Shown here one piece after another: positions 1-64,000 of a stretch of 64,000 bases of DNA (positions are counted from its first letter, which is position 1; every line of letters starts with the position of its first letter). The notes below the pieces were generated by a model. The model saw nothing but the letters and a program-made list of their open reading frames with translations, did no database searches and was not told where the DNA came from. A program made the translations under genes and the position numbers. The stretch comes from Eubacteriales bacterium (GTDB lineage: Bacteria > Bacillota > Clostridia > Oscillospirales > CAG-272). The stretch spans positions 22,696-86,695 of the forward strand of contig JAZRAJ010000036.1 in assembly GCA_045634485.1 (NCBI GenBank). Direction: 5' to 3'.

Positions 1-1
1 A

Positions 2-163
2 CCTCCCGTGGATACGCTTGTACGCACAGTTGACGGCATTGGAACGGTAATCGACATCTCTCCGCTTCAGCACACGATAAAGGTTCGCCTCGTGGCAACC
101 CCCGAGGTACCGCCAAAGAGCTATAAGCGCGATGAGGTTACGATACTTAAGAAAAAGAATTAA
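2..163 (+). CDS. 3' end of a PSP1/YaaT (RicT)-like stage 0 sporulation family protein (partial, runs off the window start)
   Basis: Frame 2 is open from the window edge to TAA at 161-163. It translates to PPVDTLVRTVDGIGTVIDISPLQHTIKVRLVATPEVPPKSYKRDEVTILKKKN. From memory, the V.T.DG.GTV...... .KV pattern resembles YaaT C-termini. Confidence 0.4.
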   Translation, partial: PPVDTLVRTVDGIGTVIDISPLQHTIKVRLVATPEVPPKSYKRDEVTILKKKN

Positions 164-181
164 TCACTAATTAAAATAAAA

Positions 182-211
182 AACAACGGATTTTTACGTC
201 CGTTGTTTTTT
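182..211 (+). terminator. Rho-independent terminator of the upstream partial gene
   Basis: The stem AACAACGGA / TCCGTTGTT (182-190 / 199-207) is followed by a T-run. Confidence 0.7.
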
Positions 212-225
212 GCTTGGGGGATGAA

Positions 226-457
226 AATATCACTAACCTGATACGATATACATCATAAAAAATGTGAGTCACAAAGAGTTTAAGTGATATACCGACTTCG
301 TTGGTGTGATATTTTTGCTTTGCAAAAGTGATATTGTTCGCTTTGCTCCCAGTGATATTATATTCGCCTTGTGTTTCTTCCAACGCGCGAAGCGCATATC
401 ACTGCCGAAGGCAATATCACGCACTTGTGCATATAACTCGCCAACGGCGAATATAAC
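226..457. repeat. Array of degenerate ~22-bp repeats with the core GTGATAT(n4)CGCyTTyG, in both orientations
   Basis: GTGATAT occurs at 284, 306, 328 and 352 (spacing 22, 22 and 24 bp). The inverted ATATCAC occurs at 227, 396 and 414. A degenerate copy lies around 446-458. Confidence 0.6.
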
Positions 458-458
458 A

Positions 459-494
459 GAAAAACTCCATCTTGCAAGCAAGATGGAGTTTTTC
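459..494 (-). terminator. Hairpin terminator immediately downstream of tRNA-Lys (bidirectional shape)
   Basis: CTCCATCTTGC / GCAAGATGGAG form an inverted repeat (465-488). It is flanked by an A-run and a T-run. Confidence 0.7.
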
Positions 495-570
495 TGGTGC
501 ACCTTCAGGGATTCGAACCCGGGACCCACTGATTAAGAGTCAGTTGCTCTACCAACTGAGCTAAAGGTGC
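495..570 (-). tRNA. tRNA-Lys (anticodon CTT), encoded CCA end
   Basis: The reverse complement is GCACCTTTAGCTCAGTTGGTAGAGCAACTGACTCTTAATCAGTGGGTCCCGGGTTCGAATCCCTGAAGGTGCACCA. It folds as a cloverleaf with anticodon loop CTCTTAA and a GGTTCGAATCC T-arm. Confidence 0.95.
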
Positions 571-589
571 GTTATTCACAACATTTGAT

Positions 590-618
590 ATTATATCACA
601 AGCCTCTTTATTTGTCAA
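590..618 (-). promoter_or_regulatory. Sigma-A promoter for tRNA-Lys
   Basis: The minus strand reads TTGACA (613-618), a 17-nt spacer, then TATAAT (590-595). Confidence 0.7.
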
Positions 619-764
619 GCACTTTTTTGAAATTTTTAAAATTTTTATTTATTTTTATTTTGGCGTTAATATTTACTGTTTTATCATATAAGTAAATAGT
701 CAATCTGCACAAAATCAAATATCTAAATTCTACATTATAATGACAACTAAAAATTCTTTTATAA

Positions 765-793
765 TTGACGGGTTTATTAATATGTGTTATAAT
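765..793 (+). promoter_or_regulatory. Sigma-A promoter for the alkaline phosphatase lipoprotein gene
   Basis: TTGACG (765-770), a 17-nt spacer, then TATAAT (788-793). Confidence 0.6.
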
Positions 794-874
794 ATTATAA
801 GGTAAAGTAGTTTTGTCGATTTTAGATTTTATTACGCAAAATTATACAGTTTAAGACGTATAGGAGGAAAAAAT

Positions 875-2812
875 ATGTCTATATCAAAAAGATTATTAGC
901 ATTTATTATGTGCTTACTGATGTTATTTACTACGGTAGCATGTAGTGGCGGCGTAGAGGATTATTCCGATTCGGACTCCGGTGCAAATATTGCCACCGGT
1001 CCATCGCAGGCTCCCGCTAACTACGTTGTATTGGGAGAATACGAGGTAGCAAACTATAGAATAGTTTACGAAAAGGGCTTAACCTCTGCAGTTGTGCAGA
1101 AGCTTAATACCAATCTTGAAACTCTTAAGAACAAGACCGGTATTATTATGGAGGCAATTGACGACGAGGCTCTTCCCGCTCCCGACGGCAAGCCCGAAAT
1201 CCTCATTGGCGAAACCAACCGTGAGGAATCAAAGTTAGCAAGCGCAAAGCTTCGCTCGGGCGAATACACCATTGACTACAACAAGTCCACAGGCTCTGTA
1301 GTTATTGCAGGTGGCGGTGCGGCGGCAATCAGCACGGCAATGAACACCTTCTTTAACGAGGGAATTGACGCAAACAAGAGATACCTTGCTATTCCAAGCA
1401 CCTTCCACAAGGAAAAGTTCCTTAACTTCCCCATTCAGTCGGTTTTGATAGACGGTGTTCCGATTCAGGAATATTCAATCGTTTACCCCAAGGATGCAGA
1501 CATCGTAACTAAATATGCAGCTCAAAACCTTGTTGACTACATTAAAACCAACATGGGCGTTAAGATGACCATGAGCCCCGACAGTAAGGCAGAAAAGCAA
1601 TACGAAATACTTATCGGCGCAACCAAGCGCTCGGCTTCAAAGATTTCGACCTCTATGAAGGACGGTCAGTACGTTCTTATGAAGAAGGACGACAAGATAG
1701 TTATGCAGGGTAACGGCATTTACGTTGGTGCGGCAGTTGGCGCATTCGTAAGCAAGAACCTCCCCAGCAACGGTAACAAGAAGCAGATTGAAATAAACAA
1801 TCTCCCCACAAGCGCATCGGCGCAAACCTACAAGTTCCCCTCCACCTTTAAGAACGCCGTTATTATGATTGGCGACGGAATGGGCTTTAACCATGTTGAG
1901 GCGGCAAAGAACTCCGATATGGGAGTATTCTACGCAGAGCAATTCCCCAACAAGGGTCAGGCGAGAACAAGATCGCAAACGGTTATTAACAAGGGTAACG
2001 AAAATTCAGGCGGTTACACCGACAGTGCCGCAGCAGCTACCGCTCTTGCAACCGGATATAAGACTCTTAACAGCCGCGTAGGCGTTGACTCAAGCGGTAA
2101 CACGTTAAAGAATATTCGTGAGCTTGCAGACGAAAAGGGTGCAAAGACGGCAGTTATTACAACCGACGTAATCGGTGGCGCAACCCCCGGTGGATTCCTT
2201 GCTCACAACTCTCAGCGAAAGGTAGACGGTGTTACAAACCCCGATATTATTAATCAGATAAACGTTCTTGTAGAGCAGAAAAAGGTTGAATACACCATGG
2301 GACGCTCCTCCGACTCTTATGATGCTCCCAACCCCGATATTCTCACAGGCACGAGAGAGGCTCTTGATATTATTGCGGCAGGTGGCTCACAGTTCTTTAT
2401 GATGGTTGAGGGTGCGTACATCGACAAGCGCTCACACCAAGACGACATCGAAGGATGTATAGCGTCGGTTAAGCAATATAACGAGGTTATCGCTTATATG
2501 TCAACCTTCGTATTCTGCCATCCCGATACTGCTCTTATCGTTACCGCAGACCACGAAACCGGTAAGATGGAAAAGGATTCAAGCGCAAAATACGGCTATA
2601 AATACACCAATAAGGACGGAACAAACGCCTCGGGCGGTCCCTACCGTCAGCACACCAGCAACGACGTACCCGTATACGCATTAGGTCCGCAGACCGAGTA
2701 TTTCAACGGCTACAGAGTTGAAAACGTTTTAATTCCCCACTTTGCGGCTCAGGCATTTGGAGTTTCGGACTTTGGAGATTCCAGCTACTTTAACGCAAGA
2801 ACAAAATTATAA
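875..2812 (+). CDS. Alkaline phosphatase family lipoprotein with a duplicated N-terminal module
   Basis: A lipobox signal is present (LFTTVAC-SGG). AP motifs are VIMIGDGMGFNH, the nucleophile region TDSAAAATALATGYKT, and VTADHETG. The RBS is AGGAGG. Confidence 0.85.
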   Translation: MSISKRLLAFIMCLLMLFTTVACSGGVEDYSDSDSGANIATGPSQAPANYVVLGEYEVANYRIVYEKGLTSAVVQKLNTNLETLKNKTGIIMEAIDDEALPAPDGKPEILIGETNREESKLASAKLRSGEYTIDYNKSTGSVVIAGGGAAAISTAMNTFFNEGIDANKRYLAIPSTFHKEKFLNFPIQSVLIDGVPIQEYSIVYPKDADIVTKYAAQNLVDYIKTNMGVKMTMSPDSKAEKQYEILIGATKRSASKISTSMKDGQYVLMKKDDKIVMQGNGIYVGAAVGAFVSKNLPSNGNKKQIEINNLPTSASAQTYKFPSTFKNAVIMIGDGMGFNHVEAAKNSDMGVFYAEQFPNKGQARTRSQTVINKGNENSGGYTDSAAAATALATGYKTLNSRVGVDSSGNTLKNIRELADEKGAKTAVITTDVIGGATPGGFLAHNSQRKVDGVTNPDIINQINVLVEQKKVEYTMGRSSDSYDAPNPDILTGTREALDIIAAGGSQFFMMVEGAYIDKRSHQDDIEGCIASVKQYNEVIAYMSTFVFCHPDTALIVTADHETGKMEKDSSAKYGYKYTNKDGTNASGGPYRQHTSNDVPVYALGPQTEYFNGYRVENVLIPHFAAQAFGVSDFGDSSYFNARTKL

Positions 2813-2829
2813 TAATTATAATCGCAACG

Positions 2830-2860
2830 CAGACCGTGGATTTTCCACGGTCTGTTTTTA
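2830..2860 (+). terminator. Rho-independent terminator
   Basis: CAGACCGTGGA tttt CCACGGTCTG followed by TTTTT. Confidence 0.8.
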
Positions 2861-2945
2861 TATTCATTATATTGTTAACAAATTTGTAACATTTTTATGA
2901 TACAATAAATTAATTATAGGTTTTAATATTATAATGAGGAAATAA

Positions 2946-4244
2946 ATGCATTTACATACAGAAAACATAACCGATTGCGTAAGGCTTTCGGCGCTTCAAA
3001 CAGATAAATTCAAATCGTCGGTAATATCCTTTTCGATAACCATACCGTTAACAAAGGAGCATTACACGCACAATCTTCTCCTCTCGCACGTTCTGCGCAG
3101 AGGAACAAGCTCATATCCCTCAACGGCTTTGCTTAACAAAAGGCTTGACGAGCTTTACGGCTCATATCTTGAGGTTAAAAGCCACCGAATAGGCGAAAAC
3201 ATCTCTCTTTCGCTAAACGCCGAAATACTCGACAATAAATTCGTTACCGACGGAACGGATATACTTGGCGAGATTATTAATATTGCCGCCGAGCTTATAC
3301 TCTCCCCTGCATTTTTAGGAAATGACTTTAACGTAGGATTTTTCGAGCAGGAAAAAAAGCTTATCTGCGAGGCGGTTGACGCAGAGATAAACAATACTCG
3401 ACTCTACGCCGCAAAGCGATGCGCAGAGATTATTAACGAGGGCATCGACATTCCCACAAGCCAAGAGCTTAAAGCACTTGTTTCGGGCGCTACGCTTAGC
3501 TCCTTGGCAAAATACCGTGAGTATCTTATAAACAACGCCCCCATTAACATATTTTACGTTGGCTCGCAAAGCGATGAATTTATAAAGGAAAAAATCTCGT
3601 CGGCGTTTGCGCCCTACCCATGCAAAAATCCGTTACCGCTTATCCTACCTCGCCCGATAACACGAGAGGATACGCTTGAGCTTTCCACAAAAATGCCCGT
3701 TTCGCAGGGCAAGCTTACTATGGGCTTTAGCACCGATATAACCGTTAAAAAGAACGACGATTCCTTTTACGTTATTACAATGCTTAACGAAATACTTGGT
3801 GGCTCTGCCTCCTCAAAGCTCTTTTTAAACGTTAGAGAGAGGCTTAGCCTTTGCTATTATTGCTCGTCCTCCTTTAGCGGATATTCGGGAATAATGCTTA
3901 TTTCATCGGGCTTTGAGGTTAAAAATTACGATTTAGCTCGCAAGGCTATTCTTGAGCAGATTGAGGATATCAAAAACGGTAAAATTAGCGACGCCGAGCT
4001 TTATGCGGCTCAACGCTCGCTTACCAGCAGCTACCGACAGATATTTGACAGTCCCTTTGAGCTTCAATCCTTTTTTGGCAACCGTGCGCTTTTGGATATA
4101 AACGAGAGCATTGATGACGTTATATCAAAGCTTTTATCGGTAACTAAGGAGGATATCATATCTCTTGCGGGTAACATAAGGCTTATTGCCTCTTACTTTG
4201 TTGAGGGTACGCTAAACGACGTCGAGGAGGAAGATGATGAATAA
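2946..4244 (+). CDS. M16 (pitrilysin) family protein, non-catalytic subunit (YfmF-like)
   Basis: It has the M16 fold signature regions but lacks the HxxEH zinc motif (SHVLRRGT is in its place). It overlaps the next M16 gene by 11 nt. Confidence 0.7.
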   Translation: MHLHTENITDCVRLSALQTDKFKSSVISFSITIPLTKEHYTHNLLLSHVLRRGTSSYPSTALLNKRLDELYGSYLEVKSHRIGENISLSLNAEILDNKFVTDGTDILGEIINIAAELILSPAFLGNDFNVGFFEQEKKLICEAVDAEINNTRLYAAKRCAEIINEGIDIPTSQELKALVSGATLSSLAKYREYLINNAPINIFYVGSQSDEFIKEKISSAFAPYPCKNPLPLILPRPITREDTLELSTKMPVSQGKLTMGFSTDITVKKNDDSFYVITMLNEILGGSASSKLFLNVRERLSLCYYCSSSFSGYSGIMLISSGFEVKNYDLARKAILEQIEDIKNGKISDAELYAAQRSLTSSYRQIFDSPFELQSFFGNRALLDINESIDDVISKLLSVTKEDIISLAGNIRLIASYFVEGTLNDVEEEDDE

Positions 4245-5547
4245 GCAAATATTTAGCAGTGCCCTGCTTGACGAGCAATACACGAAATACACCCATCCCT
4301 CGGGGCTTGAGATTTATATTTTTCCCAAAAGGCTTACCACTTTTTACGCAATTTTCGGCGTAAAATACGGCTCTATTCACAGTAGCTTTGCCTTAAAGGA
4401 CGCACCCGAAAATCTTATTACCGTTCCCGACGGAATTGCTCACTTTTTGGAGCATAAGCTCTTTGCAAACGAGGACGGAAGTGACTCCTTTGAGCATTTT
4501 TCAAGCCTTGGAGCAGATGCTAACGCCTACACCGCCTTTAACAAAACGGCGTACCTATTCTCTGCAACAGAGAACTTTTACGAGTCACTCCGTGAGCTTA
4601 TAACCTTTGTTACGCATCCTTATTTTACCAAGGAGAATATAGAGTCGGAAATCGGAATTATAGCCGAGGAGATAAAGATGTACGATGATTCCCCCTCCGA
4701 CCGTTGCTTTTACGGTATGCTTGAGGGAATGTACGAGCATCACAGCATCCGTCGCAACATCTGCGGAACGGCAGAAACCATTAAGCAGATAACTCCCGAG
4801 CTTATCTACAGCTGCTATAATTCATTTTACAATCTTAGCAATATGGCTCCCTTTATTTGCGGTGACGTTGAGGAGGACAAGATTTTACAAATTGCAAACG
4901 AGCTTTTGCCAAGCACATCTATTCCCTTTAACGTTTTATATCAAAATGAAAACGAAAAGGAAAAGACCTGCGTTTACAAGCCTTACGTTGAGTCAAGAAT
5001 GCAAATAGCAAAGCCTATATTCAACATAGGAATAAAGGACACGAGCATTTCGTCAAGCGCAACCGAGCGTCAAAGGCGTGACGCCGCCTACTCAATTCTT
5101 GATGAGATAATCTTCTCACAGGCAGGCGAGCTTTACTCCTCACTTTTTGAGCGAGATATGATATCTCCAAGCCTTTCCTACGGCTACACGATGTCGCCCA
5201 CGAGCGCATATAACTCGATTGCGGGCGAGGCGGATGACCCTAAGGCGGTGCTTACGGAAATTCTTAAGTACGTTGATAAGTTAAAGGAAACGGGGCTAAG
5301 CTACGAGGACTTTTTACGCGGAAAGCGTGTTATGTACGCCGAGTTTGTAAAATCCTTTGACTCAACCGACAATATCGCCAACAACCTTATGGCGTTCAGC
5401 TTTGACGGCGCAGAGATATTATCCTATGCGGATATAATTGAATCGATAACCTTTGAGGACGTGCAAAACCTCTTTGAGGATGCATTTGACAAGGACAAAA
5501 TAACTCTTTCGGTAATCTTACCGCTAAGTAACAAGGAGGATATATGA
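4234..5547 (+). CDS. M16 (pitrilysin) family zinc peptidase, catalytic subunit (YfmH-like)
   Basis: The inverted zinc motif HFLEH (AHFLEHKLF) is present, with a downstream E in AEEIKMY. It is translationally coupled to the preceding paralogue. Confidence 0.75.
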   Translation: MMNKQIFSSALLDEQYTKYTHPSGLEIYIFPKRLTTFYAIFGVKYGSIHSSFALKDAPENLITVPDGIAHFLEHKLFANEDGSDSFEHFSSLGADANAYTAFNKTAYLFSATENFYESLRELITFVTHPYFTKENIESEIGIIAEEIKMYDDSPSDRCFYGMLEGMYEHHSIRRNICGTAETIKQITPELIYSCYNSFYNLSNMAPFICGDVEEDKILQIANELLPSTSIPFNVLYQNENEKEKTCVYKPYVESRMQIAKPIFNIGIKDTSISSSATERQRRDAAYSILDEIIFSQAGELYSSLFERDMISPSLSYGYTMSPTSAYNSIAGEADDPKAVLTEILKYVDKLKETGLSYEDFLRGKRVMYAEFVKSFDSTDNIANNLMAFSFDGAEILSYADIIESITFEDVQNLFEDAFDKDKITLSVILPLSNKEDI

Positions 5548-6632
5548 CGACTATTTCTTTTCCCGGACTTGGAATAGACGAGTTCACACTAAATTCTATC
5601 GCCATTCCGATAGGCGACGGCGGAATCCGTTGGTATGCGCTTTGCATAGTTACAGGTATGATTCTTGCCGTGCTTTACACCGCCTACCGTGCAAAGGGCG
5701 AGGGCATAATTTTCGATACTATCGTTGATTTTGCTATATTCACCATTCCCATTGGAATAATTGGAACAAGACTTTACTACGTATTCTTTGATTGGCTTGA
5801 CGCCATGGTTAACCATCAGCCAAACCCCTACGATAGCTTTATCGACGTTATCGCTATATGGAACGGCGGTCTTGCAATATACGGCGGTATAATTTTTGGC
5901 GGACTTACGATTTTGGTTGTTGCCAAGGTAAAAAGAATCCCCGGCAAACGCTTGCTTAAAATACTCGATGCGGTTTCTCCCGGAGTTATGATTGCTCAAT
6001 CGCTTGGCAGATGGGGTAACTTCTTTAACGGTGAGGCATACGGCTCGGTTACCTCACTTCCTTGGAGAATGTGCTCCGAGAAGTTTGCAAACCGTCTTTA
6101 CAACATCGGGCTTATCAACCGTGACACGGCTTACCAAATGCTTGACGGTACGTTAGGCGTGCATCCGACATTTCTTTACGAATCGCTTTGGAACCTTATC
6201 GGCTTTATTCTTATAAACATCTTTTACAAGAAAAAACGATTTGACGGACAGATAATGCTTATGTATATCTCCTGGTACGGCTTTGGCAGAATGTTTATTG
6301 AGCTTTTGCGCACCGATAGCCTTACTAACGGCGCAGGCATAAGAATTTCCTCGCTCGTTGGTCTTCTCTCCTTTATAGTTGCAGGCTCACTGTTGCTCTA
6401 TCTCTTTATAAAGAGCAAGGGTAACAGAACCTACGGCAGTGAAATTTTACCCGCCGCCGCTAAGGTAACCGCTACCGCAAATGCAGAGAAAAGCACAGAA
6501 GAGGCAGATGAGGCTATGGAAGATAGCACCGACGAGGCTTTAGAAGAAAACTCAGAGGAAAATCAAAATTCTTTAGAAAATACAGAAAATAACGAAAGTA
6601 AAGAGGAAGAAAACGATGGCAAAATTGATTAA
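5544..6632 (+). CDS. lgt: Prolipoprotein diacylglyceryl transferase with an acidic low-complexity C-terminal tail
   Basis: Motifs are GGLAIYGGIIFG, GRWGNFFNGEAYG and HPTFLYESLWN. The start overlaps the previous stop as ATGA. Confidence 0.9.
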   Translation: MTTISFPGLGIDEFTLNSIAIPIGDGGIRWYALCIVTGMILAVLYTAYRAKGEGIIFDTIVDFAIFTIPIGIIGTRLYYVFFDWLDAMVNHQPNPYDSFIDVIAIWNGGLAIYGGIIFGGLTILVVAKVKRIPGKRLLKILDAVSPGVMIAQSLGRWGNFFNGEAYGSVTSLPWRMCSEKFANRLYNIGLINRDTAYQMLDGTLGVHPTFLYESLWNLIGFILINIFYKKKRFDGQIMLMYISWYGFGRMFIELLRTDSLTNGAGIRISSLVGLLSFIVAGSLLLYLFIKSKGNRTYGSEILPAAAKVTATANAEKSTEEADEAMEDSTDEALEENSEENQNSLENTENNESKEEENDGKID

Positions 6633-7467
6633 CGGAAAAGAGATATCCTTAAACATCAGAAGCGAGATTAAGGCAGAAACCGAGGAATTCGTAAAGGAAA
6701 CCGGTGTGCGCCCCGGTCTTGCGGTTATAATCGTTGGCGAGGACCCCGCCTCGCAGGTTTACGTTAGAAACAAAAAACGTGCTTGCGACGAGGTAGGCTT
6801 CTATTCGGAATCCTACGAGCTTCCCGCAGAAACCACGCAGGAGGAGCTTAACGCACTCGTTGACAGGCTTAATAAAAACGATAAGATACACGGTATTCTT
6901 TGTCAGCTTCCTCTCCCCAAGCATCTTGACGAGAACGAGGTTATAATGAGAATCGACCCCAATAAGGACGTTGATGCCTTCCACCCTCAAAACGTTGGAA
7001 AGATTATGATTGGCGACTACTCCTTCCTCCCCTGCACTCCCGCAGGCGTTATGGCTCTTCTTGAGCGTAGCGGAATTGAGGTAAGCGGTAAAAAGTGCGT
7101 TGTTGTAGGACGCTCCAATATTGTTGGAAAGCCTCAGGCTATGCTCCTTCTCCACGCAAACGGAACCGTTACCGTATGCCACAGCCGTACAAAGGACCTT
7201 GCAGAGGAATGCAGAGCCGCAGATATCTTAGTGGTTGCAATCGGCAAGGCAGACTTTATTACAGGCGATATGGTTAAGGACGGCGCAGTAGTTATTGACG
7301 TTGGAATGAACAGACGCGCAGACGGCAAGCTTACGGGCGACGTTGATTTTGCAAGCGTAGAGCCTAAGGCAAGCTATATAACCCCCGTTCCCGGTGGCGT
7401 AGGACCTATGACCATTACCATGCTTATGCAAAACACACTCACATCTGCAAAAAATTCTGTGAAGTAA
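6616..7467 (+). CDS. folD: Bifunctional methylenetetrahydrofolate dehydrogenase/cyclohydrolase
   Basis: Motifs are PGLAVIIVGEDPASQVYVRNK, LQLPLPKH-like CQLPLPKH, GRSNIVGKP and PVPGGVGPMT. Confidence 0.95.
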   Translation: MAKLINGKEISLNIRSEIKAETEEFVKETGVRPGLAVIIVGEDPASQVYVRNKKRACDEVGFYSESYELPAETTQEELNALVDRLNKNDKIHGILCQLPLPKHLDENEVIMRIDPNKDVDAFHPQNVGKIMIGDYSFLPCTPAGVMALLERSGIEVSGKKCVVVGRSNIVGKPQAMLLLHANGTVTVCHSRTKDLAEECRAADILVVAIGKADFITGDMVKDGAVVIDVGMNRRADGKLTGDVDFASVEPKASYITPVPGGVGPMTITMLMQNTLTSAKNSVK

Positions 7468-7474
7468 AATTAAA

Positions 7475-8152
7475 ATGTACCGCTACGAAACACATATGCA
7501 CACCCTCCCCGTTAGCCGTTGCGCAAGATATAGCGTTCGCGAAAATCTTGAATTTTACAAATCTCTCGGCTACGACGGAATATTTATAACCAATCATTTT
7601 CTTGACGGAAATATAAACATAGACAAGACTCTGCCCTACGAGGAAAAAGTAAAATTCTACTTTTCCGACTATTACGAGGCTCTTGCGCTTGGCAAGGAGA
7701 TAGGAATTAAAATATTTCTCGGCGTTGAAATTTCCTACCGAGGAACAGATTTTCTCATCTATGGTCTTGACGAGCAATGGTTTTTAGAGCATCCCGAGAT
7801 AATGGATATGAAAAAGAGCGACGAGCTACCGTTTTTAGCCTCGCACGGTGCTTTGGTGGTTCAGGCTCATCCCTACAGACAGGATAGGCACATCGACCAC
7901 ATACGCCTTTTTCCGCATTGTATTGAGGGCGTAGAAACGATTAACGCATGTCGCACGGAGCTTGAAAACAAGATGGCGGATGCCTTTGCCGATGCTTACG
8001 GATTTGTAAAAACAGCAGGCTCGGATAATCATATCTGCGCATGTCTTACCCACCTTGCGGGTATGGAGAGCGATACTCCTCTCGTCGACGAAGCCGACTT
8101 TATACGTCGGGTGCGTAACAGAGAAATGAAAATATTTACATTGGATATTTAA
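7475..8152 (+). CDS. PHP domain-containing phosphoesterase
   Basis: The N-terminal YETHMHT motif, the later QAHPYR and GSDNH are typical of the PHP metal-binding histidine set. Confidence 0.7.
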   Translation: MYRYETHMHTLPVSRCARYSVRENLEFYKSLGYDGIFITNHFLDGNINIDKTLPYEEKVKFYFSDYYEALALGKEIGIKIFLGVEISYRGTDFLIYGLDEQWFLEHPEIMDMKKSDELPFLASHGALVVQAHPYRQDRHIDHIRLFPHCIEGVETINACRTELENKMADAFADAYGFVKTAGSDNHICACLTHLAGMESDTPLVDEADFIRRVRNREMKIFTLDI

Positions 8153-8154
8153 AA

Positions 8155-8196
8155 GAACAAAAACGGTTGAACATTTACGCTCAACCGTTTTTTATT
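8155..8196. terminator. Bidirectional terminator between convergent genes
   Basis: The stem ACGGTTGA / TCAACCGT (8162-8189) is flanked by an A-run and a T-run. Confidence 0.75.
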
Positions 8197-8202
8197 TATT
8201 TT

Positions 8203-8817
8203 TTATTTATCCTTAGAAATAACCTTTTTCTGCCAAGATTTTTCATTACACTTAGGACACTTCATATATCTCGTTCTGCCTCTGTGCATAGACATAAAAA
8301 CCTGACCATACTTTGGGACATAGCGATTACCGCATTTTTTACACTCATAATATCCCGCGGTCTGCTCTATTCTCAACATAAACGGAGTAAGCACTAAAAC
8401 AGGAATAAAACCTATAATTATAAGCACTATTCTTAACCATTCCTCCATTGGAGCATAAGCTGCAAATAGGCAAAGACCGAGCATTATACCTATGCTTACA
8501 AAGCCCATTACGATCTCGACCATAAGCAATTGTTTGTCTGATTTTTCCTTTTCTCTTGCCATTTCAAGCAAATTCTTTTCCATTTCTTTATCGTATTTTT
8601 CCATTTCTACAACCTCCCCACAAAGTAAATCATTTACTGTAATATCCAATATCTCACACAATTCAAGCATTATTGCGGAATCAGGCAACGAACGTCCATT
8701 CTCCCATTTTGATACCGCTCTGTCAGTTATATTAAGCTTTTCCGCCAATTGAGCTTGTGTGAGAGATTTTAACTTTCTTCGCTCAGCGATAAATTTACCG
8801 ATTTTAATTTGATCCAT
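8203..8817 (-). CDS. XRE-family HTH regulator fused to two TM helices and a C-terminal zinc ribbon
   Basis: The HTH is LTQAQLAEKLNITDRAVSKWENG. A hydrophobic segment follows (LLMVEIVMGFVSIGIMLGLCLFAAY ... IIIGFIPVLVL). The C-terminus has CKKCGN...CPKCN. I chose the ATG at 8815-8817 behind a GGAGTGA RBS rather than the longer ORF that extends to 8868. Confidence 0.75.
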   Translation of the reverse strand: MDQIKIGKFIAERRKLKSLTQAQLAEKLNITDRAVSKWENGRSLPDSAIMLELCEILDITVNDLLCGEVVEMEKYDKEMEKNLLEMAREKEKSDKQLLMVEIVMGFVSIGIMLGLCLFAAYAPMEEWLRIVLIIIGFIPVLVLTPFMLRIEQTAGYYECKKCGNRYVPKYGQVFMSMHRGRTRYMKCPKCNEKSWQKKVISKDK

Positions 8818-9041
8818 CGTATCACTCCTTTCACTTAAATTGTAGCAAAAATTACTCAAAAAGTCCACATACCAACGGTTGAGTGGGAAGATTCAACCAT
8901 ATGTAGGCTATTATTATATCTATTTTTACTTAATTATATCACAAAAAAGCAGTTAAGTAAAGCAAAAACGATTCATAATATTGAAATCCGTTATTTCTTA
9001 TGATATAATTATCCTAACAAATAAATATTTGTGAGGGCTAA

Positions 9042-9452
9042 ATGGAAAGATACGAATTAAATGATACTGATAAAAAACTTATAAAAATCGCACTTGAAGT
9101 ATTGGAGAAAAATTTTGACGACGGAGTTTACAACCACACTGTCGGTTGTGCCATTCTCTGCAAAAACGGTAATATTTACAAGGGTGTAAACTGTGACGGA
9201 ATACACGGCTCGTGCGCAGAATACATTACTATGGGGATTGCAATTTCAGCGGGTGAACGCGAATTTGACACAATAGTAGCAGTACACGAAAAAGCACCGA
9301 ATTGTGTTTTTTCGCCTTGCGGTAACTGCCGTCAAATGCTATATGAATATTGCACCGATATAAAAGTCATTGTGAATGACGAAAACGGAAAATTAATTAA
9401 GGTTAAGGCGCGCGACCTATTGCCTTTTGCATGGGAAGCAGTAAAATGCTAA
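9042..9452 (+). CDS. Cytidine deaminase family protein, blasticidin-S-deaminase-like
   Basis: The zinc ligand motifs are HGSCAE and SPCGNCRQ. The length (136 aa) and C-terminal layout resemble tetrameric CDA/BSD. Confidence 0.7.
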   Translation: MERYELNDTDKKLIKIALEVLEKNFDDGVYNHTVGCAILCKNGNIYKGVNCDGIHGSCAEYITMGIAISAGEREFDTIVAVHEKAPNCVFSPCGNCRQMLYEYCTDIKVIVNDENGKLIKVKARDLLPFAWEAVKC

Positions 9453-9516
9453 ACAATTAAAAGGACTGCGTAGTCCTTTCAGATGTTTTTTACATAGCCA
9501 TATCACAACAATAAAA

Positions 9517-9567
9517 CAAAATCAACAAAAAATAAAATGGCGGGAGAATTGCACATCTTCCGCCATT
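9517..9567 (-). terminator. Rho-independent terminator closing the TIR operon
   Basis: The minus strand has a hairpin AATGGCGGAAG...CTCCCGCCATT (9536-9567), followed by TTTTATTTTTTG. Confidence 0.65.
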
Positions 9568-9591
9568 TATTATTACACACTACATTAACTG

Positions 9592-10089
9592 TTAAACAGA
9601 TAAAATTGCTCTTGCAATCACTCCGGGAATGAAGCAAGCAACTATGGTTAGGAAAAATACCACAAGCCAAATTGCAAGCTTTAGCGCTACATTTTTGGTT
9701 TGCTTCATCAAAAAGAGATTGGCACAGGCAGCAAAACCGCATATCGCACCTCCGATAGCACCTCCGATTATAGGAAATATCTCGCAAAGCGCGGGAACGT
9801 TGCCCCATATCAAAACAAATATACAAATCAACAGAGAGCAAATTGCTTCATACCATCTGCAAGGCTCAGTTACCGTTATTACGTCATTATCTATACACAA
9901 TGAGCAACCAAACAATGCGCTTCCCTTTACCTTACACTCTAACGGTCCGTTTTCACTTTCAAGTATAAACACGTTTCTCGTCTTTTTTGTCAATGCCTGA
10001 CCGTCTATTATAATGCTCCGCTTACCCGTCCAAAAGCTTTCGCAATATTCGATTTGACCGTAGCCAACGTGATGCACGGTTGATTTCAT
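9592..10089 (-). CDS. Hypothetical membrane protein (N-terminal soluble ~85 aa plus 3 predicted TM helices)
   Basis: The ORF has a GGAGGG RBS 7 nt before the ATG at 10087-10089 (the track ORF starts at a TTG two codons upstream). The hydrophobic C-terminal half contains GGAIGGAICGFA. No recognisable motif was found. Confidence 0.6.
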   Translation of the reverse strand: MKSTVHHVGYGQIEYCESFWTGKRSIIIDGQALTKKTRNVFILESENGPLECKVKGSALFGCSLCIDNDVITVTEPCRWYEAICSLLICIFVLIWGNVPALCEIFPIIGGAIGGAICGFAACANLFLMKQTKNVALKLAIWLVVFFLTIVACFIPGVIARAILSV

Positions 10090-10113
10090 AATCAAGCCCT
10101 CCTTTGCTCGGCT

Positions 10114-10821
10114 TTAAGCATTTTTTGTAAGCTTGCACTCGGCGTTTCGCTTTTCTATTAGGGAAACGAGAGTATTAGCAATTGCCCTTGCAAGAGTAGC
10201 GTCGCCGTCGCTTACGGCATCCGAAAACGCCGAAAGCTCTCTTTCAATCTGCAAATTTATTTCCGCAAGAGCCACGCTTGACGTGGGATTTGCGTAGCGA
10301 ATAGCCTCGTAAACTCTTTTTGCATCCGCCTTAAGCTTATCCGAGGGTGCAGAATTCATAATTATCTGCGCCTCTGCCGTAAGATTTTTCATAAAAGAGG
10401 TTTGATTTTTTACCCTTGCATCGATATCGGCAACAATGTCCGAGGCGGTGCTTGCCTTGATAACTGCTATTGCGTTAAACGCAAGAATAATAAAGCATAC
10501 TATAATGCCTCCCCACACGGGAATATCTCTGATAAGCATAACGAGTCCGCCCGTAACGAGCATAGCAATAAGTCCGCTATAGCTTAACAAAATCAAGGAA
10601 ATCTTATAAAAAAGCTTTCTAAGTGTTTTTTGCTTTAGTGCCACAAGCGAGCAAGTAAGCTGACCGATAAATGCAACGGTAATAAATACGTATCCTACCC
10701 AAAACGAGCCCGTAAACTTGCTTACACCGTTAATTTCGTTAGGTGTAACAAATGCTATAACGTTAAATATGGCAAGGCAGATAGCCCAAATAATACTGTA
10801 CGTAGCAATTCTTTTTTTCAT
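10114..10821 (-). CDS. Hypothetical membrane protein (4 predicted TM helices plus a ~110-aa helical C-terminal domain)
   Basis: The ORF has an RBS. The N-terminal TM helices include IIWAICLAIFNVIAFV. The C-terminal half is soluble and Ala/Asp-rich. Confidence 0.6.
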   Translation of the reverse strand: MKKRIATYSIIWAICLAIFNVIAFVTPNEINGVSKFTGSFWVGYVFITVAFIGQLTCSLVALKQKTLRKLFYKISLILLSYSGLIAMLVTGGLVMLIRDIPVWGGIIVCFIILAFNAIAVIKASTASDIVADIDARVKNQTSFMKNLTAEAQIIMNSAPSDKLKADAKRVYEAIRYANPTSSVALAEINLQIERELSAFSDAVSDGDATLARAIANTLVSLIEKRNAECKLTKNA

Positions 10822-10842
10822 ATTACTCTACCTCGCTCCCCA

Positions 10843-12003
10843 TTATCTTTTAGCGCCACACTTGGGGCAAAAGTTGCCCGCACGCTCAAATTTATATCCG
10901 CAGCCTGCGCAAGCATCGCTTGGTTTAGCAACGGGTGCGCCACAACCGTCACAGAAGGATGCGCCCGCCAAAAGCTTGGCTCCGCAATTATCGCAATAAA
11001 GCATCGCCGTGCCTGCGTTTACGCTATTTACCGCACCGCCAACCGCATCCTTGACAACGTTGCCAACAACACCTCCGACGCCCGTCATCATTCCAAGTCC
11101 CATTCCGAGATTTGTCATTTGCCCTGCTCCCTCGTTTGAAGCCGCCGCCTCGGCAACGTCAAAGCCACGCTCCTGGGCATAGGTATATCCCTCCTGCGCA
11201 CGCTTGGTTGCCTGAGCCTGAGAATCGATAACCACCCTTTTAGCCTCGGTTTCGGCATCGATAACGCTTACCTCTTGACGAAGCCTTGCCTCTGCAATAT
11301 CTGCGTACTGACGGAAGTGAAGCTCCTTGAATTTTTCATACTGCCTATCTCCGTCGGGCTTTGCGATATTCGTAACGAAAAATCTCTCAAGCGCCACGCC
11401 GTACTCGGCAAAATCATTTGTAAGAAGCCTTTTAATTGCATCCGAGAAAGCTGTAAGATTTTCGTCGATTTCAAAAATATTAATGGCATTCGACTTCATT
11501 ACCTGAGCAATATAGGTCTTAACTCTTGTCATAAGAAATGCTCGGAAAAGCGTTACGAGCTTTTCTTGGCTAAGAAGGCTCTCGGTGCCAACCAATTTAA
11601 GCAAAAGCTTTCTCGCATTATCTGCGCGCAAGGACATCTCGCCCGAGGCGCCTATTGAAATAGGAAAGCCGTACGTAGGCTCTACGTATTGAACCCTTGA
11701 GTCCGTACCCCACTTAATAGCCACTTGCTCGGCTTTATTGATAAAATAAACCTCACAGTGAAATGGGGATTTTCCGCCCGTTGCAAGGCTTAGCGCCTTT
11801 CCGATAAGCGGAATGTTTTGCGTTTCAAGAGTATAGCGCCCCGCCTCAAAGGAATCAAGCGCTTGACCGTTCATAAAGAAGATAGCCTCTTGATTTTCGT
11901 GAACGATAAGCTGCGTTAAGGAATTAAAATCCTCGCAGGGATGCTTCCATATAATCGTGCCGTTATCGCCCTCGTATTTAATTATATCTGTGATTTTTGG
12001 CAT
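10843..12003 (-). CDS. SPFH/band-7 domain protein of the YdjI type (COG4260-like) with a Gly/Met-rich segment and two C-terminal zinc ribbons
   Basis: The N-terminus IIWKHPCEDFNSLTQLIVHENQEAIFFMNGQALD...IKWGT is typical of YdjI-like SPFH proteins. A GMGLGMMTGVGGVVG segment follows. The zinc ribbons are CDNCGAKL...CDGCGAP and CAGCGYKF...CPKCGAKR. Confidence 0.75.
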   Translation of the reverse strand: MPKITDIIKYEGDNGTIIWKHPCEDFNSLTQLIVHENQEAIFFMNGQALDSFEAGRYTLETQNIPLIGKALSLATGGKSPFHCEVYFINKAEQVAIKWGTDSRVQYVEPTYGFPISIGASGEMSLRADNARKLLLKLVGTESLLSQEKLVTLFRAFLMTRVKTYIAQVMKSNAINIFEIDENLTAFSDAIKRLLTNDFAEYGVALERFFVTNIAKPDGDRQYEKFKELHFRQYADIAEARLRQEVSVIDAETEAKRVVIDSQAQATKRAQEGYTYAQERGFDVAEAAASNEGAGQMTNLGMGLGMMTGVGGVVGNVVKDAVGGAVNSVNAGTAMLYCDNCGAKLLAGASFCDGCGAPVAKPSDACAGCGYKFERAGNFCPKCGAKR

Positions 12004-12068
12004 AATTTACCCCTTCAATAATAAATTTTATAGATTGAGAAAGTTTAAAATTGCGCTTTATGTAAGCA

Positions 12069-14768
12069 TTATCCTACACTCCAACGTGCAAAAAGGTTAA
12101 GATGTCCACCTGAGCCCTTTGGAATCTCAGTAATTTTTTGGGTATAATTAATGTCAGTGTACCAACCCAAAAATATAGCACTCTCAAATGTCATATCCTT
12201 TAAAACTATTGTATCCGATTCAACATTATATCGCACCGGATTGAGAGTATTTGTCCAATCATCCGGGAAAAAGTCAGAATAATAAGTAATTGTATATTCC
12301 TCCGGTGTCCACCTTGCCACCAAGGTAATATCGTTTAATATATTCCACGTTCCTCGGCTAAATTCGAATTTTTCCTCGCCGTTATACCATCCCTCAAAGA
12401 TATAATATGCTCTTGTCGGTTGTGGCAAAAGGTCAACGTATTGACCGTATTTATAGAAAACGCTATCTACAGGAGTACCGTCCGCATAATCAAAGGTTAC
12501 CTTAACATCAATCGGTGACCAATTTGCCTCGTAGTCCTTGTCGCCGTAGCTACCCTTTGGAATAACCAAATCCACAACGGGGGCAAGGACATCGGTTCCC
12601 GTCCAGCCTATAAAGACGTAGCCCACCTTTTGAGGAATAGGCAAGGTAAAGTCTTCCTTTTCTATGTTGTATTTAATAGACTTACTCGATTCTTCTCCGC
12701 CGACCTTATATTTTACAGTATACACCTTTAGCGACCAATTTGCCTTAAAGGTAATATAAAGCACTCCGTCAGTAGCGGAATACTCGGATTGCTCGTAGCT
12801 CCATCCCTTAAAATTATATCCGTTTCGCGTAGCGGATGGAAAGCCGTTAAAGCTTGAATCTATATCATAAGTGATAACGTTACCCTCAAGCCTTGCGCTT
12901 GTGCTTGCCGTAATACGCCCATCGTCACAAAGATATTCGATTTTTGCGGGAACGCCGTTTGACACAACGCTACCTATAACGCTTAGGTAATCAACGCTTG
13001 CCGACTCGCTATCCTTACTTGAATCAAGCGTCGCCTTCGCCTTATCAACAATGCCTCTTGCACGCCTTGCGTCCTGAACGGCGTAAATTGCGTTTTCGTA
13101 TTTTTCAACGTCCTTATCAAGCAAGGCATCATAGTGCGCCTCCTTTAAAAGCGCAATAGCATCGTCGTATTTTTCTTCCTCGAGCAAAGCCATCGCCTGC
13201 TCGTATTTTGAATTGGGAATTTGAATCTTTAAAACAAAAAGGCAGGCAAGTACTGTAAAGATAACCACTATAACAGAAACAAACGAGGCTATATAACCGA
13301 TTATATTAGCCTTTCTTTGCTTTTTAGCCCTTTTGCTCTGCTCTATGCGATAATTCTCCCACTCAACGGTAAGTGCATCAATCTTTTCCTTGCAGCGCTC
13401 TGCGCATTCATTCGCATCACGGTAATCAGCAATAGAGAGAAAGAAGCCCATAGCACGCTTGCACGTAGGGATATCCCTTGCGTTTTCAAGCATATTACTT
13501 GCGCTTCGATAAATGCCCTCCATCTTCTTCTCGTTAATACGATTTCTAACCGTATCTAAGGCATCCAAAAGCTCACTCTTAAGCTTATCGTCCGCAAACT
13601 GAATAGCCTTTTTATAGTTGTTGCTTTTATCAAAAATAATTCCCACGCCGTAAAGCTCGCTCTTGCTTCTGATGCGAAGCTCTATCATAAGCTTGCCAAG
13701 GTACGCCTCGGCATTTTCGGGATCGTGATTTAGCACCTGCTCGTAAAAGGCATCGGCGCGCTCAAGCTCCCTATCCGCAAGAGCCATTGAAGCTCTCCTT
13801 AAAAGAGGCTCAACGCCTACGGCTTCGGTTGCTATAATTGCTTCCTTTACTACGGTTGGCGCCGTTCTCGGCTCAAAATCAAGAATTTTTCTTATTCCTC
13901 GAATAAGGTCCTGCATAAATCCAAGCCTTGACATATCCTGCGCCTGAAGATGCGAGAACTCGTCGGGAAGGTCGTATGGGTCCATATCCCGATATGCGGG
14001 AATAAGCGTTTTCTTAGCGCCGTTTTTGATAAGCGAAAGATATCTTCCCCACTCGTTTTTAACCCATACCGCATTAAAATGCTCCTGCCTTGTGCCAAGC
14101 ACCACCATTATTCTTGCCGAATGTAGCGCCGCAAAAATATACGGCTCGTAGGCTATGCCAAGCTTATCCTCAAGAGTGATTCTTGAAAAGAATACCTTAT
14201 AGCCCTCTCGGGTAAGCTCACGGTAAAGCTCGGTTGCAAGCACGCTATCCTGCGTTCTTCTGCCATTTGCATCGGTTTCCTTATAGCATATAAATATATC
14301 AAAGGGCTCTTCCTTTTGCGATATCGCAAGAATGCCCTTTTGAATTTCATTTATTGCAGTCGCCTCGGACTGATATATCTCACGCTGAGCCTCGTCGGCG
14401 TTTTTGATAGCCGATTTGTAATCCTCATCGTCAAAAATAGACGTAAACTGAGCGCGGTTTACCGTTGGTATACGCCTATGCGTTTGAGGGTCCTCAACGT
14501 ATTCCACACCGTAACGGCAAAGAACTATCGACCAATACGCCTCGGCATCGGTGTTGTCCTCGTTAAGAATATTCTCGTATATTCCCATTGCCTTATCAAA
14601 ATCGTTATTACGGCGAAAATGATTTGCTCTATCGTAAAGATTTGCACGGCGCTCACTGTCAAACTTGGGCAAGGTCTGTCTTGTACCACAATACTCGCAT
14701 ACCGCCACCGACTGCTCCTTGTTGATGTCAAGAGCGCCGCCGCACATCTTACACTTAAAAACTGACAT
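12069..14768 (-). CDS. Zinc-ribbon / TIR / TPR-like / single-TM / InlB B-repeat (Listeria-Bacteroides repeat) multidomain protein, 899 aa
   Basis: The zinc ribbon is CKMCGG..CEYCG (aa 6-28). The TIR domain spans aa ~155-290 (FDIFICYKETD, KVFFSR, AVWVKNEW). The TM helix IIGYIASFVSVIVVIFTVLACLFVL spans aa ~489-513. Four or more C-terminal repeats each carry an aromatic-x-GW motif (YNFKGWS, YVFIGWTG, YIFEGWYNG, IFLGWYTD). Confidence 0.8.
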   Translation of the reverse strand: MSVFKCKMCGGALDINKEQSVAVCEYCGTRQTLPKFDSERRANLYDRANHFRRNNDFDKAMGIYENILNEDNTDAEAYWSIVLCRYGVEYVEDPQTHRRIPTVNRAQFTSIFDDEDYKSAIKNADEAQREIYQSEATAINEIQKGILAISQKEEPFDIFICYKETDANGRRTQDSVLATELYRELTREGYKVFFSRITLEDKLGIAYEPYIFAALHSARIMVVLGTRQEHFNAVWVKNEWGRYLSLIKNGAKKTLIPAYRDMDPYDLPDEFSHLQAQDMSRLGFMQDLIRGIRKILDFEPRTAPTVVKEAIIATEAVGVEPLLRRASMALADRELERADAFYEQVLNHDPENAEAYLGKLMIELRIRSKSELYGVGIIFDKSNNYKKAIQFADDKLKSELLDALDTVRNRINEKKMEGIYRSASNMLENARDIPTCKRAMGFFLSIADYRDANECAERCKEKIDALTVEWENYRIEQSKRAKKQRKANIIGYIASFVSVIVVIFTVLACLFVLKIQIPNSKYEQAMALLEEEKYDDAIALLKEAHYDALLDKDVEKYENAIYAVQDARRARGIVDKAKATLDSSKDSESASVDYLSVIGSVVSNGVPAKIEYLCDDGRITASTSARLEGNVITYDIDSSFNGFPSATRNGYNFKGWSYEQSEYSATDGVLYITFKANWSLKVYTVKYKVGGEESSKSIKYNIEKEDFTLPIPQKVGYVFIGWTGTDVLAPVVDLVIPKGSYGDKDYEANWSPIDVKVTFDYADGTPVDSVFYKYGQYVDLLPQPTRAYYIFEGWYNGEEKFEFSRGTWNILNDITLVARWTPEEYTITYYSDFFPDDWTNTLNPVRYNVESDTIVLKDMTFESAIFLGWYTDINYTQKITEIPKGSGGHLNLFARWSVG

Positions 14769-14779
14769 GAAAATCCCCT

Positions 14780-14971
14780 TTATTTTTTGTCGATAATAAG
14801 GTTTTCAATAGAAAATGCAAGACACTTAGTAATTATTTCATTTCTCGTGCGTCCTGTTTCCTCGGCAATATCATCAAGCTTTTCAATCATATCGTTAGGA
14901 ATTCTAATCGATACCACAGACGTTTCTCCACGAAACTTTTTGCTGGAAATAACAAGCTTCTTGTCGTTCAT
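14780..14971 (-). CDS. Ribbon-helix-helix (CopG/YlcI-like) DNA-binding protein, 63 aa
   Basis: VVSIRIPNDMIEKLDDIAEETGRTRNEIITKCL fits a beta-strand/helix/helix pattern. The RBS GAGGAG is strong. The gene ends 11 nt before the TIR gene start. Confidence 0.65.
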   Translation of the reverse strand: MNDKKLVISSKKFRGETSVVSIRIPNDMIEKLDDIAEETGRTRNEIITKCLAFSIENLIIDKK

Positions 14972-15028
14972 AAGTTTTCTCCTCGTAATATGTAATATAA
15001 AAATTTCTTGTTAAAACCTTACGGCTTT

Positions 15029-15057
15029 ATTGTATCACTTTTGTAAACATTTGTCAA
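15029..15057 (-). promoter_or_regulatory. Sigma-A promoter of the RHH-TIR operon
   Basis: The minus strand reads TTGACA (15052-15057), a 17-nt spacer, then TACAAT (15029-15034). Confidence 0.6.
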
Positions 15058-15071
15058 TGCTTTTTAAAAAT

Positions 15072-15428
15072 TTATTTTATTTTTGCTCCGAATGGGAATA
15101 GCGCAAGCTTCATAATCTTAAAGCACTGAATTCCACGCGGAATACCTATAATGGTTATGCAGTTAAGCAAGCCAACGAATAAGTATACGAGCGCAACCGC
15201 CCATCCGCCAAACACTGCCCAAATCGTGTTGGCAACAGGATGCTCGGTAAAATTCAAATCAATCTTTTTTCCGTACGGCGCTAAAGAAAGCCAAGCTAAT
15301 TTAAAGCACTGAACTCCAAACGGAATTCCAACTATGGTAACGCACAAAATTATTCCCGCTAAAAGCCATAAAAGCGCAAGCCATATACCGCCAAACAGTA
15401 TCCAAATAAAATTTGCTATAATACGCAT
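15072..15428 (-). CDS. yccF: YccF domain-containing inner membrane protein
   Basis: The motif is duplicated: FGGIWLAL...GIPFGVQCFKLA and FGGWAVAL...GIPRGIQCFKIM. I chose the ATG at 15426-15428 behind an AGGAGG RBS. Confidence 0.8.
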   Translation of the reverse strand: MRIIANFIWILFGGIWLALLWLLAGIILCVTIVGIPFGVQCFKLAWLSLAPYGKKIDLNFTEHPVANTIWAVFGGWAVALVYLFVGLLNCITIIGIPRGIQCFKIMKLALFPFGAKIK

Positions 15429-15472
15429 TGAGTAATCCTCCTTTTTTGTCCTCAAAATTAATATTTAAAAAA

Positions 15473-15943
15473 TCAATTGCGTGAGCATTTTTCGGCATCG
15501 ATTGCAAGAACGAGCATCAATGCGCAAACGGCATCGTTGGGGTTATAAACGTCGATAACATAGGTATCGGTCCAATTCCAAAGCTCCTTGGTAACCGTTG
15601 CAACACGCCATCCCGCAGAATTTAAAATATCATAATCCCACTCGGTCCAATTTCCCTCAACTCGCCAGCCGTTGTACTCAACGTTAAACTTAGGTCTAAA
15701 AAACGAAAATTCCTTGTTGATGCTACCTACGTAATTATTTCCAAGATACATCTCAAACTTTGGAAACCACGTAAGCACCCTTTCCTTTATGTAGCCAACC
15801 TCCGTGCCGAGAGCATCGTAAACACGCAAAAGGTGTCCCCACGCAAGCTCTCCCCTTACAGTAAATACGGTGTTGCCCATCTCGTCGTATATATCATAGC
15901 TATCAAACCACGAGAAAAATCTTTGCTTAAATAAAAGCTTCAT
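15473..15943 (-). CDS. LURP-one-related / scramblase-like (Tubby C-terminal-like, YxjI-type) protein
   Basis: The N-terminus is LLFKQRFFSWFDSYDIYDEMGNTVFTV.G, with a repeated beta-hairpin pattern typical of DUF567/LURP1. Its start overlaps the VanZ stop as ATGA. Confidence 0.65.
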   Translation of the reverse strand: MKLLFKQRFFSWFDSYDIYDEMGNTVFTVRGELAWGHLLRVYDALGTEVGYIKERVLTWFPKFEMYLGNNYVGSINKEFSFFRPKFNVEYNGWRVEGNWTEWDYDILNSAGWRVATVTKELWNWTDTYVIDVYNPNDAVCALMLVLAIDAEKCSRN

Positions 15944-16437
15944 TTCGTATTAGTCCCTTCCTCTCTTCCGTCGATAAAATCAATTTTTTGAAGCAGTCTG
16001 TTAATAATCGGAATTTTAATTATTCCGTAGCCTATCATCGCTCCGCTAAGATTAAATATAATATCGTCAACGTCTATAATTCCAACTCGAAGCACGAATT
16101 GCGCCACCTCCACCAATACAACCATAATAAGGATGCAAAGCGTAGCCCGTCGAAATCGGTTAAGTCCCTTAAAAACGCAGGGCAACAACGCTCCCATAGG
16201 TAAAAACAAAACGAAATTGCCAAGAAGATTATAGATTGACAGTGCCTGAAAGCCCTTGCCGTACAGATAAATATAATTCGATATCGTTTTAAACGGAACG
16301 AAATTGGTGAAATACTTAAAATAGTGCGCATAGGAATATTGCGTTCTAAATCCACGGCTTAAAAATACTAAGTATATAAGAATGAGACAGTATATTATAA
16401 AAATCGCCCATAGCACGGAGCGAGCAATTCTTTTCAT
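15940..16437 (-). CDS. VanZ family membrane protein
   Basis: It has four TM segments, an NFVPFKT motif and a LLGNFVLFLPMG motif, all characteristic of VanZ-like proteins. Confidence 0.7.
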   Translation of the reverse strand: MKRIARSVLWAIFIIYCLILIYLVFLSRGFRTQYSYAHYFKYFTNFVPFKTISNYIYLYGKGFQALSIYNLLGNFVLFLPMGALLPCVFKGLNRFRRATLCILIMVVLVEVAQFVLRVGIIDVDDIIFNLSGAMIGYGIIKIPIINRLLQKIDFIDGREEGTNTK

Positions 16438-16481
16438 AGCTCTCCTTAATTTATAAATTACAAATACTGTTACTATTTTGT

Positions 16482-16520
16482 AAAAAAGCCGCCTTACTGT
16501 TTTGTAAAGCGGCTTTTCGT
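16482..16520 (-). terminator. Rho-independent terminator
   Basis: The minus strand reads AAAAGCCGC tttacaaaacagtaag GCGGCTTTTTT. Confidence 0.7.
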
Positions 16521-16530
16521 GATTTTCTTA

Positions 16531-17082
16531 TTACTCAACAACAGTAACCACTACACCGCCGCCAACAAGCTCTACAACAGCCTTTTCATTGGTATTGGGG
16601 TCATAGCAGCCAACGACGTATCTTGCGTTATATCCGCCTATCTCAAGCGCTTCCCTTGCGCTATCCTCCAGAGTAAGCTCCCTTATCTGGTTACCCGCGG
16701 TTATTCTTTGCGAACGGCAAAGCACAACGTCGCCGTTATCCAAAACGAGAGAAACCACCATATCCTGAGTTGACTTTGAGGGGTTAGCGTAATAAAGCGT
16801 AACCTTTCCCTCGGAAAGATCAACAGTTGCGGTTGCGGTATAGGTAAGGTTTACACCCGCTCCGCCAAGCTCGGTTTCAAGCGTTCCACCCGGATCGTTA
16901 ACCATAGGCGACTGATTTGGGTCGGTTGCCTGAGGGGGATAATCGGGAACTATCTTGTCGGTATCCTTATTATTATCCTTATCCGCATTTAACGCAACGC
17001 AAAGTATTATTATACCCACGATAATAAAGGTAAGCAAAACGATAAGACCTGCTATTAAAAGCCTTCTTTTTTTATCATCCAT
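16531..17082 (-). CDS. Hypothetical membrane-anchored extracytoplasmic protein
   Basis: I chose the start MDDKKRR (ATG at 17080-17082). There is one N-terminal TM helix (LLIAGLIVLLTFIIVGIIILCVAL) and then a beta-rich domain. No motif was recognised. Confidence 0.55.
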   Translation of the reverse strand: MDDKKRRLLIAGLIVLLTFIIVGIIILCVALNADKDNNKDTDKIVPDYPPQATDPNQSPMVNDPGGTLETELGGAGVNLTYTATATVDLSEGKVTLYYANPSKSTQDMVVSLVLDNGDVVLCRSQRITAGNQIRELTLEDSAREALEIGGYNARYVVGCYDPNTNEKAVVELVGGGVVVTVVE

Positions 17083-17422
17083 AACGAAATTAATATCCTT
17101 TCGAAAACTAAAACTAAAATCATAGTAACACACATTAATTATAACATATTTATTTTAAAAAATAAAGTCTTTTTTTTATTTTTTTAAAGATATTCGTTTT
17201 GCACAAAAGCCCCCTTATTTTTTGTATATTTCGACACATTTTTTTCTCGTTTGCAAGCCTTAAATTCAAGAAAAAAATTCTTTTTGTTTATTTTCTCATA
17301 AAAGCCGTAATTCTTTTTAGGTAATCTGCCACTTGACCAAAGCCTCAACGTATATTATAATATAATAGTATAGTAATATAATCATCAAGGTTTAGTTAAA
17401 AATAGATACCAAGGAGAGAAAA

Positions 17423-20400
17423 ATGAAATCACGCTTACAGGCATTATCAATATGCTTATTGCTTATAATGCTATTTACGTCAATCGCGCCCTGCGTTAGC
17501 GCAATATCACTTGGAGTAAAGGACTCGGCTCTCAATTCGGCGTCAAGCACAGAATATACGAGAGAGTACACCTTTAACAGTGACACTAAGCTTGCAGAGG
17601 CAAACTCAATGCTTACCGACCCCGCAAAATATAACGGCTCTAAAAGCTTTGAGGCTATTTACGATATCTTTAAGAATGAAATTAAAAACAACACCAACGG
17701 CTATAGCTTTGGAACTCCAAGCTCATCGATTGGAAGCGTTAGCGATGCCTCTTGGCACACGTCAAGCGTTACCCTTCCCACGGTAAGCTCGGCACACCCA
17801 AGGCTTCTCGTAACAAGCGACAGTATTCCTACGATAAGAAAGGCTCTTGAGGAAAGCAATCCCACCAACGAGCGCTTCTTTGCCCTTCTTGATATGAACG
17901 TAGCCGAGAAGAGAGTATACGATGATAGTGGCGAGCCCGTGGACACCGTTGTAGACGGTAAGGCTAACGGCGGTATCAACAGCGGTAAGCTTGGCACTGC
18001 TAAGGATGGCTTCTTTGGCAGACCCGGCGTACATAACTACGATGGCTACTACCTCGAGGTTATTCAGGTAAAGGCTCTCGGTTATCTCATTGACGGACAC
18101 GAGCTTTACGGCAAGCAGGCTATTCACTGCATGAAGCAGGTTTTGCGCACGCTTGATATTCAAAAAATAAACAGTAACCAGGAGCGTGAGTTCGGTAACG
18201 TAATGTTTACCGCCGCACTCGTTTACGACTGGTGCTACGCCCTTCTTGACGCCGAGGACAAAAATCAGCTTATCGCAGGCGTCGAGCATAAGGTAGCCAA
18301 CGTTACCAACGGTTACGGCACAAGCTTCTCGGTTAAGTTCCCGCCTACAAAGGTTGGTGCGGTTTCGGGCCACGGCTCGGAGCGTCAGGTGCTTCGTGAT
18401 ATGCTTGCGGCATCAATTGCATTTTACGGTGACAATAATTCTTGGTATAACTATATAGGAACTCTCGTTTACGAGCATTACGTTCCCGTAAGAAACTATT
18501 ACTTCCGCTCGGGTATTTCCCAGCAGGGTGTTGGTACATATGTTTCAGGACGTCACATAGCCGATATGTTCTCGGCTTGGATGCTTAAGACCTCCACGGG
18601 AAGTCAACCCTACGAGGGAATTGATAAAACCGTTAGAAACTTCTTAGGCTACGAAACCACCCCCGGAAAGATATACACCGACGGCGACGGAACAGGCTTG
18701 CAGCAAAACAATTATGAATTCAGAGCATTAGCATATATGACGGCTTACATCTTTGAGGATGAGGCTATGCTTGCCCAGGCAAGGTCTATGAGGCCTACGG
18801 TTGCGTTTGGTTCGGATAAGAGAATAGACCTTACCATCGAGCTTCACTCGGCGCTATACGTTGCTCTCACGGGTATGTGCGATATAACTCCCGCCGAGGA
18901 TAAATACGAGGGTATGCCACTTATTCAGTATAACGGCTCGCCGGTTGGTCAGTACGTAACGCACGAGGCGTTTGGCGTAAAGGATTCGGCAAGCGTATTT
19001 ATGAAGATTAAGGAGCGTACCACCGCAAACCACGAGCATGCCGATGCGGGTAACTTTATGATTTATTATAAGGGAATGCTTACGGCAGACGGCGGTGTTT
19101 ACAACGGCTACAGTGGCGCTCACACACGATATTACCATCAGGCAACGGTTGGCCACAACAGTATACTCGTTTACGATTCCTCTAAATGGGATTATGACTC
19201 AACAGATCTTGCAACCAAATGGTATTCGGGCGGTCAAAGATGGCCAAACGAGGCGAGCACGCTTTCAGAGCTTAAGGGCGACACCTACAAAACGGGTGAC
19301 GTTATAGGCAACCGCCACGGCTATTACGATTCGGCTAAAACCCAGCCTAAATACGCATACCTCAACGGTAATTTGGCGTACGCCTACCCCTCCGAAACGG
19401 TTGATAGCTTGGGCAGAAGAATGCTTGTGGTTTACACGGGAGATGAGGACGTTCCAATGCTCTTCTTCGTTTACGATACGATTGGAGCGACATCTGCCAA
19501 TTTCGAAAAGAAATTCTTGTTCCACATAGCATCCTCAAGCGCTCCTACTATTAATACTACCAATAAAACAGTTACTACGGTTAACGGCGACGGCAAGCTT
19601 GTTCTTACGGCTATCTCACAAGATACCAAGCTTTCCTCTCAAGGCGGTGCATCTAAAAACTTCCTTATCAACGGAAATCAGAACGCTACAACCAACGGCA
19701 CCGACACAGGCTCTTGGGGACGAGTTGAGGTTGTTGCAACAAACAACAGTAAAAGCTCAAAGATGCTCAACGCTATGTACGTTACCGATGCTACGAACGA
19801 TACGGCATATGCTATGAAATCCATAACAAACGTTTCATCCTATCAAAGCTCCTTAGGAGATTTTGAGGGTGCAGTGTTCAACGGAAAGGTTGCCGCTGTA
19901 TTTGCAAAGAAGGATGTTACGGGTGGAAGAAACGGTACAGTTTCTTATATGAATAAGGGTCAGCACTACTTTACCACCGAGGGTAGCGGAACCATGCAAT
20001 ATTACGTTGACGGAATGGCGGCAGGCAACTGGCAAATCACAGTTAACGGCAAATCCTACGGAACTGTAAATGCAAGCTACGGTCTTCTTATCTTTGACGC
20101 TCCCGCAGGCGACGTTGTTCTTACAAAGGAATCCAATGAGCTAACCACTCTTAAGAGTGAGCTTATTAGCTCTCTTGGCTCAAAAATAAGCAATACAAAC
20201 GGAAAGTACACCACAGAGTCCTACTCCGCATATTCCGAGGCTTACGATGCAATCGTTACCACGATAAACAACGCTACCACCGTGGATGAGGCTAACGCAA
20301 TCAACGTTGCAGACTTAAAAGCGAAAGCAGAAGCAAAGCTTGGTCTATCGCTTGACGAAAAGAAGGCGGCGCTAATATCGGCGCTCGGCTCGAAGAAGTC

Positions 20401-21025
20401 AAGCACAGACTACACCGCAGGCTCTTACTCGGCGTATTCGGCAAGGTACGATGAAATTCTCGCCTCGATAAATAACGCAACCACTATGGATGCCCTTAAC
20501 GCAATCAACGTTACAACACTAAAGGCAGAGGCAGAGGCTCTTCTACAATCAGCAAGCGGAGGCACAGGCTCGGATGCTATAACCGAAACTAACGGCTCGG
20601 CATCCAAGGACGTTACCATATCCTACGACGATAGCTTTTCAAGCGAAGCGGTTTACAGCGTGGATATCACGTGGACCGACCTAACGTTTAATTACAGTGC
20701 GGGCGAGGCACAATGGGATCCCGAGGCTCACGATTATTCCTCCGACGTTATCAGTAACGCAGGGTGGGTTGACTCAAGTGGCTCGATTACCGTAACGAAC
20801 CACTCAAACGCTAAAATATCTATTAAGATAACCTTTGAAAAATCGTCAACTCCAAACGGCGATGCTTACCTATCGGTTTCAAGCAGCAGCTATACGCTTG
20901 AAAGCGCCGAGAACACAACGGTTAGCGGCGCACCCTCCAAAAAATCAACAATTACCGCAAATGGCACGCCAAGCTCTAATAGCAGTATAGGCAAGCTTAT
21001 CGTGGCGGTAAATAAGGTGAGTTAA
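17423..21025 (+). CDS. Secreted heparinase II/III-like polysaccharide lyase (1200 aa) with C-terminal helical repeats and a beta-rich tail domain
   Basis: The signal peptide ends ...PCVSA-IS. The heparinase II/III region is NHEHADAGNFMIYYKGMLTADGGVY...GHNSILV. Two ~68-aa repeats are present (SYSAYSEAYDAIVTTINNATTVDEANAINV and SYSAYSARYDEILASINNATTMDALNAINV). Confidence 0.7.
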   Translation: MKSRLQALSICLLLIMLFTSIAPCVSAISLGVKDSALNSASSTEYTREYTFNSDTKLAEANSMLTDPAKYNGSKSFEAIYDIFKNEIKNNTNGYSFGTPSSSIGSVSDASWHTSSVTLPTVSSAHPRLLVTSDSIPTIRKALEESNPTNERFFALLDMNVAEKRVYDDSGEPVDTVVDGKANGGINSGKLGTAKDGFFGRPGVHNYDGYYLEVIQVKALGYLIDGHELYGKQAIHCMKQVLRTLDIQKINSNQEREFGNVMFTAALVYDWCYALLDAEDKNQLIAGVEHKVANVTNGYGTSFSVKFPPTKVGAVSGHGSERQVLRDMLAASIAFYGDNNSWYNYIGTLVYEHYVPVRNYYFRSGISQQGVGTYVSGRHIADMFSAWMLKTSTGSQPYEGIDKTVRNFLGYETTPGKIYTDGDGTGLQQNNYEFRALAYMTAYIFEDEAMLAQARSMRPTVAFGSDKRIDLTIELHSALYVALTGMCDITPAEDKYEGMPLIQYNGSPVGQYVTHEAFGVKDSASVFMKIKERTTANHEHADAGNFMIYYKGMLTADGGVYNGYSGAHTRYYHQATVGHNSILVYDSSKWDYDSTDLATKWYSGGQRWPNEASTLSELKGDTYKTGDVIGNRHGYYDSAKTQPKYAYLNGNLAYAYPSETVDSLGRRMLVVYTGDEDVPMLFFVYDTIGATSANFEKKFLFHIASSSAPTINTTNKTVTTVNGDGKLVLTAISQDTKLSSQGGASKNFLINGNQNATTNGTDTGSWGRVEVVATNNSKSSKMLNAMYVTDATNDTAYAMKSITNVSSYQSSLGDFEGAVFNGKVAAVFAKKDVTGGRNGTVSYMNKGQHYFTTEGSGTMQYYVDGMAAGNWQITVNGKSYGTVNASYGLLIFDAPAGDVVLTKESNELTTLKSELISSLGSKISNTNGKYTTESYSAYSEAYDAIVTTINNATTVDEANAINVADLKAKAEAKLGLSLDEKKAALISALGSKKSSTDYTAGSYSAYSARYDEILASINNATTMDALNAINVTTLKAEAEALLQSASGGTGSDAITETNGSASKDVTISYDDSFSSEAVYSVDITWTDLTFNYSAGEAQWDPEAHDYSSDVISNAGWVDSSGSITVTNHSNAKISIKITFEKSSTPNGDAYLSVSSSSYTLESAENTTVSGAPSKKSTITANGTPSSNSSIGKLIVAVNKVS

Positions 21026-21045
21026 GCTCAAAGAAAAATAAATAG

Positions 21046-21077
21046 CAAAAAGGATATGCCTCGGCATATCCTTTTTG
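21046..21077. terminator. Bidirectional terminator between convergent genes
   Basis: AAAGGATATGCC tc GGCATATCCTTT is flanked by an A-run and a T-run. Confidence 0.8.
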
Positions 21078-21088
21078 TGTTATTCAAA

Positions 21089-21607
21089 TCATTTATCGTT
21101 GCACTTAATTTTGCAATCTAAAACCGCCATAAGCGTTTCCTCGTCGCTGATATCCGTGGTAAAGGAAAGCTCACTTACAAGCATCCTTTTTGCCAGCTCA
21201 AGTGCCGTCATATCGCCCTGCGTTACGTGCTTGCCAAGGCTTGAAAGCTCATTCTCCTTGGCGTTAACAGTATGTATAAGGGCTATAAGCATTTCCCTTT
21301 TTCCGTCGGAGATTATATCCTTAAAATAGTTGCTCCTACGTCTTGGCTGAGCATCCCACTCAAGCCTTTTATCAATAAGCTTGCTTGCGATAGCGTTTAC
21401 CTCACTCGCAGAGCAAAGCGGACGCATTTTGGCAAGAAGCGCCTCGTTATCCGCAGGCACAAAAAGCGTTGAGCTTGCATCTCTTAACGGCGACAGAATA
21501 TAAAAATCCTTATGCTCGTTAAGTGTTCCGAATTTTTGGCTTCTTATCTCGGATATAAGGCAAACGCCCTCCGAGCGATAGCTTACATACGTTCCAACCT
21601 TATACAT
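21089..21607 (-). CDS. CarD/CdnL/TRCF-family transcriptional regulator
   Basis: The N-terminus YKVGTYVSYRSEGVCLISEI....FG....DFYIL has a Tudor-like CarD RNAP-interacting domain pattern. It is 172 aa long. Confidence 0.7.
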   Translation of the reverse strand: MYKVGTYVSYRSEGVCLISEIRSQKFGTLNEHKDFYILSPLRDASSTLFVPADNEALLAKMRPLCSASEVNAIASKLIDKRLEWDAQPRRRSNYFKDIISDGKREMLIALIHTVNAKENELSSLGKHVTQGDMTALELAKRMLVSELSFTTDISDEETLMAVLDCKIKCNDK

Positions 21608-21717
21608 CTGTTTACCCCGAATGTGATTTTTGCTACTACTATTTTACCACGCTTTAGAAAAAATTTCAAAGGCAATTTTCAACAAAAATTAATCTTTTTA
21701 TTTGAACATCTTGACGC

Positions 21718-24000
21718 TTAAAGCAATATCTCGTTATGCTCAAGCTCTGCCCTACGGCAAGCCTCCGCCTCACGCAGATGCGAGGTAAACATTATTATCT
21801 GTATTCCCTCGCCTGCAAGCGAGCCGAGAAGCTCAACGGTGCTTGCAAGGCGCTTATCGTCAAGCTGACAAAAGCTTTCGTCAAAAATTATAGGCGTATT
21901 TGCATTTTTATATATCTGCATAATAAGCGCCAAGCGAAGCGCAATATACGCCGTATCCTTTGTTCCCGCGCTCAAAAGCTCCGAGCCTATCGAAAATCCG
22001 TCCTTATCAAGCATAAGTCCAAGCTTTGAGTTAGTTCTTAAGGTGTTATACTTATCACGGCTCATTCTTGCTAAGTATTCGCTTGCGGTCTTACTGATTA
22101 TCGGAGTAACGCTTCCGCGCATAGCGGCGCTCGACTCCTCGATAACGCTCATTGCAAGAACCAACGCCTCGTAAAACTCTCTATCCTTTTTATTCTTTGC
22201 CTCAAGCAAAGCAAGCCTATCGGCTATCGGCAACGGGTCCTCCGCCTTTATACGCAAGGCGACAAGTTCGTTTTGAAGCAGGGTTATTCTGCTCTCGCAC
22301 GCCGTCTTTTTAGCAAGCAAAAAGCTTTTTGAGCGCTCTGCCTCCTCAACCGCCTCGGGAGTTGCATCCTCGATGTTAACGGTTATCTCACTGCGAAGCT
22401 TATCCTCATCGTATCTTGCAAGCGAGTTCCTCTCGTTTTCAAGCACACGAAGGAAGGTATCCTCCTCCCTTGCAAGCTCATCGTAGCGATTTAAAAACTC
22501 GTCAAGACGTAAAGCCTCTGCCTCAAGCATCTCACACTCGGGCTCTGCACTTGCGCCCATAGTAAGGGTTAACAATTTGTAAGCGTGTTGCTTGGATGCC
22601 TCAAGGCTCTCCTCGGCAAGGTCAAGCTCTGCCTCAAGTCTTGCTCTCTCGGCGATATGCTCACGCATAAGCGCAAGCTCCTCAAGCGCCTCATCCAAGC
22701 GTTCGGACAAGCCCTCGGGAGTGGTGTGGTAGCTGTACGCCGTCTTTTCGCTTGCTTCGATTGCATCGTTGCGCTCTCTTACCGCATTTGCCGTAATAAT
22801 TACCGCCGCCGTGCCAAGTCCAAGCGTTGCAACAAGCGCTATAATAGCAACGGCAATCAATGAAAGTACAAATCCAACCGCACTAAGGCCTGCCGCAATT
22901 GCCGTAGAAACTCCGAACGTTGCACCAATTTTTAGCCTTGACGCCGCCTTGCGCATCGGCTCTGTAAGCGACGTAACAACCGCTATCTTGCCTCCGCTCT
23001 GCTCAACTCGCTCTCCAAACTCGGCAAGCTCGGGGTCATATGTTATCTTATGCTCGATAATCCTTTGCTCCTTTGCCTCAAGGCTCTTTTCCTTATCGGC
23101 AAGATCCCTCGATGCGGCGCGAAGCTCGGCTATATGAGTGCGATCGGGAAAATAATCGGTGGCAAGCGCCGCCTCGGCACATTGCTCCTTTTTTCCCACA
23201 AAGCTTCCAAGCTCGGCTTCCTTGGCTCTTAGCGCCTCAAAGCGCTTTATTATAGCAATTTTATTAAACTGTGAAACCAGAGCGTCATTTTCCTCAAGCT
23301 CAAGCTTCATAGCCTCGTATTCCTTTTTAATTCTGTCAAAGCCCTCGGTTTTGCCCTCGATTGCAATGCTTGCGTTCTTTGCCTCCTCAAGCTTCATTCT
23401 GAGGGAGTTGATTTTCGCCTCGTCCTCAAAAATCATTCCACCGCCTTGGTTTTTGTGCAAATAAGAGGCTCTAATCAAATTCAACTCTCTAAGCACCGTT
23501 GATACGTCAACGCCCTCATCGGCAGACGATAAAAGATTTGAAAGGCTTTGTGCAGTCTTTTCGCCGTTGATATCATCCGAGCGCATTTGACCTACGCACG
23601 CACTGCTTTCAAAAACCTCGCGCGGAACACCCAGAAAATACTCTCCGGGGGATTTATCTGTTGAAATAGGCGCTCCGCTTTCAAGTGAAAGGATAACGAG
23701 CTTCTCGCCCTTTGCCCTATCCACAAAGCTACGCTCGATACGGTAATCCTTGCCGTTATGCTCAAGCGTCATGCTCCCCGCCGCGGCACTTCCCGACCAG
23801 CTTAAGGAGCGCTCCCTTTCGGTGTTAGACGCCGACTTTCTCTGCAATCCGTAAAGCATAAACTTTATAAAGAGAAATATCGTGCTTTTTCCCGACTCGT
23901 TCTCTCCGTAAATTATATTAAGCTTTTGACCTGCATCAAGCTCTATTTTTTTATTTTTTATACCGCCGAATTCGGCAATATACAATTCTCTTATCCTCAA
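21718..24000 (-). CDS. YhaN-like AAA/Rad50-SbcC-type ATPase with coiled coils and a central hydrophobic hairpin
   Basis: Walker A is GENESGKST and the Walker B region is IIFDESFCQLD. Long coiled-coil segments are present, plus central TM-like stretches (GLSAVGFVLSLIAVAIIALVATLGLGTAAVIIT). The apparent start is TTG at 23998-24000, behind a GGAGGA RBS. Confidence 0.75.
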   Translation of the reverse strand: MRIRELYIAEFGGIKNKKIELDAGQKLNIIYGENESGKSTIFLFIKFMLYGLQRKSASNTERERSLSWSGSAAAGSMTLEHNGKDYRIERSFVDRAKGEKLVILSLESGAPISTDKSPGEYFLGVPREVFESSACVGQMRSDDINGEKTAQSLSNLLSSADEGVDVSTVLRELNLIRASYLHKNQGGGMIFEDEAKINSLRMKLEEAKNASIAIEGKTEGFDRIKKEYEAMKLELEENDALVSQFNKIAIIKRFEALRAKEAELGSFVGKKEQCAEAALATDYFPDRTHIAELRAASRDLADKEKSLEAKEQRIIEHKITYDPELAEFGERVEQSGGKIAVVTSLTEPMRKAASRLKIGATFGVSTAIAAGLSAVGFVLSLIAVAIIALVATLGLGTAAVIITANAVRERNDAIEASEKTAYSYHTTPEGLSERLDEALEELALMREHIAERARLEAELDLAEESLEASKQHAYKLLTLTMGASAEPECEMLEAEALRLDEFLNRYDELAREEDTFLRVLENERNSLARYDEDKLRSEITVNIEDATPEAVEEAERSKSFLLAKKTACESRITLLQNELVALRIKAEDPLPIADRLALLEAKNKKDREFYEALVLAMSVIEESSAAMRGSVTPIISKTASEYLARMSRDKYNTLRTNSKLGLMLDKDGFSIGSELLSAGTKDTAYIALRLALIMQIYKNANTPIIFDESFCQLDDKRLASTVELLGSLAGEGIQIIMFTSHLREAEACRRAELEHNEILL

Positions 24001-24020
24001 GACTCTTTCCTCCGCTACTC

Positions 24021-25148
24021 TTAATTTATAGCATCAAAAATATTATTTGAATCTATTGCCGCCAATGCGATTTTAAGGGCAAGTATCGCTCTTCTTCTCT
24101 CCTCTGCGTTTGCAGATGTAAGCGACGGAAGAAGCGTTCTGTATACCTCGCCTCGAACCGTAACGTCCTTTTCAAGATATTTACCGTCAAGAATAGGCAG
24201 AGTTGAATCCTCGATTTCAAGATATTCAAGCTGTGCGCTCTCCCTTATCTCCTCAACCGAGCCCTTTATGTCCTTAACCGTTTGCCTATCCGCCATTCCG
24301 GTAAGAATCAAGCGTAAATAGGTTCCGTTTGGATAATTCTTTTCACTTAAATAGGTGCAAAGCTCCTCAACCATATAGGGATGATCCGAGGATACGTTAA
24401 ACTCATCAATGTAAAACGCTCTGCTTGAAATATCGATTTTTCTTGCATCGCAGGAGCGCTCATCAACGTCAACTATAAAAATTCCGCCCTCGCCTATCTC
24501 GTCAAAGCTTCTGCCCTCTGCAAATCCGCAATAACGAATTCTGCCCTCAACGTCCTCCTTCTCGTCACGGTTGTGTATATGACCGAGAGCCGAATAAGCA
24601 AAGCCAAATCTCGATATTTCCGAAAGGCTTATAGGGGCGTATCTTGAAAGCGGAGAATCAAGGTCGGTGTGCGCACAGAATATCTTTAAATATCCGTTGT
24701 CCTCGGGCATCTCTGCCGTAAGAAGCGGACTCTCGTTCATTATCGGAGAAGTAAACGCATATCCGAACACACGAACACGAAGCTCGTCAAAATCAAATAT
24801 TTGAAGCTCGGAGGTGCTGAAAATATAAAGATTGTCTATATCCTCCTTTTCGATAAGAGCGTAAAAGGAGTTCTCACTGTACGGATCGTGATTTCCCGGA
24901 GCGATAACCACGGGGATATCAATGCCCTTCACAAGCGAAATAAAAAGCGATCTCGTATCGTTGGAAACGAACTTACTGTCAAAAAGGTCGCCCGCCACAA
25001 GTATCATTTGACATTTTTCGTGCTTTGCGCAATCAAAAATGTTTTTAAGCAGCTCTCTGCCAAGCTCTCTGTATTGCTCCGCATCCTTTTTTCCAAAGGA
25101 CGAGAAGGCACTGTCAAGATGCAGATCTCCCGTGTGTAAAATTCTCAT
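24021..25148 (-). CDS. YhaO/SbcD-like metallophosphoesterase (DNA repair exonuclease family)
   Basis: Calcineurin-like motifs are MRILHTGDLHLD, VAGDLFD, GNHD and GHIH. Confidence 0.8.
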   Translation of the reverse strand: MRILHTGDLHLDSAFSSFGKKDAEQYRELGRELLKNIFDCAKHEKCQMILVAGDLFDSKFVSNDTRSLFISLVKGIDIPVVIAPGNHDPYSENSFYALIEKEDIDNLYIFSTSELQIFDFDELRVRVFGYAFTSPIMNESPLLTAEMPEDNGYLKIFCAHTDLDSPLSRYAPISLSEISRFGFAYSALGHIHNRDEKEDVEGRIRYCGFAEGRSFDEIGEGGIFIVDVDERSCDARKIDISSRAFYIDEFNVSSDHPYMVEELCTYLSEKNYPNGTYLRLILTGMADRQTVKDIKGSVEEIRESAQLEYLEIEDSTLPILDGKYLEKDVTVRGEVYRTLLPSLTSANAEERRRAILALKIALAAIDSNNIFDAIN

Positions 25149-25270
25149 TATCTTCTCCGTTTTGTTTGATTTTTATAAAAAAGAAAACACCGCCGATGCT
25201 ATCGGGGTGTCGAATTTGCGTTTGGGGTAAGCACAAGCAAGCATACCGCCGACACCGCAACGTATTATAT
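25149..25270 (-). promoter_or_regulatory. 5' leader of yhaO-yhaN with an intrinsic-terminator-like hairpin and a possible antiterminator
   Basis: The minus strand has CACCCCGAT agc ATCGGCGGTG (25188-25209) followed by TTTTCTTTTTT. The upstream GCGGTGTCG can pair with CGACACCCC, which overlaps the 5' arm of the terminator. Confidence 0.4.
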
Positions 25271-25276
25271 CAATTT

Positions 25277-25305
25277 ATTATAACATGAGCCTCAAAAAAT
25301 GTCAA
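25277..25305 (-). promoter_or_regulatory. Sigma-A promoter of the yhaO-yhaN operon
   Basis: The minus strand reads TTGACA (25300-25305), a 17-nt spacer, then TATAAT (25277-25282). Confidence 0.65.
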
Positions 25306-25365
25306 CAAATTTAATAAAAAAGCATATAAATTAATATGTTATTTTTTATTATTTTTGGAGGTTAT

Positions 25366-25929
25366 ATGCTTCTTCCTATCCCCTATAATCGAATACGTGC
25401 CGTTGATTATGCAAAAAGGTGGGCGCTATCGCGCAATCCATTATTTTTTGATTTTACCAATTTCGGTGGCAACTGCACAAGCTTTGTTTCTCAATGCATT
25501 TTTGCGGGCGCTCCCATTATGAATTACACTAAAACCTTTGGATGGTACTACGTTGACCAAAACGACCGTGCGCCCGCCTGGAGCGGAGTTGACGAGCTGT
25601 ATAATTTTCTAACGGGCGCTCCCGATTTTATCGCCAATAACGGCGGCTACGGACCATACGCCACCGATGCACAGATTGCGTCCCGAGTAGACCTTGGCGA
25701 CGTTATTCAGCTTGCGCGTGAGGACGGCACGTTTTATCACTCGCTTATTATAACAGGCTTTACCGACAACGATATCCTCGTTTCGGCTCAATCCAACGAT
25801 GCCCTCGATAAGCCTCTTTCGCAATATAATTACGCCACGCTCCGTGCGCTCCACATCGAGGGCGCTATGCTCTACTTTGACGACGAAAAAATATATAACG
25901 ACTTTTTGGAAGGAAAATCGATTACGTGA
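25366..25929 (+). CDS. Putative amidase domain protein (Amidase_6-like, papain-fold)
   Basis: The region YNRIRAVDYAKRWALSRNPLFFDF...GGNCTSFVSQCIFAG includes the Cys of the putative catalytic site, and HSLIIT comes later. I chose the ATG at 25366 behind GGAGG. Confidence 0.6.
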   Translation: MLLPIPYNRIRAVDYAKRWALSRNPLFFDFTNFGGNCTSFVSQCIFAGAPIMNYTKTFGWYYVDQNDRAPAWSGVDELYNFLTGAPDFIANNGGYGPYATDAQIASRVDLGDVIQLAREDGTFYHSLIITGFTDNDILVSAQSNDALDKPLSQYNYATLRALHIEGAMLYFDDEKIYNDFLEGKSIT

Positions 25930-25949
25930 ATATTGCTATATGGTGTGTT

Positions 25950-26100
25950 TGCACCGCACCAATACAGGAAAGTTTTCGTCCACCTTTTGAAAAAGGTGGC
26001 GAGGGTTTGGGGCGAGTAGCCCCATAATACAGCGTTTCTTTTTGCCAAGCTTTTTCTTTGCGCCTCTCGTGCCAAAGAAAAAGCGGTATTGTGGATTATT
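25950..26100. repeat. Palindromic intergenic element (REP/MITE-like)
   Basis: The nested inverted repeats are CCACCTTTTGAAAAAGGTGG, GGGGCGAGTAGCCCC, and CCATAATACAGCGTTTCTTTTTG versus CAAAGAAAAAGCGGTATTGTGG. Confidence 0.45.
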
Positions 26101-26156
26101 ATCTAAAAAAACAAAGCTCGAAGCGTGTTTGCTCCGAGCTTCATTTTATTTAAGAC

Positions 26157-26384
26157 TTACGCGTTCTGCCATTCAGCAGCCTTTGCCGCCGACATTCTCT
26201 TTATGTCCTCCTTAGTGTAAGGGGAATCCTCGCCACCGTTTACATAAAGAAAATACTTACCGTTAGGAGTCTGATAAAGACTTTCCTCATATCCGGCAGG
26301 ATCTCCAAAATATCCAAAAGTGCGCTTTTCGATAAGAGCTGCGTTGTCAGTATCATACTCAACCTTGCAAATAACCTTCTTCAT
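26157..26384 (-). CDS. Small hypothetical protein (75 aa)
   Basis: The ORF has a GGAGAGG RBS. No motif was recognised. Confidence 0.5.
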   Translation of the reverse strand: MKKVICKVEYDTDNAALIEKRTFGYFGDPAGYEESLYQTPNGKYFLYVNGGEDSPYTKEDIKRMSAAKAAEWQNA

Positions 26385-26474
26385 ACCAGCCTCTCCTTTC
26401 TTTTTATTTTTTACACCTTAATTATATCACAACTATTTCGCTATTGCAATATTTTTTCAAAATATTATTTGGTA

Positions 26475-28199
26475 TTATTTTACATAAATCATACCGGCAA
26501 GCGGAACAGCAATCTCGCAAATATCGCCATCAACAACACCTGCGGAAATTCTTTCGCCCATACAGTTAAGAACGGTATATCTCTTACCCTCTGCGCCCTT
26601 TATAATAAGCGTTTTGCTTCTTGATGAATTCATTGCAATAATGCCCTTATATGCGCTACAATCGATTACCGTATCAGTGTATGCCGTAAATATTGCATTA
26701 CCTCCCTTTTCGGAGCAAGCAATACTGTATCCGCTTTCGGGGTTTGCCGCCCAAAGCTTGCCATCTATTAGAGTTTCTCTATTTTCTTTCCAAAAATGCA
26801 AATAAAAATCAAGCATCTTCTTATGCTCATCGGAAAGCTTTGCAGCTCTTACCGAGATTTGAGGCACGCTATACATAATGCTTACAAGTTGAAGCGCCGC
26901 ACTCTCAACGGTATCGTCATAATGCCACATTACCATATCCGAGTGAACCGCAGTTTTACCCGAGGTAAGACGAAGATTTATGATATTATGTCTGTTTCTA
27001 AAGCAATCGTTGGGGCAATCGCCAACACGAAGCATATTTCCGTACTTTCTTATTGCAGGTCCTACGTAGGTCTGTCTAAACTCAATAAGTATCTCGGGGT
27101 TTATCTCACGAAGCTTATCGGTAATATCTGTCATAAGAACGTCGATTGCGTCCTCAAGCGACTGATAGTCACGTCTGTCATCATCCTCAAGAGCCTTACC
27201 CTCAAGCACGAAGTTATCAATGAAGTCAAGCTTTAAGCCGTCAAGATTCCATTCTCTTGCCGCATTTGCGTAAATATCAACAAGATAGTCACGAACCTCC
27301 TTATATCGGGGGTCAAAGGTAAATACGCCCTTGGTAACCGGTGATTCTGCAAGCACCATATCCTTAAAATGCTCGTATTGCTTTGCCGCCGTGCCTATAA
27401 ACGGAACCGAGAACCAAAGCATAACCTTCATTCCAAGTGCGTGAACGTCATCCACAAATTTTCTCATATCGGGAAACTTATTGGGAGCCATCTGCCAATC
27501 TCCGCAGGTAACGTAGCCCCTGCCCTGATCGGGAGTCTGCCATCCGTCGTCAACGATAACCACGTCCATTCCAAGAGGCTTTGAAGCCGCACACTCCTTT
27601 AAAAGCTCGTCGGCAAAAAGCTCCTGATGGTAGCTGTACCAAAGAGAGTTTACAGGGAGTCTTGCATCGTCGGGAACGTAAGCGGGCTTATATCCGCACT
27701 CGTTCTCCCACCACTCGGTAACAGCGTAAACCGAATCGTAGTACGGCATATCACGAAGGTCAAGGCGAACGGTTGCCTTATATTCCTTAAGAGGCGCAAC
27801 CTTTATAGTGAAAAATCTAACGTGACATTCAATGCAAGCGTTATGCTCGTGAACTCCGCTTGCTATTGCCGTGGGAGTTTTTGCATCGGATATTGCAATT
27901 GTGAGTCGGTTTCTGCCGTCTGCCGACACGAGTGCGTGAAGCGGCATCCAAGCGGCAAGACGCGAGGGGCTTACCTTTTTTTGCCACGTAACGCCGATAT
28001 ATCTATCGTATCTTACGCTCGGACTCCAAACCGAATATATATCTACACTCGGAACGTTAAATATAACCGAGAATTGCTCGGGGATTTCGGGAGTATCGAA
28101 GCTTACGTTTACATCAAACGTAAGTATACCGTCCTTTTCTATTTGGTTGTCAACAGATATTTTTGCATTGGGACTTCCGCCCTTTATACTAAATTCCAT
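26475..28199 (-). CDS. Alpha-galactosidase-like glycoside hydrolase (clan GH-D, GH36-like)
   Basis: Motifs are VIVDDGWQ, GDW....KFP, GMKVMLWF and DGLKLDFID, as in melibiase-type enzymes. No signal peptide is present. Confidence 0.65.
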   Translation of the reverse strand: MEFSIKGGSPNAKISVDNQIEKDGILTFDVNVSFDTPEIPEQFSVIFNVPSVDIYSVWSPSVRYDRYIGVTWQKKVSPSRLAAWMPLHALVSADGRNRLTIAISDAKTPTAIASGVHEHNACIECHVRFFTIKVAPLKEYKATVRLDLRDMPYYDSVYAVTEWWENECGYKPAYVPDDARLPVNSLWYSYHQELFADELLKECAASKPLGMDVVIVDDGWQTPDQGRGYVTCGDWQMAPNKFPDMRKFVDDVHALGMKVMLWFSVPFIGTAAKQYEHFKDMVLAESPVTKGVFTFDPRYKEVRDYLVDIYANAAREWNLDGLKLDFIDNFVLEGKALEDDDRRDYQSLEDAIDVLMTDITDKLREINPEILIEFRQTYVGPAIRKYGNMLRVGDCPNDCFRNRHNIINLRLTSGKTAVHSDMVMWHYDDTVESAALQLVSIMYSVPQISVRAAKLSDEHKKMLDFYLHFWKENRETLIDGKLWAANPESGYSIACSEKGGNAIFTAYTDTVIDCSAYKGIIAMNSSRSKTLIIKGAEGKRYTVLNCMGERISAGVVDGDICEIAVPLAGMIYVK

Positions 28200-28377
28200 T
28201 TTTTACCTCCTTAAATGCATTTAATTGATTTAATTATACCATACGCAAGGACGAGTTGCAAGAGAATACGAAAATTTATATAATATTTTTTGTTTTCAAA
28301 TTATTGACACGATTTTTTGGATATGATATAATCTATTTAAAATATTATTTATTAAATATCTGAAAGGAGAAGGATCT

Positions 28378-31323
28378 GTGTTAGAGGTAAAAAATCTATC
28401 AAAAATCTACAAATCCACGGTCAAGGGCGGAGTTGACACCAAGGCGCTTGACAACGTTTCGCTAAAGTTCCCCGACAAGGGAATGGTTTTTCTTTTGGGT
28501 AAAAGCGGAAGCGGTAAATCAACCCTACTTAACGTCTGCGGTGGACTTGACGCTCCCACGAGCGGAGAAATAATCGTTAAGGGCAAAAGCTCAAAAAGCT
28601 TTTCGCAAAGTGACTTTGACAGCTACCGCAACACCTTCGTAGGCTTTATATTTCAGGAATACAACATATTAAACGAATTTACGGTTGAGGACAATATTGC
28701 GCTTGCGCTTGAGCTTCAGGGCAAGCCTAAGGACAAAAAGGCTATCGCCGCACTCCTTGAGCAGGTTGACCTTTCGGGCTTTGCAAAGCGCAAGCCGAAC
28801 ACCCTCTCGGGCGGTCAAAAGCAAAGAATTGCTATAGCGCGCGCACTCGTTAAATCTCCCGAAATAATTATGGCGGACGAGCCTACGGGAGCGCTCGACT
28901 CGGCTACGGGTAAGCAAGTGTTTGACACGCTTAAAAAGCTTTCGGCAGACAAGCTCGTTATCGTCGTTTCTCACGACAGAGATTTTGCCGAGCTTTACGG
29001 CGACCGTATTATTGAATTAAAGGACGGTAAAATACTTTCGGATATTTCAAAAACCGAGCAGGAGCAAAAGGCGCTTACCGACTCTATAAGTGAGATTGAC
29101 GGCGTGCTTTGCATTAAGCAGGGCGCTTCACTTAGCGAAAAGGACTTTGCCGAAATAAAAAGCTTTCTTGCAAAATCAAGCGGCGACGTTATTATCGCCA
29201 AGGACGAGCGTGACGTATCCGCATTTAAAAAGGCGGCTCATATTACCGACGACGGCTCAAGAGAATATTTTGCCGACACCGACGAGGATAAGCTTGACAT
29301 AAAGCAATACACCCCCGCAGACAGTAAATTTATTCGCTCAAAGCTTCCGCTTCGTCACGCATCAAAGATAGGCATTTCGAGCCTTAAGAACAAGCCCTTT
29401 AGACTTATACTTACTATAATTCTCTGCACCGTTTCCTTTGTTCTTTTTGGCTTGCTTTCCACGCTTACCTTCTACAACAGTGAGGCTATGTTTAAGCAAA
29501 CGCTTGCCGACACAAATCGAGAATTTGTAGTGCTTGAAAATAATTATCTTGCAACCATTAAATTCTACGAAAACGGCGAGCTTATGTACGAATATGATGA
29601 CTCCTACCCCGCCGTCTTTAACGAAAACGATATTAAGGAGCTTGCGACTATCTTTGGTAATGACGTATTCGGCGCAACTTCCTCCTTTGGTATGGAATAC
29701 AACGTGCGCGCCCGTACATCTGACTATTGGTACAACTCAATTTCGGCAATTGCCTACATACCCGAGGATAACACATTTAGAAACAGAATAAACGGTAGCT
29801 ACCCCGAAAAAGACGATGAAATTTGCATATCCCGATATTCTGCGGAAATGCTTATTGCATCGCAAGCAACCGACCGCAACGGAAAAGCACTTGATGCAAG
29901 CACACCCGAGGAGCTTATTGGAAAATATATACTGATTTCTGGTGAGGAATTTAAGGTTGTCGGCATATTCGACTGCGGCACTCTTGACCCTAAATTTGAG
30001 GAATTAAAAACAAACACCGAAAAGAACTATTCCTTGCTTAACGAATTTGAATTTGAGCTTAATGACGGAATGTATCTTTTAACATTGTTCTCCAAGGAAA
30101 CGTTTGAAAATCTCTCAAACAAGCTATCAAAATTTGCATCTGCCTTTGAAAACGAAACACGAAGCTTTGGTACGCTTATTATCCCCAACGTTGAGCACGG
30201 AGTATCGGAATATCCCGAATATCGCTACAAGGACGCCTCAAAGGTTTCTAAATACGATATTAAGTATTTTGACCCACAAAAGACCACGCTTAACGATAAC
30301 GAGCTTCTTTTAAATCAAAATCTTTGGATGTCAAATCTTTACGCTATACTTGATACCAAATACCCACAAAATGCAGAGTTCACCGAGGAAGAGTATAAAC
30401 ATATCAACGACCTACGAACCGAAATCGACTTCATTATGCGCGGTGAGAAATATGAAATTTCCGAAAACGGTGAAATTGTAAATCAGCTCCCACTTACCAA
30501 CAAGGAAAAGGATGATATTCTTGCACGACTTTTGAAGGAATTAAGCGATATTAATATATCCTTTGAGCTTACCCCCTCGGATTCGGATAACATTAGAATT
30601 GGAGAGCCTACCACATACACCGTTGTTGGAATTGTAAACGACGATGACTACGGCACGGCATATATTACCGAAGCAGAATACGACAAGCATTGGAGCAATC
30701 AATTTAAAGCCCTTGAATATTGCAACGTTATGGAGACCAACTATACATCCGACGGTGGCACAAGCTATTCCTTGGTTTATGCTCCCTTTACTAACACCAA
30801 TACGCAAAAAAATCTTCTTTGGGATATACACTCTAACAAGGAATTTAACGAAAATTCAACAAGAGTTTCGGTTAGCGGTGCATACATTTCCGAGCTTGAT
30901 ATGATAGACGAATTAGTACAGTCACTATCTCAGGTATTTCTCTACGTTGGACTTGTATTTGCGCTCTTTGCAATACTTCTCTTCTCCAATTTCATATCAA
31001 CCTCTATATCTCAAAAGCGACACGAGATAGGAATTTTGCGTGCGGTTGGTGCAAGAGGCGTTGACGTATTTAAGATATTCTTCTCGGAATCCTTCGTTAT
31101 CGCATTCATTTGCTCGCTGATATCTATTATCCTCACGAACATAGTATGTGCGGCGCTTAACTCGTCTATCGCATCCGAGCTTGGTGCATCGATATTCGTA
31201 TTCGGTCCCTTCTCGATATTGATAGTAGTTGCAACCGCTCTCGTTACGGCTATACTCGCAACCTTCGTTCCCGTATGGCTTGCGGCACGAAAGAAGCCTG
31301 TTGAATCTATTAGAGCGATTTGA
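28378..31323 (+). CDS. Fused ABC transporter ATP-binding/permease protein (MacB/FtsX-type) with a very large extracytoplasmic domain
   Basis: The start is GTG behind AAAGGAG. Walker A is GKSGSGKST, the signature is LSGGQKQR and Walker B is IIMADEPT. A TM helix lies near aa 340, followed by a ~500-aa loop and a C-terminal FtsX-like 3-TM bundle (HEIGILRAVGA). Confidence 0.8.
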   Translation: MLEVKNLSKIYKSTVKGGVDTKALDNVSLKFPDKGMVFLLGKSGSGKSTLLNVCGGLDAPTSGEIIVKGKSSKSFSQSDFDSYRNTFVGFIFQEYNILNEFTVEDNIALALELQGKPKDKKAIAALLEQVDLSGFAKRKPNTLSGGQKQRIAIARALVKSPEIIMADEPTGALDSATGKQVFDTLKKLSADKLVIVVSHDRDFAELYGDRIIELKDGKILSDISKTEQEQKALTDSISEIDGVLCIKQGASLSEKDFAEIKSFLAKSSGDVIIAKDERDVSAFKKAAHITDDGSREYFADTDEDKLDIKQYTPADSKFIRSKLPLRHASKIGISSLKNKPFRLILTIILCTVSFVLFGLLSTLTFYNSEAMFKQTLADTNREFVVLENNYLATIKFYENGELMYEYDDSYPAVFNENDIKELATIFGNDVFGATSSFGMEYNVRARTSDYWYNSISAIAYIPEDNTFRNRINGSYPEKDDEICISRYSAEMLIASQATDRNGKALDASTPEELIGKYILISGEEFKVVGIFDCGTLDPKFEELKTNTEKNYSLLNEFEFELNDGMYLLTLFSKETFENLSNKLSKFASAFENETRSFGTLIIPNVEHGVSEYPEYRYKDASKVSKYDIKYFDPQKTTLNDNELLLNQNLWMSNLYAILDTKYPQNAEFTEEEYKHINDLRTEIDFIMRGEKYEISENGEIVNQLPLTNKEKDDILARLLKELSDINISFELTPSDSDNIRIGEPTTYTVVGIVNDDDYGTAYITEAEYDKHWSNQFKALEYCNVMETNYTSDGGTSYSLVYAPFTNTNTQKNLLWDIHSNKEFNENSTRVSVSGAYISELDMIDELVQSLSQVFLYVGLVFALFAILLFSNFISTSISQKRHEIGILRAVGARGVDVFKIFFSESFVIAFICSLISIILTNIVCAALNSSIASELGASIFVFGPFSILIVVATALVTAILATFVPVWLAARKKPVESIRAI

Positions 31324-31342
31324 TATTATAAATATTTATTGC

Positions 31343-31418
31343 GGGGAAAAGCTTTCTTAAAAGAAAGCTTTTCCCCGTACCCCTTTTCAAAGAATTTTTG
31401 AAATGGGGATATTTTTTG
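31343..31418 (+). terminator. Tandem hairpins downstream of the ABC gene (terminator / REP-like)
   Basis: The first hairpin is GGGGAAAAGCTTTCTT aa AAGAAAGCTTTTCCCC. The second is CCCCTTTTCAAA...TTTGAAATGGGG, followed by TTTTTT. Confidence 0.6.
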
Positions 31419-31526
31419 CCGTAATTAATGCGCTCGCCCCCTCGTGTCATCCTGAGCCCTTGAATGTGGTATAATATATTTAATAAAAAAGCAAATGACA
31501 AAATGACAGTCAAAGAAAGGGATATT

Positions 31527-31829
31527 ATGCCAAAAGGAGAACGAAAAGAATATAGCAAAGAATTCAAATTAACAGCAGTTCATTTAATGAAAAGTGGTTT
31601 ATTTAAACCCCAAGAAATATTTAAAATGTTAGGCGGAGTAGATCGTCAAACTGTCTATCGTTGGGTAAAAGAATATGAAAAGGACGGTGAAGCTGCCTTT
31701 GACAGTAAAGCTGTTCTCCCCGGAAGTGAATTGACAAGAATTCAAAAAGAAAATGAAGAATTGCGATTGGAAAATGAAATACTAAAAAAAGCTACGGCAT
31801 ACTTTGCAAAACTGAACGTGAAAAAGTAG
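31527..31829 (+). CDS. IS3 transposase OrfA (HTH plus leucine zipper)
   Basis: The sequence MPKGERKEYSKEFKLTAVHL...TVYRWVKEY contains the HTH. The C-terminal LxxxxxxL heptads are LTRIQKENEELRLENEILKK. Confidence 0.8.
   Translation: MPKGERKEYSKEFKLTAVHLMKSGLFKPQEIFKMLGGVDRQTVYRWVKEYEKDGEAAFDSKAVLPGSELTRIQKENEELRLENEILKKATAYFAKLNVKK
31784..31791 (+). other. Probable -1 programmed ribosomal frameshift site (A AAA AAA G) joining OrfA to OrfB
   Basis: AAAAAAAG lies at the end of OrfA. The -1 frame is open from here through to the DDE domain. Confidence 0.65.
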
Positions 31830-32668
31830 AATTTGCAACGAGAGAGCTGCGGGAATATCCTGCGCGCAAGGTATGCAACATTTTAGGAATCAAGCTCTCT
31901 GCTTATTATTATAGAAAAAAGCATCCCATAAAGCCTAAATTTTCTAATGAATCCGAAAATGTCATAAGAATGTTTAAAAAGCACTTCGGCAATTTCGGAC
32001 GACGAGTTATACATAAACAGCTCCTAAAAGATGGTATAAAAATATCTGAACATAAAATAGGAGCAATACTCAAAACTCATGGCTTACGCTCAAAATATGG
32101 GCGTAAAAAGGGTAAAAACGTACATACGGCTGAACAAGTGAGCGAAAAATATATATTGGAAAATATATTTCCTATTCTTACTGATGCAGAACGTAAAAAG
32201 CATATATTAAGTATGGATTTTACAGAACAAAAGGTAAATGGTAAGAAAATATATACTTGCGGTGCTATTAACGTCAATACAAAAGTGTTAGAAGCGGAAT
32301 TGTGCGGATGCCGTAATAATAGTCAGGCAGCATGCGAAACAGTGGAATTAGCAATTAAAGAATTTGGAGTTCCGTATATGATAATGACCGATAGAGGAAG
32401 CCCCTTCGTAAGTAAGTCATTTCATGACCTGTTAGAGCGATATGGAATAAGACACAGTATGTCACGTCCACATACACCGTCTGATAATTGTTTTATAGAA
32501 ACATTTTGGAAGAGTATGAAAACCGAGCTTGGAAACGTAGAGAAATATACAGCCGAGCAATATATGCTTGTAATGGCTTTTTACAGATATTATTACAACA
32601 CCGAGCGCCCGGACAGTACCCTCGGGTACTGTGGGCCATTGGCAGCTCTTCCTCAATGTGTCATTTAA
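31787..32668 (+). CDS. IS3 transposase OrfB (rve DDE integrase domain), expressed as an OrfAB fusion
   Basis: The -1 frame is open from 31787 (..EFATRELREYPARKVCNILGIKLSAYYY..). The DDE candidates are SMDFT, MIMTDRGSPF and CFIETFWKSMK. The first ATG in this frame is at 31970. Confidence 0.75.
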   Translation, partial: KSYGILCKTEREKVEFATRELREYPARKVCNILGIKLSAYYYRKKHPIKPKFSNESENVIRMFKKHFGNFGRRVIHKQLLKDGIKISEHKIGAILKTHGLRSKYGRKKGKNVHTAEQVSEKYILENIFPILTDAERKKHILSMDFTEQKVNGKKIYTCGAINVNTKVLEAELCGCRNNSQAACETVELAIKEFGVPYMIMTDRGSPFVSKSFHDLLERYGIRHSMSRPHTPSDNCFIETFWKSMKTELGNVEKYTAEQYMLVMAFYRYYYNTERPDSTLGYCGPLAALPQCVI

Positions 32669-32736
32669 TTTCTTAATTTTTTTCAAAAAAATTGTACCAA
32701 TTTCCTTAAATATATTACATATTCGCCAATAAAATC

Positions 32737-32765
32737 TTGATTTTTACACTTATCTGTTGTATAAT
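32737..32765 (+). promoter_or_regulatory. Sigma-A promoter of radA
   Basis: TTGATT (32737-32742), a 17-nt spacer, then TATAAT (32760-32765). It starts ~9 bp after the estimated right end of the IS. Confidence 0.6.
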
Positions 32766-32793
32766 ATTCTTATACTACATTTACGAGGTATTT

Positions 32794-34179
32794 ATGAAAG
32801 GCTTAAAAACTGTTTATATATGCTCAAGCTGTGAGTACGTAAGCCCCAAATGGCTTGGAAAATGCCCAAAGTGTAACTCATGGAACACCTTTGTTGAGGA
32901 CGTCGAGCAGGCTACCCCCACCGCATCGGTTAAGGCTCGCCCCTCGGTTCTCTTCTCGGGCGACAGTCACGCAAAGAGCTTTGACGAGCTTACCACGTCG
33001 GAATACATTCGCTCCAACACAGGTCTTTCCGAGCTTGACCGAGTTTTAGGCGGTGGACTCGTTCTCGGCTCTGCGGTGCTTATTTCGGGCGAGCCGGGTA
33101 TTGGTAAGTCAACTCTGCTTTTACAAATATGCGACACTCTCGGTGCGCAAAAAAGAGTTCTCTACGTTTCGGGCGAGGAATCCACGGGGCAGATAAAGCT
33201 TCGCGCCGAGCGCCTTTGCGTTAGCGGTAAAAATCTTTATATCCTTACCGAAACAAACATTGAAAAAATCCTCTCGGAGGCTAAAAAAATAAGCCCCGAC
33301 GTTATCATAGTCGACTCTGTGCAAACAATGTATTCGGATGCAATTGCCTCCTCCCCCGGTAGCGTTTCCAACGTAAAGGAGGTTGCGCTCTCCTTTATCA
33401 GCAAGGCAAAAAACGAGGGAGTTTCGGTAATTTTAGTAGGTCACGTTAACAAGGAGGGCGGTATTGCGGGCCCCAAGGTGCTTGAGCATATGGTTGACGC
33501 CGTGCTTAACTTTGAGGGCGACAAACGCCAAAGCTACCGCATCATCCGTGCGCAGAAGAACCGCTTTGGCTCTACTAACGAGATAGGCGTTTTTGAGATG
33601 ACCGACAAGGGGCTTCGTCAGGTGCCTAACCCCTCCGAGCTTTTGCTCTCCGACCGTCCAACCGATATTTCAGGAAACTGTGCCGTTTGTACCATAGAGG
33701 GAACTCGACCAATCGTTGCGGAAATTCAGGCTCTCGTTACGCCGAGTGCCTTCCCCGCTCCGCGCCGAACCTCAAACGGAATCGATTATAACCGCACCTG
33801 CTTAATTCTTGCCGTGCTTGAAAAGCGACTCGGACTTAAGTTCTCGTCAAACGACGTTTACCTTAACGTAATTGGCGGACTTGAAATCGACGAGCCTGCA
33901 TCCGACCTTGGTATTGCTATGGCTCTTATCTCATCGCTTACCGACAAAAAAATCCCCGATGACTTAATTGCCATTGGAGAAATAGGTCTTGCAGGCGAAT
34001 GCCGAGGAATATCAAGCATCGAGCAGCGTGTTAAGGAGGCGGCTCGCCTTGGCTTTACCACGGCTCTTATCCCTGCAAGCAACGCATCTAACTGCCCTAA
34101 AATAGACGGTATAAAAATATACTCCGTAAAAACGATTTACGACGTTTTGAAATTCTTAAAAACCGAAAACAAAAATTAA
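32794..34179 (+). CDS. radA: DNA repair protein RadA/Sms
   Basis: The zinc finger is CSSCEYVSPKWLGKCPKCNSWNTF. Walker A is GEPGIGKST, the KNRFG motif is present, and there is a Lon-like C-terminal domain. I chose the start MKGLK at 32794. Confidence 0.95.
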   Translation: MKGLKTVYICSSCEYVSPKWLGKCPKCNSWNTFVEDVEQATPTASVKARPSVLFSGDSHAKSFDELTTSEYIRSNTGLSELDRVLGGGLVLGSAVLISGEPGIGKSTLLLQICDTLGAQKRVLYVSGEESTGQIKLRAERLCVSGKNLYILTETNIEKILSEAKKISPDVIIVDSVQTMYSDAIASSPGSVSNVKEVALSFISKAKNEGVSVILVGHVNKEGGIAGPKVLEHMVDAVLNFEGDKRQSYRIIRAQKNRFGSTNEIGVFEMTDKGLRQVPNPSELLLSDRPTDISGNCAVCTIEGTRPIVAEIQALVTPSAFPAPRRTSNGIDYNRTCLILAVLEKRLGLKFSSNDVYLNVIGGLEIDEPASDLGIAMALISSLTDKKIPDDLIAIGEIGLAGECRGISSIEQRVKEAARLGFTTALIPASNASNCPKIDGIKIYSVKTIYDVLKFLKTENKN

Positions 34180-34203
34180 TCTATAAGCAAGGAGAAACAA
34201 AAA

Positions 34204-35361
34204 ATGGAAGCATTAAAGAACTATTCTTGGCTTCGCGGTGTAAATCACTACATCTGTGACGAAGCAACCACACGTCAGCAATTAAGCTACCGAAAGCGTG
34301 TAAATCTTAACTCAATAAGAATTTGGCTTGTTGCCGAGGAATGGGCAGAAAACCCGAAGGCGTTTTGCGATGAGCTTCGCAATTATATTCGCATCTGCTA
34401 CGATTGCGGATACACCGTAATGCCTATTTTGCTCAACGGAAATCGCTTTAAAACCGAATACGTTGAGGAAGCAAATATGAAATTTCTTGACGAATACGTA
34501 TCCTACGTTGTAAACGAGATAAAGGACGAGGAAGGACTTTTGATGTGGGATATTATGAACGAGCCCTCATACAATCCTTGGCTTCTCGAAAAGGGTATTT
34601 CCGAGGATGAGTTTAAATACCGCACCGAAAGAATTTGGGATTTTGTTCGCCACTACTGTAAGCTTGTTAAAGAGCTCGACCCCAAGACAGCAACAACTGT
34701 TGGACACACAAGAGGCTATGAAATTGAATACACCGCAGACGACGTTGACGTTTTCTCGTTCCACGATTACAGTGCAACCAAGGCTAAGTGTATGAAGAAT
34801 TACGCAACCGCAGATGCTCTTGCAAAAAAGTACGGAAAGCCTGTAATTCAAACAGAAACAGGTTGCCTTGCGCGTTGCAATCCATACGATATGTGCCTTG
34901 AGGTTTGCAACCACTTCAATATGGGTTGGATGCTCTTTGAGCTTATGATTCACGACCGCTGCGACACCGAGCACGGAATTTTCTACCCCGACGGAACAGT
35001 TCGCGACCCTGCTACTATTGCGGCTATGTTTGGTTGCTACCGTAACAGAGGCGATTCGATAATCGTTCCCCTCCCCAACCGTGAGGGCGCGGCTAACAAT
35101 TGCGTTAACGCAATTAAAAAGGCTCTTTCCGAGTACACCGAGGATTGCTTTGACTACCGCCGTTCAAACGTTGACGATTTGCTCAATGCTTGCGAAAAAG
35201 CGGCTAACCTCCTTGAATGCTGCGATATGATACCTATGGCATATCCTCCCACGGCAAAGATAAATCGCTACAGAGCGATGGAAAATCCGCCTCTTGACGA
35301 AATCCGTGTTCTTGCATTTGAGCTTGCAAAAACTCTCAAGGAAATTTGTCAGATACTTTAA
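34204..35361 (+). CDS. Cytoplasmic clan GH-A glycoside hydrolase (GH5-like)
   Basis: WDIMNEP is the acid/base NEP motif and IQTETG is the candidate nucleophile Glu. No signal peptide is present. Confidence 0.55.
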   Translation: MEALKNYSWLRGVNHYICDEATTRQQLSYRKRVNLNSIRIWLVAEEWAENPKAFCDELRNYIRICYDCGYTVMPILLNGNRFKTEYVEEANMKFLDEYVSYVVNEIKDEEGLLMWDIMNEPSYNPWLLEKGISEDEFKYRTERIWDFVRHYCKLVKELDPKTATTVGHTRGYEIEYTADDVDVFSFHDYSATKAKCMKNYATADALAKKYGKPVIQTETGCLARCNPYDMCLEVCNHFNMGWMLFELMIHDRCDTEHGIFYPDGTVRDPATIAAMFGCYRNRGDSIIVPLPNREGAANNCVNAIKKALSEYTEDCFDYRRSNVDDLLNACEKAANLLECCDMIPMAYPPTAKINRYRAMENPPLDEIRVLAFELAKTLKEICQIL

Positions 35362-35377
35362 TTTCTAATATCTATAA

Positions 35378-35430
35378 AAATAAATACGGGATATCACTGA
35401 CGTAAAAATCGTGATATCCCGTATATTTTA
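35378..35430. terminator. Bidirectional hairpin with a 14-bp perfect stem
   Basis: ATACGGGATATCAC (35384-35397) pairs with GTGATATCCCGTAT (35411-35424) and is AT-flanked. Confidence 0.6.
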
Positions 35431-35458
35431 TTATATTAATTCGTATGTTAAATGCATT

Positions 35459-35806
35459 TTAAGATATATCAAAGAATACCCAAGCAAGAATAGCCCAGAC
35501 AAACGTTGTGGTAATGCCGTTGATAATAGCATCAAACTCAAACGTCATAACAGAAAGGATAAAGCTTGTCATCGCAAGGAAAAATACTATTACCGCAATA
35601 ACTCTGCAAGCCTTTGCAGTTGACTTCGAGATGCCCATTATTCCAAGAACGAACATCAAAAGTCCAAGTATAGAGTTAAGCGCGAGTATTCCCTTGAAAT
35701 CACCGTCAAAAAGACTTGCGGCTGCATCTATTGCAAAGCCGAGTCCAAGTGCGATAAATGCAATACTTGTAAAAACTCTTGTTATACTTCCGCTTTTAAT
35801 CGACAT
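35459..35806 (-). CDS. Small hypothetical membrane protein (4 predicted TM helices)
   Basis: It is hydrophobic throughout and has an AGGAGAGG RBS. Confidence 0.55.
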   Translation of the reverse strand: MSIKSGSITRVFTSIAFIALGLGFAIDAAASLFDGDFKGILALNSILGLLMFVLGIMGISKSTAKACRVIAVIVFFLAMTSFILSVMTFEFDAIINGITTTFVWAILAWVFFDIS

Positions 35807-35822
35807 AAGCCTCTCCTTTTAA

Positions 35823-37226
35823 TTAAAATTCTATTGCCTTCTCGATATAAGCACGAAGCTCAGATATCGGAATTCTTACCTGCTCCATAGTATCTCTGTC
35901 ACGAACGGTTACACAGTTATCAACCTCGGAGTCGAAGTCGTAAGTAATGCAAAGAGGTGTACCAACCTCATCCTGACGGCGATATCTCTTACCTATCGAG
36001 CCTGCCTCATCGTAATCTACGCTGAAGTACTTAGCAAGGTCGGAGTAAATCTCCTCTGCCTTACCCGAAAGCTTCTTAGAAAGAGGAAGAACTGCAGCCT
36101 TAAAGGGTGCAAGAGCGGGATGCAAGTGCATAACAACACGAGTATCGTTCTTCTCTGCGTCAACAACCTCCTCGTCGTAAGCATCGCAAAGAACGGACAA
36201 TACGGTACGCTCAACGCCAAGGCTGGGCTCTACTACGTAAGGAACGTAGCGCTCGTTGGTTTCGGGATCAAAGTAGCTAAGATCCTTACCCGATGTGTTC
36301 TGATGCTGAGTCAAGTCGTAATCTGTACGGTCTGCAACGCCCCAAAGCTCGCCCCAACCAAACGGGAACAAGAACTCAAAGTCGGTGGTTGCCTTAGAAT
36401 AGAAGCAAAGCTCCTCGGGATCGTGGTCACGAAGGCGGATATTCTCCTCCTTAAGACCGATAGAGAGCAACCAGTTACGGCAGAACTCTCTCCAATAGCT
36501 GAACCACTCAAGGTCGGTTCCGGGCTTGCAGAAGAACTCAAGCTCCATCTGCTCAAACTCACGAACACGGAATATAAAGTTACCGGGAGTGATTTCGTTA
36601 CGGAAGGACTTACCTATCTGAGCAATACCAAAGGGAACCTTCTTTCTCGTGGTTCTCTGTACGCTTACGAAGTTTGTAAAGATACCCTGAGCCGTTTCGG
36701 GACGGAGATATACGGTGTTCTTTGCATCCTCGGTTACGCCCTGGAAGGTCTTAAACATAAGGTTAAACTGACGGATATCGGTGAAGTTGTGCTTACCGCA
36801 GGTGGGGCAAGGAATTTCATGCTCCTCAACAAACGCCTTCATCTCTGCCTGAGAGAATGCGTCGATAGGCTTTTCAAGAACGTAGCCCTTTTCTGCGCAC
36901 CAATCCTCAATAATCTTGTCCGCTCTGAATCTCTCGTGGCACTCACGGCAGTCCATAAGAGGATCTGCAAAGCCTGCAAGGTGACCCGATGCAACCCAAG
37001 TCTGGGGGTTCATAAGTATAGCGGCGTCAAGACCTACGTTATACTTATTCTCCTGAACGAACTTTTTCCACCACGCCTTTTTTACGTTGTTCTTAAGCTC
37101 TACGCCGAGAGGGCCGTAATCCCAAGTATTAGCGAGTCCTCCGTATATTTCCGAGCCGGGAAATATAAAGCCTCTTGTTTTGCAAAGAGCGACGATTTTG
37201 TCCATTGTTTTTTCTGTGTTTTTCAT
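35823..37226 (-). CDS. glyQS: Glycine--tRNA ligase (alpha2 type)
   Basis: The motifs are [24 protein letters not shown] and [25 protein letters not shown]. Confidence 0.95.
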
Positions 37227-37322
37227 ATTTACTCCTTATCTATACGCCGGCTGCGTATAAATGATTTAATAATTATCAAAGGTAATTGTACCACATACCC
37301 CGAATTTTGTCAATAGATAAAT

Positions 37323-38666
37323 TTAAGTTCCTGCAACCGAGCAGCCTCTTATTAAGGTATTTGGCGCACCAAACACGGTAAATCCTGCGGGGAAGCCGAA
37401 TTTTACGTTGCTTGAGAGTGCCTCTATGCTTTTTATAAGCTCAAAAAAGTTGCCCGCAACGGTAAAGGATTTTATAGCCGAGCCAATCTTGCCGTCCTTT
37501 ACCTCAAAGCCTGCGCTCTCGATTGAAAAATCTCCCGTAACCGCATTAGCGCCTGCGTGAAGTCCCTTAAGCTCGGTAATATAAATGCCGTTGCCAAGGC
37601 TCAAAAGCAGCTCCTCGTCGGTCATCTCTCCGCCCTCTATATAAAAGTGATAGGGCGCTATCGAAACGGCTGAGGCGTAGCTTGAGCGCACTCCGTTACC
37701 CGTACTTTCCTTGCCAACCTTATCTGCGCTTGCAAGATCGTAAAGAAGCGTTTTTAGCACGCCGTTTTCTATTACGCTCTTTTTATAGGCCGCAACGCCC
37801 TCGCCGTCAAATGCCGTTTGCATTGGGCTTGTGCTATACATAGGGTCATCAATAAGCGTAAGACAATCGGAGGCTATTTTTTCTCCCTCCTTGCCCTTAA
37901 GCAGAGAAAGTCCGAGATATGCGTTTCTGCCCGAGAAAACAGAGCTAAACGCCGAGAGCAACGCCCTCATCTGCTTGCCGTCAAAAATTATATCGTACTT
38001 ACCCGAGGGAATCTCCTTAGCGCCTATTTTTGAGAGCGCCTCGTCAATTGCCTCCTTAGGCATTTTTTCAAGCTTTTCGGCATCAAAGGATGTTTCTACA
38101 TCTCCGCCGTACTGTGATTCGCCGTCCTTAGCAACCACTGCCTGAACGAGCGCTCCGCAAACGCCAACCTCGTTTTCAAGATAGAGTCCGTGCGAATTTG
38201 CAAGAATCATCTTTGTTCTTTCCTGAAAAGCGTAGGTCTGCGTGCCATCGGTTATATATTCGCTCTGCTCGTAGGTCCTTTTTATAAGGTCAAGCGCTAC
38301 CGACTTTATCTCTGCGGCATCGCTCGTTGCCATATTCTTGGGAGCGATTTTTGCATACTCGGCAGAGCCCTTAAAAATTATCGCCTTATCGTCATTCTCG
38401 ATATATTTTGCGTTATTTTTTGCACGCTCGACAAGCTCTGCCATCTCTTCCTTAGCAAGAAGCTCGGTCGAGGCGTTGCCGATTTTACCGTTAACTATGC
38501 ATCTAAAGCAGATTCCGCCGCTAACCGTTGAGGAAAATGAGGAAATCTCATCCTTTAGGGTTTCCGCCGAAATTCCGTCGGACTCCATAAAATAGACCTC
38601 GTATTCGTCAAGCCCCGCATTTTTTGCGGCATCAAAAAGATATTCCTTTACTGAATTAAAATCCAT
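37323..38666 (-). CDS. TldD/PmbA family metalloprotease, PmbA-like subunit
   Basis: It shows family-typical C-terminal GD.S and G..I..LK G motifs (TGDFSIESAGFEVKDGKI). It is paired with tldD. Confidence 0.75.
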   Translation of the reverse strand: MDFNSVKEYLFDAAKNAGLDEYEVYFMESDGISAETLKDEISSFSSTVSGGICFRCIVNGKIGNASTELLAKEEMAELVERAKNNAKYIENDDKAIIFKGSAEYAKIAPKNMATSDAAEIKSVALDLIKRTYEQSEYITDGTQTYAFQERTKMILANSHGLYLENEVGVCGALVQAVVAKDGESQYGGDVETSFDAEKLEKMPKEAIDEALSKIGAKEIPSGKYDIIFDGKQMRALLSAFSSVFSGRNAYLGLSLLKGKEGEKIASDCLTLIDDPMYSTSPMQTAFDGEGVAAYKKSVIENGVLKTLLYDLASADKVGKESTGNGVRSSYASAVSIAPYHFYIEGGEMTDEELLLSLGNGIYITELKGLHAGANAVTGDFSIESAGFEVKDGKIGSAIKSFTVAGNFFELIKSIEALSSNVKFGFPAGFTVFGAPNTLIRGCSVAGT

Positions 38667-38678
38667 ATCCTATCCTCC

Positions 38679-40058
38679 TTATCTGCCGCCAACGGTTATC
38701 TTTTTTACTCTAATAAGCGGTTGACCCACGTCGGTGGGAACGCTTCCGCTGCTTGAGCCACACATTCCCTGACCTGTTGCAAGATTTTGACCTACCATAT
38801 CGATATCCTGCAATATCTTAGAGCCTGTGCCAATAAGCGATGCACCTCTCACAGGCTCGCAAATCTTACCGTTACGCACCATATAGCCCTCGGTTACGGC
38901 AAAGTTAAATGCGCCTGTAAGCGGATTTACAGATCCACCGCCCATCTGCTTTGCGTAGAGTCCGTATTCGATAGAAGCAATAATATCCTCGTTTTTATCG
39001 GGACCGTTATCGATAAAGGTATTGGTCATACGTGAGGTAGGCTCGTAAATATAGCTTTGCCTACGGCTATTACCCGTCATAGGCATACCCATTCTGCGTG
39101 AGCCGAGTCTATCCACCATATATCCCTTAAGAACGCCGTTTTCTATAAGCACATTTCTTTGCGTGGGATTTCCCTCATCATCGATGTTGGTTGAGCCCCA
39201 AGCGCCCGCTATCGTTCCGTCATCTATTGCGGTTATCTTCTCATTTGCAATTTTTTGTCCGAGCTTTCCGCACATTTCCGACATACCAACGCCTACCTGA
39301 GTTGCCTCAAGCGTGTGTCCGCACGCCTCGTGGAAGATTACTCCGCCAAAGCCGTTTTCAATTGCAACGGTCATCTGCCCTGCCTCGCAATACGAAGCAC
39401 GGAGGTTTACCATAGCCTGCTCTGCGGCACGTCTACCGGTTTCTGTGGGAGAAATGAAATCAAACATTTCAAGTCCCATTCCTCGTCCCGGAGAAGCCGA
39501 GCCCGATTGATTTTCGCCATTCTCGCTTGCAACCGCGCTAACGGCAATTCTCGTTCTCGTGTGAGAATCCTCGCAAAGAAGCCCCTCGGAGTTAGCCACC
39601 AAAATATCGTGCTTAACGGCGGCAAGACTACCCGTTACCTGAGAGATAAGCGAATTATATTCCTTTGCGGCAAAGCATGCCGACTTTAAAATATCACTCT
39701 TTAAGCCGATATCCGCGCTTACAGGGCTTATTTTTACAGGGTGTATATCTATTATATTTTTTCTGTTAAGACAAATCGAAATAGGTGCCTTACCCTCAGA
39801 AAGTGCATCGGCAACGGATTTTGCGCAGGAGAGCAAGCCCTCACGCGAAATATCCGAGGTAGACGCATAAACCGTTCTTTCGCCGAGGAAAACTCTAATT
39901 CCAACGCCAGAAAGCACGTTATCGTTTATTTTATCTATCTTTCCGTCAACGAAGGAAAGCACGTTAGAACGTGTATGCTCGCAAAACACCTCTGCAAAAT
40001 CTCCCCCTCTTGAAAGTGCCGTATAAAGCACCTCGGAGAGCAATTCTTGTTTTATCAT
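38679..40058 (-). CDS. tldD: TldD family metalloprotease
   Basis: The HEACGH zinc motif is present (GGVIFHEACGHTLEA). The C-terminal motif is GAFNFAVTEGYMVRNGKI. Confidence 0.8.
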   Translation of the reverse strand: MIKQELLSEVLYTALSRGGDFAEVFCEHTRSNVLSFVDGKIDKINDNVLSGVGIRVFLGERTVYASTSDISREGLLSCAKSVADALSEGKAPISICLNRKNIIDIHPVKISPVSADIGLKSDILKSACFAAKEYNSLISQVTGSLAAVKHDILVANSEGLLCEDSHTRTRIAVSAVASENGENQSGSASPGRGMGLEMFDFISPTETGRRAAEQAMVNLRASYCEAGQMTVAIENGFGGVIFHEACGHTLEATQVGVGMSEMCGKLGQKIANEKITAIDDGTIAGAWGSTNIDDEGNPTQRNVLIENGVLKGYMVDRLGSRRMGMPMTGNSRRQSYIYEPTSRMTNTFIDNGPDKNEDIIASIEYGLYAKQMGGGSVNPLTGAFNFAVTEGYMVRNGKICEPVRGASLIGTGSKILQDIDMVGQNLATGQGMCGSSSGSVPTDVGQPLIRVKKITVGGR

Positions 40059-40079
40059 ATAAAACCTCGTTTAAAAAAA

Positions 40080-41216
40080 TTAATCTTGGCTTCTCTCGCC
40101 CAAAATATTTCTATACTTCTGATAGAAGCTTTCAAAATATCCACCGTCAAGAGCGTTTCTTATCTCTCTTGTAAGATTATTATAGAAATACAAATTGTGC
40201 GCAACCGCAAGGCGCATACCAAGCGATTCCTTTGCCTTAATCCGCTGGCGGATGTAGGAACGGCTATAGTTACGACAAGCGTAGCATCCGCAATTCTCGT
40301 CAAACGGACGGGGGTCCTTTGCATACTTTTCGTTAAGCAAATTCATTTTACCGTGCCATGTAAAGAGATTTCCGTGACGTGCGTTACGGCTTGGCATTAC
40401 GCAATCAAAGAAGTCCACGCCCATATGAACCGCCTCCAAAATATTGCAGGGAGTTCCAACACCCATAAGATATCTTGGCTTATTCTTTGGCATATGAGGC
40501 TCGACTACGTCGATAATTCTATACATATCCTCGGTAGCCTCTCCAACCGCAAGACCTCCTATTGCGTATCCCGCAAGGTCAAGCTCTGCTATCTTGTGCA
40601 TATGCTCTATACGAAGGTCCTCATACGTTCCGCCCTGATTTATACCAAACAAAAGCTGATTTTTGTTTATCGTTTCGGGCAAGGAGTTAAGTCTGTCCAT
40701 CTCGGTCTTGCAACGAACGAGCCAACGAACCGTTCTATCGCAGGAGTCCTTTACGTACTTATAGGGTGCAGGATTCTCGATGCACTCGTCAAACGCCATT
40801 GCTATTGTTGAGGCAAGGTTTGACTGAATCTGCATGCTCTCCTCGGGTCCCATAAATATTCTCTTACCGTCGATATGCGAAGCAAAGCGAACGCCCTCCT
40901 CGCTTATTTTACGCAGCTGAGAGAGAGAAAATACCTGAAATCCACCGCTATCGGTAAGGATAGGACGCTGCCAGTTCATAAACTTGTGAAGACCGCCCAT
41001 ATCGTGAATAAGCTTATCGCCCGGACGCAAATGCAAGTGATAGGTGTTGGAAAGCTCTACCTGACAATCAAGGTCAATAAGCTCTCGGCTTGAAACACCG
41101 CCCTTAATTGCCGCGCAGGTTCCAACGTTCATAAATACCGGAGTTTGTATATCTCCGTGGACGGTATGTAAAACGCCTCTGCGCGCTCTGCCGTCCGTTG
41201 CTAAAATTTCAAACAT
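40080..41216 (-). CDS. tgt: tRNA guanosine(34) transglycosylase
   Basis: Motifs are FEILATDGRARRG.LHT.HG...TP.FM.VGT, LTDSGGFQ and the zinc site CxCxxC (CGCYACRNYSRSY). I chose the ATG at 41214-41216 behind GGAAGGAA. Confidence 0.95.
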   Translation of the reverse strand: MFEILATDGRARRGVLHTVHGDIQTPVFMNVGTCAAIKGGVSSRELIDLDCQVELSNTYHLHLRPGDKLIHDMGGLHKFMNWQRPILTDSGGFQVFSLSQLRKISEEGVRFASHIDGKRIFMGPEESMQIQSNLASTIAMAFDECIENPAPYKYVKDSCDRTVRWLVRCKTEMDRLNSLPETINKNQLLFGINQGGTYEDLRIEHMHKIAELDLAGYAIGGLAVGEATEDMYRIIDVVEPHMPKNKPRYLMGVGTPCNILEAVHMGVDFFDCVMPSRNARHGNLFTWHGKMNLLNEKYAKDPRPFDENCGCYACRNYSRSYIRQRIKAKESLGMRLAVAHNLYFYNNLTREIRNALDGGYFESFYQKYRNILGERSQD

Positions 41217-41260
41217 TATATAATTTCCTTCCGTGTAAAATACTAAAACTTTAAAACAAA

Positions 41261-43360
41261 TCAAGTTCTTTCAAACTGTCTGTCAAGATTTTTCTTATCA
41301 AGAATCATCGCAACCGGGCGACCGTGAGGACAAACCGTTATATCGGGAATTTCCATAAGCTTATCAACTATTCGCTTTATTTGCTCCTTGGAGTATTCCC
41401 TGCCCGCCTTAATAGCCGCCTTGCAGGAGGCTTGGTAAAGAGCCTTTTCGAATATAATATCCTTCGTAAGCCCTGCGCTTCCCGTTCCGCTCTTAATGCG
41501 CTCCGCCATAACGAGCAGCATATCCACGATACCGTCGGAGTCAACGCCCTCGGGAATTGCAATTACCGAAAGCGAATACTTGCCCACGTCAAACTCAAAG
41601 CCAACCGCCTCAACCTCGGAGCGATAATCGCAGATGGCTTGAATCTCGTCGCTCGTCATCATAATCTCAATGGGAAGCATAAGCATTTGAGAATTGATTT
41701 TAACATCCTTAAGTCCTGCCCTCAGCTGCTCAAAGATTATTCTCTCGTGCGCGGCGTGCTTATCTATAAGAAGCATTTCACTGCCCCTCTCAACTATTAC
41801 GTAGGAGTTAAATACCTCTCCGACTATTCCGTATTGCAAGGATTCAAGCGTTGCCTCGGGCTCTGGCGTGGGTATTGCTATAGGCTCCTCATTCTTTGGC
41901 ATCTGCTCCACCGCTTGGGTTACCGTAGGCGTATAAATATCCGTCTTTTGCTCGACAACGGTTGGAGTATTTACCCTTATCGGCTCTGCCTTAATAGGCT
42001 CTGATGCCTTTATCGGCGTTGCATACGAGGTCTTTGCGTCCTCCGCTCTGGGTTGCGCTATATTTACCGTTGCACGTGCCTCGCGTGTCTTAGGACTTGC
42101 AAAGCTATTTCTGTATTCCTCGGCGGTAATATGCGAAAAATACGAATTTTGAGGCTGTGACTCTTGCTTATCCTCGCTAACCGTAGCACTAACGCTTGGC
42201 TTGCTAACGCTTGCCGTATATGAGGTGCTTGCGGAAAGTGGCGTAGCCCTTCTATAAAGCTCCGCCTCTATCTGCTGCGACTTTGCCGACTCTCGCCTGC
42301 CGTCCTCTATCGGAACGTAGGCATCGCTAACCTTTCGCTTTGGCGCAGAAAGGTCGACGCTTGGTCTTGCGCTATTATTTTCAAGTGCGGCTCTAACCGC
42401 ATAGTAAACCGTTTCAAATATAGGCTTCTCATTTGAAAACTTTACCTCAAGCTTTGCGGGGTGAACGTTTACGTCAACAAGCGCAGGGTCTATATCCAAA
42501 AACAATACGCAGCACGGAAATCTCTCGCTTGCGATATACGAGGTATAGGCTTGCTCGAGCGCCGCCATAGCGGTTCGGCTTTTAACGTATCTACCATTTA
42601 TAAAGAAATTCTGGTAATTTCGGTTTGCTCTTATATTATCGGGTCTGCCAACGAAGCCCCGAACGGTAATACCGTCTGAGGTAAGCTTGGTTTCTATAAG
42701 CTTTGAAGCAAACTCTCTGCCAAACACCGCATAAACTGTATTCTTTAGGCTTCCGTCACCCGTGGTTTCTATTTTAACGTTTCCGTCAATTATAAGCTTA
42801 AAAAATATATCGGGGCGTGAAAGCGCTATTTTTTCCACAACCGCACTTACCGACATAGCCTCGGTAACATCCTTTTTTAAAAACTTCTTTCTTGCGGGAA
42901 CGTTTGCAAAAAGATTTTCAACTATAACCGAGGTTCCGTCGGCGCACGGTCTATCGGTAACGCCTAATATATTACCTCCGCTTGCCTCAAGCATGGCGCC
43001 CGTTTTAGCATCCTTTTGCTTTGATATAATTCTCATATCCGACACCGAAGCGATTGCCGCAAGCGCTTCTCCTCTAAATCCAAGAGTGAGAATAGCGTTT
43101 AAATCCTCGGCATCCTTTATCTTACTCGTTGCGTGTCGGCGAATTGCAATAGGAAGATCCTCCTTTGAGATACCGCATCCGTTATCGGTAACTCGCATAT
43201 AGGTAACTCCGCCATTTTGTATTTCTACGGTTATACTGTTTGCTCCCGAATCTATTGCATTTTCCAAAAGCTCCTTTATTACCGACGAGGGTCTGTCAAC
43301 AACCTCGCCCGCCGCTATCAAATTTGCAACCGCAAAGGACAGTACGTTTATCTTACCCAT
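41261..43360 (-). CDS. mutL: DNA mismatch repair protein MutL
   Basis: The motifs are IAAGEVVDRPSSVIKELLENAIDSGA and the C-terminal endonuclease-type motif DKHAAHERI. I chose the start MGKINVL behind AGGAGG. Confidence 0.95.
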   Translation of the reverse strand: MGKINVLSFAVANLIAAGEVVDRPSSVIKELLENAIDSGANSITVEIQNGGVTYMRVTDNGCGISKEDLPIAIRRHATSKIKDAEDLNAILTLGFRGEALAAIASVSDMRIISKQKDAKTGAMLEASGGNILGVTDRPCADGTSVIVENLFANVPARKKFLKKDVTEAMSVSAVVEKIALSRPDIFFKLIIDGNVKIETTGDGSLKNTVYAVFGREFASKLIETKLTSDGITVRGFVGRPDNIRANRNYQNFFINGRYVKSRTAMAALEQAYTSYIASERFPCCVLFLDIDPALVDVNVHPAKLEVKFSNEKPIFETVYYAVRAALENNSARPSVDLSAPKRKVSDAYVPIEDGRRESAKSQQIEAELYRRATPLSASTSYTASVSKPSVSATVSEDKQESQPQNSYFSHITAEEYRNSFASPKTREARATVNIAQPRAEDAKTSYATPIKASEPIKAEPIRVNTPTVVEQKTDIYTPTVTQAVEQMPKNEEPIAIPTPEPEATLESLQYGIVGEVFNSYVIVERGSEMLLIDKHAAHERIIFEQLRAGLKDVKINSQMLMLPIEIMMTSDEIQAICDYRSEVEAVGFEFDVGKYSLSVIAIPEGVDSDGIVDMLLVMAERIKSGTGSAGLTKDIIFEKALYQASCKAAIKAGREYSKEQIKRIVDKLMEIPDITVCPHGRPVAMILDKKNLDRQFERT

Positions 43361-43414
43361 AAAAAATCCTCCTTTCCAAAAATTCAATTAAAATTTAAAA
43401 TTCAAATAAAAATA

Positions 43415-46003
43415 TTACTTCAAGCGCTTTTGTAAATTAAACAAAAAGCTCATCGCCTCGTAGGGAGAAAGCGTGTTTATATCAACCGCCTTAAGCTCCT
43501 CTATTACCTGCTCGTTTACAAAATCGTCTATACTAATAAGCGTATCGTCAACCTCCATAGGCTTTGCGTTGTTTTCGCCTATTGCCTTTGCCGTACGCTC
43601 TACCGACGCCAATACCTCCCTTGCACGCTTAATTACCTCGTTGGGTATTCCGGCAAGCTTTGCAACCTCAATACCGTAGCTATCGTCGGTTGAGCCTCTT
43701 ACTATCTTGCGAAGGAAGGTAATATTATCTCCACGCTTCTTTGCCGCAATATTGTAGTTAACTATACCCTCAAATTCATCCTCCATTGAGGTAAGCTCGT
43801 GATAGTGCGTTGCAAAAAGTGTTTTTGCGCCAATCTTTTTGCCGTTTGTATATTCAATTATCGCTCTTGCAATGCTCATTCCGTCAAAGGTTGACGTACC
43901 ACGTCCTACCTCATCGTAAATAATAAGGCTCTGCTTGGTTGCGTTGCGAAGAATATAGGCAACCTCGTTCATTTCAAGCATAAAGGTTGACTGTCCGCTT
44001 GCAAGATCGTCGGATGCTCCAACACGTGTGAAGAGCTTATCTATAACGCCTATTCTCGCCTCATTTGCGGGAACGAAGGAGCCTATCTGCGCCATTACAA
44101 CTATTATCGCAACCTGTCGCATATAGGTCGATTTACCCGCCATATTAGGGCCTGTAATAAGCATCAAGCGATTTTTCTTGGTGTCAAGCTCGGCATCGTT
44201 TGGAACGAAATAGGAATCCTTAACGAACTGCTCGACAACCGGATGTCGTCCGTCCTTGATTGATATAACGTCGCTCTTATCAACCTCGGGACGAATATAT
44301 TTATTTTTAAATGCAACCGTTGCAAGGCTTTGGTATACATCAAGTCTTGCAAGCAACGCCGCCACTCTTTGAAGTCTTGCGCTGTTGTCGGCTACGTACT
44401 GTCTTACCTCGCAGAATATCTCGTACTCAAGAGTTTGAAGCTTATCGGATGCTCCGAGTATAGTCGCCTCCATATCCTTAAGCTCCTGCGTTATATAGCG
44501 CTCGCCGTTTGCAAGCGTTTGCTTACGTATATAATCCTCGGGAACAGAGTCAACAAAAGATTTTGAAACCTCTATATAATAGCCAAACACCTTGTTGTAG
44601 CCTATCTTTAGAGTTCTTATTCCGGTGCGCTCTCTTTCTGCCTCGGCAACTCTGCTAATCCAGCTCTTACCGTCGGTCATAACCGAGCGCAAATAATCAA
44701 CGTCGGAGTTAAAGCCCTCGGCAATCATTCCGCCCTCTCGTATCGAAACGGGAGGATTTTCGCAGATAGCAATGTCTATTCTTTGGTATATGTCATCTAA
44801 TGTTTCAAGGTCGGAGTAAAGAGCCGAAAGCTCGTCCGAGCGGCATCCGTAAAGAAGCTCCTTAAGCTCGGGCAATATCTTAACCGTGTTGGCAACCGCA
44901 CGAAGGTCGCGGGCGTTTGCCGTGCCGTAAACTATTCTCGTTACAAGCCTTTCAATGTCAAGCACGTTTGAGAGAAGCTCCCTAATCTCCTCACGGAGAA
45001 TAAAATTGCCCATAAGCTCCTCTACGGCGTTTTGACGTCTTGTTATATCCGAAATTCTAAGCAAGGGATGCTCCACCCATTGGGTAAGCATTCTCGCTCC
45101 CGCCGCACTTACGGTTTTATCAAGCACGTATAAAAGCGAGCCCTTTTTCTCCTTTGTTCTCATGGTTTGAACAAGCTCAAGATTTCGTCTTGTATTTATA
45201 TCCATTTCAAGGTACTGACCGTCGTTATAAACCGTCAAATCCTTTATGTAGGAAATATCCTTCTTCTGCGTTTCCTCGATATAGGCAAGAAGTGCGCCGA
45301 GAGCGGAAACGAGCGCCTTGTTTTCAAGCTCGTTATCCTTTACCGACTCGGCAAAGTGTGAGCGTACTCTATCCCTTGACTCATCGAATTGGAACTGCGT
45401 TGGGCGATTATCGTTAAGCATAGCGCCGAGATTGGAGCGAATGAAATCCGATATCTCGGGAGCCTTTGATGCACTTAGGTTAAGCACCACCTCTGACGGA
45501 GCGTACGTGCCAAGCTCGTTACGAAGCTTGCTTATCATCTCGTCGCCGCAAAAATAGGTGGCAAAAACACGTGCCGTGGAAACGTCGGCAAATGCAAGTC
45601 CGCAATCGTTCTCACCCATAAAAATTGCGCAAAGATAGTTGTTTTTCGTTTCGGAAAGCAAATTACTCTCTATAACCGTTCCGGGCGTTACAACACGTAT
45701 TACCTCACGCTTAACGAGTCCCTTTGCAAGCGCAGGGTCCTCGGTCTGCTCACAGATAGCAACCTTATATCCCTTGCTCACGAGAGTGCCGATATAGCCC
45801 TCCGAGCTATGGAACGGAACTCCGCACATAGGCGCACGCTCCGCCTCTCCGCAATCTCTGCCCGTAAGGGTAAGCTCAAGCTCACGCGAGGCAAGAATTG
45901 CATCGTCAAAGAACATCTCGTAAAAGTCGCCAAGACGGTAAAAAACTATATAATCCTTATATTTATTTTTTATTTCAAAATACTGCTCCATCATTGGAGT
46001 CAT
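43415..46003 (-). CDS. mutS: DNA mismatch repair protein MutS
   Basis: Motifs are MTPMMEQYFEIK and GDFYEMFFDDA. Walker A is GPNMAGKST, and DEVGRGTST is present. Confidence 0.95.
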   Translation of the reverse strand: MTPMMEQYFEIKNKYKDYIVFYRLGDFYEMFFDDAILASRELELTLTGRDCGEAERAPMCGVPFHSSEGYIGTLVSKGYKVAICEQTEDPALAKGLVKREVIRVVTPGTVIESNLLSETKNNYLCAIFMGENDCGLAFADVSTARVFATYFCGDEMISKLRNELGTYAPSEVVLNLSASKAPEISDFIRSNLGAMLNDNRPTQFQFDESRDRVRSHFAESVKDNELENKALVSALGALLAYIEETQKKDISYIKDLTVYNDGQYLEMDINTRRNLELVQTMRTKEKKGSLLYVLDKTVSAAGARMLTQWVEHPLLRISDITRRQNAVEELMGNFILREEIRELLSNVLDIERLVTRIVYGTANARDLRAVANTVKILPELKELLYGCRSDELSALYSDLETLDDIYQRIDIAICENPPVSIREGGMIAEGFNSDVDYLRSVMTDGKSWISRVAEAERERTGIRTLKIGYNKVFGYYIEVSKSFVDSVPEDYIRKQTLANGERYITQELKDMEATILGASDKLQTLEYEIFCEVRQYVADNSARLQRVAALLARLDVYQSLATVAFKNKYIRPEVDKSDVISIKDGRHPVVEQFVKDSYFVPNDAELDTKKNRLMLITGPNMAGKSTYMRQVAIIVVMAQIGSFVPANEARIGVIDKLFTRVGASDDLASGQSTFMLEMNEVAYILRNATKQSLIIYDEVGRGTSTFDGMSIARAIIEYTNGKKIGAKTLFATHYHELTSMEDEFEGIVNYNIAAKKRGDNITFLRKIVRGSTDDSYGIEVAKLAGIPNEVIKRAREVLASVERTAKAIGENNAKPMEVDDTLISIDDFVNEQVIEELKAVDINTLSPYEAMSFLFNLQKRLK

Positions 46004-46050
46004 AGCGCATTCCTCACTTTACAAAAAATCTAAAGACCTAAAATACTAAA

Positions 46051-46443
46051 TCAGTGCGCGCAAGCGCCTCCGCAGGTGGAGCAATTGTGCGTACAGCTGC
46101 TGGGAATCTCGCCGGTTATCTCAAAGCTTATAGCGTTGTTAACGGCGTTCATAAGCTCGTTAACCTCTGCCTGAGCCTCGTTAAGCTCAACGAATATCGG
46201 ATGCTCCATTATAAGCTTATAAAGCTCGTCTATTCTCTTTTGAATTACGTCGATAAAAAGAGTATCTCTTTCGGGCTTTGTAAGCTCGACCTGCAAAGCC
46301 TTTTGCTGAACCTCGTACTCTATCATATATTTTTTAATAAGGTTATCGCCCTCATAAGCTTTTTTAGCCTCTGCAAGACGAACAAGCTTTTCATCCTCCT
46401 TAAGTGCCTTTCCAAGCTCTGCCGCAAGTTCAAAAACTGTCAT
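46051..46443 (-). CDS. YlbF/YmcA (RicA-like) family regulator with a C-terminal four-Cys cluster
   Basis: It has a helical YlbF-family pattern and lies between miaB and mutS, as ymcA does in B. subtilis. The C-terminus is CTHNCSTCGGACAH. Confidence 0.65.
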   Translation of the reverse strand: MTVFELAAELGKALKEDEKLVRLAEAKKAYEGDNLIKKYMIEYEVQQKALQVELTKPERDTLFIDVIQKRIDELYKLIMEHPIFVELNEAQAEVNELMNAVNNAISFEITGEIPSSCTHNCSTCGGACAH

Positions 46444-46479
46444 TTTTTATTCCTCTTTCTGTTATATTAGATTTATATT

Positions 46480-47901
46480 TTATACTATTTTTCCGTAAAG
46501 AGCAAAGGTGTCGCCTCGCTCAATTTCAACGCTCACGAATTTTCCTATATTTTCGGGGCACGGAGCAAAGAAAACTATTTTACCGCCCTCGGTGCGTCCA
46601 AAAAAGATATCGGAGTTATTTTTACTTGCTCCCTCGCAAAGCACTCTAAGAACCTTGCCCTCTGCCCTTTTGTTTTGCTCAAGGCAGATTGAGTTTTGAA
46701 GCACAAGCATTCTGTCAAATCGCTCCTGCTTTACGTCTTGCGGTATCTGCTCCATTTCAGCTGCGGGAGTTCCCTTTCTTGGCGAATACTGGAAGGAGAA
46801 TATCATATCAAAGCGTGCTCTCTCAAGCGCCGCAAGCGTATCCTCAAAATCCTCATCTGTTTCGGTTGGAAAGCCAACGATTATATCCGAGCTTACTGTG
46901 CAATCGGGCATTTTTTCACGGATATAATCAAGAATACCTATATATTTTTCAAAATCGTAATGTCTGTTCATCGCCTTAAGCACCGAGTTGCTTCCCGATT
47001 GCATCGGCAAATGGAAATGTCTTGCCACGTGCTTTGATGCCGCCATAACGTCTATAAGCTTTTTGGAGGCATTCTTTGGATGGCTTGTCATAAAATGAAT
47101 TATATAGTCACCCTCAATTTGGTCGAGCTCGTAAAGCAGGTCGGCAAAATCGTAATCGAAGCTGCTGTCAACTCCGTAAGAGTTTACATTTTGACCAAGA
47201 AGCGTTATATCCTTGTAGCCCTCGGCAACGAGTGCCTTTACCTCGGCAACGACGTCCTCACGTCTACGGCTTCTCTCACGTCCTCTAACGTAGGGCACTA
47301 TACAGTATGAGCAAAAGTTATTGCATCCATACATAATCGAAACCCACGCCTTGAAATTGCTTTCACGGCAGACGGGCAAGCCCTCGGCATAATTATATAT
47401 CTTATCATCGGGGTCAAAAATTCTCTTGCTTCCGCTCATACGGTTAAAGATATGCTCGGGCATCTTATGAATAAGCGACGGACCGAATAAAATATCCACG
47501 TAAGGATATCTACGCTTGATATCGTCAACACGATGCTCCTGAACAACCATACATCCGCATATAACGATTATAAGCTCGGGATTTTTTGCTTTTATGTGCT
47601 TATATTGACCAACAAGCGAAAGCGCACGCTTTTCGGCATGCTCACGAATGGCGCAGGTATTTACGATAATAAGCGAGGCATCGTCGGGCGTATCGGTCTT
47701 TTCGTACCCCATCTCGATAGCCATACCCATCATTCTCTCGCTATCCGCCTCGTTTTGCTGACATCCAAGCGTTAAGACAAAGGCACGGCGAGCCTTACCG
47801 CTCTCGATTTTAAACTGATTGTTAATCGAGCAAACACGGCGCATATATTCTCTTTGCTTTTCGGTATCAAGGCTTGAAATTGCCTTTGACATCTCTGACA
47901 T
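46480..47901 (-). CDS. miaB: tRNA-2-methylthio-N6-dimethylallyladenosine synthase (radical SAM methylthiotransferase)
   Basis: The N-terminal cluster Cys residues are in TLGCQQN...NTCAIRE...CGC. The radical SAM motif is CNNFCSYCIVP. A C-terminal TRAM domain is present. Confidence 0.9.
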   Translation of the reverse strand: MSEMSKAISSLDTEKQREYMRRVCSINNQFKIESGKARRAFVLTLGCQQNEADSERMMGMAIEMGYEKTDTPDDASLIIVNTCAIREHAEKRALSLVGQYKHIKAKNPELIIVICGCMVVQEHRVDDIKRRYPYVDILFGPSLIHKMPEHIFNRMSGSKRIFDPDDKIYNYAEGLPVCRESNFKAWVSIMYGCNNFCSYCIVPYVRGRERSRRREDVVAEVKALVAEGYKDITLLGQNVNSYGVDSSFDYDFADLLYELDQIEGDYIIHFMTSHPKNASKKLIDVMAASKHVARHFHLPMQSGSNSVLKAMNRHYDFEKYIGILDYIREKMPDCTVSSDIIVGFPTETDEDFEDTLAALERARFDMIFSFQYSPRKGTPAAEMEQIPQDVKQERFDRMLVLQNSICLEQNKRAEGKVLRVLCEGASKNNSDIFFGRTEGGKIVFFAPCPENIGKFVSVEIERGDTFALYGKIV

Positions 47902-48131
47902 AAAGTAAATTTACCTTTCATTTTTTAGTTTGAATTTCGTTTAAATTTAATCTACCCTTAAGCGAAATTTTCAATAAAAACATAATTAGGCATTATATCC
48001 TATTATAAAGAATATTATAATATATTTATAGAGTTTTGTCAAGATTTTACGCATCGAAAAAGGTAAAAACAGCTTAAAATTTAAAAAATAAAAGGACGGA
48101 TTTTTTGTATCCGTCCTCATTATCGTTATTA

Positions 48132-48839
48132 TTAGTCCAAATAAAACTCCCGCATATCGTCAAGGCGCAAAATGGCGGGAGAGCAGCCGTGCCCCGAGCC
48201 TACGTCAATATCTATCCACGTATCGGTTTTAAGTATTCTTCCCCTATGCTCCTCGCCGTAAAAGTAGGTTGGAGTGTGACCTATAACCGTCATAAAATCG
48301 TGGGAATATTCGGTGTTGATGCGTGGGCGAATCCAAAGCAAATCGTCCTTAGTGCTTTCCGAAAGCCTACGGAATTTACCGCAAGCGTCAAGCGCAAGTC
48401 CTGCGTGAACAAGCAAAAAATCCTCGCCGTTAACAACAACGCTGTCGTAATACGGCGTTTCCTCTATAAGCTCCAAAATCATTTTTCGCATCTCGGGCGT
48501 TTCCTTACTTAATCCCTTTATGGTTGCATCTCCGCCATTCATCTGCCAATTTCTAAGCATTCTAAGCTTATCGGCGTTAAAATCATTTATCGTTTCATCG
48601 GTTATCTCATCAAACAAAAATGAGCAAGAAAGCAGCATCTGCTCGTGATTTCCACGTATAAGCTTGATATTCGGCTCAAACATAATCATCTTTATAAGCT
48701 CAACGCCATGCTCGCCTCGGTCGATAATATCCCCAAGAACAAACAAAAAATCCTCGTCCGAGAACTCAATTTTTTCCAAAAGAGCCTTAATTTGCTTGGG
48801 CTCTGCACCGTGCCAATCGGAAGAAACGTAAATCATCAA
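48132..48839 (-). CDS. Metallophosphoesterase (Ser/Thr phosphatase / ApaH-PrpE-like)
   Basis: Motifs are SDWHG, GDIIDRG, GNHE and GHT. Confidence 0.75.
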   Translation of the reverse strand: MMIYVSSDWHGAEPKQIKALLEKIEFSDEDFLFVLGDIIDRGEHGVELIKMIMFEPNIKLIRGNHEQMLLSCSFLFDEITDETINDFNADKLRMLRNWQMNGGDATIKGLSKETPEMRKMILELIEETPYYDSVVVNGEDFLLVHAGLALDACGKFRRLSESTKDDLLWIRPRINTEYSHDFMTVIGHTPTYFYGEEHRGRILKTDTWIDIDVGSGHGCSPAILRLDDMREFYLD

Positions 48840-48983
48840 ACCACCCCTTTTTAATATTCGCTATATATATTTAATACCACAAAATAGGAAAAAAATCAAG
48901 ATATACAACTAAAATTAAGCAAAAAAATACCGCTCACTGCCGTTTTTGGTGACAGTAAGCGGTAAATTTTATTTATTATTTAA

Positions 48984-51629
48984 TTAGCCAAGCTTTGCGA
49001 GTGCCGCAACAACGCCGTCAAGATTTTCACGGTATTTTGCAAGCTTTGCCTTCTCTCCGTCAACAACCGCCGCAGGAGCCTTAGCCACGAAGCCCTCGTT
49101 GGAAAGCTTCTTCTCTATTCTCTCAATCTCGCCAATAAGCTTCTTCTGCTCTGCCTCAAGGCGTGCTCTTTCCTTTTCGGTATCAACGATATCCGCAATA
49201 GGAAGGAACAAGGTTGCCGAGTCGGTTACGATTCTAATTGCATCGTCTGCCGAAAGAACATCGTCAAAGCTCTCGCCAATCTCAACCTCGGATGCCGATG
49301 CAAGGCGGGTGAAGAATACTGCGGTGCTATCATTAAAGGAATCTGCGTACTTCGTTGCAATATATACCTTTGCCTTACGAGAGGGTACTACGTTCATCTC
49401 GTTTCTTCTTGCACGGATTGCCTTGATAGCCGTAATAACTCTGTTCATCTTCTCTGCATCTGCCTCGAATACGAACGCCGAGTCGAATGCGGGATACTTA
49501 GAAATCATTATGCTCTCGTCAACGTGAGGAAGCGCCTGATAAATCTCCTCCGTAATAAAGGGCATAAAGGGATGCAAAAGCTTAAGTATGCCCGTAAGAA
49601 CGTAAGCAAGAACGTTTTGAGCAACGATATTGCCCTCGCTCTCCTTATCGTTAAGGCGAGCCTTGCAAAGCTCAATGTACCAGTCACAGAATACGTCCCA
49701 GGTAAAGTCATAAATCTCGGAAAGCGCAATACCTACCTCGTACTTATCAAGCGACTCGGTTACCGATGCCGCAAGCTTATTAAACTCGTTGAGTATCCAC
49801 TTATCCTCGCTTGCAAGCTTATCCGCTTCGGGAAGGTTGATTTCATCAATGGTAAGATTCATACGAACGAAGCGAGATGCGTTCCAAAGCTTGTTTGCAA
49901 AGTTTCTTGCCGCCTCAATCTTCTCGTCCGAGAATCTCATATCATTTCCGGGGCTATTACCGGTTGCAAGAGCGTAACGGAGTGCGTCTGCGCCGTACTT
50001 CTCGATAATTTCAAGCGGATCTATTCCGTTACCGAGCGACTTAGACATCTTTCTGCCCTGCGAGTCACGAACAAGACCGTGAATAAATACGGTGTTAAAG
50101 GGCTCCTTACCCATATGCTCAAGTCCCGAGAATATCATTCTCGCAACCCAGAAGAAGATTATATCGTAGCCCGTAACGAGTGCGCTCGTGGGATAATACT
50201 TTTGAAGCTCTGCGGTGTTCTCGGGCCATCCCATTGTTGAGAAGGGCCAAAGAGCCGAGGAGAACCATGTATCAAGAACGTCATTTTCCTGACGAACCGA
50301 GCCGCCACACTTAGGACATACGGTGATATCCTCCTTAGAAACCGTCATCTCGCCGCACTTATCGCAATAGAATGCGGGAATACGGTGACCCCACCAAAGC
50401 TGACGGGAGATACACCAATCGTGCACGTTTTCCATCCAGTTGGTATAGGTCTTGCTAAAGCGCTCGGGAACGAACTTAACGGTTCCATTCTTAACAACCT
50501 CAAGAGCAGGCTCTGCAAGAGGCTCCATCTTAACGAACCACTGATTTGAGGTTATAGGCTCAACGGTGGTCTTGCAACGGTAGCAGGAGCCAACGTTGTG
50601 CTTGTGAGGAACCGTCTTTATAAGCAAGCCCTCTGCATCAAGGTCGGCAATAAGAGCCTTACGGCACTCATATCTATCCATACCCTCGTACTTGCCCGCA
50701 AATGCGTTCATAGACGCATCGTCATTCATAACCTTAATCTGCTCAAGGCCGTGACGCTGACCTACGAGGAAGTCGTTGGGGTCATGCGCAGGAGTAATCT
50801 TTACGCATCCCGTACCAAAGCCTATTTCAACGTAATCGTCGGCTACAACGGGAATTTCTCTGCCAACTATCGGCAAAATAAGAGTTTTACCGATAAGGTG
50901 CTTGGTTGCCTCATCGTTGGGGTTAACCGCAACGGCGGTATCTCCAAACATAGTTTCGGGACGTGTGGTTGCTATCTCAACGTAGCCGTCCTCGCCCTTT
51001 ATGGGGTACTTGATGTGCCAGAAGAAGCCATCCTGCTCGGAGTAATCTACCTCTGCGTCGGAAAGCGCGGTGATGCAGTGAGGACACCAGTTGATTATTC
51101 TGTTTCCTCTATATATAAGTCCCTTATCGTAAAGGTTAACAAAAACCTCTCTAACCGCCTTAGAGCATCCCTCGTCCATTGTAAAGCGCTCTCTTGTCCA
51201 GTCGCAGGATGCGCCAAGCTTTTTAAGCTGACTTATAATACGGTTGCCGTACTGATTTTTCCAATCCCATACACGCTCCAAGAACTTCTCACGTCCAAGG
51301 TCGTATCTTGTAAGTCCCTCGTTTACACGAAGCTGCTCCTCAACCTTTATCTGCGTTGCAATACCCGCATGGTCGGTGCCGGGAACCCAAAGGGTGTTAA
51401 AGCCCTGCATTCTCTTGTAACGAACGAGAATATCCTGCAAGGTTTCGTCAAGAGCGTGACCCATATGAAGCTGACCGGTTACGTTTGGGGGCGGAATAAC
51501 TATTGAAAAAGCAGGTGCGGGATTATTTACGTCGGGGGTAAAATAGCCCTTATCACACCAGTTTTTATATATTCTCTCCTCAAACTCCGAGGGAGAATAT
51601 ACCTTTGGCAATTCATTGTAAGAATTCAT
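48984..51629 (-). CDS. valS: Valine--tRNA ligase
   Basis: The HIGH region is [14 protein letters not shown] and the KMSKS motif is present. A C-terminal coiled coil is also present. Confidence 0.97.
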
Positions 51630-51671
51630 TTCTTATCCTCCGTTTTATATAATACAAAAAATTAAAATCAA

Positions 51672-51885
51672 AATAAAAAAGCCCACACCCTAATATCAGG
51701 GCGTGAGTACGCGGTACCACCTGATTTACCGCAAAATGCGGCATCTCTTATGCCTTTAACGCAGAGCATACGTTATGCGCTACTACCCTTCACGCATACC
51801 ACTCCAAGACTACTTCGATAAAGCTTGACACGAACTCGCACCAACCGTTCGCTCTCTGTGCTCTTACTCTTCTCTACTACTTCTT
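51672..51885 (-). promoter_or_regulatory. T-box leader (tRNA-Val sensing) of valS
   Basis: The minus-strand T-box sequence AATCAGGTGGTACCGCG lies at 51710-51726. It is followed by a terminator hairpin CACGCCCTG/AGGGTGTG and a T-run (51672-51708). Stem I begins with AGAGA.. elements. The candidate specifier is GAA-GUA-G (GUA = Val) at 51811-51813. Confidence 0.85.
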
Positions 51886-51912
51886 TTCACAGTGTTTATA
51901 TCTAACTGATTT

Positions 51913-51941
51913 ATTATAACACGGTTATCGAATATTGTCAA
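51913..51941 (-). promoter_or_regulatory. Sigma-A promoter of the valS T-box leader
   Basis: The minus strand reads TTGACA (51936-51941), a 17-nt spacer, then TATAAT (51913-51918). Confidence 0.75.
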
Positions 51942-51949
51942 GTGCGAAC

Positions 51950-51989
51950 TCAAAAAAAGATTGCCGCAAGTTAAAAACTGCGGCAATCT
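51950..51989 (-). terminator. Rho-independent terminator of the zinc-ribbon/PA-rich membrane protein gene
   Basis: AGATTGCCGCA / TGCGGCAATCT form a hairpin (51958-51989), with a T-run on the minus strand. Confidence 0.75.
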
Positions 51990-52006
51990 AAAATATTTTT
52001 TATTAA

Positions 52007-54037
52007 TTAAGCGTTTTCAGCAGGAGCCTCTGCCTCTTCAGCAGGTGCTTCATCCTCTGCTGCGGGAGCCTCTTCCTCAGCTACGGGAGCCTCTTCCTCT
52101 GCTGCGGGAGCCTCTTCCTCTGCTACGGGAGCCTCTTCCTCAGCTACGAGAGCTTCTTCCTCAGCTGCGGGAGCTTCCTCAACTACGGGTGCCTCTTCCT
52201 CAACTGCGGGTGCTTCCTCAACTGCGGGTGCTTCCTCAACTACGGGTGCTTCCTCAACTACAGGTGCTTCCTCAACTACGGGTGCTTCCTCAACTACAGG
52301 TGCTTCCTCAACTACGGGAGCTGCCTCAACTACGGGTGCTTCCTCAACTACGGGAGCTTCCTCAACTACAGGAGCTGCCTCAACTACAGGCACAACAACG
52401 GGTGCGGGAGCAGGCGCAGGAGCGGGCGCAGGCGCAGGTGCAGGTGCAGGTGCAGGTGCAGGTGCAGGTGCAGGTGCAGGAGCAGGAGCAGGTGCAGGAG
52501 CGGGTGCAGGTGCAGGAGCGGGTGCAGGTGCAGGTGCGGGTGCGTATACAGGCTCAGCTACAGGAGCAGGCTGTGCATACTGGGGCTGTGCATACTGAGG
52601 CTGTGCTACGGGAGCAGGAGCGGGTGCAGCGTATACGGGAGCCACGGGTGCTACGGGAGCAACCTGAGGAACAACGTAAGGATTCATAAGGGGTGTAGTG
52701 GTAATAATAGTGGGATTCTGATTTCCGTTAGAATTGTTATTATTAGCGCTTGCGCCCATCATCTGCTGCATAACTACCTGCTGTAAGAACTTCATCTGCT
52801 CTTCAACGATAGCGTACTTCTCAATGATTTCTGCCTTTACCTTCTGGTCCTCGTCTGCAAGAGCCTTTGCCTCTTCCTTCAATGCGTTAAGCGCACTCCA
52901 GAATTCCATATTTGCTCTGTGCTCCTCAGACAATATCTCTGCAACGAATGCACGCATTTCTTCTCTTGCGGCATACTCGTTGTCCTTTCTTGAGTTCTCG
53001 AGAGCGGTTCTCTCCTCTGCCTTTGCAGCAGCGGCAGCAACCTCTGCCTCCTTAGCCTCCTTTTCCTTCTGGAACTTCTGATCTCTTACAGCGTCAGCAA
53101 GTCTGTCAAGCTCAGCAAGCTCGCCTGCGATTATCTCATTGTTAGCAATAAGCTCCTTCTGAGTTGTGGAGAGCCACTTAGCAGAAAGGATGAGGTAGAT
53201 ACCAACTACGAGTCCGGAAAGACCTGTGGTAAGAGATGCGGTGATAATAAGACCGGAAAGCTTTGCGATTATAGGAAGTGTTGTAGCCAAAAGTGCTACG
53301 AGAGTTCCAACGAATGCAGGTGCAACCATAAACAATACTGCAAAGAATATTGTAAAGCCACCGATTACGTAGGAAAGGTTGAATATGCTCTTCTTAACGG
53401 GAGCGTACTCACCGGTTGTAACTGCCTTAGACATATTAACGAACGCTCTGCGTCTTGCGCCGTAAACTGCCTTAAAGAGCGAGAATACAACAACTACCAA
53501 TGCAGAACCAACGATTATCAAAATAGCCGAAACAACATCAACGTATAAGAAGATATCTTCCATAGTTGCGGCAGGATCGTTCCACCAATTAAGAATAGAG
53601 GTAGCGATCATTGCGATAGCGCCAACGGAGCCAACAACGATCATAGTAATAGCAATTATCTGATAAAATACCTTTGTGCAAGCATCGTAAAGTGAAAACT
53701 TCTTGAGCGACTTTGCTACGTCAACCTCAGGCTTCTGCGAATAAAGCTTGTAGCCCGAAACCATTGCTATTCCCATAAAGATTGCAGGAATAAGACCCAA
53801 AAGAATACCTGCTACGGTAGAAACCATAGAAGCTATCTGCATAACGAGCATTATCGTTAAGAAGATGGTAGTAGCCAAAAATACAGGCGTATGTACTCTC
53901 TTTTTAACGATGGCCTTGTTAGCCTCATAAGCTGCGCTTATTTTTGCCTTCTGTGCGTTAGATGCAATCTGCTCGCCGCACTCAGGACAGGTTAGCATCC
54001 CGTCTTCAACGGGTACTGAACACTTTGGACAATTCAT
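52007..54037 (-). CDS. Zinc-ribbon, polytopic membrane, coiled-coil protein with a long Pro/Ala/Glu/Val low-complexity C-terminus (676 aa)
   Basis: The N-terminus is [19 protein letters not shown]. It has about 6-8 TM helices and a coiled-coil region ([19 protein letters not shown]...). These are followed by (PA)n and then EEAPVV / EEEAPAA repeats. Confidence 0.7.
52030..52545. repeat. Coding tandem repeats: 21-bp units (~52060-52180), 18-bp units (~52185-52385), 6-bp GCAGGT units (~52395-52545)
   Basis: These are directly visible as CTTCCTCAACTACGGGTG iterated about 11 times and GCAGGTGCAGGT... runs. Confidence 0.85.
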
Positions 54038-54216
54038 AAAACGTATTCTCCTTTGAATATAAATTTAGATATGACAATTATACACCAAATGGGCTTTTTT
54101 TGTCAATAGATTTAACAAAAAATCTACATTTAACAACAAAAGAGATTGCGCAAATTGGGTAATTTTACCAAATGCGCAACCTCTTTTTAAGCATTTTAAC
54201 AATTTTGTATTTATTT

Positions 54217-56625
54217 TTAATTAAGCTTTTTTAATCTTGCAAAATTTCCCATAAGCTTTTTCGTGCCAACTCGCTCAAAAACAACCTCGTAAAGCACGTC
54301 GTTTCCCATAGGTCTTGCCGAAAAAATCTCGCCCTCTCCAAAGGTTGCGTGTCGCACTCTGTCGCCAACGCTAAGAAGGTCGGGCTTACCCTCGCTTGCC
54401 CTTGGCTGAGTATGCTCCGAGAAGTAGACCTTAGTTCCGTAGGAGGGTGCTTGCGCTTGACCTCTGTAGCCTACGCCGTATGCGCCGTACTGTGCGCCCG
54501 GTCGCTTCTCCTCCTTAATAAGCTCCTTAGGAATTTCCTTAACAAAGCGAGAAAGCTCATTTACGCCTGTCTTGCCGTAAAGCATACGCATTTTCGTGTG
54601 TACTATGTAAAGCCTATCCTTGGCTCTCGTAACCGCAACGTAGGCAAGGCGTCGCTCCTCCTCCATCTCGCCGCTGCTCTCAGAGCCGAATAATACCTGC
54701 GAGCTTGGGAAAACGCTTTCCTCCATTCCGGGGAGAAATACCACGGGAAATTCAAGTCCCTTTGCAGAATGCATAGTCATCATAACCACCGCATCCGCCT
54801 CGGTATCGTATCCGTCAACGTCGGCTACGAGCGCATTTTCCTCAAGAAAGCCTATCAGCGTGGGGTTTTCGGTGTTATCCTCGTACTCCCCTATTCCCGA
54901 GATAAACTCGGCAATATTTTCGAGCCGCTCCTTTTCCTCCTCGCCACCGTCAATAAGCATCTGCCTATATCCGCTTTTGTCAACCACGGTATCAACGAAT
55001 TTCTCAACCGTGATATCCTCGTACATAAGATTTCTAAAATAGGAAATAAGGTCGGCAAACGCCTTAAGCTTTAGTGCACTTCTTGAAAGAGCAACGTATT
55101 CGTCGGCGTGCTTTAGCACCTCAAAAACCGAAATCGAATTTTCGTTTGCAATAGCGCAAACGCCCTCAACGGTCTTTAAGCCTATTCCTCGCCTTGGCTC
55201 GTTGATTATTCTCTTCATTCGCTCGACGTCGGTGGGGTTTACTATAAACTGAAGATACGCCACCACGTCACGAATTTCCTTGCGGTCGTTAAAGCGCAAG
55301 CCACCGTACATTCTGTAGGGAACTCCGCTTTTTGCAAAGGTTCGCTCTATAACGTTTGACTGTGCGTTTGCGCGGTAAAGTATTGCTATATCGGAATACT
55401 TATACTTACCCTCGGCAACGAGCGACTGTACCCTTTCAACTATATATCTCGCCTCGTAGTTTTGGTCGTCGCAGCAGCGAAGCGTTATGCTCTCGCCTCC
55501 CCTGCGTGCCGTCCAAAGATTTTTTTCCTTCCTATGAACGTTATTTTTGATAATTGCATTAGCCGCATCAAGAATAACGCTTGTGGAGCGGTAGTTTTGC
55601 TCGAGCTTTATAATTTTAGTATTCTTAAATCTCTTGTCAAAGCCAAGGATATTTTCGATAACCGCACCTCTGAATTTATAAATGCTCTGGTTATCGTCGC
55701 CAACCGCCATTATATTTTTATGTCCTCCCGACAAAAGCGAGATAAGCTCAAACTGTGCAAGGTTAGTATCCTGAAACTCGTCAACCGAAACGTAGCGGAA
55801 CTTATTTTGATAATACTCCCTTACGTCCTCGTTTTGACGGAGCAAAAGCACGGTTTGCATAATAATATCGTCAAAGTCAAGGGCGTTTGCCTGCATAAGC
55901 TGCTTTTGATATTCAACGTATATTTTTGCTATCTTCTTTTTGCGAATATCGTCAACCGCAAATTCAAGCTCGTAATCTCTTGGGGATATAAGCTTATCCT
56001 TTGCCTTGCTTATTTCGGATGCAACCACCTTTGCCGAAAGCATCTTTTCATCGATATTAAGCGTTTTCATTACCGCCGAAACAGCTTTTTTGGTGTCATC
56101 CGCATCGTATATCGTAAAATTATCACGGTAGCCCAAGAGCCCACCGTAGGTGCGGAGTATTCTAACGCATATCGAATGGAAGGTTCCCGCCCAAACGTTT
56201 TTTGCCGCATCCTCACTACCAAGAGCCTCGGCAAGCCTTTTCTTTATTTCCTTTGCCGCCTTATTGGTAAAGGTAAAGGCAAGCATCTGCCACGGTAGGC
56301 AAGGAGCTGACACAAACTCGTTTAGGTATGGCTCAAGCGCCTCGCCCTCAAGCGCAAGTGCGCTCTTAAGCTGAGCAAGCCTGCTTGCGTCTATATCGTA
56401 CGGAACGTAATTACTGTAATATGCGTTTCCGTACTTAACTATAAAAACTATTCGGTTAACGAGAACGGTGGTCTTTCCGCTTCCTGCGCCCGCAAGAATA
56501 AGAACCGAGCCCTCGGTGGTGTAAACCGCCTCCCTCTGCTCGTTATTTAAAAACGAATAATATTTATCAAACAAGCGTCTTTTTATGCGAAGATATTCCT
56601 CGCCAAGACTATTTTTTTCAGTCAT
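54217..56625 (-). CDS. pcrA: ATP-dependent DNA helicase PcrA (UvrD/Rep superfamily 1)
   Basis: Motifs are LNNEQREAV, AGAGSGKTTVL, VDEFQDTN, LEQNYRS, MTMHSAKGLEF and VAVTRAK. Confidence 0.92.
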   Translation of the reverse strand: MTEKNSLGEEYLRIKRRLFDKYYSFLNNEQREAVYTTEGSVLILAGAGSGKTTVLVNRIVFIVKYGNAYYSNYVPYDIDASRLAQLKSALALEGEALEPYLNEFVSAPCLPWQMLAFTFTNKAAKEIKKRLAEALGSEDAAKNVWAGTFHSICVRILRTYGGLLGYRDNFTIYDADDTKKAVSAVMKTLNIDEKMLSAKVVASEISKAKDKLISPRDYELEFAVDDIRKKKIAKIYVEYQKQLMQANALDFDDIIMQTVLLLRQNEDVREYYQNKFRYVSVDEFQDTNLAQFELISLLSGGHKNIMAVGDDNQSIYKFRGAVIENILGFDKRFKNTKIIKLEQNYRSTSVILDAANAIIKNNVHRKEKNLWTARRGGESITLRCCDDQNYEARYIVERVQSLVAEGKYKYSDIAILYRANAQSNVIERTFAKSGVPYRMYGGLRFNDRKEIRDVVAYLQFIVNPTDVERMKRIINEPRRGIGLKTVEGVCAIANENSISVFEVLKHADEYVALSRSALKLKAFADLISYFRNLMYEDITVEKFVDTVVDKSGYRQMLIDGGEEEKERLENIAEFISGIGEYEDNTENPTLIGFLEENALVADVDGYDTEADAVVMMTMHSAKGLEFPVVFLPGMEESVFPSSQVLFGSESSGEMEEERRLAYVAVTRAKDRLYIVHTKMRMLYGKTGVNELSRFVKEIPKELIKEEKRPGAQYGAYGVGYRGQAQAPSYGTKVYFSEHTQPRASEGKPDLLSVGDRVRHATFGEGEIFSARPMGNDVLYEVVFERVGTKKLMGNFARLKKLN

Positions 56626-56655
56626 CTGTTTATTTTCCTTATTAATTATTTATCC

Positions 56656-57426
56656 TTAATTATCACTATCATCGTTATTATCACTGTTATCCCTGTTATC
56701 GCCGTTGTTAAAAAGGCGTCTTATACGTTCTCTCGCCTCGGAGTCGATGTCCTCTGCCTCTTCCGTAATAGACTCATCGTAGGAGTCCTCGACCTCGCTT
56801 ACCTCGATAGCGACATCCTTTTTAAAGGTATCGGCGTCAAGCTCTCTTTCCATAGGAGCGCAAATAACCGAAAGAACGCAGGAGGCAATCAAAAGCGTGC
56901 CACCTACTATTAAAGAATCGGGCGCTTCAAGCACCGCCGTAACCATTTGTGAATAGGTAAAGGCGTATATCGGCTTCATTAGATACGGCAACGCCGTTAT
57001 CGAAAGTCCAAGCGCTGAAAGCACGCAAAGCACTATTCTGTTTGGAATAAACGCTATAAGCGTGCGACGGCTCGCCTCGGCGCTCTCCTCGTCATCACTT
57101 AAAAAGCATCTAAACGCAACGATTGCCGTCCATATGCTAACGCAAATCGAAAATATAAGCAAAATCACGAGCGCTATTATCAAGGCAAAAAGCGTTTTTG
57201 AAAAGATGATTGCCGCATCGGTTGCCTCCGCCGTGCCAAACAAAACGCCTCTCGCCTGCTCCCAAGAGTTTGAGATTAGCGTTGATAGGCTCATACGCTC
57301 CCCTACCGTGCCCGAAAAAACGAATCTAAAGCAGGGCACGAAAAACATTATGATTATAGCGACGTATGCAAATATTGGAAGAAGATAACGCAGATATATC
57401 AAATATTTTTTAGTATTGCTTTTCAT
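56656..57426 (-). CDS. Hypothetical polytopic membrane protein with an acidic Asp/Asn-rich C-terminal tail
   Basis: It has about 5 TM helices. The tail is ...EAEDIDSEARERIRRLFNNGDNRDNSDNNDDSDN. Confidence 0.55.
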   Translation of the reverse strand: MKSNTKKYLIYLRYLLPIFAYVAIIIMFFVPCFRFVFSGTVGERMSLSTLISNSWEQARGVLFGTAEATDAAIIFSKTLFALIIALVILLIFSICVSIWTAIVAFRCFLSDDEESAEASRRTLIAFIPNRIVLCVLSALGLSITALPYLMKPIYAFTYSQMVTAVLEAPDSLIVGGTLLIASCVLSVICAPMERELDADTFKKDVAIEVSEVEDSYDESITEEAEDIDSEARERIRRLFNNGDNRDNSDNNDDSDN

Positions 57427-57438
57427 ATATCAATTTTT

Positions 57439-58026
57439 TCAGTTCTTCTCGGGGCTTCCCTCTATATAGTAGGACGCCTCCATATCCGCCATGCAAAGCG
57501 CAAAGGCAAGCGGGAACATCTCAAGCGCTCTGCCAACCTGGTTTGCATCCTCGGGACCCGAAAAGCCCATATGATAACGAATGGCACACGCCTCCTCACG
57601 AGAAAGCTTCATAAAGCCCGAGATACCGTAAACCGACTTTTCGCCGTGTCCGTAGGGGAGATTATCCTCGATGGTATAGTAAGGCACGGGAACCCAAACG
57701 CCGTCCTTTTTTACGTTACGCATTTCGGTTTTATAAAAATTAGTCTTGCAGATATCGTGCAAAAGCGCAACTATAGCAAGGCTCTCCTCGCTAAACTGAA
57801 AGCCGTACTTTTTGCAGAACTTAGAATGCTTTACGTAGTCGCAAAGGCACTCGTAAACGTTAAGGCTATGCTCAAGCAAGCCTCCCTCGTAGGAGCCGTG
57901 AAAGCGTGTGCTTGCGGGTGCGGTAAAGAAATCGGTTTTTTCGATAAGATATTCAAGAAACTTATCTCCGCCCTCACGAGTTATCGTTGATTTATATATC
58001 TCTATAAACTTTTCCCTGTTGTTCAT
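57439..58026 (-). CDS. HD domain phosphohydrolase
   Basis: Motifs are RFHGSYEGGLLEHSLNV and ALLHDICK (the HD motif). Confidence 0.75.
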   Translation of the reverse strand: MNNREKFIEIYKSTITREGGDKFLEYLIEKTDFFTAPASTRFHGSYEGGLLEHSLNVYECLCDYVKHSKFCKKYGFQFSEESLAIVALLHDICKTNFYKTEMRNVKKDGVWVPVPYYTIEDNLPYGHGEKSVYGISGFMKLSREEACAIRYHMGFSGPEDANQVGRALEMFPLAFALCMADMEASYYIEGSPEKN

Positions 58027-58056
58027 TTTAAATTACACTCCTAAAAAATATTATAT

Positions 58057-60228
58057 TTATTTTTCTTCCCTTGAGGCACGCTTACTGCGCATTCCTCTGG
58101 AAATGATATACGCCGATATTCCAAGCGCAAAAGCAAGCGTGAACACGGTAAATCCAACTACGATTTTGGTTATCTGCCCCTCGTCGGCGGTATATATCGA
58201 CTTTTGATAAGCCTTTGGCGCATTAGAGGGAGCATCCGGCTCAAACTCGTCAAACATCCAAAGCATTACTGCGCTTACGCAGGAGGATGCGTACTCAAGC
58301 TCATCCTCGCCTATTTCACCGTTAACCGAATTAAAGGTTGTAGCACCGGTAAAGAGGGTTATTTTCTTTTCACCGCCCTCGTTAACCGAAACGGCAACGG
58401 AGCACTCGGTATCCTCATTGTCATCGCCCTCCTCTGCTGCTTGCTTATACGAAAGCATTGGAGAATAGGTGTATTTAGTACCCTCTGCGCAATTTATTTG
58501 GTTAGCATCCTTAAGAATTACCTCGTTTACACTGACATCCTCAAACGCCTCGTGGCTACTGTTTAGAGAAGCGTTTATAATAGTTTTACCCTCGTTGCTT
58601 ACAGGCTCGCCCTCAACGCTAAGTCCGTAATAGGAAAGAAGGCTCATAAAATTAGGCATAGAGTAATTTTCAAGGTCGCTAAATATATAAAGCTTACCTC
58701 CGTTTTCAACGTAGTCGATAAGTACCTTTATCTCATCCTCGCTATAATCCTCGCTCGGAGAGTTTATAATTGCCATATCTGCGTTTTCGGGAAGTCTGCC
58801 GTTTGCCTTAAAATCATAGGGATTTGCACTCGTTCCCTCCTCGCCGTGTCCGCTAAGGAAGTAAACCGTTGGAATAATATCCGCCGTAACGTAGGAAATA
58901 GCGTCGGCAAATAAGCCCTCAAACTCCAAGCATTCAAGCGTTTCGTTTAAAATTGAATTTACCACCTGCACGGACTTTTGATAAAGCGCCTTCTGCTCGT
59001 CGGTGAGCATATCATAATAATTATAGGTCTGCTCAAGATAGCTTCGGCAGGTTTCGTATCTATAGGCAAGCTCGGTTGCGGTAAGATAACCCATAGAGCT
59101 GTTATAGTAGCAGATATAGTCCATAGCGCTTATAAGCTTCCAGCGCTTCTCGCCTTGAACTATAACGGCGTATTCAAGAGTTGATTGAGATTCGTTTTGA
59201 AGTCCGTATCTCTCTATAATTTCCTTATCCTCTGAGGAGTTAACGGTTTTAAGCGTTACATTGTCGCACGCCTCAATCGTTCTTATGATAGCGTTATAGT
59301 ATTCCTGCTTATTGCTATATGGGTCGATAAGATATACGGTTATCTCCTCGTCAACCTCCGAAAGATAATTGCTTATCGACGTGCTTGGAGTATAAAGGTT
59401 GCTTTGGTTAATATCTATCTGTCTTACGCTTAAGGGAAGGAGCATTGGCAAAACTCCAACGCAGGCAACGAGTACTGTGCTTATAAGAGCAGTCAAAGCC
59501 TTGCGTCTTATCTTAACGAGCGCTATAGCCATAAATACAACGGCGCCAAGGATAAAGAACAAAAACGCAGTCCAATCCAAAAGCTCATAAACCGCCGTAT
59601 CTACCTTTTTAAATATAGAAAGCTCAAAGAGTATTCCGCCAAGGACCTTGTCAAAGCCCGTTCCAAAGGGTAAAAATCTTACGAGAGCCGAGCAAAGTCC
59701 CAAAATAAAGCTTACAACAATTGCCGAATAGGTAATTATAAGCGACATTACTACCCTGCCCGACTTTTCAATTACCATTACCGAAAGCGAAATGATAAAT
59801 ATTTCAAAAACAAAAAGCAAGGCAAGAGCCGAATATGCGTGAAGGAAATTTACGATGCCAAGGCTCTTTAATATAATTGGGTAGATTGCCATTACCGCAG
59901 TAGGAAGCGCAAAAAACGCTATCTGCGAAAAAAGCTTGGAAAGCACGAATGCCCCCCTTGAAGCAGGCATACTGTAAACGAACTCGTCGCTTCCTATTTT
60001 TTTATCCCTATAAACCGATAATATCGCAACCGCAGGGATAACGAGCGCAAATACAAGCACCATAAGCGATATTACGTTTTCAAAGCCCGCATACGCCATT
60101 TGAGTGTTGCTTGCATTTAAAAGCACTGCAAGCGCAATAGCGGGTATTAAATTCAGTGCCGATACGATTGCAAGATACGCAGGGGTACAGAATAACGTTT
60201 TTAATTCTTTTCTTATTAAGGTAATCAT
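58057..60228 (-). CDS. ABC-2 type permease fused to a GldG-like extracytoplasmic domain
   Basis: The N-terminus has about 6 TM helices (ABC-2 pattern). A large soluble domain follows, and a final TM helix sits near the C-terminus. The ATG at 60226-60228 overlaps the ATPase stop (TGATG). The track ORF starts one codon earlier at a TTG. Confidence 0.65.
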   Translation of the reverse strand: MITLIRKELKTLFCTPAYLAIVSALNLIPAIALAVLLNASNTQMAYAGFENVISLMVLVFALVIPAVAILSVYRDKKIGSDEFVYSMPASRGAFVLSKLFSQIAFFALPTAVMAIYPIILKSLGIVNFLHAYSALALLFVFEIFIISLSVMVIEKSGRVVMSLIITYSAIVVSFILGLCSALVRFLPFGTGFDKVLGGILFELSIFKKVDTAVYELLDWTAFLFFILGAVVFMAIALVKIRRKALTALISTVLVACVGVLPMLLPLSVRQIDINQSNLYTPSTSISNYLSEVDEEITVYLIDPYSNKQEYYNAIIRTIEACDNVTLKTVNSSEDKEIIERYGLQNESQSTLEYAVIVQGEKRWKLISAMDYICYYNSSMGYLTATELAYRYETCRSYLEQTYNYYDMLTDEQKALYQKSVQVVNSILNETLECLEFEGLFADAISYVTADIIPTVYFLSGHGEEGTSANPYDFKANGRLPENADMAIINSPSEDYSEDEIKVLIDYVENGGKLYIFSDLENYSMPNFMSLLSYYGLSVEGEPVSNEGKTIINASLNSSHEAFEDVSVNEVILKDANQINCAEGTKYTYSPMLSYKQAAEEGDDNEDTECSVAVSVNEGGEKKITLFTGATTFNSVNGEIGEDELEYASSCVSAVMLWMFDEFEPDAPSNAPKAYQKSIYTADEGQITKIVVGFTVFTLAFALGISAYIISRGMRSKRASREEK

Positions 60229-60974
60229 CAAGCCTTACCTCCCTTGCCGTCATCGGTAAACGCCGCATATATCTTTAAAAGCGCATTAGAATCGCCCTCA
60301 AGCCTTTCTCTTACCGAGTCAAGACTTGACCAAAATGATATTTCGCCCTTAGAGATAATGCCCACGTAATCCGCAAGCTCGTTTGCAAGATTTAGCTTAT
60401 CGGTAAATATAAGCACCGTCTTTTTCTTGCCGAGCATCTCTATAGTTTCCTTAAAGAGCGCTACGTCGTCGGGCGGTAGATTTGCGGTCGGCTCGTCTAA
60501 AATAATAGTGCTTGGATTGCCTATCAGTGCGTTTGCAAGCAAAAGCCTTTTCTTTTCCGATACGCTAAGCGCCTTTACAAGCACCTCGCTTTTGCCCGAA
60601 AGATATACAAGCTCAAGCGCCTCCTTTATCTGCCTTATTCTTTTATCTGGCAAAACCTTGCGCATTCTGCCTGTAAAATCAAGCGTTTCATAAACCGTCA
60701 AATCGGGATAAAGAAAGCTTTGCTTTGGTAAATATCCTATCTTTGACTTTATAGACTTACCGCTCGTTTTATTAAACAATACGCCCCTATAAAATATAAG
60801 GCCCTCGTCGGCGTCTATAATACCCGCAAGCACTCTTGCAAGCGTTGTACGCTCAAGCTCGGATTTTCCAAGTATTGCGTAGACTCCCTTTTCCTCTATC
60901 TCAAAGGAAATATCGCAAAGAACGGCTTCGTTATCAACCGTTACTCTTAATTCCTCGGTTCTTAAAAGACTCAT
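60228..60974 (-). CDS. ABC transporter ATP-binding-like protein with degenerate catalytic motifs
   Basis: The fold and Walker B are retained (TIILDEPT). Walker A reads GKSELERTT, the signature reads LSVSE, and the H-loop position reads FTD. Confidence 0.7.
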   Translation of the reverse strand: MSLLRTEELRVTVDNEAVLCDISFEIEEKGVYAILGKSELERTTLARVLAGIIDADEGLIFYRGVLFNKTSGKSIKSKIGYLPKQSFLYPDLTVYETLDFTGRMRKVLPDKRIRQIKEALELVYLSGKSEVLVKALSVSEKKRLLLANALIGNPSTIILDEPTANLPPDDVALFKETIEMLGKKKTVLIFTDKLNLANELADYVGIISKGEISFWSSLDSVRERLEGDSNALLKIYAAFTDDGKGGKA

Positions 60975-61017
60975 TTTAATTTATATTTTTCCTTTCATAA
61001 ATCACTAAATCACTTTA

Positions 61018-62517
61018 TCACTCAACCAATAATCCCTCATCTTGGCTCTTAAGGAGCTTCCTTGCGGTGATTATTATAAATATCAAATGCACTATGCAGG
61101 AAAGCACCCAGCTTATGGGATAGGAAAGAAATAGGCTCTCCCCCGTTTCAAAATATGCAAACACCGTTTGTATCCAAACAATGCGAAGTCCGCAGGTTGA
61201 CGTCAAGGATATAACCATTGAGGTAACCGAGCGGTCAAGCGCACGGAGCGTTCCGCAAAGCGTATCCATAATTCCGCACATAAAATACGTGGGAATAATT
61301 ATTGAAAATCTCGTTACCGCCGCCGCAAGCGCTACGTCGTTGTTTGATATATAAAGACTCAAAAGAGGCTTTCTGAATATCATCATAAGCGTTCCCATTG
61401 TAAAGCCGAGAACAACCACTATAGCAACCGAATATGCGGTAAGCTTTTTTATGTTTTTATACTTTTTCGCTCCAACGTTTTGACCTATAAAGGTAAGCGC
61501 CACGGAGTATATTGCGTGCATAGCAATGTATATAAAGCCCTCAAGATTTGAGGAGGCGGAAAAGCCGTCTATCATTCGTCCGCCTGCACCCGCATTTATA
61601 TCTATCGAGTTCATAGCCGCCTGTATTAATGTGTTTGAAAGCGAGAAGAGCGAGCCCTGTATTCCCGAGGGGATACCTATGTAAAGAAGCTTTTTTAGTT
61701 TTTTTGCGTCTATCCTTAATCTTTTAAACGAGAAATGAAGCATTCCCTTTATTTTTATAAGATAAACGAGAGCCATTATAGCGGAAACGTATTGCGACGC
61801 TATCGTAGCAATTGCAACGCCCGCCACGTCAAGCTTAAACACCGTTACCAAAAAGATGTTAAGAGCAACGTTTACAAGTCCCGATATTGCAAGGAATAAA
61901 AGAGGACGCTTGGAGTCGCCCGCCGAGCGAAGCATTGAGGCTATGTAGTTATAAAGGAGTGACGCGGGCGTGCCTAAAAATATTATACGCAAATAAAGCG
62001 TTGCGTAAGGCAAAAGCTCGCTTGAGGTATTCATAGCAATTAGCATCTCGTCGGCAAATATATATCCGATAATAGCTATAATTATACCCGATATAACCGA
62101 GAGGATTATCGAGGTATGAAGCGTTAGGTTTACATCCCTTTCTCGCTTTGCGCCAACGTAATGTGCAACCAATACTCCCGCACCGACCGAAAGCCCCATA
62201 AACATTCCCAAAACGAGATTGGTAAGCGCAGAGGTGCATCCTATAGCGCCAACGAGCGGAGCATCCGACTCGGAAAAGAGATTTACAACGACTAAATCCG
62301 CCGCATTGTAAAAGCTTTGCAAAAAGCCCGTAAGAATAAGCGGAATAGCAAAAAGAATCATCTTTTTAAGAAAAGGGCCCTCCGTCATATCGGCACTGTT
62401 ATAATTTTTCTTACTCTTTTTACTTTTAATATTTTCAATATTTTCAACAGCCTCTGCGGACGTAGAAACGCTATCCACGCCCTCGGCTTCGTTAAAGCTA
62501 CTGTTTTCGGGTTTCAT
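61018..62517 (-). CDS. MATE family efflux transporter
   Basis: It has 12 TM helices with a duplicated MatE pattern (PLILTGFLQSFYNAADLVVV ... GIPSGIQGSLFSLSN). I chose the start MKPENSS behind GGAGG. Confidence 0.8.
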   Translation of the reverse strand: MKPENSSFNEAEGVDSVSTSAEAVENIENIKSKKSKKNYNSADMTEGPFLKKMILFAIPLILTGFLQSFYNAADLVVVNLFSESDAPLVGAIGCTSALTNLVLGMFMGLSVGAGVLVAHYVGAKRERDVNLTLHTSIILSVISGIIIAIIGYIFADEMLIAMNTSSELLPYATLYLRIIFLGTPASLLYNYIASMLRSAGDSKRPLLFLAISGLVNVALNIFLVTVFKLDVAGVAIATIASQYVSAIMALVYLIKIKGMLHFSFKRLRIDAKKLKKLLYIGIPSGIQGSLFSLSNTLIQAAMNSIDINAGAGGRMIDGFSASSNLEGFIYIAMHAIYSVALTFIGQNVGAKKYKNIKKLTAYSVAIVVVLGFTMGTLMMIFRKPLLSLYISNNDVALAAAVTRFSIIIPTYFMCGIMDTLCGTLRALDRSVTSMVISLTSTCGLRIVWIQTVFAYFETGESLFLSYPISWVLSCIVHLIFIIITARKLLKSQDEGLLVE

Positions 62518-62650
62518 AAAAAAATTGCCTCCAAAATGATAAGAGCGCACCTTTATAAACCCTTATCCACGTTAAATTATATCACAAAATTTATCAAAGT
62601 CAATACGTAAAGGGTTAATATTACTTAATAATATAATAATTATTTTGTAA

Positions 62651-62679
62651 TTGACAAAAGCGCTCCGTTGTGTTATAAT
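62651..62679 (+). promoter_or_regulatory. Sigma-A promoter of hisS
   Basis: TTGACA (62651-62656), a 17-nt spacer, then TATAAT (62674-62679). Confidence 0.7.
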
Positions 62680-62740
62680 ATAATGAAATATTAATTTTTA
62701 TTATAAATTACCGACTATTGTAAACGAAAGGAATTTTCCT

Positions 62741-64000
62741 ATGTGCGCACAGCTTTTATCAACACAGCCCTATAAGGGAACACGTGACTTCTACCCCGAA
62801 AATATGCAGCTTCGCAACTGGTTTTTCGGCAAAATAAGCGATGCATTACGCCTTGCATCCTTTGAGGAATATAATGCGCCTATGCTTGAATCTCTCGAGA
62901 TTTATATTGCCAAGAGCGGAGAGGAGATTGCAAAGGAGCAAACCTATAATTTTGTGGACAGAGGCGGAAGAATGCTTGCTATCCGTCCCGAGATGACCCC
63001 CTCGGTGGCACGTCTTGTTGCCGCTAAAATGGGCGAGCTTAACTTCCCTCTGAAATGGTTTTCTATACCCAATATGTACCGCTACGAGCGCCCTCAGCGA
63101 GGACGTCTTCGTGAGTTTTGGCAGCTTAACGTTGATATATTCGGATGCGATACCTACGAGGCAGATCTTGACGTAATCGAAAGCGCAATTTTGGTGCTTA
63201 AGGCGTTTAATGCCGACGAAACTATGTTTAAGGTACACATAAACAACCGTCGCTTCTTTAACGACGTTATTGCGGCTATCTGCCACACCGATGCGGACAA
63301 CTCCAAAAAGGTTTCCAAAATCGTGGACAAGCGCAACAAAATCAGCCGTGAGGCATACGAGAAGGAGCTTTTTGACCTTGGCATCAACGCAGAGCAGATT
63401 GCTAAAATCGATGCGCTCTATACTATGAGCGTAAAGGAGGCTTGCGCTCTTTGCCCCGACTCGGTTGGCGCAAACGAGCTTCTCTCGCTCTTTGATATGC
63501 TTGAAAAGACCGACCTCTTAAAATATTGCGTATTCGACTTCGGCATCATCCGCGGTCTTGACTACTACACGGGTACGGTGTTTGAGGTATTCGACGAATC
63601 TCCCGAAAATAACCGCGCTATGTTTGGCGGCGGTAGATACGATAACCTCGTTGGTATGTTTGCAAAGAATGCAAAAATTTCGGGCGTTGGATACGGTATG
63701 GGTGACGTTACCCTTGAAAACTTCCTTGTAACGCACAACCTCGTTCCCGACCTTTACGCCGAGGACACCCGTGTGCTTGTTGCAAGATTTGACGACGTTC
63801 CCTACGAAAAGTATATCTCCACCGTTGCATCACTTCGTGAGGCTGGAATTACCGCAACCCTTTATCTTGGCTCCAAGAAGTTTGGTAAGCAGATAGATTA
63901 CGCAGTAAAGGGACACTATAGCCACGTGCTTATTATGGGCGGCTCCGAGCTTGAAGCAGGAGTTGCAAAGATTAAAAACCTCAAAACCCGTGAGGAGATA
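62741..64000 (+). CDS. hisS: Histidine--tRNA ligase (5' partial, runs off the window end; absent from the supplied ORF track because it has no stop)
   Basis: I translated this by hand: MCAQLLSTQPYKGTRDFYPE..., RPEMTPSVAR, YRYERPQRGRLREFWQ, RGLDYYTG and GGGRYDNL. The frame is open for 420 codons to the window edge. Confidence 0.9.
   Translation, partial: MCAQLLSTQPYKGTRDFYPENMQLRNWFFGKISDALRLASFEEYNAPMLESLEIYIAKSGEEIAKEQTYNFVDRGGRMLAIRPEMTPSVARLVAAKMGELNFPLKWFSIPNMYRYERPQRGRLREFWQLNVDIFGCDTYEADLDVIESAILVLKAFNADETMFKVHINNRRFFNDVIAAICHTDADNSKKVSKIVDKRNKISREAYEKELFDLGINAEQIAKIDALYTMSVKEACALCPDSVGANELLSLFDMLEKTDLLKYCVFDFGIIRGLDYYTGTVFEVFDESPENNRAMFGGGRYDNLVGMFAKNAKISGVGYGMGDVTLENFLVTHNLVPDLYAEDTRVLVARFDDVPYEKYISTVASLREAGITATLYLGSKKFGKQIDYAVKGHYSHVLIMGGSELEAGVAKIKNLKTREEI

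Follow-up and report, generated by a model that had tools for sequence, protein, structure and literature searches.

The window, the whole 64-kb stretch of DNA that was analysed, carries on its minus strand a gene for an 899-aa protein that joins a TIR domain to a single transmembrane (TM) helix. The first-pass annotation had delimited this open reading frame correctly and viewed the gene alone; it is in fact one part of a conserved five-gene operon, with the order RHH, TIR-TM, SPFH, M235, and m167:

15029..15057, minus strand: promoter-like site TTGACA-17-(TG)TACAAT upstream of RHH (consensus match only)
14780..14971, minus strand: RHH, a 63-aa CopG-like DNA-binding protein, first gene of the operon (Pfam RHH_1)
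12069..14768, minus strand: TIR-TM gene, an 899-aa ZnR-helical-TIR-TPR-TM-Flg_new protein (ORF, Pfam, AF2, Foldseek)
10843..12003, minus strand: SPFH, a 386-aa soluble Band_7_1 protein with a Gly-rich linker and a C-terminal double zinc ribbon
10114..10821, minus strand: M235, 235 aa, four TM helices and a cytoplasmic helical bundle (TM scan, AF2)
9592..10095, minus strand: m167, 167 aa, a beta-rich N-terminal part of about 85 aa and three TM helices, last gene of the operon
9458..9481, minus strand: hairpin terminator-like site after m167 (10-bp stem and T-rich tail, pattern match only)

The promoter-like site, the putative operon promoter, has 11 of 12 consensus matches and an extended -10 element, and the terminator-like site is common to m167 and a convergent cytidine-deaminase gene; together, they bracket the five operon genes. 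The RHH protein matches Pfam RHH_1 (29 bits, cut-off 20.5), and 11 nt separate the end of its gene from the first codon of TIR-TM. The SPFH protein matches Band_7_1 (131.5 bits, 4.3e-38) and DZR (34.6 bits, 2.2e-8), and no TM segment was found in it by hydropathy scan; with its low-complexity linker, C-terminal zinc finger, and membrane partners, it has the layout of YdjI/SamI. M235 has no Pfam or PADLOC match, and its 578 homologues are all annotated "hypothetical", while homologues of m167 occupy the same position in loci L005-L009.

The association extends well beyond the window. Among 80 related loci, SPFH adjoins in 59 and M235 in 58, compared with 1/80 for control neighbours; the operon genes are co-directional, and the same core is recovered when the search starts from M235. 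An RHH homologue lies directly upstream in 16/80 loci and is also present in L004, L086, L088, and L089, and the RHH-SPFH-M235 core is found as well with ZnR proteins that carry no TIR domain. The slot between M235 and TIR-TM has a variable gene content in other loci, comprising a ThsB-like TIR (PADLOC PDC-S66, 4e-41), HEPN RiboL-PSP, HEPN pEK499_p136, DUF4365, and DUF2971/PDC-S31 genes, and a TIR-less variant of the operon shares its island with genes for SIR2_2 and AAA_21+HEPN. The window operon has no accessory effector gene of its own, and its neighbours are housekeeping genes (MutS, ValRS, PcrA, RadA), not a defence island.

The TIR-TM protein is divided into a head, a spacer, a TM segment, and a large tail, as follows:

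14664..14768, minus strand: aa 1-35, Cys4 zinc ribbon with C6, C9, C24, and C27 (conservation, AF2, weak Pfam match)
14313..14663, minus strand: aa 36-152, conserved helical domain with a beta-hairpin at 88-103 (conservation, AF2, Pfam)
13878..14306, minus strand: aa 155-297, TIR domain with W235-x-x-x-E239 in helix alphaC (Pfam TIR_2, Foldseek)
13335..13877, minus strand: aa 298-478, disordered linker (299-316), then a TPR-like helical spacer (AF2, Pfam)
13230..13334, minus strand: aa 479-513, basic stop-transfer KRAKKQRK and single TM helix at 488-513 (hydropathy, flank charge)
12072..13229, minus strand: aa 514-899, predicted extracellular part, a helical stalk (514-606) and four Listeria-Bacteroides repeats

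This map agrees with most of what the first-pass annotation had read from the letters. The zinc ribbon that it placed at aa 1-35 is borne out by CxxC pairs at 6/9 and 24/27 that are kept in 118-120 of 121 homologues, by a weak A2L_zn_ribbon match at aa 5-31, and by four short strands in the AF2 model. The region at aa 40-150, described as TPR-like, does contain the motif EAYWSIVLCRYGVEYVEDP at aa 76, and its sole Pfam match is TPR_14 at 43-78; it is, however, a distinct and highly conserved helical domain with a beta-hairpin and not a plain TPR. This domain has a mean identity of 83% over 120 homologues and an AF2 pLDDT of 80-96, and is proposed to be a docking or regulatory module. The TPR-like helices assigned to aa 320-480 correspond to AF2 helices at 319-445 and a TPR_19 match at 329-358, and follow a linker with a pLDDT below 50; the spacer as a whole is 34-44% identical over the family and varies in length. 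The KRAKKQRK stretch begins at aa 479, and the roughly 90 aa of helices described after the TM helix form the stalk. At least four InlB-B repeats had been claimed in the tail, and Pfam Flg_new finds four stretches (77.5 bits, cut-off 27, E 8.5e-22), and NCBIfam TIGR02543 matches as well (74.6 bits, cut-off 20.95, E 5.7e-21), with repeats at about aa 608-680, 683-752, 754-822, and 825-898, and A-x-W repeat ends at aa 676, 748, 818, and 894. Foldseek matches of the tail are 7kpj, 7yl4, and InlB; its structure resembles an InlB B-repeat, the best match being R. gnavus Ibp, followed by the surface protein YwfG. Helical xYKDS repeats occur on both membrane sides in 58 of 99 family proteins.

The identity of the TIR domain, placed earlier at aa ~155-290, is well supported, with its real end at about 297; the DNA interval calculated for aa 155-290 (13899-14306) was also right. 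Pfam TIR_2 (PF13676) matches aa 158-281 with 41.3 bits (cut-off 28, E 2.6e-10), and the AlphaFold model that had been suggested as a check shows a flavodoxin-like beta-alpha fold at 158-297 (betaA-alphaE, pLDDT about 85-90), which superposes on AbTir (7uxu), MAL (5uzb), and L7 (7vu8) with target-normalised Foldseek TM-scores of 0.73, 0.70, and 0.63 and a probability of 1.0. The AbTir structure matched best is the 3AD-bound form (0.73). W235 and E239 are invariant in all 121 homologues and form the W-x-x-x-E signature of catalytic (NADase) TIR domains, with an aromatic residue before the alphaC Glu, a signature that the TIRs of animal TLRs, which are non-catalytic, carry too; by sequence, the top match in the PDB is the TIR of TLR15/TLR2 (E 0.048), whose WCQYE aligns with WVKNE. 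From these sequence features, we infer that the TIR head may have NADase activity. No PADLOC model matched at E<=0.1 among six operon and neighbour proteins, including TIR-TM, SPFH, and M235, with m167 outside the scan, and NCBIfam ThcB4 gave 17 bits against a cut-off of 220 for the TIR-TM protein. Membership in Thoeris or another catalogued TIR defence system was rejected because no PADLOC TIR model matched.

The membrane topology is dominated by the segment at 488-513, with a 19-residue Kyte-Doolittle maximum of 2.95, in agreement with the helix proposed at aa ~489-513; the sole other hydropathy peak above 1.4 reaches 1.6 at aa 718, and AF2 models one continuous helix (452-530) through the segment. 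The N-terminal flank contains seven K/R and two D/E, whereas the C-terminal flank contains three K/R and six D/E. Exactly one TM core is present in 120 of 121 homologues, with additional cores in the remaining homologue, and in 121 of 121 the positive charge is greater on the N flank than on the C flank, which rules out chance as the source of this pattern. No N-terminal signal peptide is present in the TIR-TM protein. The predicted arrangement is type II (N-in/C-out, as in all 121 homologues), in which the ZnR-TIR head faces the cytoplasm and the single TM helix leads to repeats outside the cell, as the earlier appeal to the positive-inside rule had it, and is supported by the positive-inside bias, the lack of a signal peptide, the zinc ribbon and NAD-type domain on the N side, and the surface-protein-like folds of the ectodomain.

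Relatives with the same N-terminal module and variable C-termini, proposed earlier for other Clostridia, were verified by homologue search. The family comprises more than 4,000 clusters at 50% identity with a common head, in proteins of 467-3,073 aa; species-representative genomes contain at least 507 of its loci, and it ranges over gut and rumen Clostridia only, commensals that shape host health. Over homologues, the head is 83-85% identical, compared with 19-36% for the TM helix and ectodomain; among orthologues of the same architecture, the values are 83-94% for the head and 37-78% for the tail, which changes at several times the pace of the head. Comparison of the C-termini reveals unrelated binding domains (Flg_new, BspA-LRR, RCC1, and DUF6273, the commonest) swapped on a constant head. 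A census of 99 ORFs counted DUF6273 in 55, RCC1 in 14, Flg_new with or without LRR_5 in 12, and LRR_5 alone in 4; many paralogues carry leucine-rich repeats (LRR_5/LRR_8) outside, and two to four TIR-TM paralogues can stand in tandem. Mean head identity across Clostridial families is 79%, and conservation of this degree is unusually high for a defence protein.

The tails of sister genes are, moreover, genuine DGR targets. At least four loci (L014, L024, L034, and L040) have the gene order TIR-TM, Avd, TR, RT, with RVT_1 and bAvd confirmed by Pfam, and 79 of the 84 VR/TR mismatches in these four loci fall at TR adenines. More than 200 aa separate the TM helix from the VR on its C-terminal side, which places the VR in the predicted extracellular C-terminus. 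DUF6273 is a known DGR-target domain (PMC11792537), and the general interpretation of cellular DGR targets is that they bind extracellular substrates from a membrane anchor (Roux et al.). The window gene itself was rejected as a DGR target, as no RT or Avd is found within the 64-kb window. No earlier description of the TIR-TM family was found.

These features are best read as an outside-in sensor at the cell surface that signals through its TIR domain, as part of a conflict or defence system. The input-outside, TIR-inside logic had been proposed from the single protein, and it is supported by the swapped tails, the faster evolution of the tail, and the DGR-targeted tails of sister genes. Stated in full, the window gene would encode a type II membrane receptor that forms part of a membrane-associated conflict system of gut Clostridia, most likely directed against phages or other invaders, a proposal whose chances we consider evenly balanced. 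A precedent is the B. subtilis YdjGHI/SamGHI system (PMC8581546), in which the SPFH protein, of the Band_7_1 type, soluble and ending in a zinc finger, is recruited by its membrane partners. By the proposed mechanism, SPFH would be drawn to the membrane by M235, possibly with m167, to form a platform on which zinc-ribbon heads dock and which keeps one or several TIR-TM receptors separated or silent, and RHH would autoregulate transcription. An extracellular ligand, such as a phage particle or receptor-binding protein, the surface of a competitor, or some other polyvalent structure, would engage the ectodomain and cause clustering or rearrangement of the receptors; the sensor would be the four Listeria-Bacteroides repeats in the window copy, and BspA-type LRRs, RCC1 propellers, or DGR-hypermutated DUF6273 in sister genes. 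Clustering would bring the TIR domains together and lead to NAD+ cleavage, and NAD+ depletion or an ADP-ribose-derived signal would act on the cell directly or, elsewhere, through the HEPN, TIR, DUF4365, or DUF2971 effectors of the slot. TIR catalysis is known to require self-association, as in SARM1, AbTir, and plant TIRs. The slot genes may instead be independent defence genes at a hotspot and not effectors, which counts against the receptor reading. The same applies to the lack of a PADLOC match, the housekeeping surroundings of the window locus and its missing accessory effector, the high conservation of the head, and the xYKDS repeats on both membrane sides. As isolates carry the family, the steps of the model are directly testable.

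Taken further, the family could represent a germline-plus-somatic repertoire of surface receptors in gut Clostridia, built on an invariant TIR head and an SPFH platform and answering with NAD+ chemistry, a tentative picture that we regard as possible at best; its dozens to thousands of ectodomains, many of them under continuous rewriting by DGRs, might, with the same reserve, detect invaders before genome entry. If true, bacteria would possess an equivalent of Toll-like or antigen receptors whose specificity is programmable. The bacterial TIR systems characterised so far detect infection from within the cell, and an outside-reading TIR receptor would add a new surveillance layer at the bacterial cell surface and would, in function, come closer to animal TLR logic than any bacterial analogue to date. 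The DGR link would give hypermutation in the abundant Clostridia of the human gut a concrete signalling purpose beyond the "adhesion" reading, the SPFH link would define a client for the poorly understood flotillin-like proteins, and a constant head with an exchangeable, self-mutating sensor would offer an engineerable modular chassis.

The ectodomain could instead be a surface adhesin or host-binding display, with the ZnR-TIR head, SPFH, and M235 only anchoring, clustering, or sorting proteins, which we regard as rather unlikely; in the corresponding and similarly unfavoured view of the domains, the TIR would be a non-catalytic oligomerisation scaffold, and the tail would bind mucus glycans, immunoglobulins, microbes, or particles. 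The restriction to gut and rumen Clostridia and the adhesin-typical ectodomains (BspA-LRR, Flg_new) suit adhesion or host binding as well as they suit a receptor, and the occurrence of WxxxE in scaffolding TLR-type TIRs likewise weighs against the receptor reading. The best structural match of the tail to an R. gnavus immunoglobulin-binding protein and then to YwfG, the usual view of cellular DGR targets as membrane-anchored binders (Roux et al.), the organisation of membrane domains by SPFH proteins, and the housekeeping surroundings of the window locus all fit adhesion too. However, Gram-positive adhesins are usually anchored by a sortase or lipobox and have no need of a cytoplasmic domain of about 490 aa, and the strongest constraint falls on the head, with its invariant catalytic-type residues, and not on the tail; the nuclease and TIR effectors in the variable slot and the TIR-less operon variants in defence-type islands also speak against an adhesin.

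By analogy with PspA-YdjGHI (SamGHI), the operon might instead be an envelope-stress module in which the ZnR-TM protein, M235, and SPFH would be putative counterparts of YdjG, YdjH, and YdjI, an equivalence that we consider unlikely; equally unlikely is the accompanying idea that the ectodomain monitors the wall or envelope and that the TIR replaces PspA, adjusting NAD metabolism or signalling stress. SPFH has the YdjI layout, YdjG is a zinc-ribbon TM protein, the RHH-SPFH-M235 core also accompanies TIR-less ZnR proteins, and the locus is chromosomal among housekeeping genes, but PspA/ESCRT-III genes are absent among the recurrent neighbour clusters of the 80 loci. A monitor, furthermore, would need neither hundreds of ectodomains nor DGR hypermutation nor two to four tandem paralogues. 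Another alternative, which we consider very improbable, takes two forms: the head would respond to a cue inside the cell while the ectodomain acts as effector, for instance by altering surface properties or aggregation, or RHH and TIR would form a type II TA-like pair, with RHH as the antidote to a toxic TIR. Ectodomains of a binding type and DGR targeting point to the outside as the input, and although active TIR NADases are toxic, RHH lies 11 nt ahead of TIR-TM, and RHH weakly resembles the BrnA, RelB, and VapB antitoxins (NCBIfam), these matches reach 14-29 bits against cut-offs of 50-60, and 63 aa leave scant room for a toxin-binding tail. The limited occurrence of RHH (16/80 loci) weighs the same way; in loci of the order SPFH-M235-TIR that have RHH, it precedes SPFH and not the TIR gene, and the L089 operon has RHH but no TIR. 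With antitoxin scores below cut-off and no obligate pairing, membership in type II TA systems was rejected.

Among known systems, animal TLRs and the IL-1R family are, like the window protein, single-pass proteins that bind through repeats outside the cell and have a TIR in the cytoplasm, and both groups form a germline receptor repertoire with one common signalling domain. TLRs, however, are type I proteins with a signal peptide and an N-terminal LRR ectodomain, whereas the window protein is type II with its TIR ahead of the TM helix; the LRRs of the family are BspA-type and not TLR-type, the window copy carries Flg_new repeats in their place, a zinc ribbon and a helical domain are added to the head, and the partners are SPFH and M235 rather than MyD88-type adaptors. 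Because the orientation is the reverse of that in TLRs, the relation is one of analogy and not homology of architecture, and because the similarity is at the fold level only, it reflects convergence and not orthology. Membership in the Toll-like receptors was rejected on the N-in topology, the missing signal peptide, and the Flg_new ectodomain. The bacterial TIR defence proteins (Thoeris ThsB, AbTir/TcpB-type, SpbK, TIR-STING, TIR-SAVED, PycTIR) share W-x-x-x-E and the AbTir-like fold, and conflict-type genes are found in the slot of the TIR-TM operon; these proteins are soluble and respond to intracellular cues or second messengers, in contrast to a membrane-anchored protein with a predicted extracellular sensor, and the operon has no fixed ThsA-like effector as in Thoeris.

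Hypermutated C-type-lectin-like sensors (CLec) fused to STAND, CHAT, or TIR have been described from multicellular bacteria (PMC7159879, Kaur et al. 2020; PMC10907252, Dore et al. 2024), and sister genes likewise pair a hypermutated sensor with a TIR-type head; the described sensors are mostly cytoplasmic and NTPase-centred, in cyanobacteria, Thiohalocapsa, and similar organisms, whereas the DGR-targeted TIR-TM proteins are type II membrane proteins of gut Clostridia with an extracellular VR, an SPFH operon, and no NTPase. R. gnavus IbpA/IbpB are sortase-anchored (SPXTG) wall proteins that bind immunoglobulin (PMC13121745); they have only the repeat fold in common with the window protein, which is TM-anchored, and membership in the R. 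gnavus superantigens was rejected, as the protein has no SPXTG sortase motif. In B. subtilis PspA-YdjGHI, a Band_7_1 SPFH protein with a zinc finger is also encoded beside a zinc-ribbon TM protein and a membrane partner, but the present operon has no PspA gene, and its zinc-ribbon TM protein bears a TIR and a large variable ectodomain. The PknB/PrkC-type Ser/Thr kinases of Firmicutes have a similar type II layout, with an N-terminal cytoplasmic enzymatic domain and C-terminal extracellular repeats, and differ in their kinase output and in their conserved PASTA repeats, as opposed to the hypervariable TIR-TM ectodomains; a weak NCBIfam match to this kinase type extends across the TM region of the window protein.

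The window gene referred to here, together with its homologues, as TIR-TM is a real open reading frame, and a re-check of its domains, motifs and repeat ends found all the coordinates and motifs of the first-pass annotation to be correct. In Pfam searches, TIR_2 matches aa 158-281 with 41.3 bits (cut-off 28), and Flg_new (Listeria-Bacteroides) repeats match in four stretches with 77.5 bits (cut-off 27) and are recovered by NCBIfam TIGR02543 as well; TPR matches at aa 43-78, 322-358 and 522-544 fall below threshold, and a zinc-ribbon match at aa 5-31 is weak. An AlphaFold2 model, calculated from a 121-sequence input, is confident (mean pLDDT 84.9) and divides the protein as follows:

12069-14768, minus strand: TIR-TM open reading frame, 899 aa
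aa 1-32: four-strand zinc ribbon (model)
aa 39-152: helical domain with a beta-hairpin (model)
aa 158-297: TIR domain with the canonical beta-alpha fold (model)
aa 299-316: disordered linker (model)
aa 319-445: TPR-like helices (model)
aa 452-530: single continuous helix through the TM segment (model)
aa 534-603: helical stalk (model)
aa 608-898: four beta-rich repeats (model)

The domain first read as a TIR is a member of the TIR superfamily by both profile and fold. Foldseek searches against the PDB match it to AbTir-3AD (7uxu, target-normalised TM-score 0.73) and the MAL filament (5uzb, 0.70), and further to the L7, Roq1 and RPP1 TIRs, while the tail, the predicted extracellular part, matches the InlB B-repeat, the surface protein YwfG and an R. 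gnavus immunoglobulin-binding protein. Searches of PDB sequences with the whole protein, the ectodomain or the SPFH protein of the same operon returned nothing significant, and the sole match of the TIR alone is a TLR15/TLR2 TIR (E 0.048), whose WCQYE aligns with WVKNE of the window TIR.

A Kyte-Doolittle scan of the window protein gives one strong hydrophobic segment (aa 488-513, maximum 2.95), directly preceded by KRAKKQRK and flanked by 7 K/R and 2 D/E on the N side and by 3 K/R and 6 D/E on the C side. Since the protein has no N-terminal signal peptide and carries a Cys4 zinc ribbon and the TIR on the N side of this segment, N-in/C-out is, judged from the sequence, its sole workable topology. 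The earlier proposal that the repeats lie outside and the TIR inside is supported at the level of prediction by the whole family, in which exactly one TM core is found in 120 of 121 members (more in the other one) and positive charge is higher on the N flank than on the C flank in all 121 (mean net charge +5.1 versus +0.1); the predicted topology is thus a property of the family and not chance. We hold the predicted architecture and topology with high confidence. Cysteine depletion of the ectodomain, which fits the window protein (1 Cys versus 9), was dropped as topology evidence because it is not family-wide (1.55% versus 1.91%). In 58 of 99 family proteins, one TPR-like hairpin repeat (consensus Y..A..L...G.Y.EAI..F..L.GYKDS) has copies on either side of the TM helix, cytoplasmic as well as extracellular. 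An extracellular-side copy of the window protein is at aa 519-545 (DNA about 13134-13214), and the repeat is at times near-perfectly duplicated in DNA, as in the related loci L024 (5828-6027) and L014 (11558-11935).

A full-length search returned at least 8,000 matches, and among those listed conservation covers the N-terminal ~55-60% of the protein, followed by a C-terminus of Flg_new, LRR_5 (BspA), LRR_8, DUF6273 or RCC1; this verifies the earlier statement on Clostridial relatives with variable C-termini. An exhaustive search with aa 1-310 gave 7,153 clusters at 50% identity with E<=1e-3, and 4,056 with E<=1e-30. Family proteins range from 467 to 3,073 aa and carry generic database names ('TIR domain-containing', 'InlB B-repeat-containing', 'DUF6273 domain-containing'). 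At least 507 loci are present in species-representative genomes; the best 80 of these are from gut or rumen Clostridia without exception (Oscillospiraceae, Acutalibacteraceae, Lachnospiraceae, Christensenellaceae and Anaerovoracaceae) and include isolates of Anaerotignum and Hominifimenecus, among them Anaerotignum sp. MSJ-24 (L049) and Hominifimenecus sp. rT4P-3 (L036). In viruses the family is all but missing, with one of 2.9 million IMG/VR contigs and none of 50,697 phage genomes carrying it, which rules out a phage or prophage gene. The R. gnavus proteins IbpA/IbpB were also rejected as members, being sortase-anchored SPXTG wall proteins with the repeat fold alone in common.

Conservation is concentrated in the head, which comprises the zinc ribbon, the helical domain and the TIR. 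Mean identity over 120 homologues is 83% in the helical domain and 85% in the TIR, and falls to 34-44% in the linker and spacer, 19% in the TM helix and 27-36% in the ectodomain; the zinc-ribbon cysteines (CxxC...CxxC) are kept in 118-120 of 121 homologues, and none of the 121 lacks W235 or E239. Orthologues of the same architecture are 83-94% identical in the head and 37-78% in the tail. Gene conversion as the source of the constant head is ruled out by tandem paralogues, which share only 58-90% DNA identity over it; as they are not homogenised, purifying selection keeps the head constant. The closest longer relative of the window protein, P0002 (83% identical, 1,403 aa), extends beyond the fourth Flg_new repeat, where the window protein ends (12069), into more repeats and a BspA-type LRR_5 domain. 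The short form is found elsewhere: P0001 (98% identical) and the cluster member P0381 both have 899 aa, and another member has 897. These lengths, and the start of the SPFH gene 65 nt downstream, indicate that the short form is stable and did not arise by recent truncation.

The comparison of C-termini proposed in the first-pass annotation was made on 99 full-length TIR-TM open reading frames from species-representative loci, by local phmmer with exemplar tails, and gave tails of several unrelated types.

Ectodomain types among 99 TIR-TM open reading frames
DUF6273: 55
RCC1: 14
Flg_new with or without LRR_5: 12
LRR_5 alone: 4
DUF6273 + RCC1: 1
None of these: 13

DUF6273 is a documented target domain of diversity-generating retroelements (DGRs) in phage proteins of gut Clostridia (PMC11792537). 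Four loci (L014, L024, L034, L040) have, after the TIR-TM gene, first an Avd-like gene, then a ~125-nt repeat and lastly a reverse transcriptase (RT) gene, with bAvd and RVT_1 confirmed by Pfam. The repeat is 80-87% identical to the 3'-terminal ~125 nt of the TIR-TM gene, and 79 of the 84 mismatches fall where the RT-proximal copy, itself rich in AAY codons, has an adenine; the adenine-biased mismatches, the repeat, and Avd with RT are, as sequence features, defining DGR signatures. The sequence CWWWLRSPG...VRPAL, encoded by the variable repeat, falls at aa ~770-850; it is over 200 residues past the TM helix and is therefore predicted to lie outside the cell. No RT or Avd gene is present within the 64-kb window, whose Flg_new tail is a minority, non-DGR variant. 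Fragments of Avd and/or RT genes lie 3' of other TIR-TM genes (L059:11006-11308, L060:13779-14579, L056:12700-12981, L070:13724-13900, L083:12419-12817); they look like decayed DGRs, suggesting that DGRs once accompanied more members of the family than the four in which they are still intact.

The first-pass annotation had not seen that the window gene lies in an operon, in which four further genes flank TIR-TM in the same direction with gaps of 11-65 nt:

5' of RHH: promoter-like site with a near-consensus extended -10 (pattern match)
upstream of TIR-TM: RHH, 63 aa
downstream of TIR-TM: SPFH, 386 aa, soluble; Band_7_1 domain, Gly-rich linker, double zinc ribbon
after SPFH: M235, 235 aa, four TM helices
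9592-10095, minus strand: m167, the last gene, 167 aa, three TM helices
3' of m167: hairpin terminator-like site (pattern match)

SPFH homologues are found in 59 and M235 homologues in 58 of the 80 related loci, where five unrelated window neighbours, taken as controls, occur in one each. The operon genes are co-directional throughout, most commonly in the order SPFH, M235, TIR-TM, at times with extra TIR-TM copies, and next most commonly in the window's order (RHH, TIR-TM, SPFH, M235, m167); unbiased clustering of neighbours in the 80 loci gave no other recurrent partner. A search from the M235 side returns the same core of RHH, SPFH and M235, and the accompanying proteins, whose zinc ribbon is always N-terminal, are TIR-TM receptors, soluble ZnR-TPR proteins (364-472 aa), or a zinc-ribbon beta-propeller protein with TM helices but no TIR. 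As facts of sequence, the operon and the DGR association are close to certain. M235 has 578 homologues, all unannotated, versus thousands of TIR-TM clusters, and TIR-TM genes occur in tandem (two to four genes in 18 of 80 loci) or solo, which suggests that several receptors share a single SPFH/M235 pair. M235 gave an AlphaFold2 model of mediocre quality (pLDDT 68), and its Foldseek matches in the PDB were generic helical bundles alone, none with E below 0.3. The soluble ZnR-TPR genes lie between or beside SPFH and M235 (L086:5902-6996, L088:5567-6985, L027:9844-11247, L073:16536-17705), and their products begin MKQLTCEMCGS..., lack TIR and TM helix, and could be extra zinc-ribbon clients or adaptors of the proposed SPFH/M235 platform. 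The m167 frame as called begins at TTG (MIMKST...), and its exact sequence is absent from the protein collection, which holds its four operon neighbours; translation probably begins two codons further on, at an ATG (MKSTVHH...), in agreement with the L005-L009 homologues.

TIR-TM resembles animal TLRs in having binding repeats outside, a TIR inside and a receptor repertoire on one signalling domain, but its reversed (type II) orientation and different ectodomain type place it outside the TLRs. A type II layout is that of the PknB/PrkC kinases, which TIR-TM shares. No catalogued bacterial TIR defence system matches the TIR-TM protein. The SPFH protein has the layout of B. subtilis YdjI/SamI, which is likewise soluble, has its zinc finger at the C-terminus, and depends for membrane recruitment on YdjH and the zinc-ribbon TM protein YdjG (PMC8581546). 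TIR-based conflict systems with hypervariable sensors are known already: DGR-diversified sensors fused to TIR and other effectors have been described in multicellular bacteria (PMC7159879; PMC10907252), but these are largely cytoplasmic and NTPase-centred. A global DGR survey does not mention TIR, and the literature searched held no link of TIR with SPFH, DUF6273, Flg_new or type II membrane topology. We rate as distinctive the predicted extracellular sensor on a type II membrane chassis, the proposed SPFH/M235 platform and the expansion to a very large family in gut commensals; specialists would find this surprising, and the family is very widespread.

The computation shows the architecture, predicted topology, operon, modular hypermutated ectodomain and invariant W-x-x-x-E; the first observation is confirmed, and its interpretation is supported and considerably extended. 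By analogy with the recruitment of YdjI/SamI through zinc-ribbon YdjG and YdjH, the zinc-ribbon head may dock receptors to an SPFH/M235 membrane platform. Extracellular ligand binding would then cluster the receptors, and the clustered TIRs would form an active site for NAD+ processing, causing depletion or producing a signal, which in some genomes might feed accessory nuclease or TIR effectors; RHH would autoregulate the operon. As the best PDB sequence match of the TIR is the TLR15/TLR2 domain with WCQYE, W-x-x-x-E is best read as necessary for NADase activity and not as proof of it. Such outside-in TIR signalling in a conflict system is given about an even chance; an adhesin-display system in which the TIR is a scaffold we think unlikely.

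The neighbourhoods bear on the conflict setting from both sides. The window operon is surrounded by housekeeping genes and PADLOC models do not match its core proteins, both of which count against a conflict context; a Psp-like envelope-stress module is rated a little below adhesin display, and an inside-out or TA-like arrangement is improbable. Elsewhere, about half of the SPFH-M235-TIR-TM loci have 250-2,000 nt between M235 and TIR-TM, with a variable small co-directional gene (L013, L014, L020, L023, L025, L032, L038, L040, L047, L056, L065, L071, L076, L081, L083; for example L025:9515-9967 and L032:9384-9995). It encodes a standalone ThsB-like TIR (PADLOC PDC-S66, 4e-41), HEPN RiboL-PSP, HEPN pEK499_p136, a CARF-HEPN-like protein, DUF4365 (pAgo-associated REase-like) or DUF2971 (PADLOC candidate PDC-S31). 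These genes, absent from the window operon, could be interchangeable effectors of the system or independent defence genes at a hotspot. A tyrosine recombinase of ~280 aa (Phage_integrase, 6e-26) lies immediately 5' of SPFH in 10 loci (L013, L014, L023, L025, L028, L033, L038, L040, L071, L083; for example L040:6419-7261), at least 8 of which also have a slot insert and two of which (L014, L040) a DGR, and this co-occurrence suggests operon mobility or cassette capture. A TIR-less operon (L089:3182-7702, the same in L090) comprises RHH, SPFH with DZR, a 790-aa protein with a zinc ribbon, a helical region, an LRP1-like beta-propeller and two C-terminal TM helices, and M235; its island holds three serine recombinases, SIR2_2, Peptidase_S24 and an AAA_21+HEPN_RiboL-PSP pair.

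Several other neighbours were seen. Two unrelated genomes have a gene for a ~484-aa SLFN_AlbA_2 + HATPase_c_4 protein no more than 6 kb from the TIR-TM operon (L001:17353-18807, L004:4942-6393); no such gene was seen in the window. Just 5' of the window operon (15072-16437 and 16531-17133, minus strand) are genes for YccF, a LURP-one/scramblase-like protein, VanZ and a 200-aa one-TM protein, each found in one of 80 loci and taken as unrelated. On the other strand, 2.6 kb from the operon (17423-21025, plus strand), a 1,200-aa open reading frame, whose product has an N-terminus resembling a signal peptide and, C-terminally, helical and beta modules in repeated copies, encodes a probable secreted or cell-surface enzyme.
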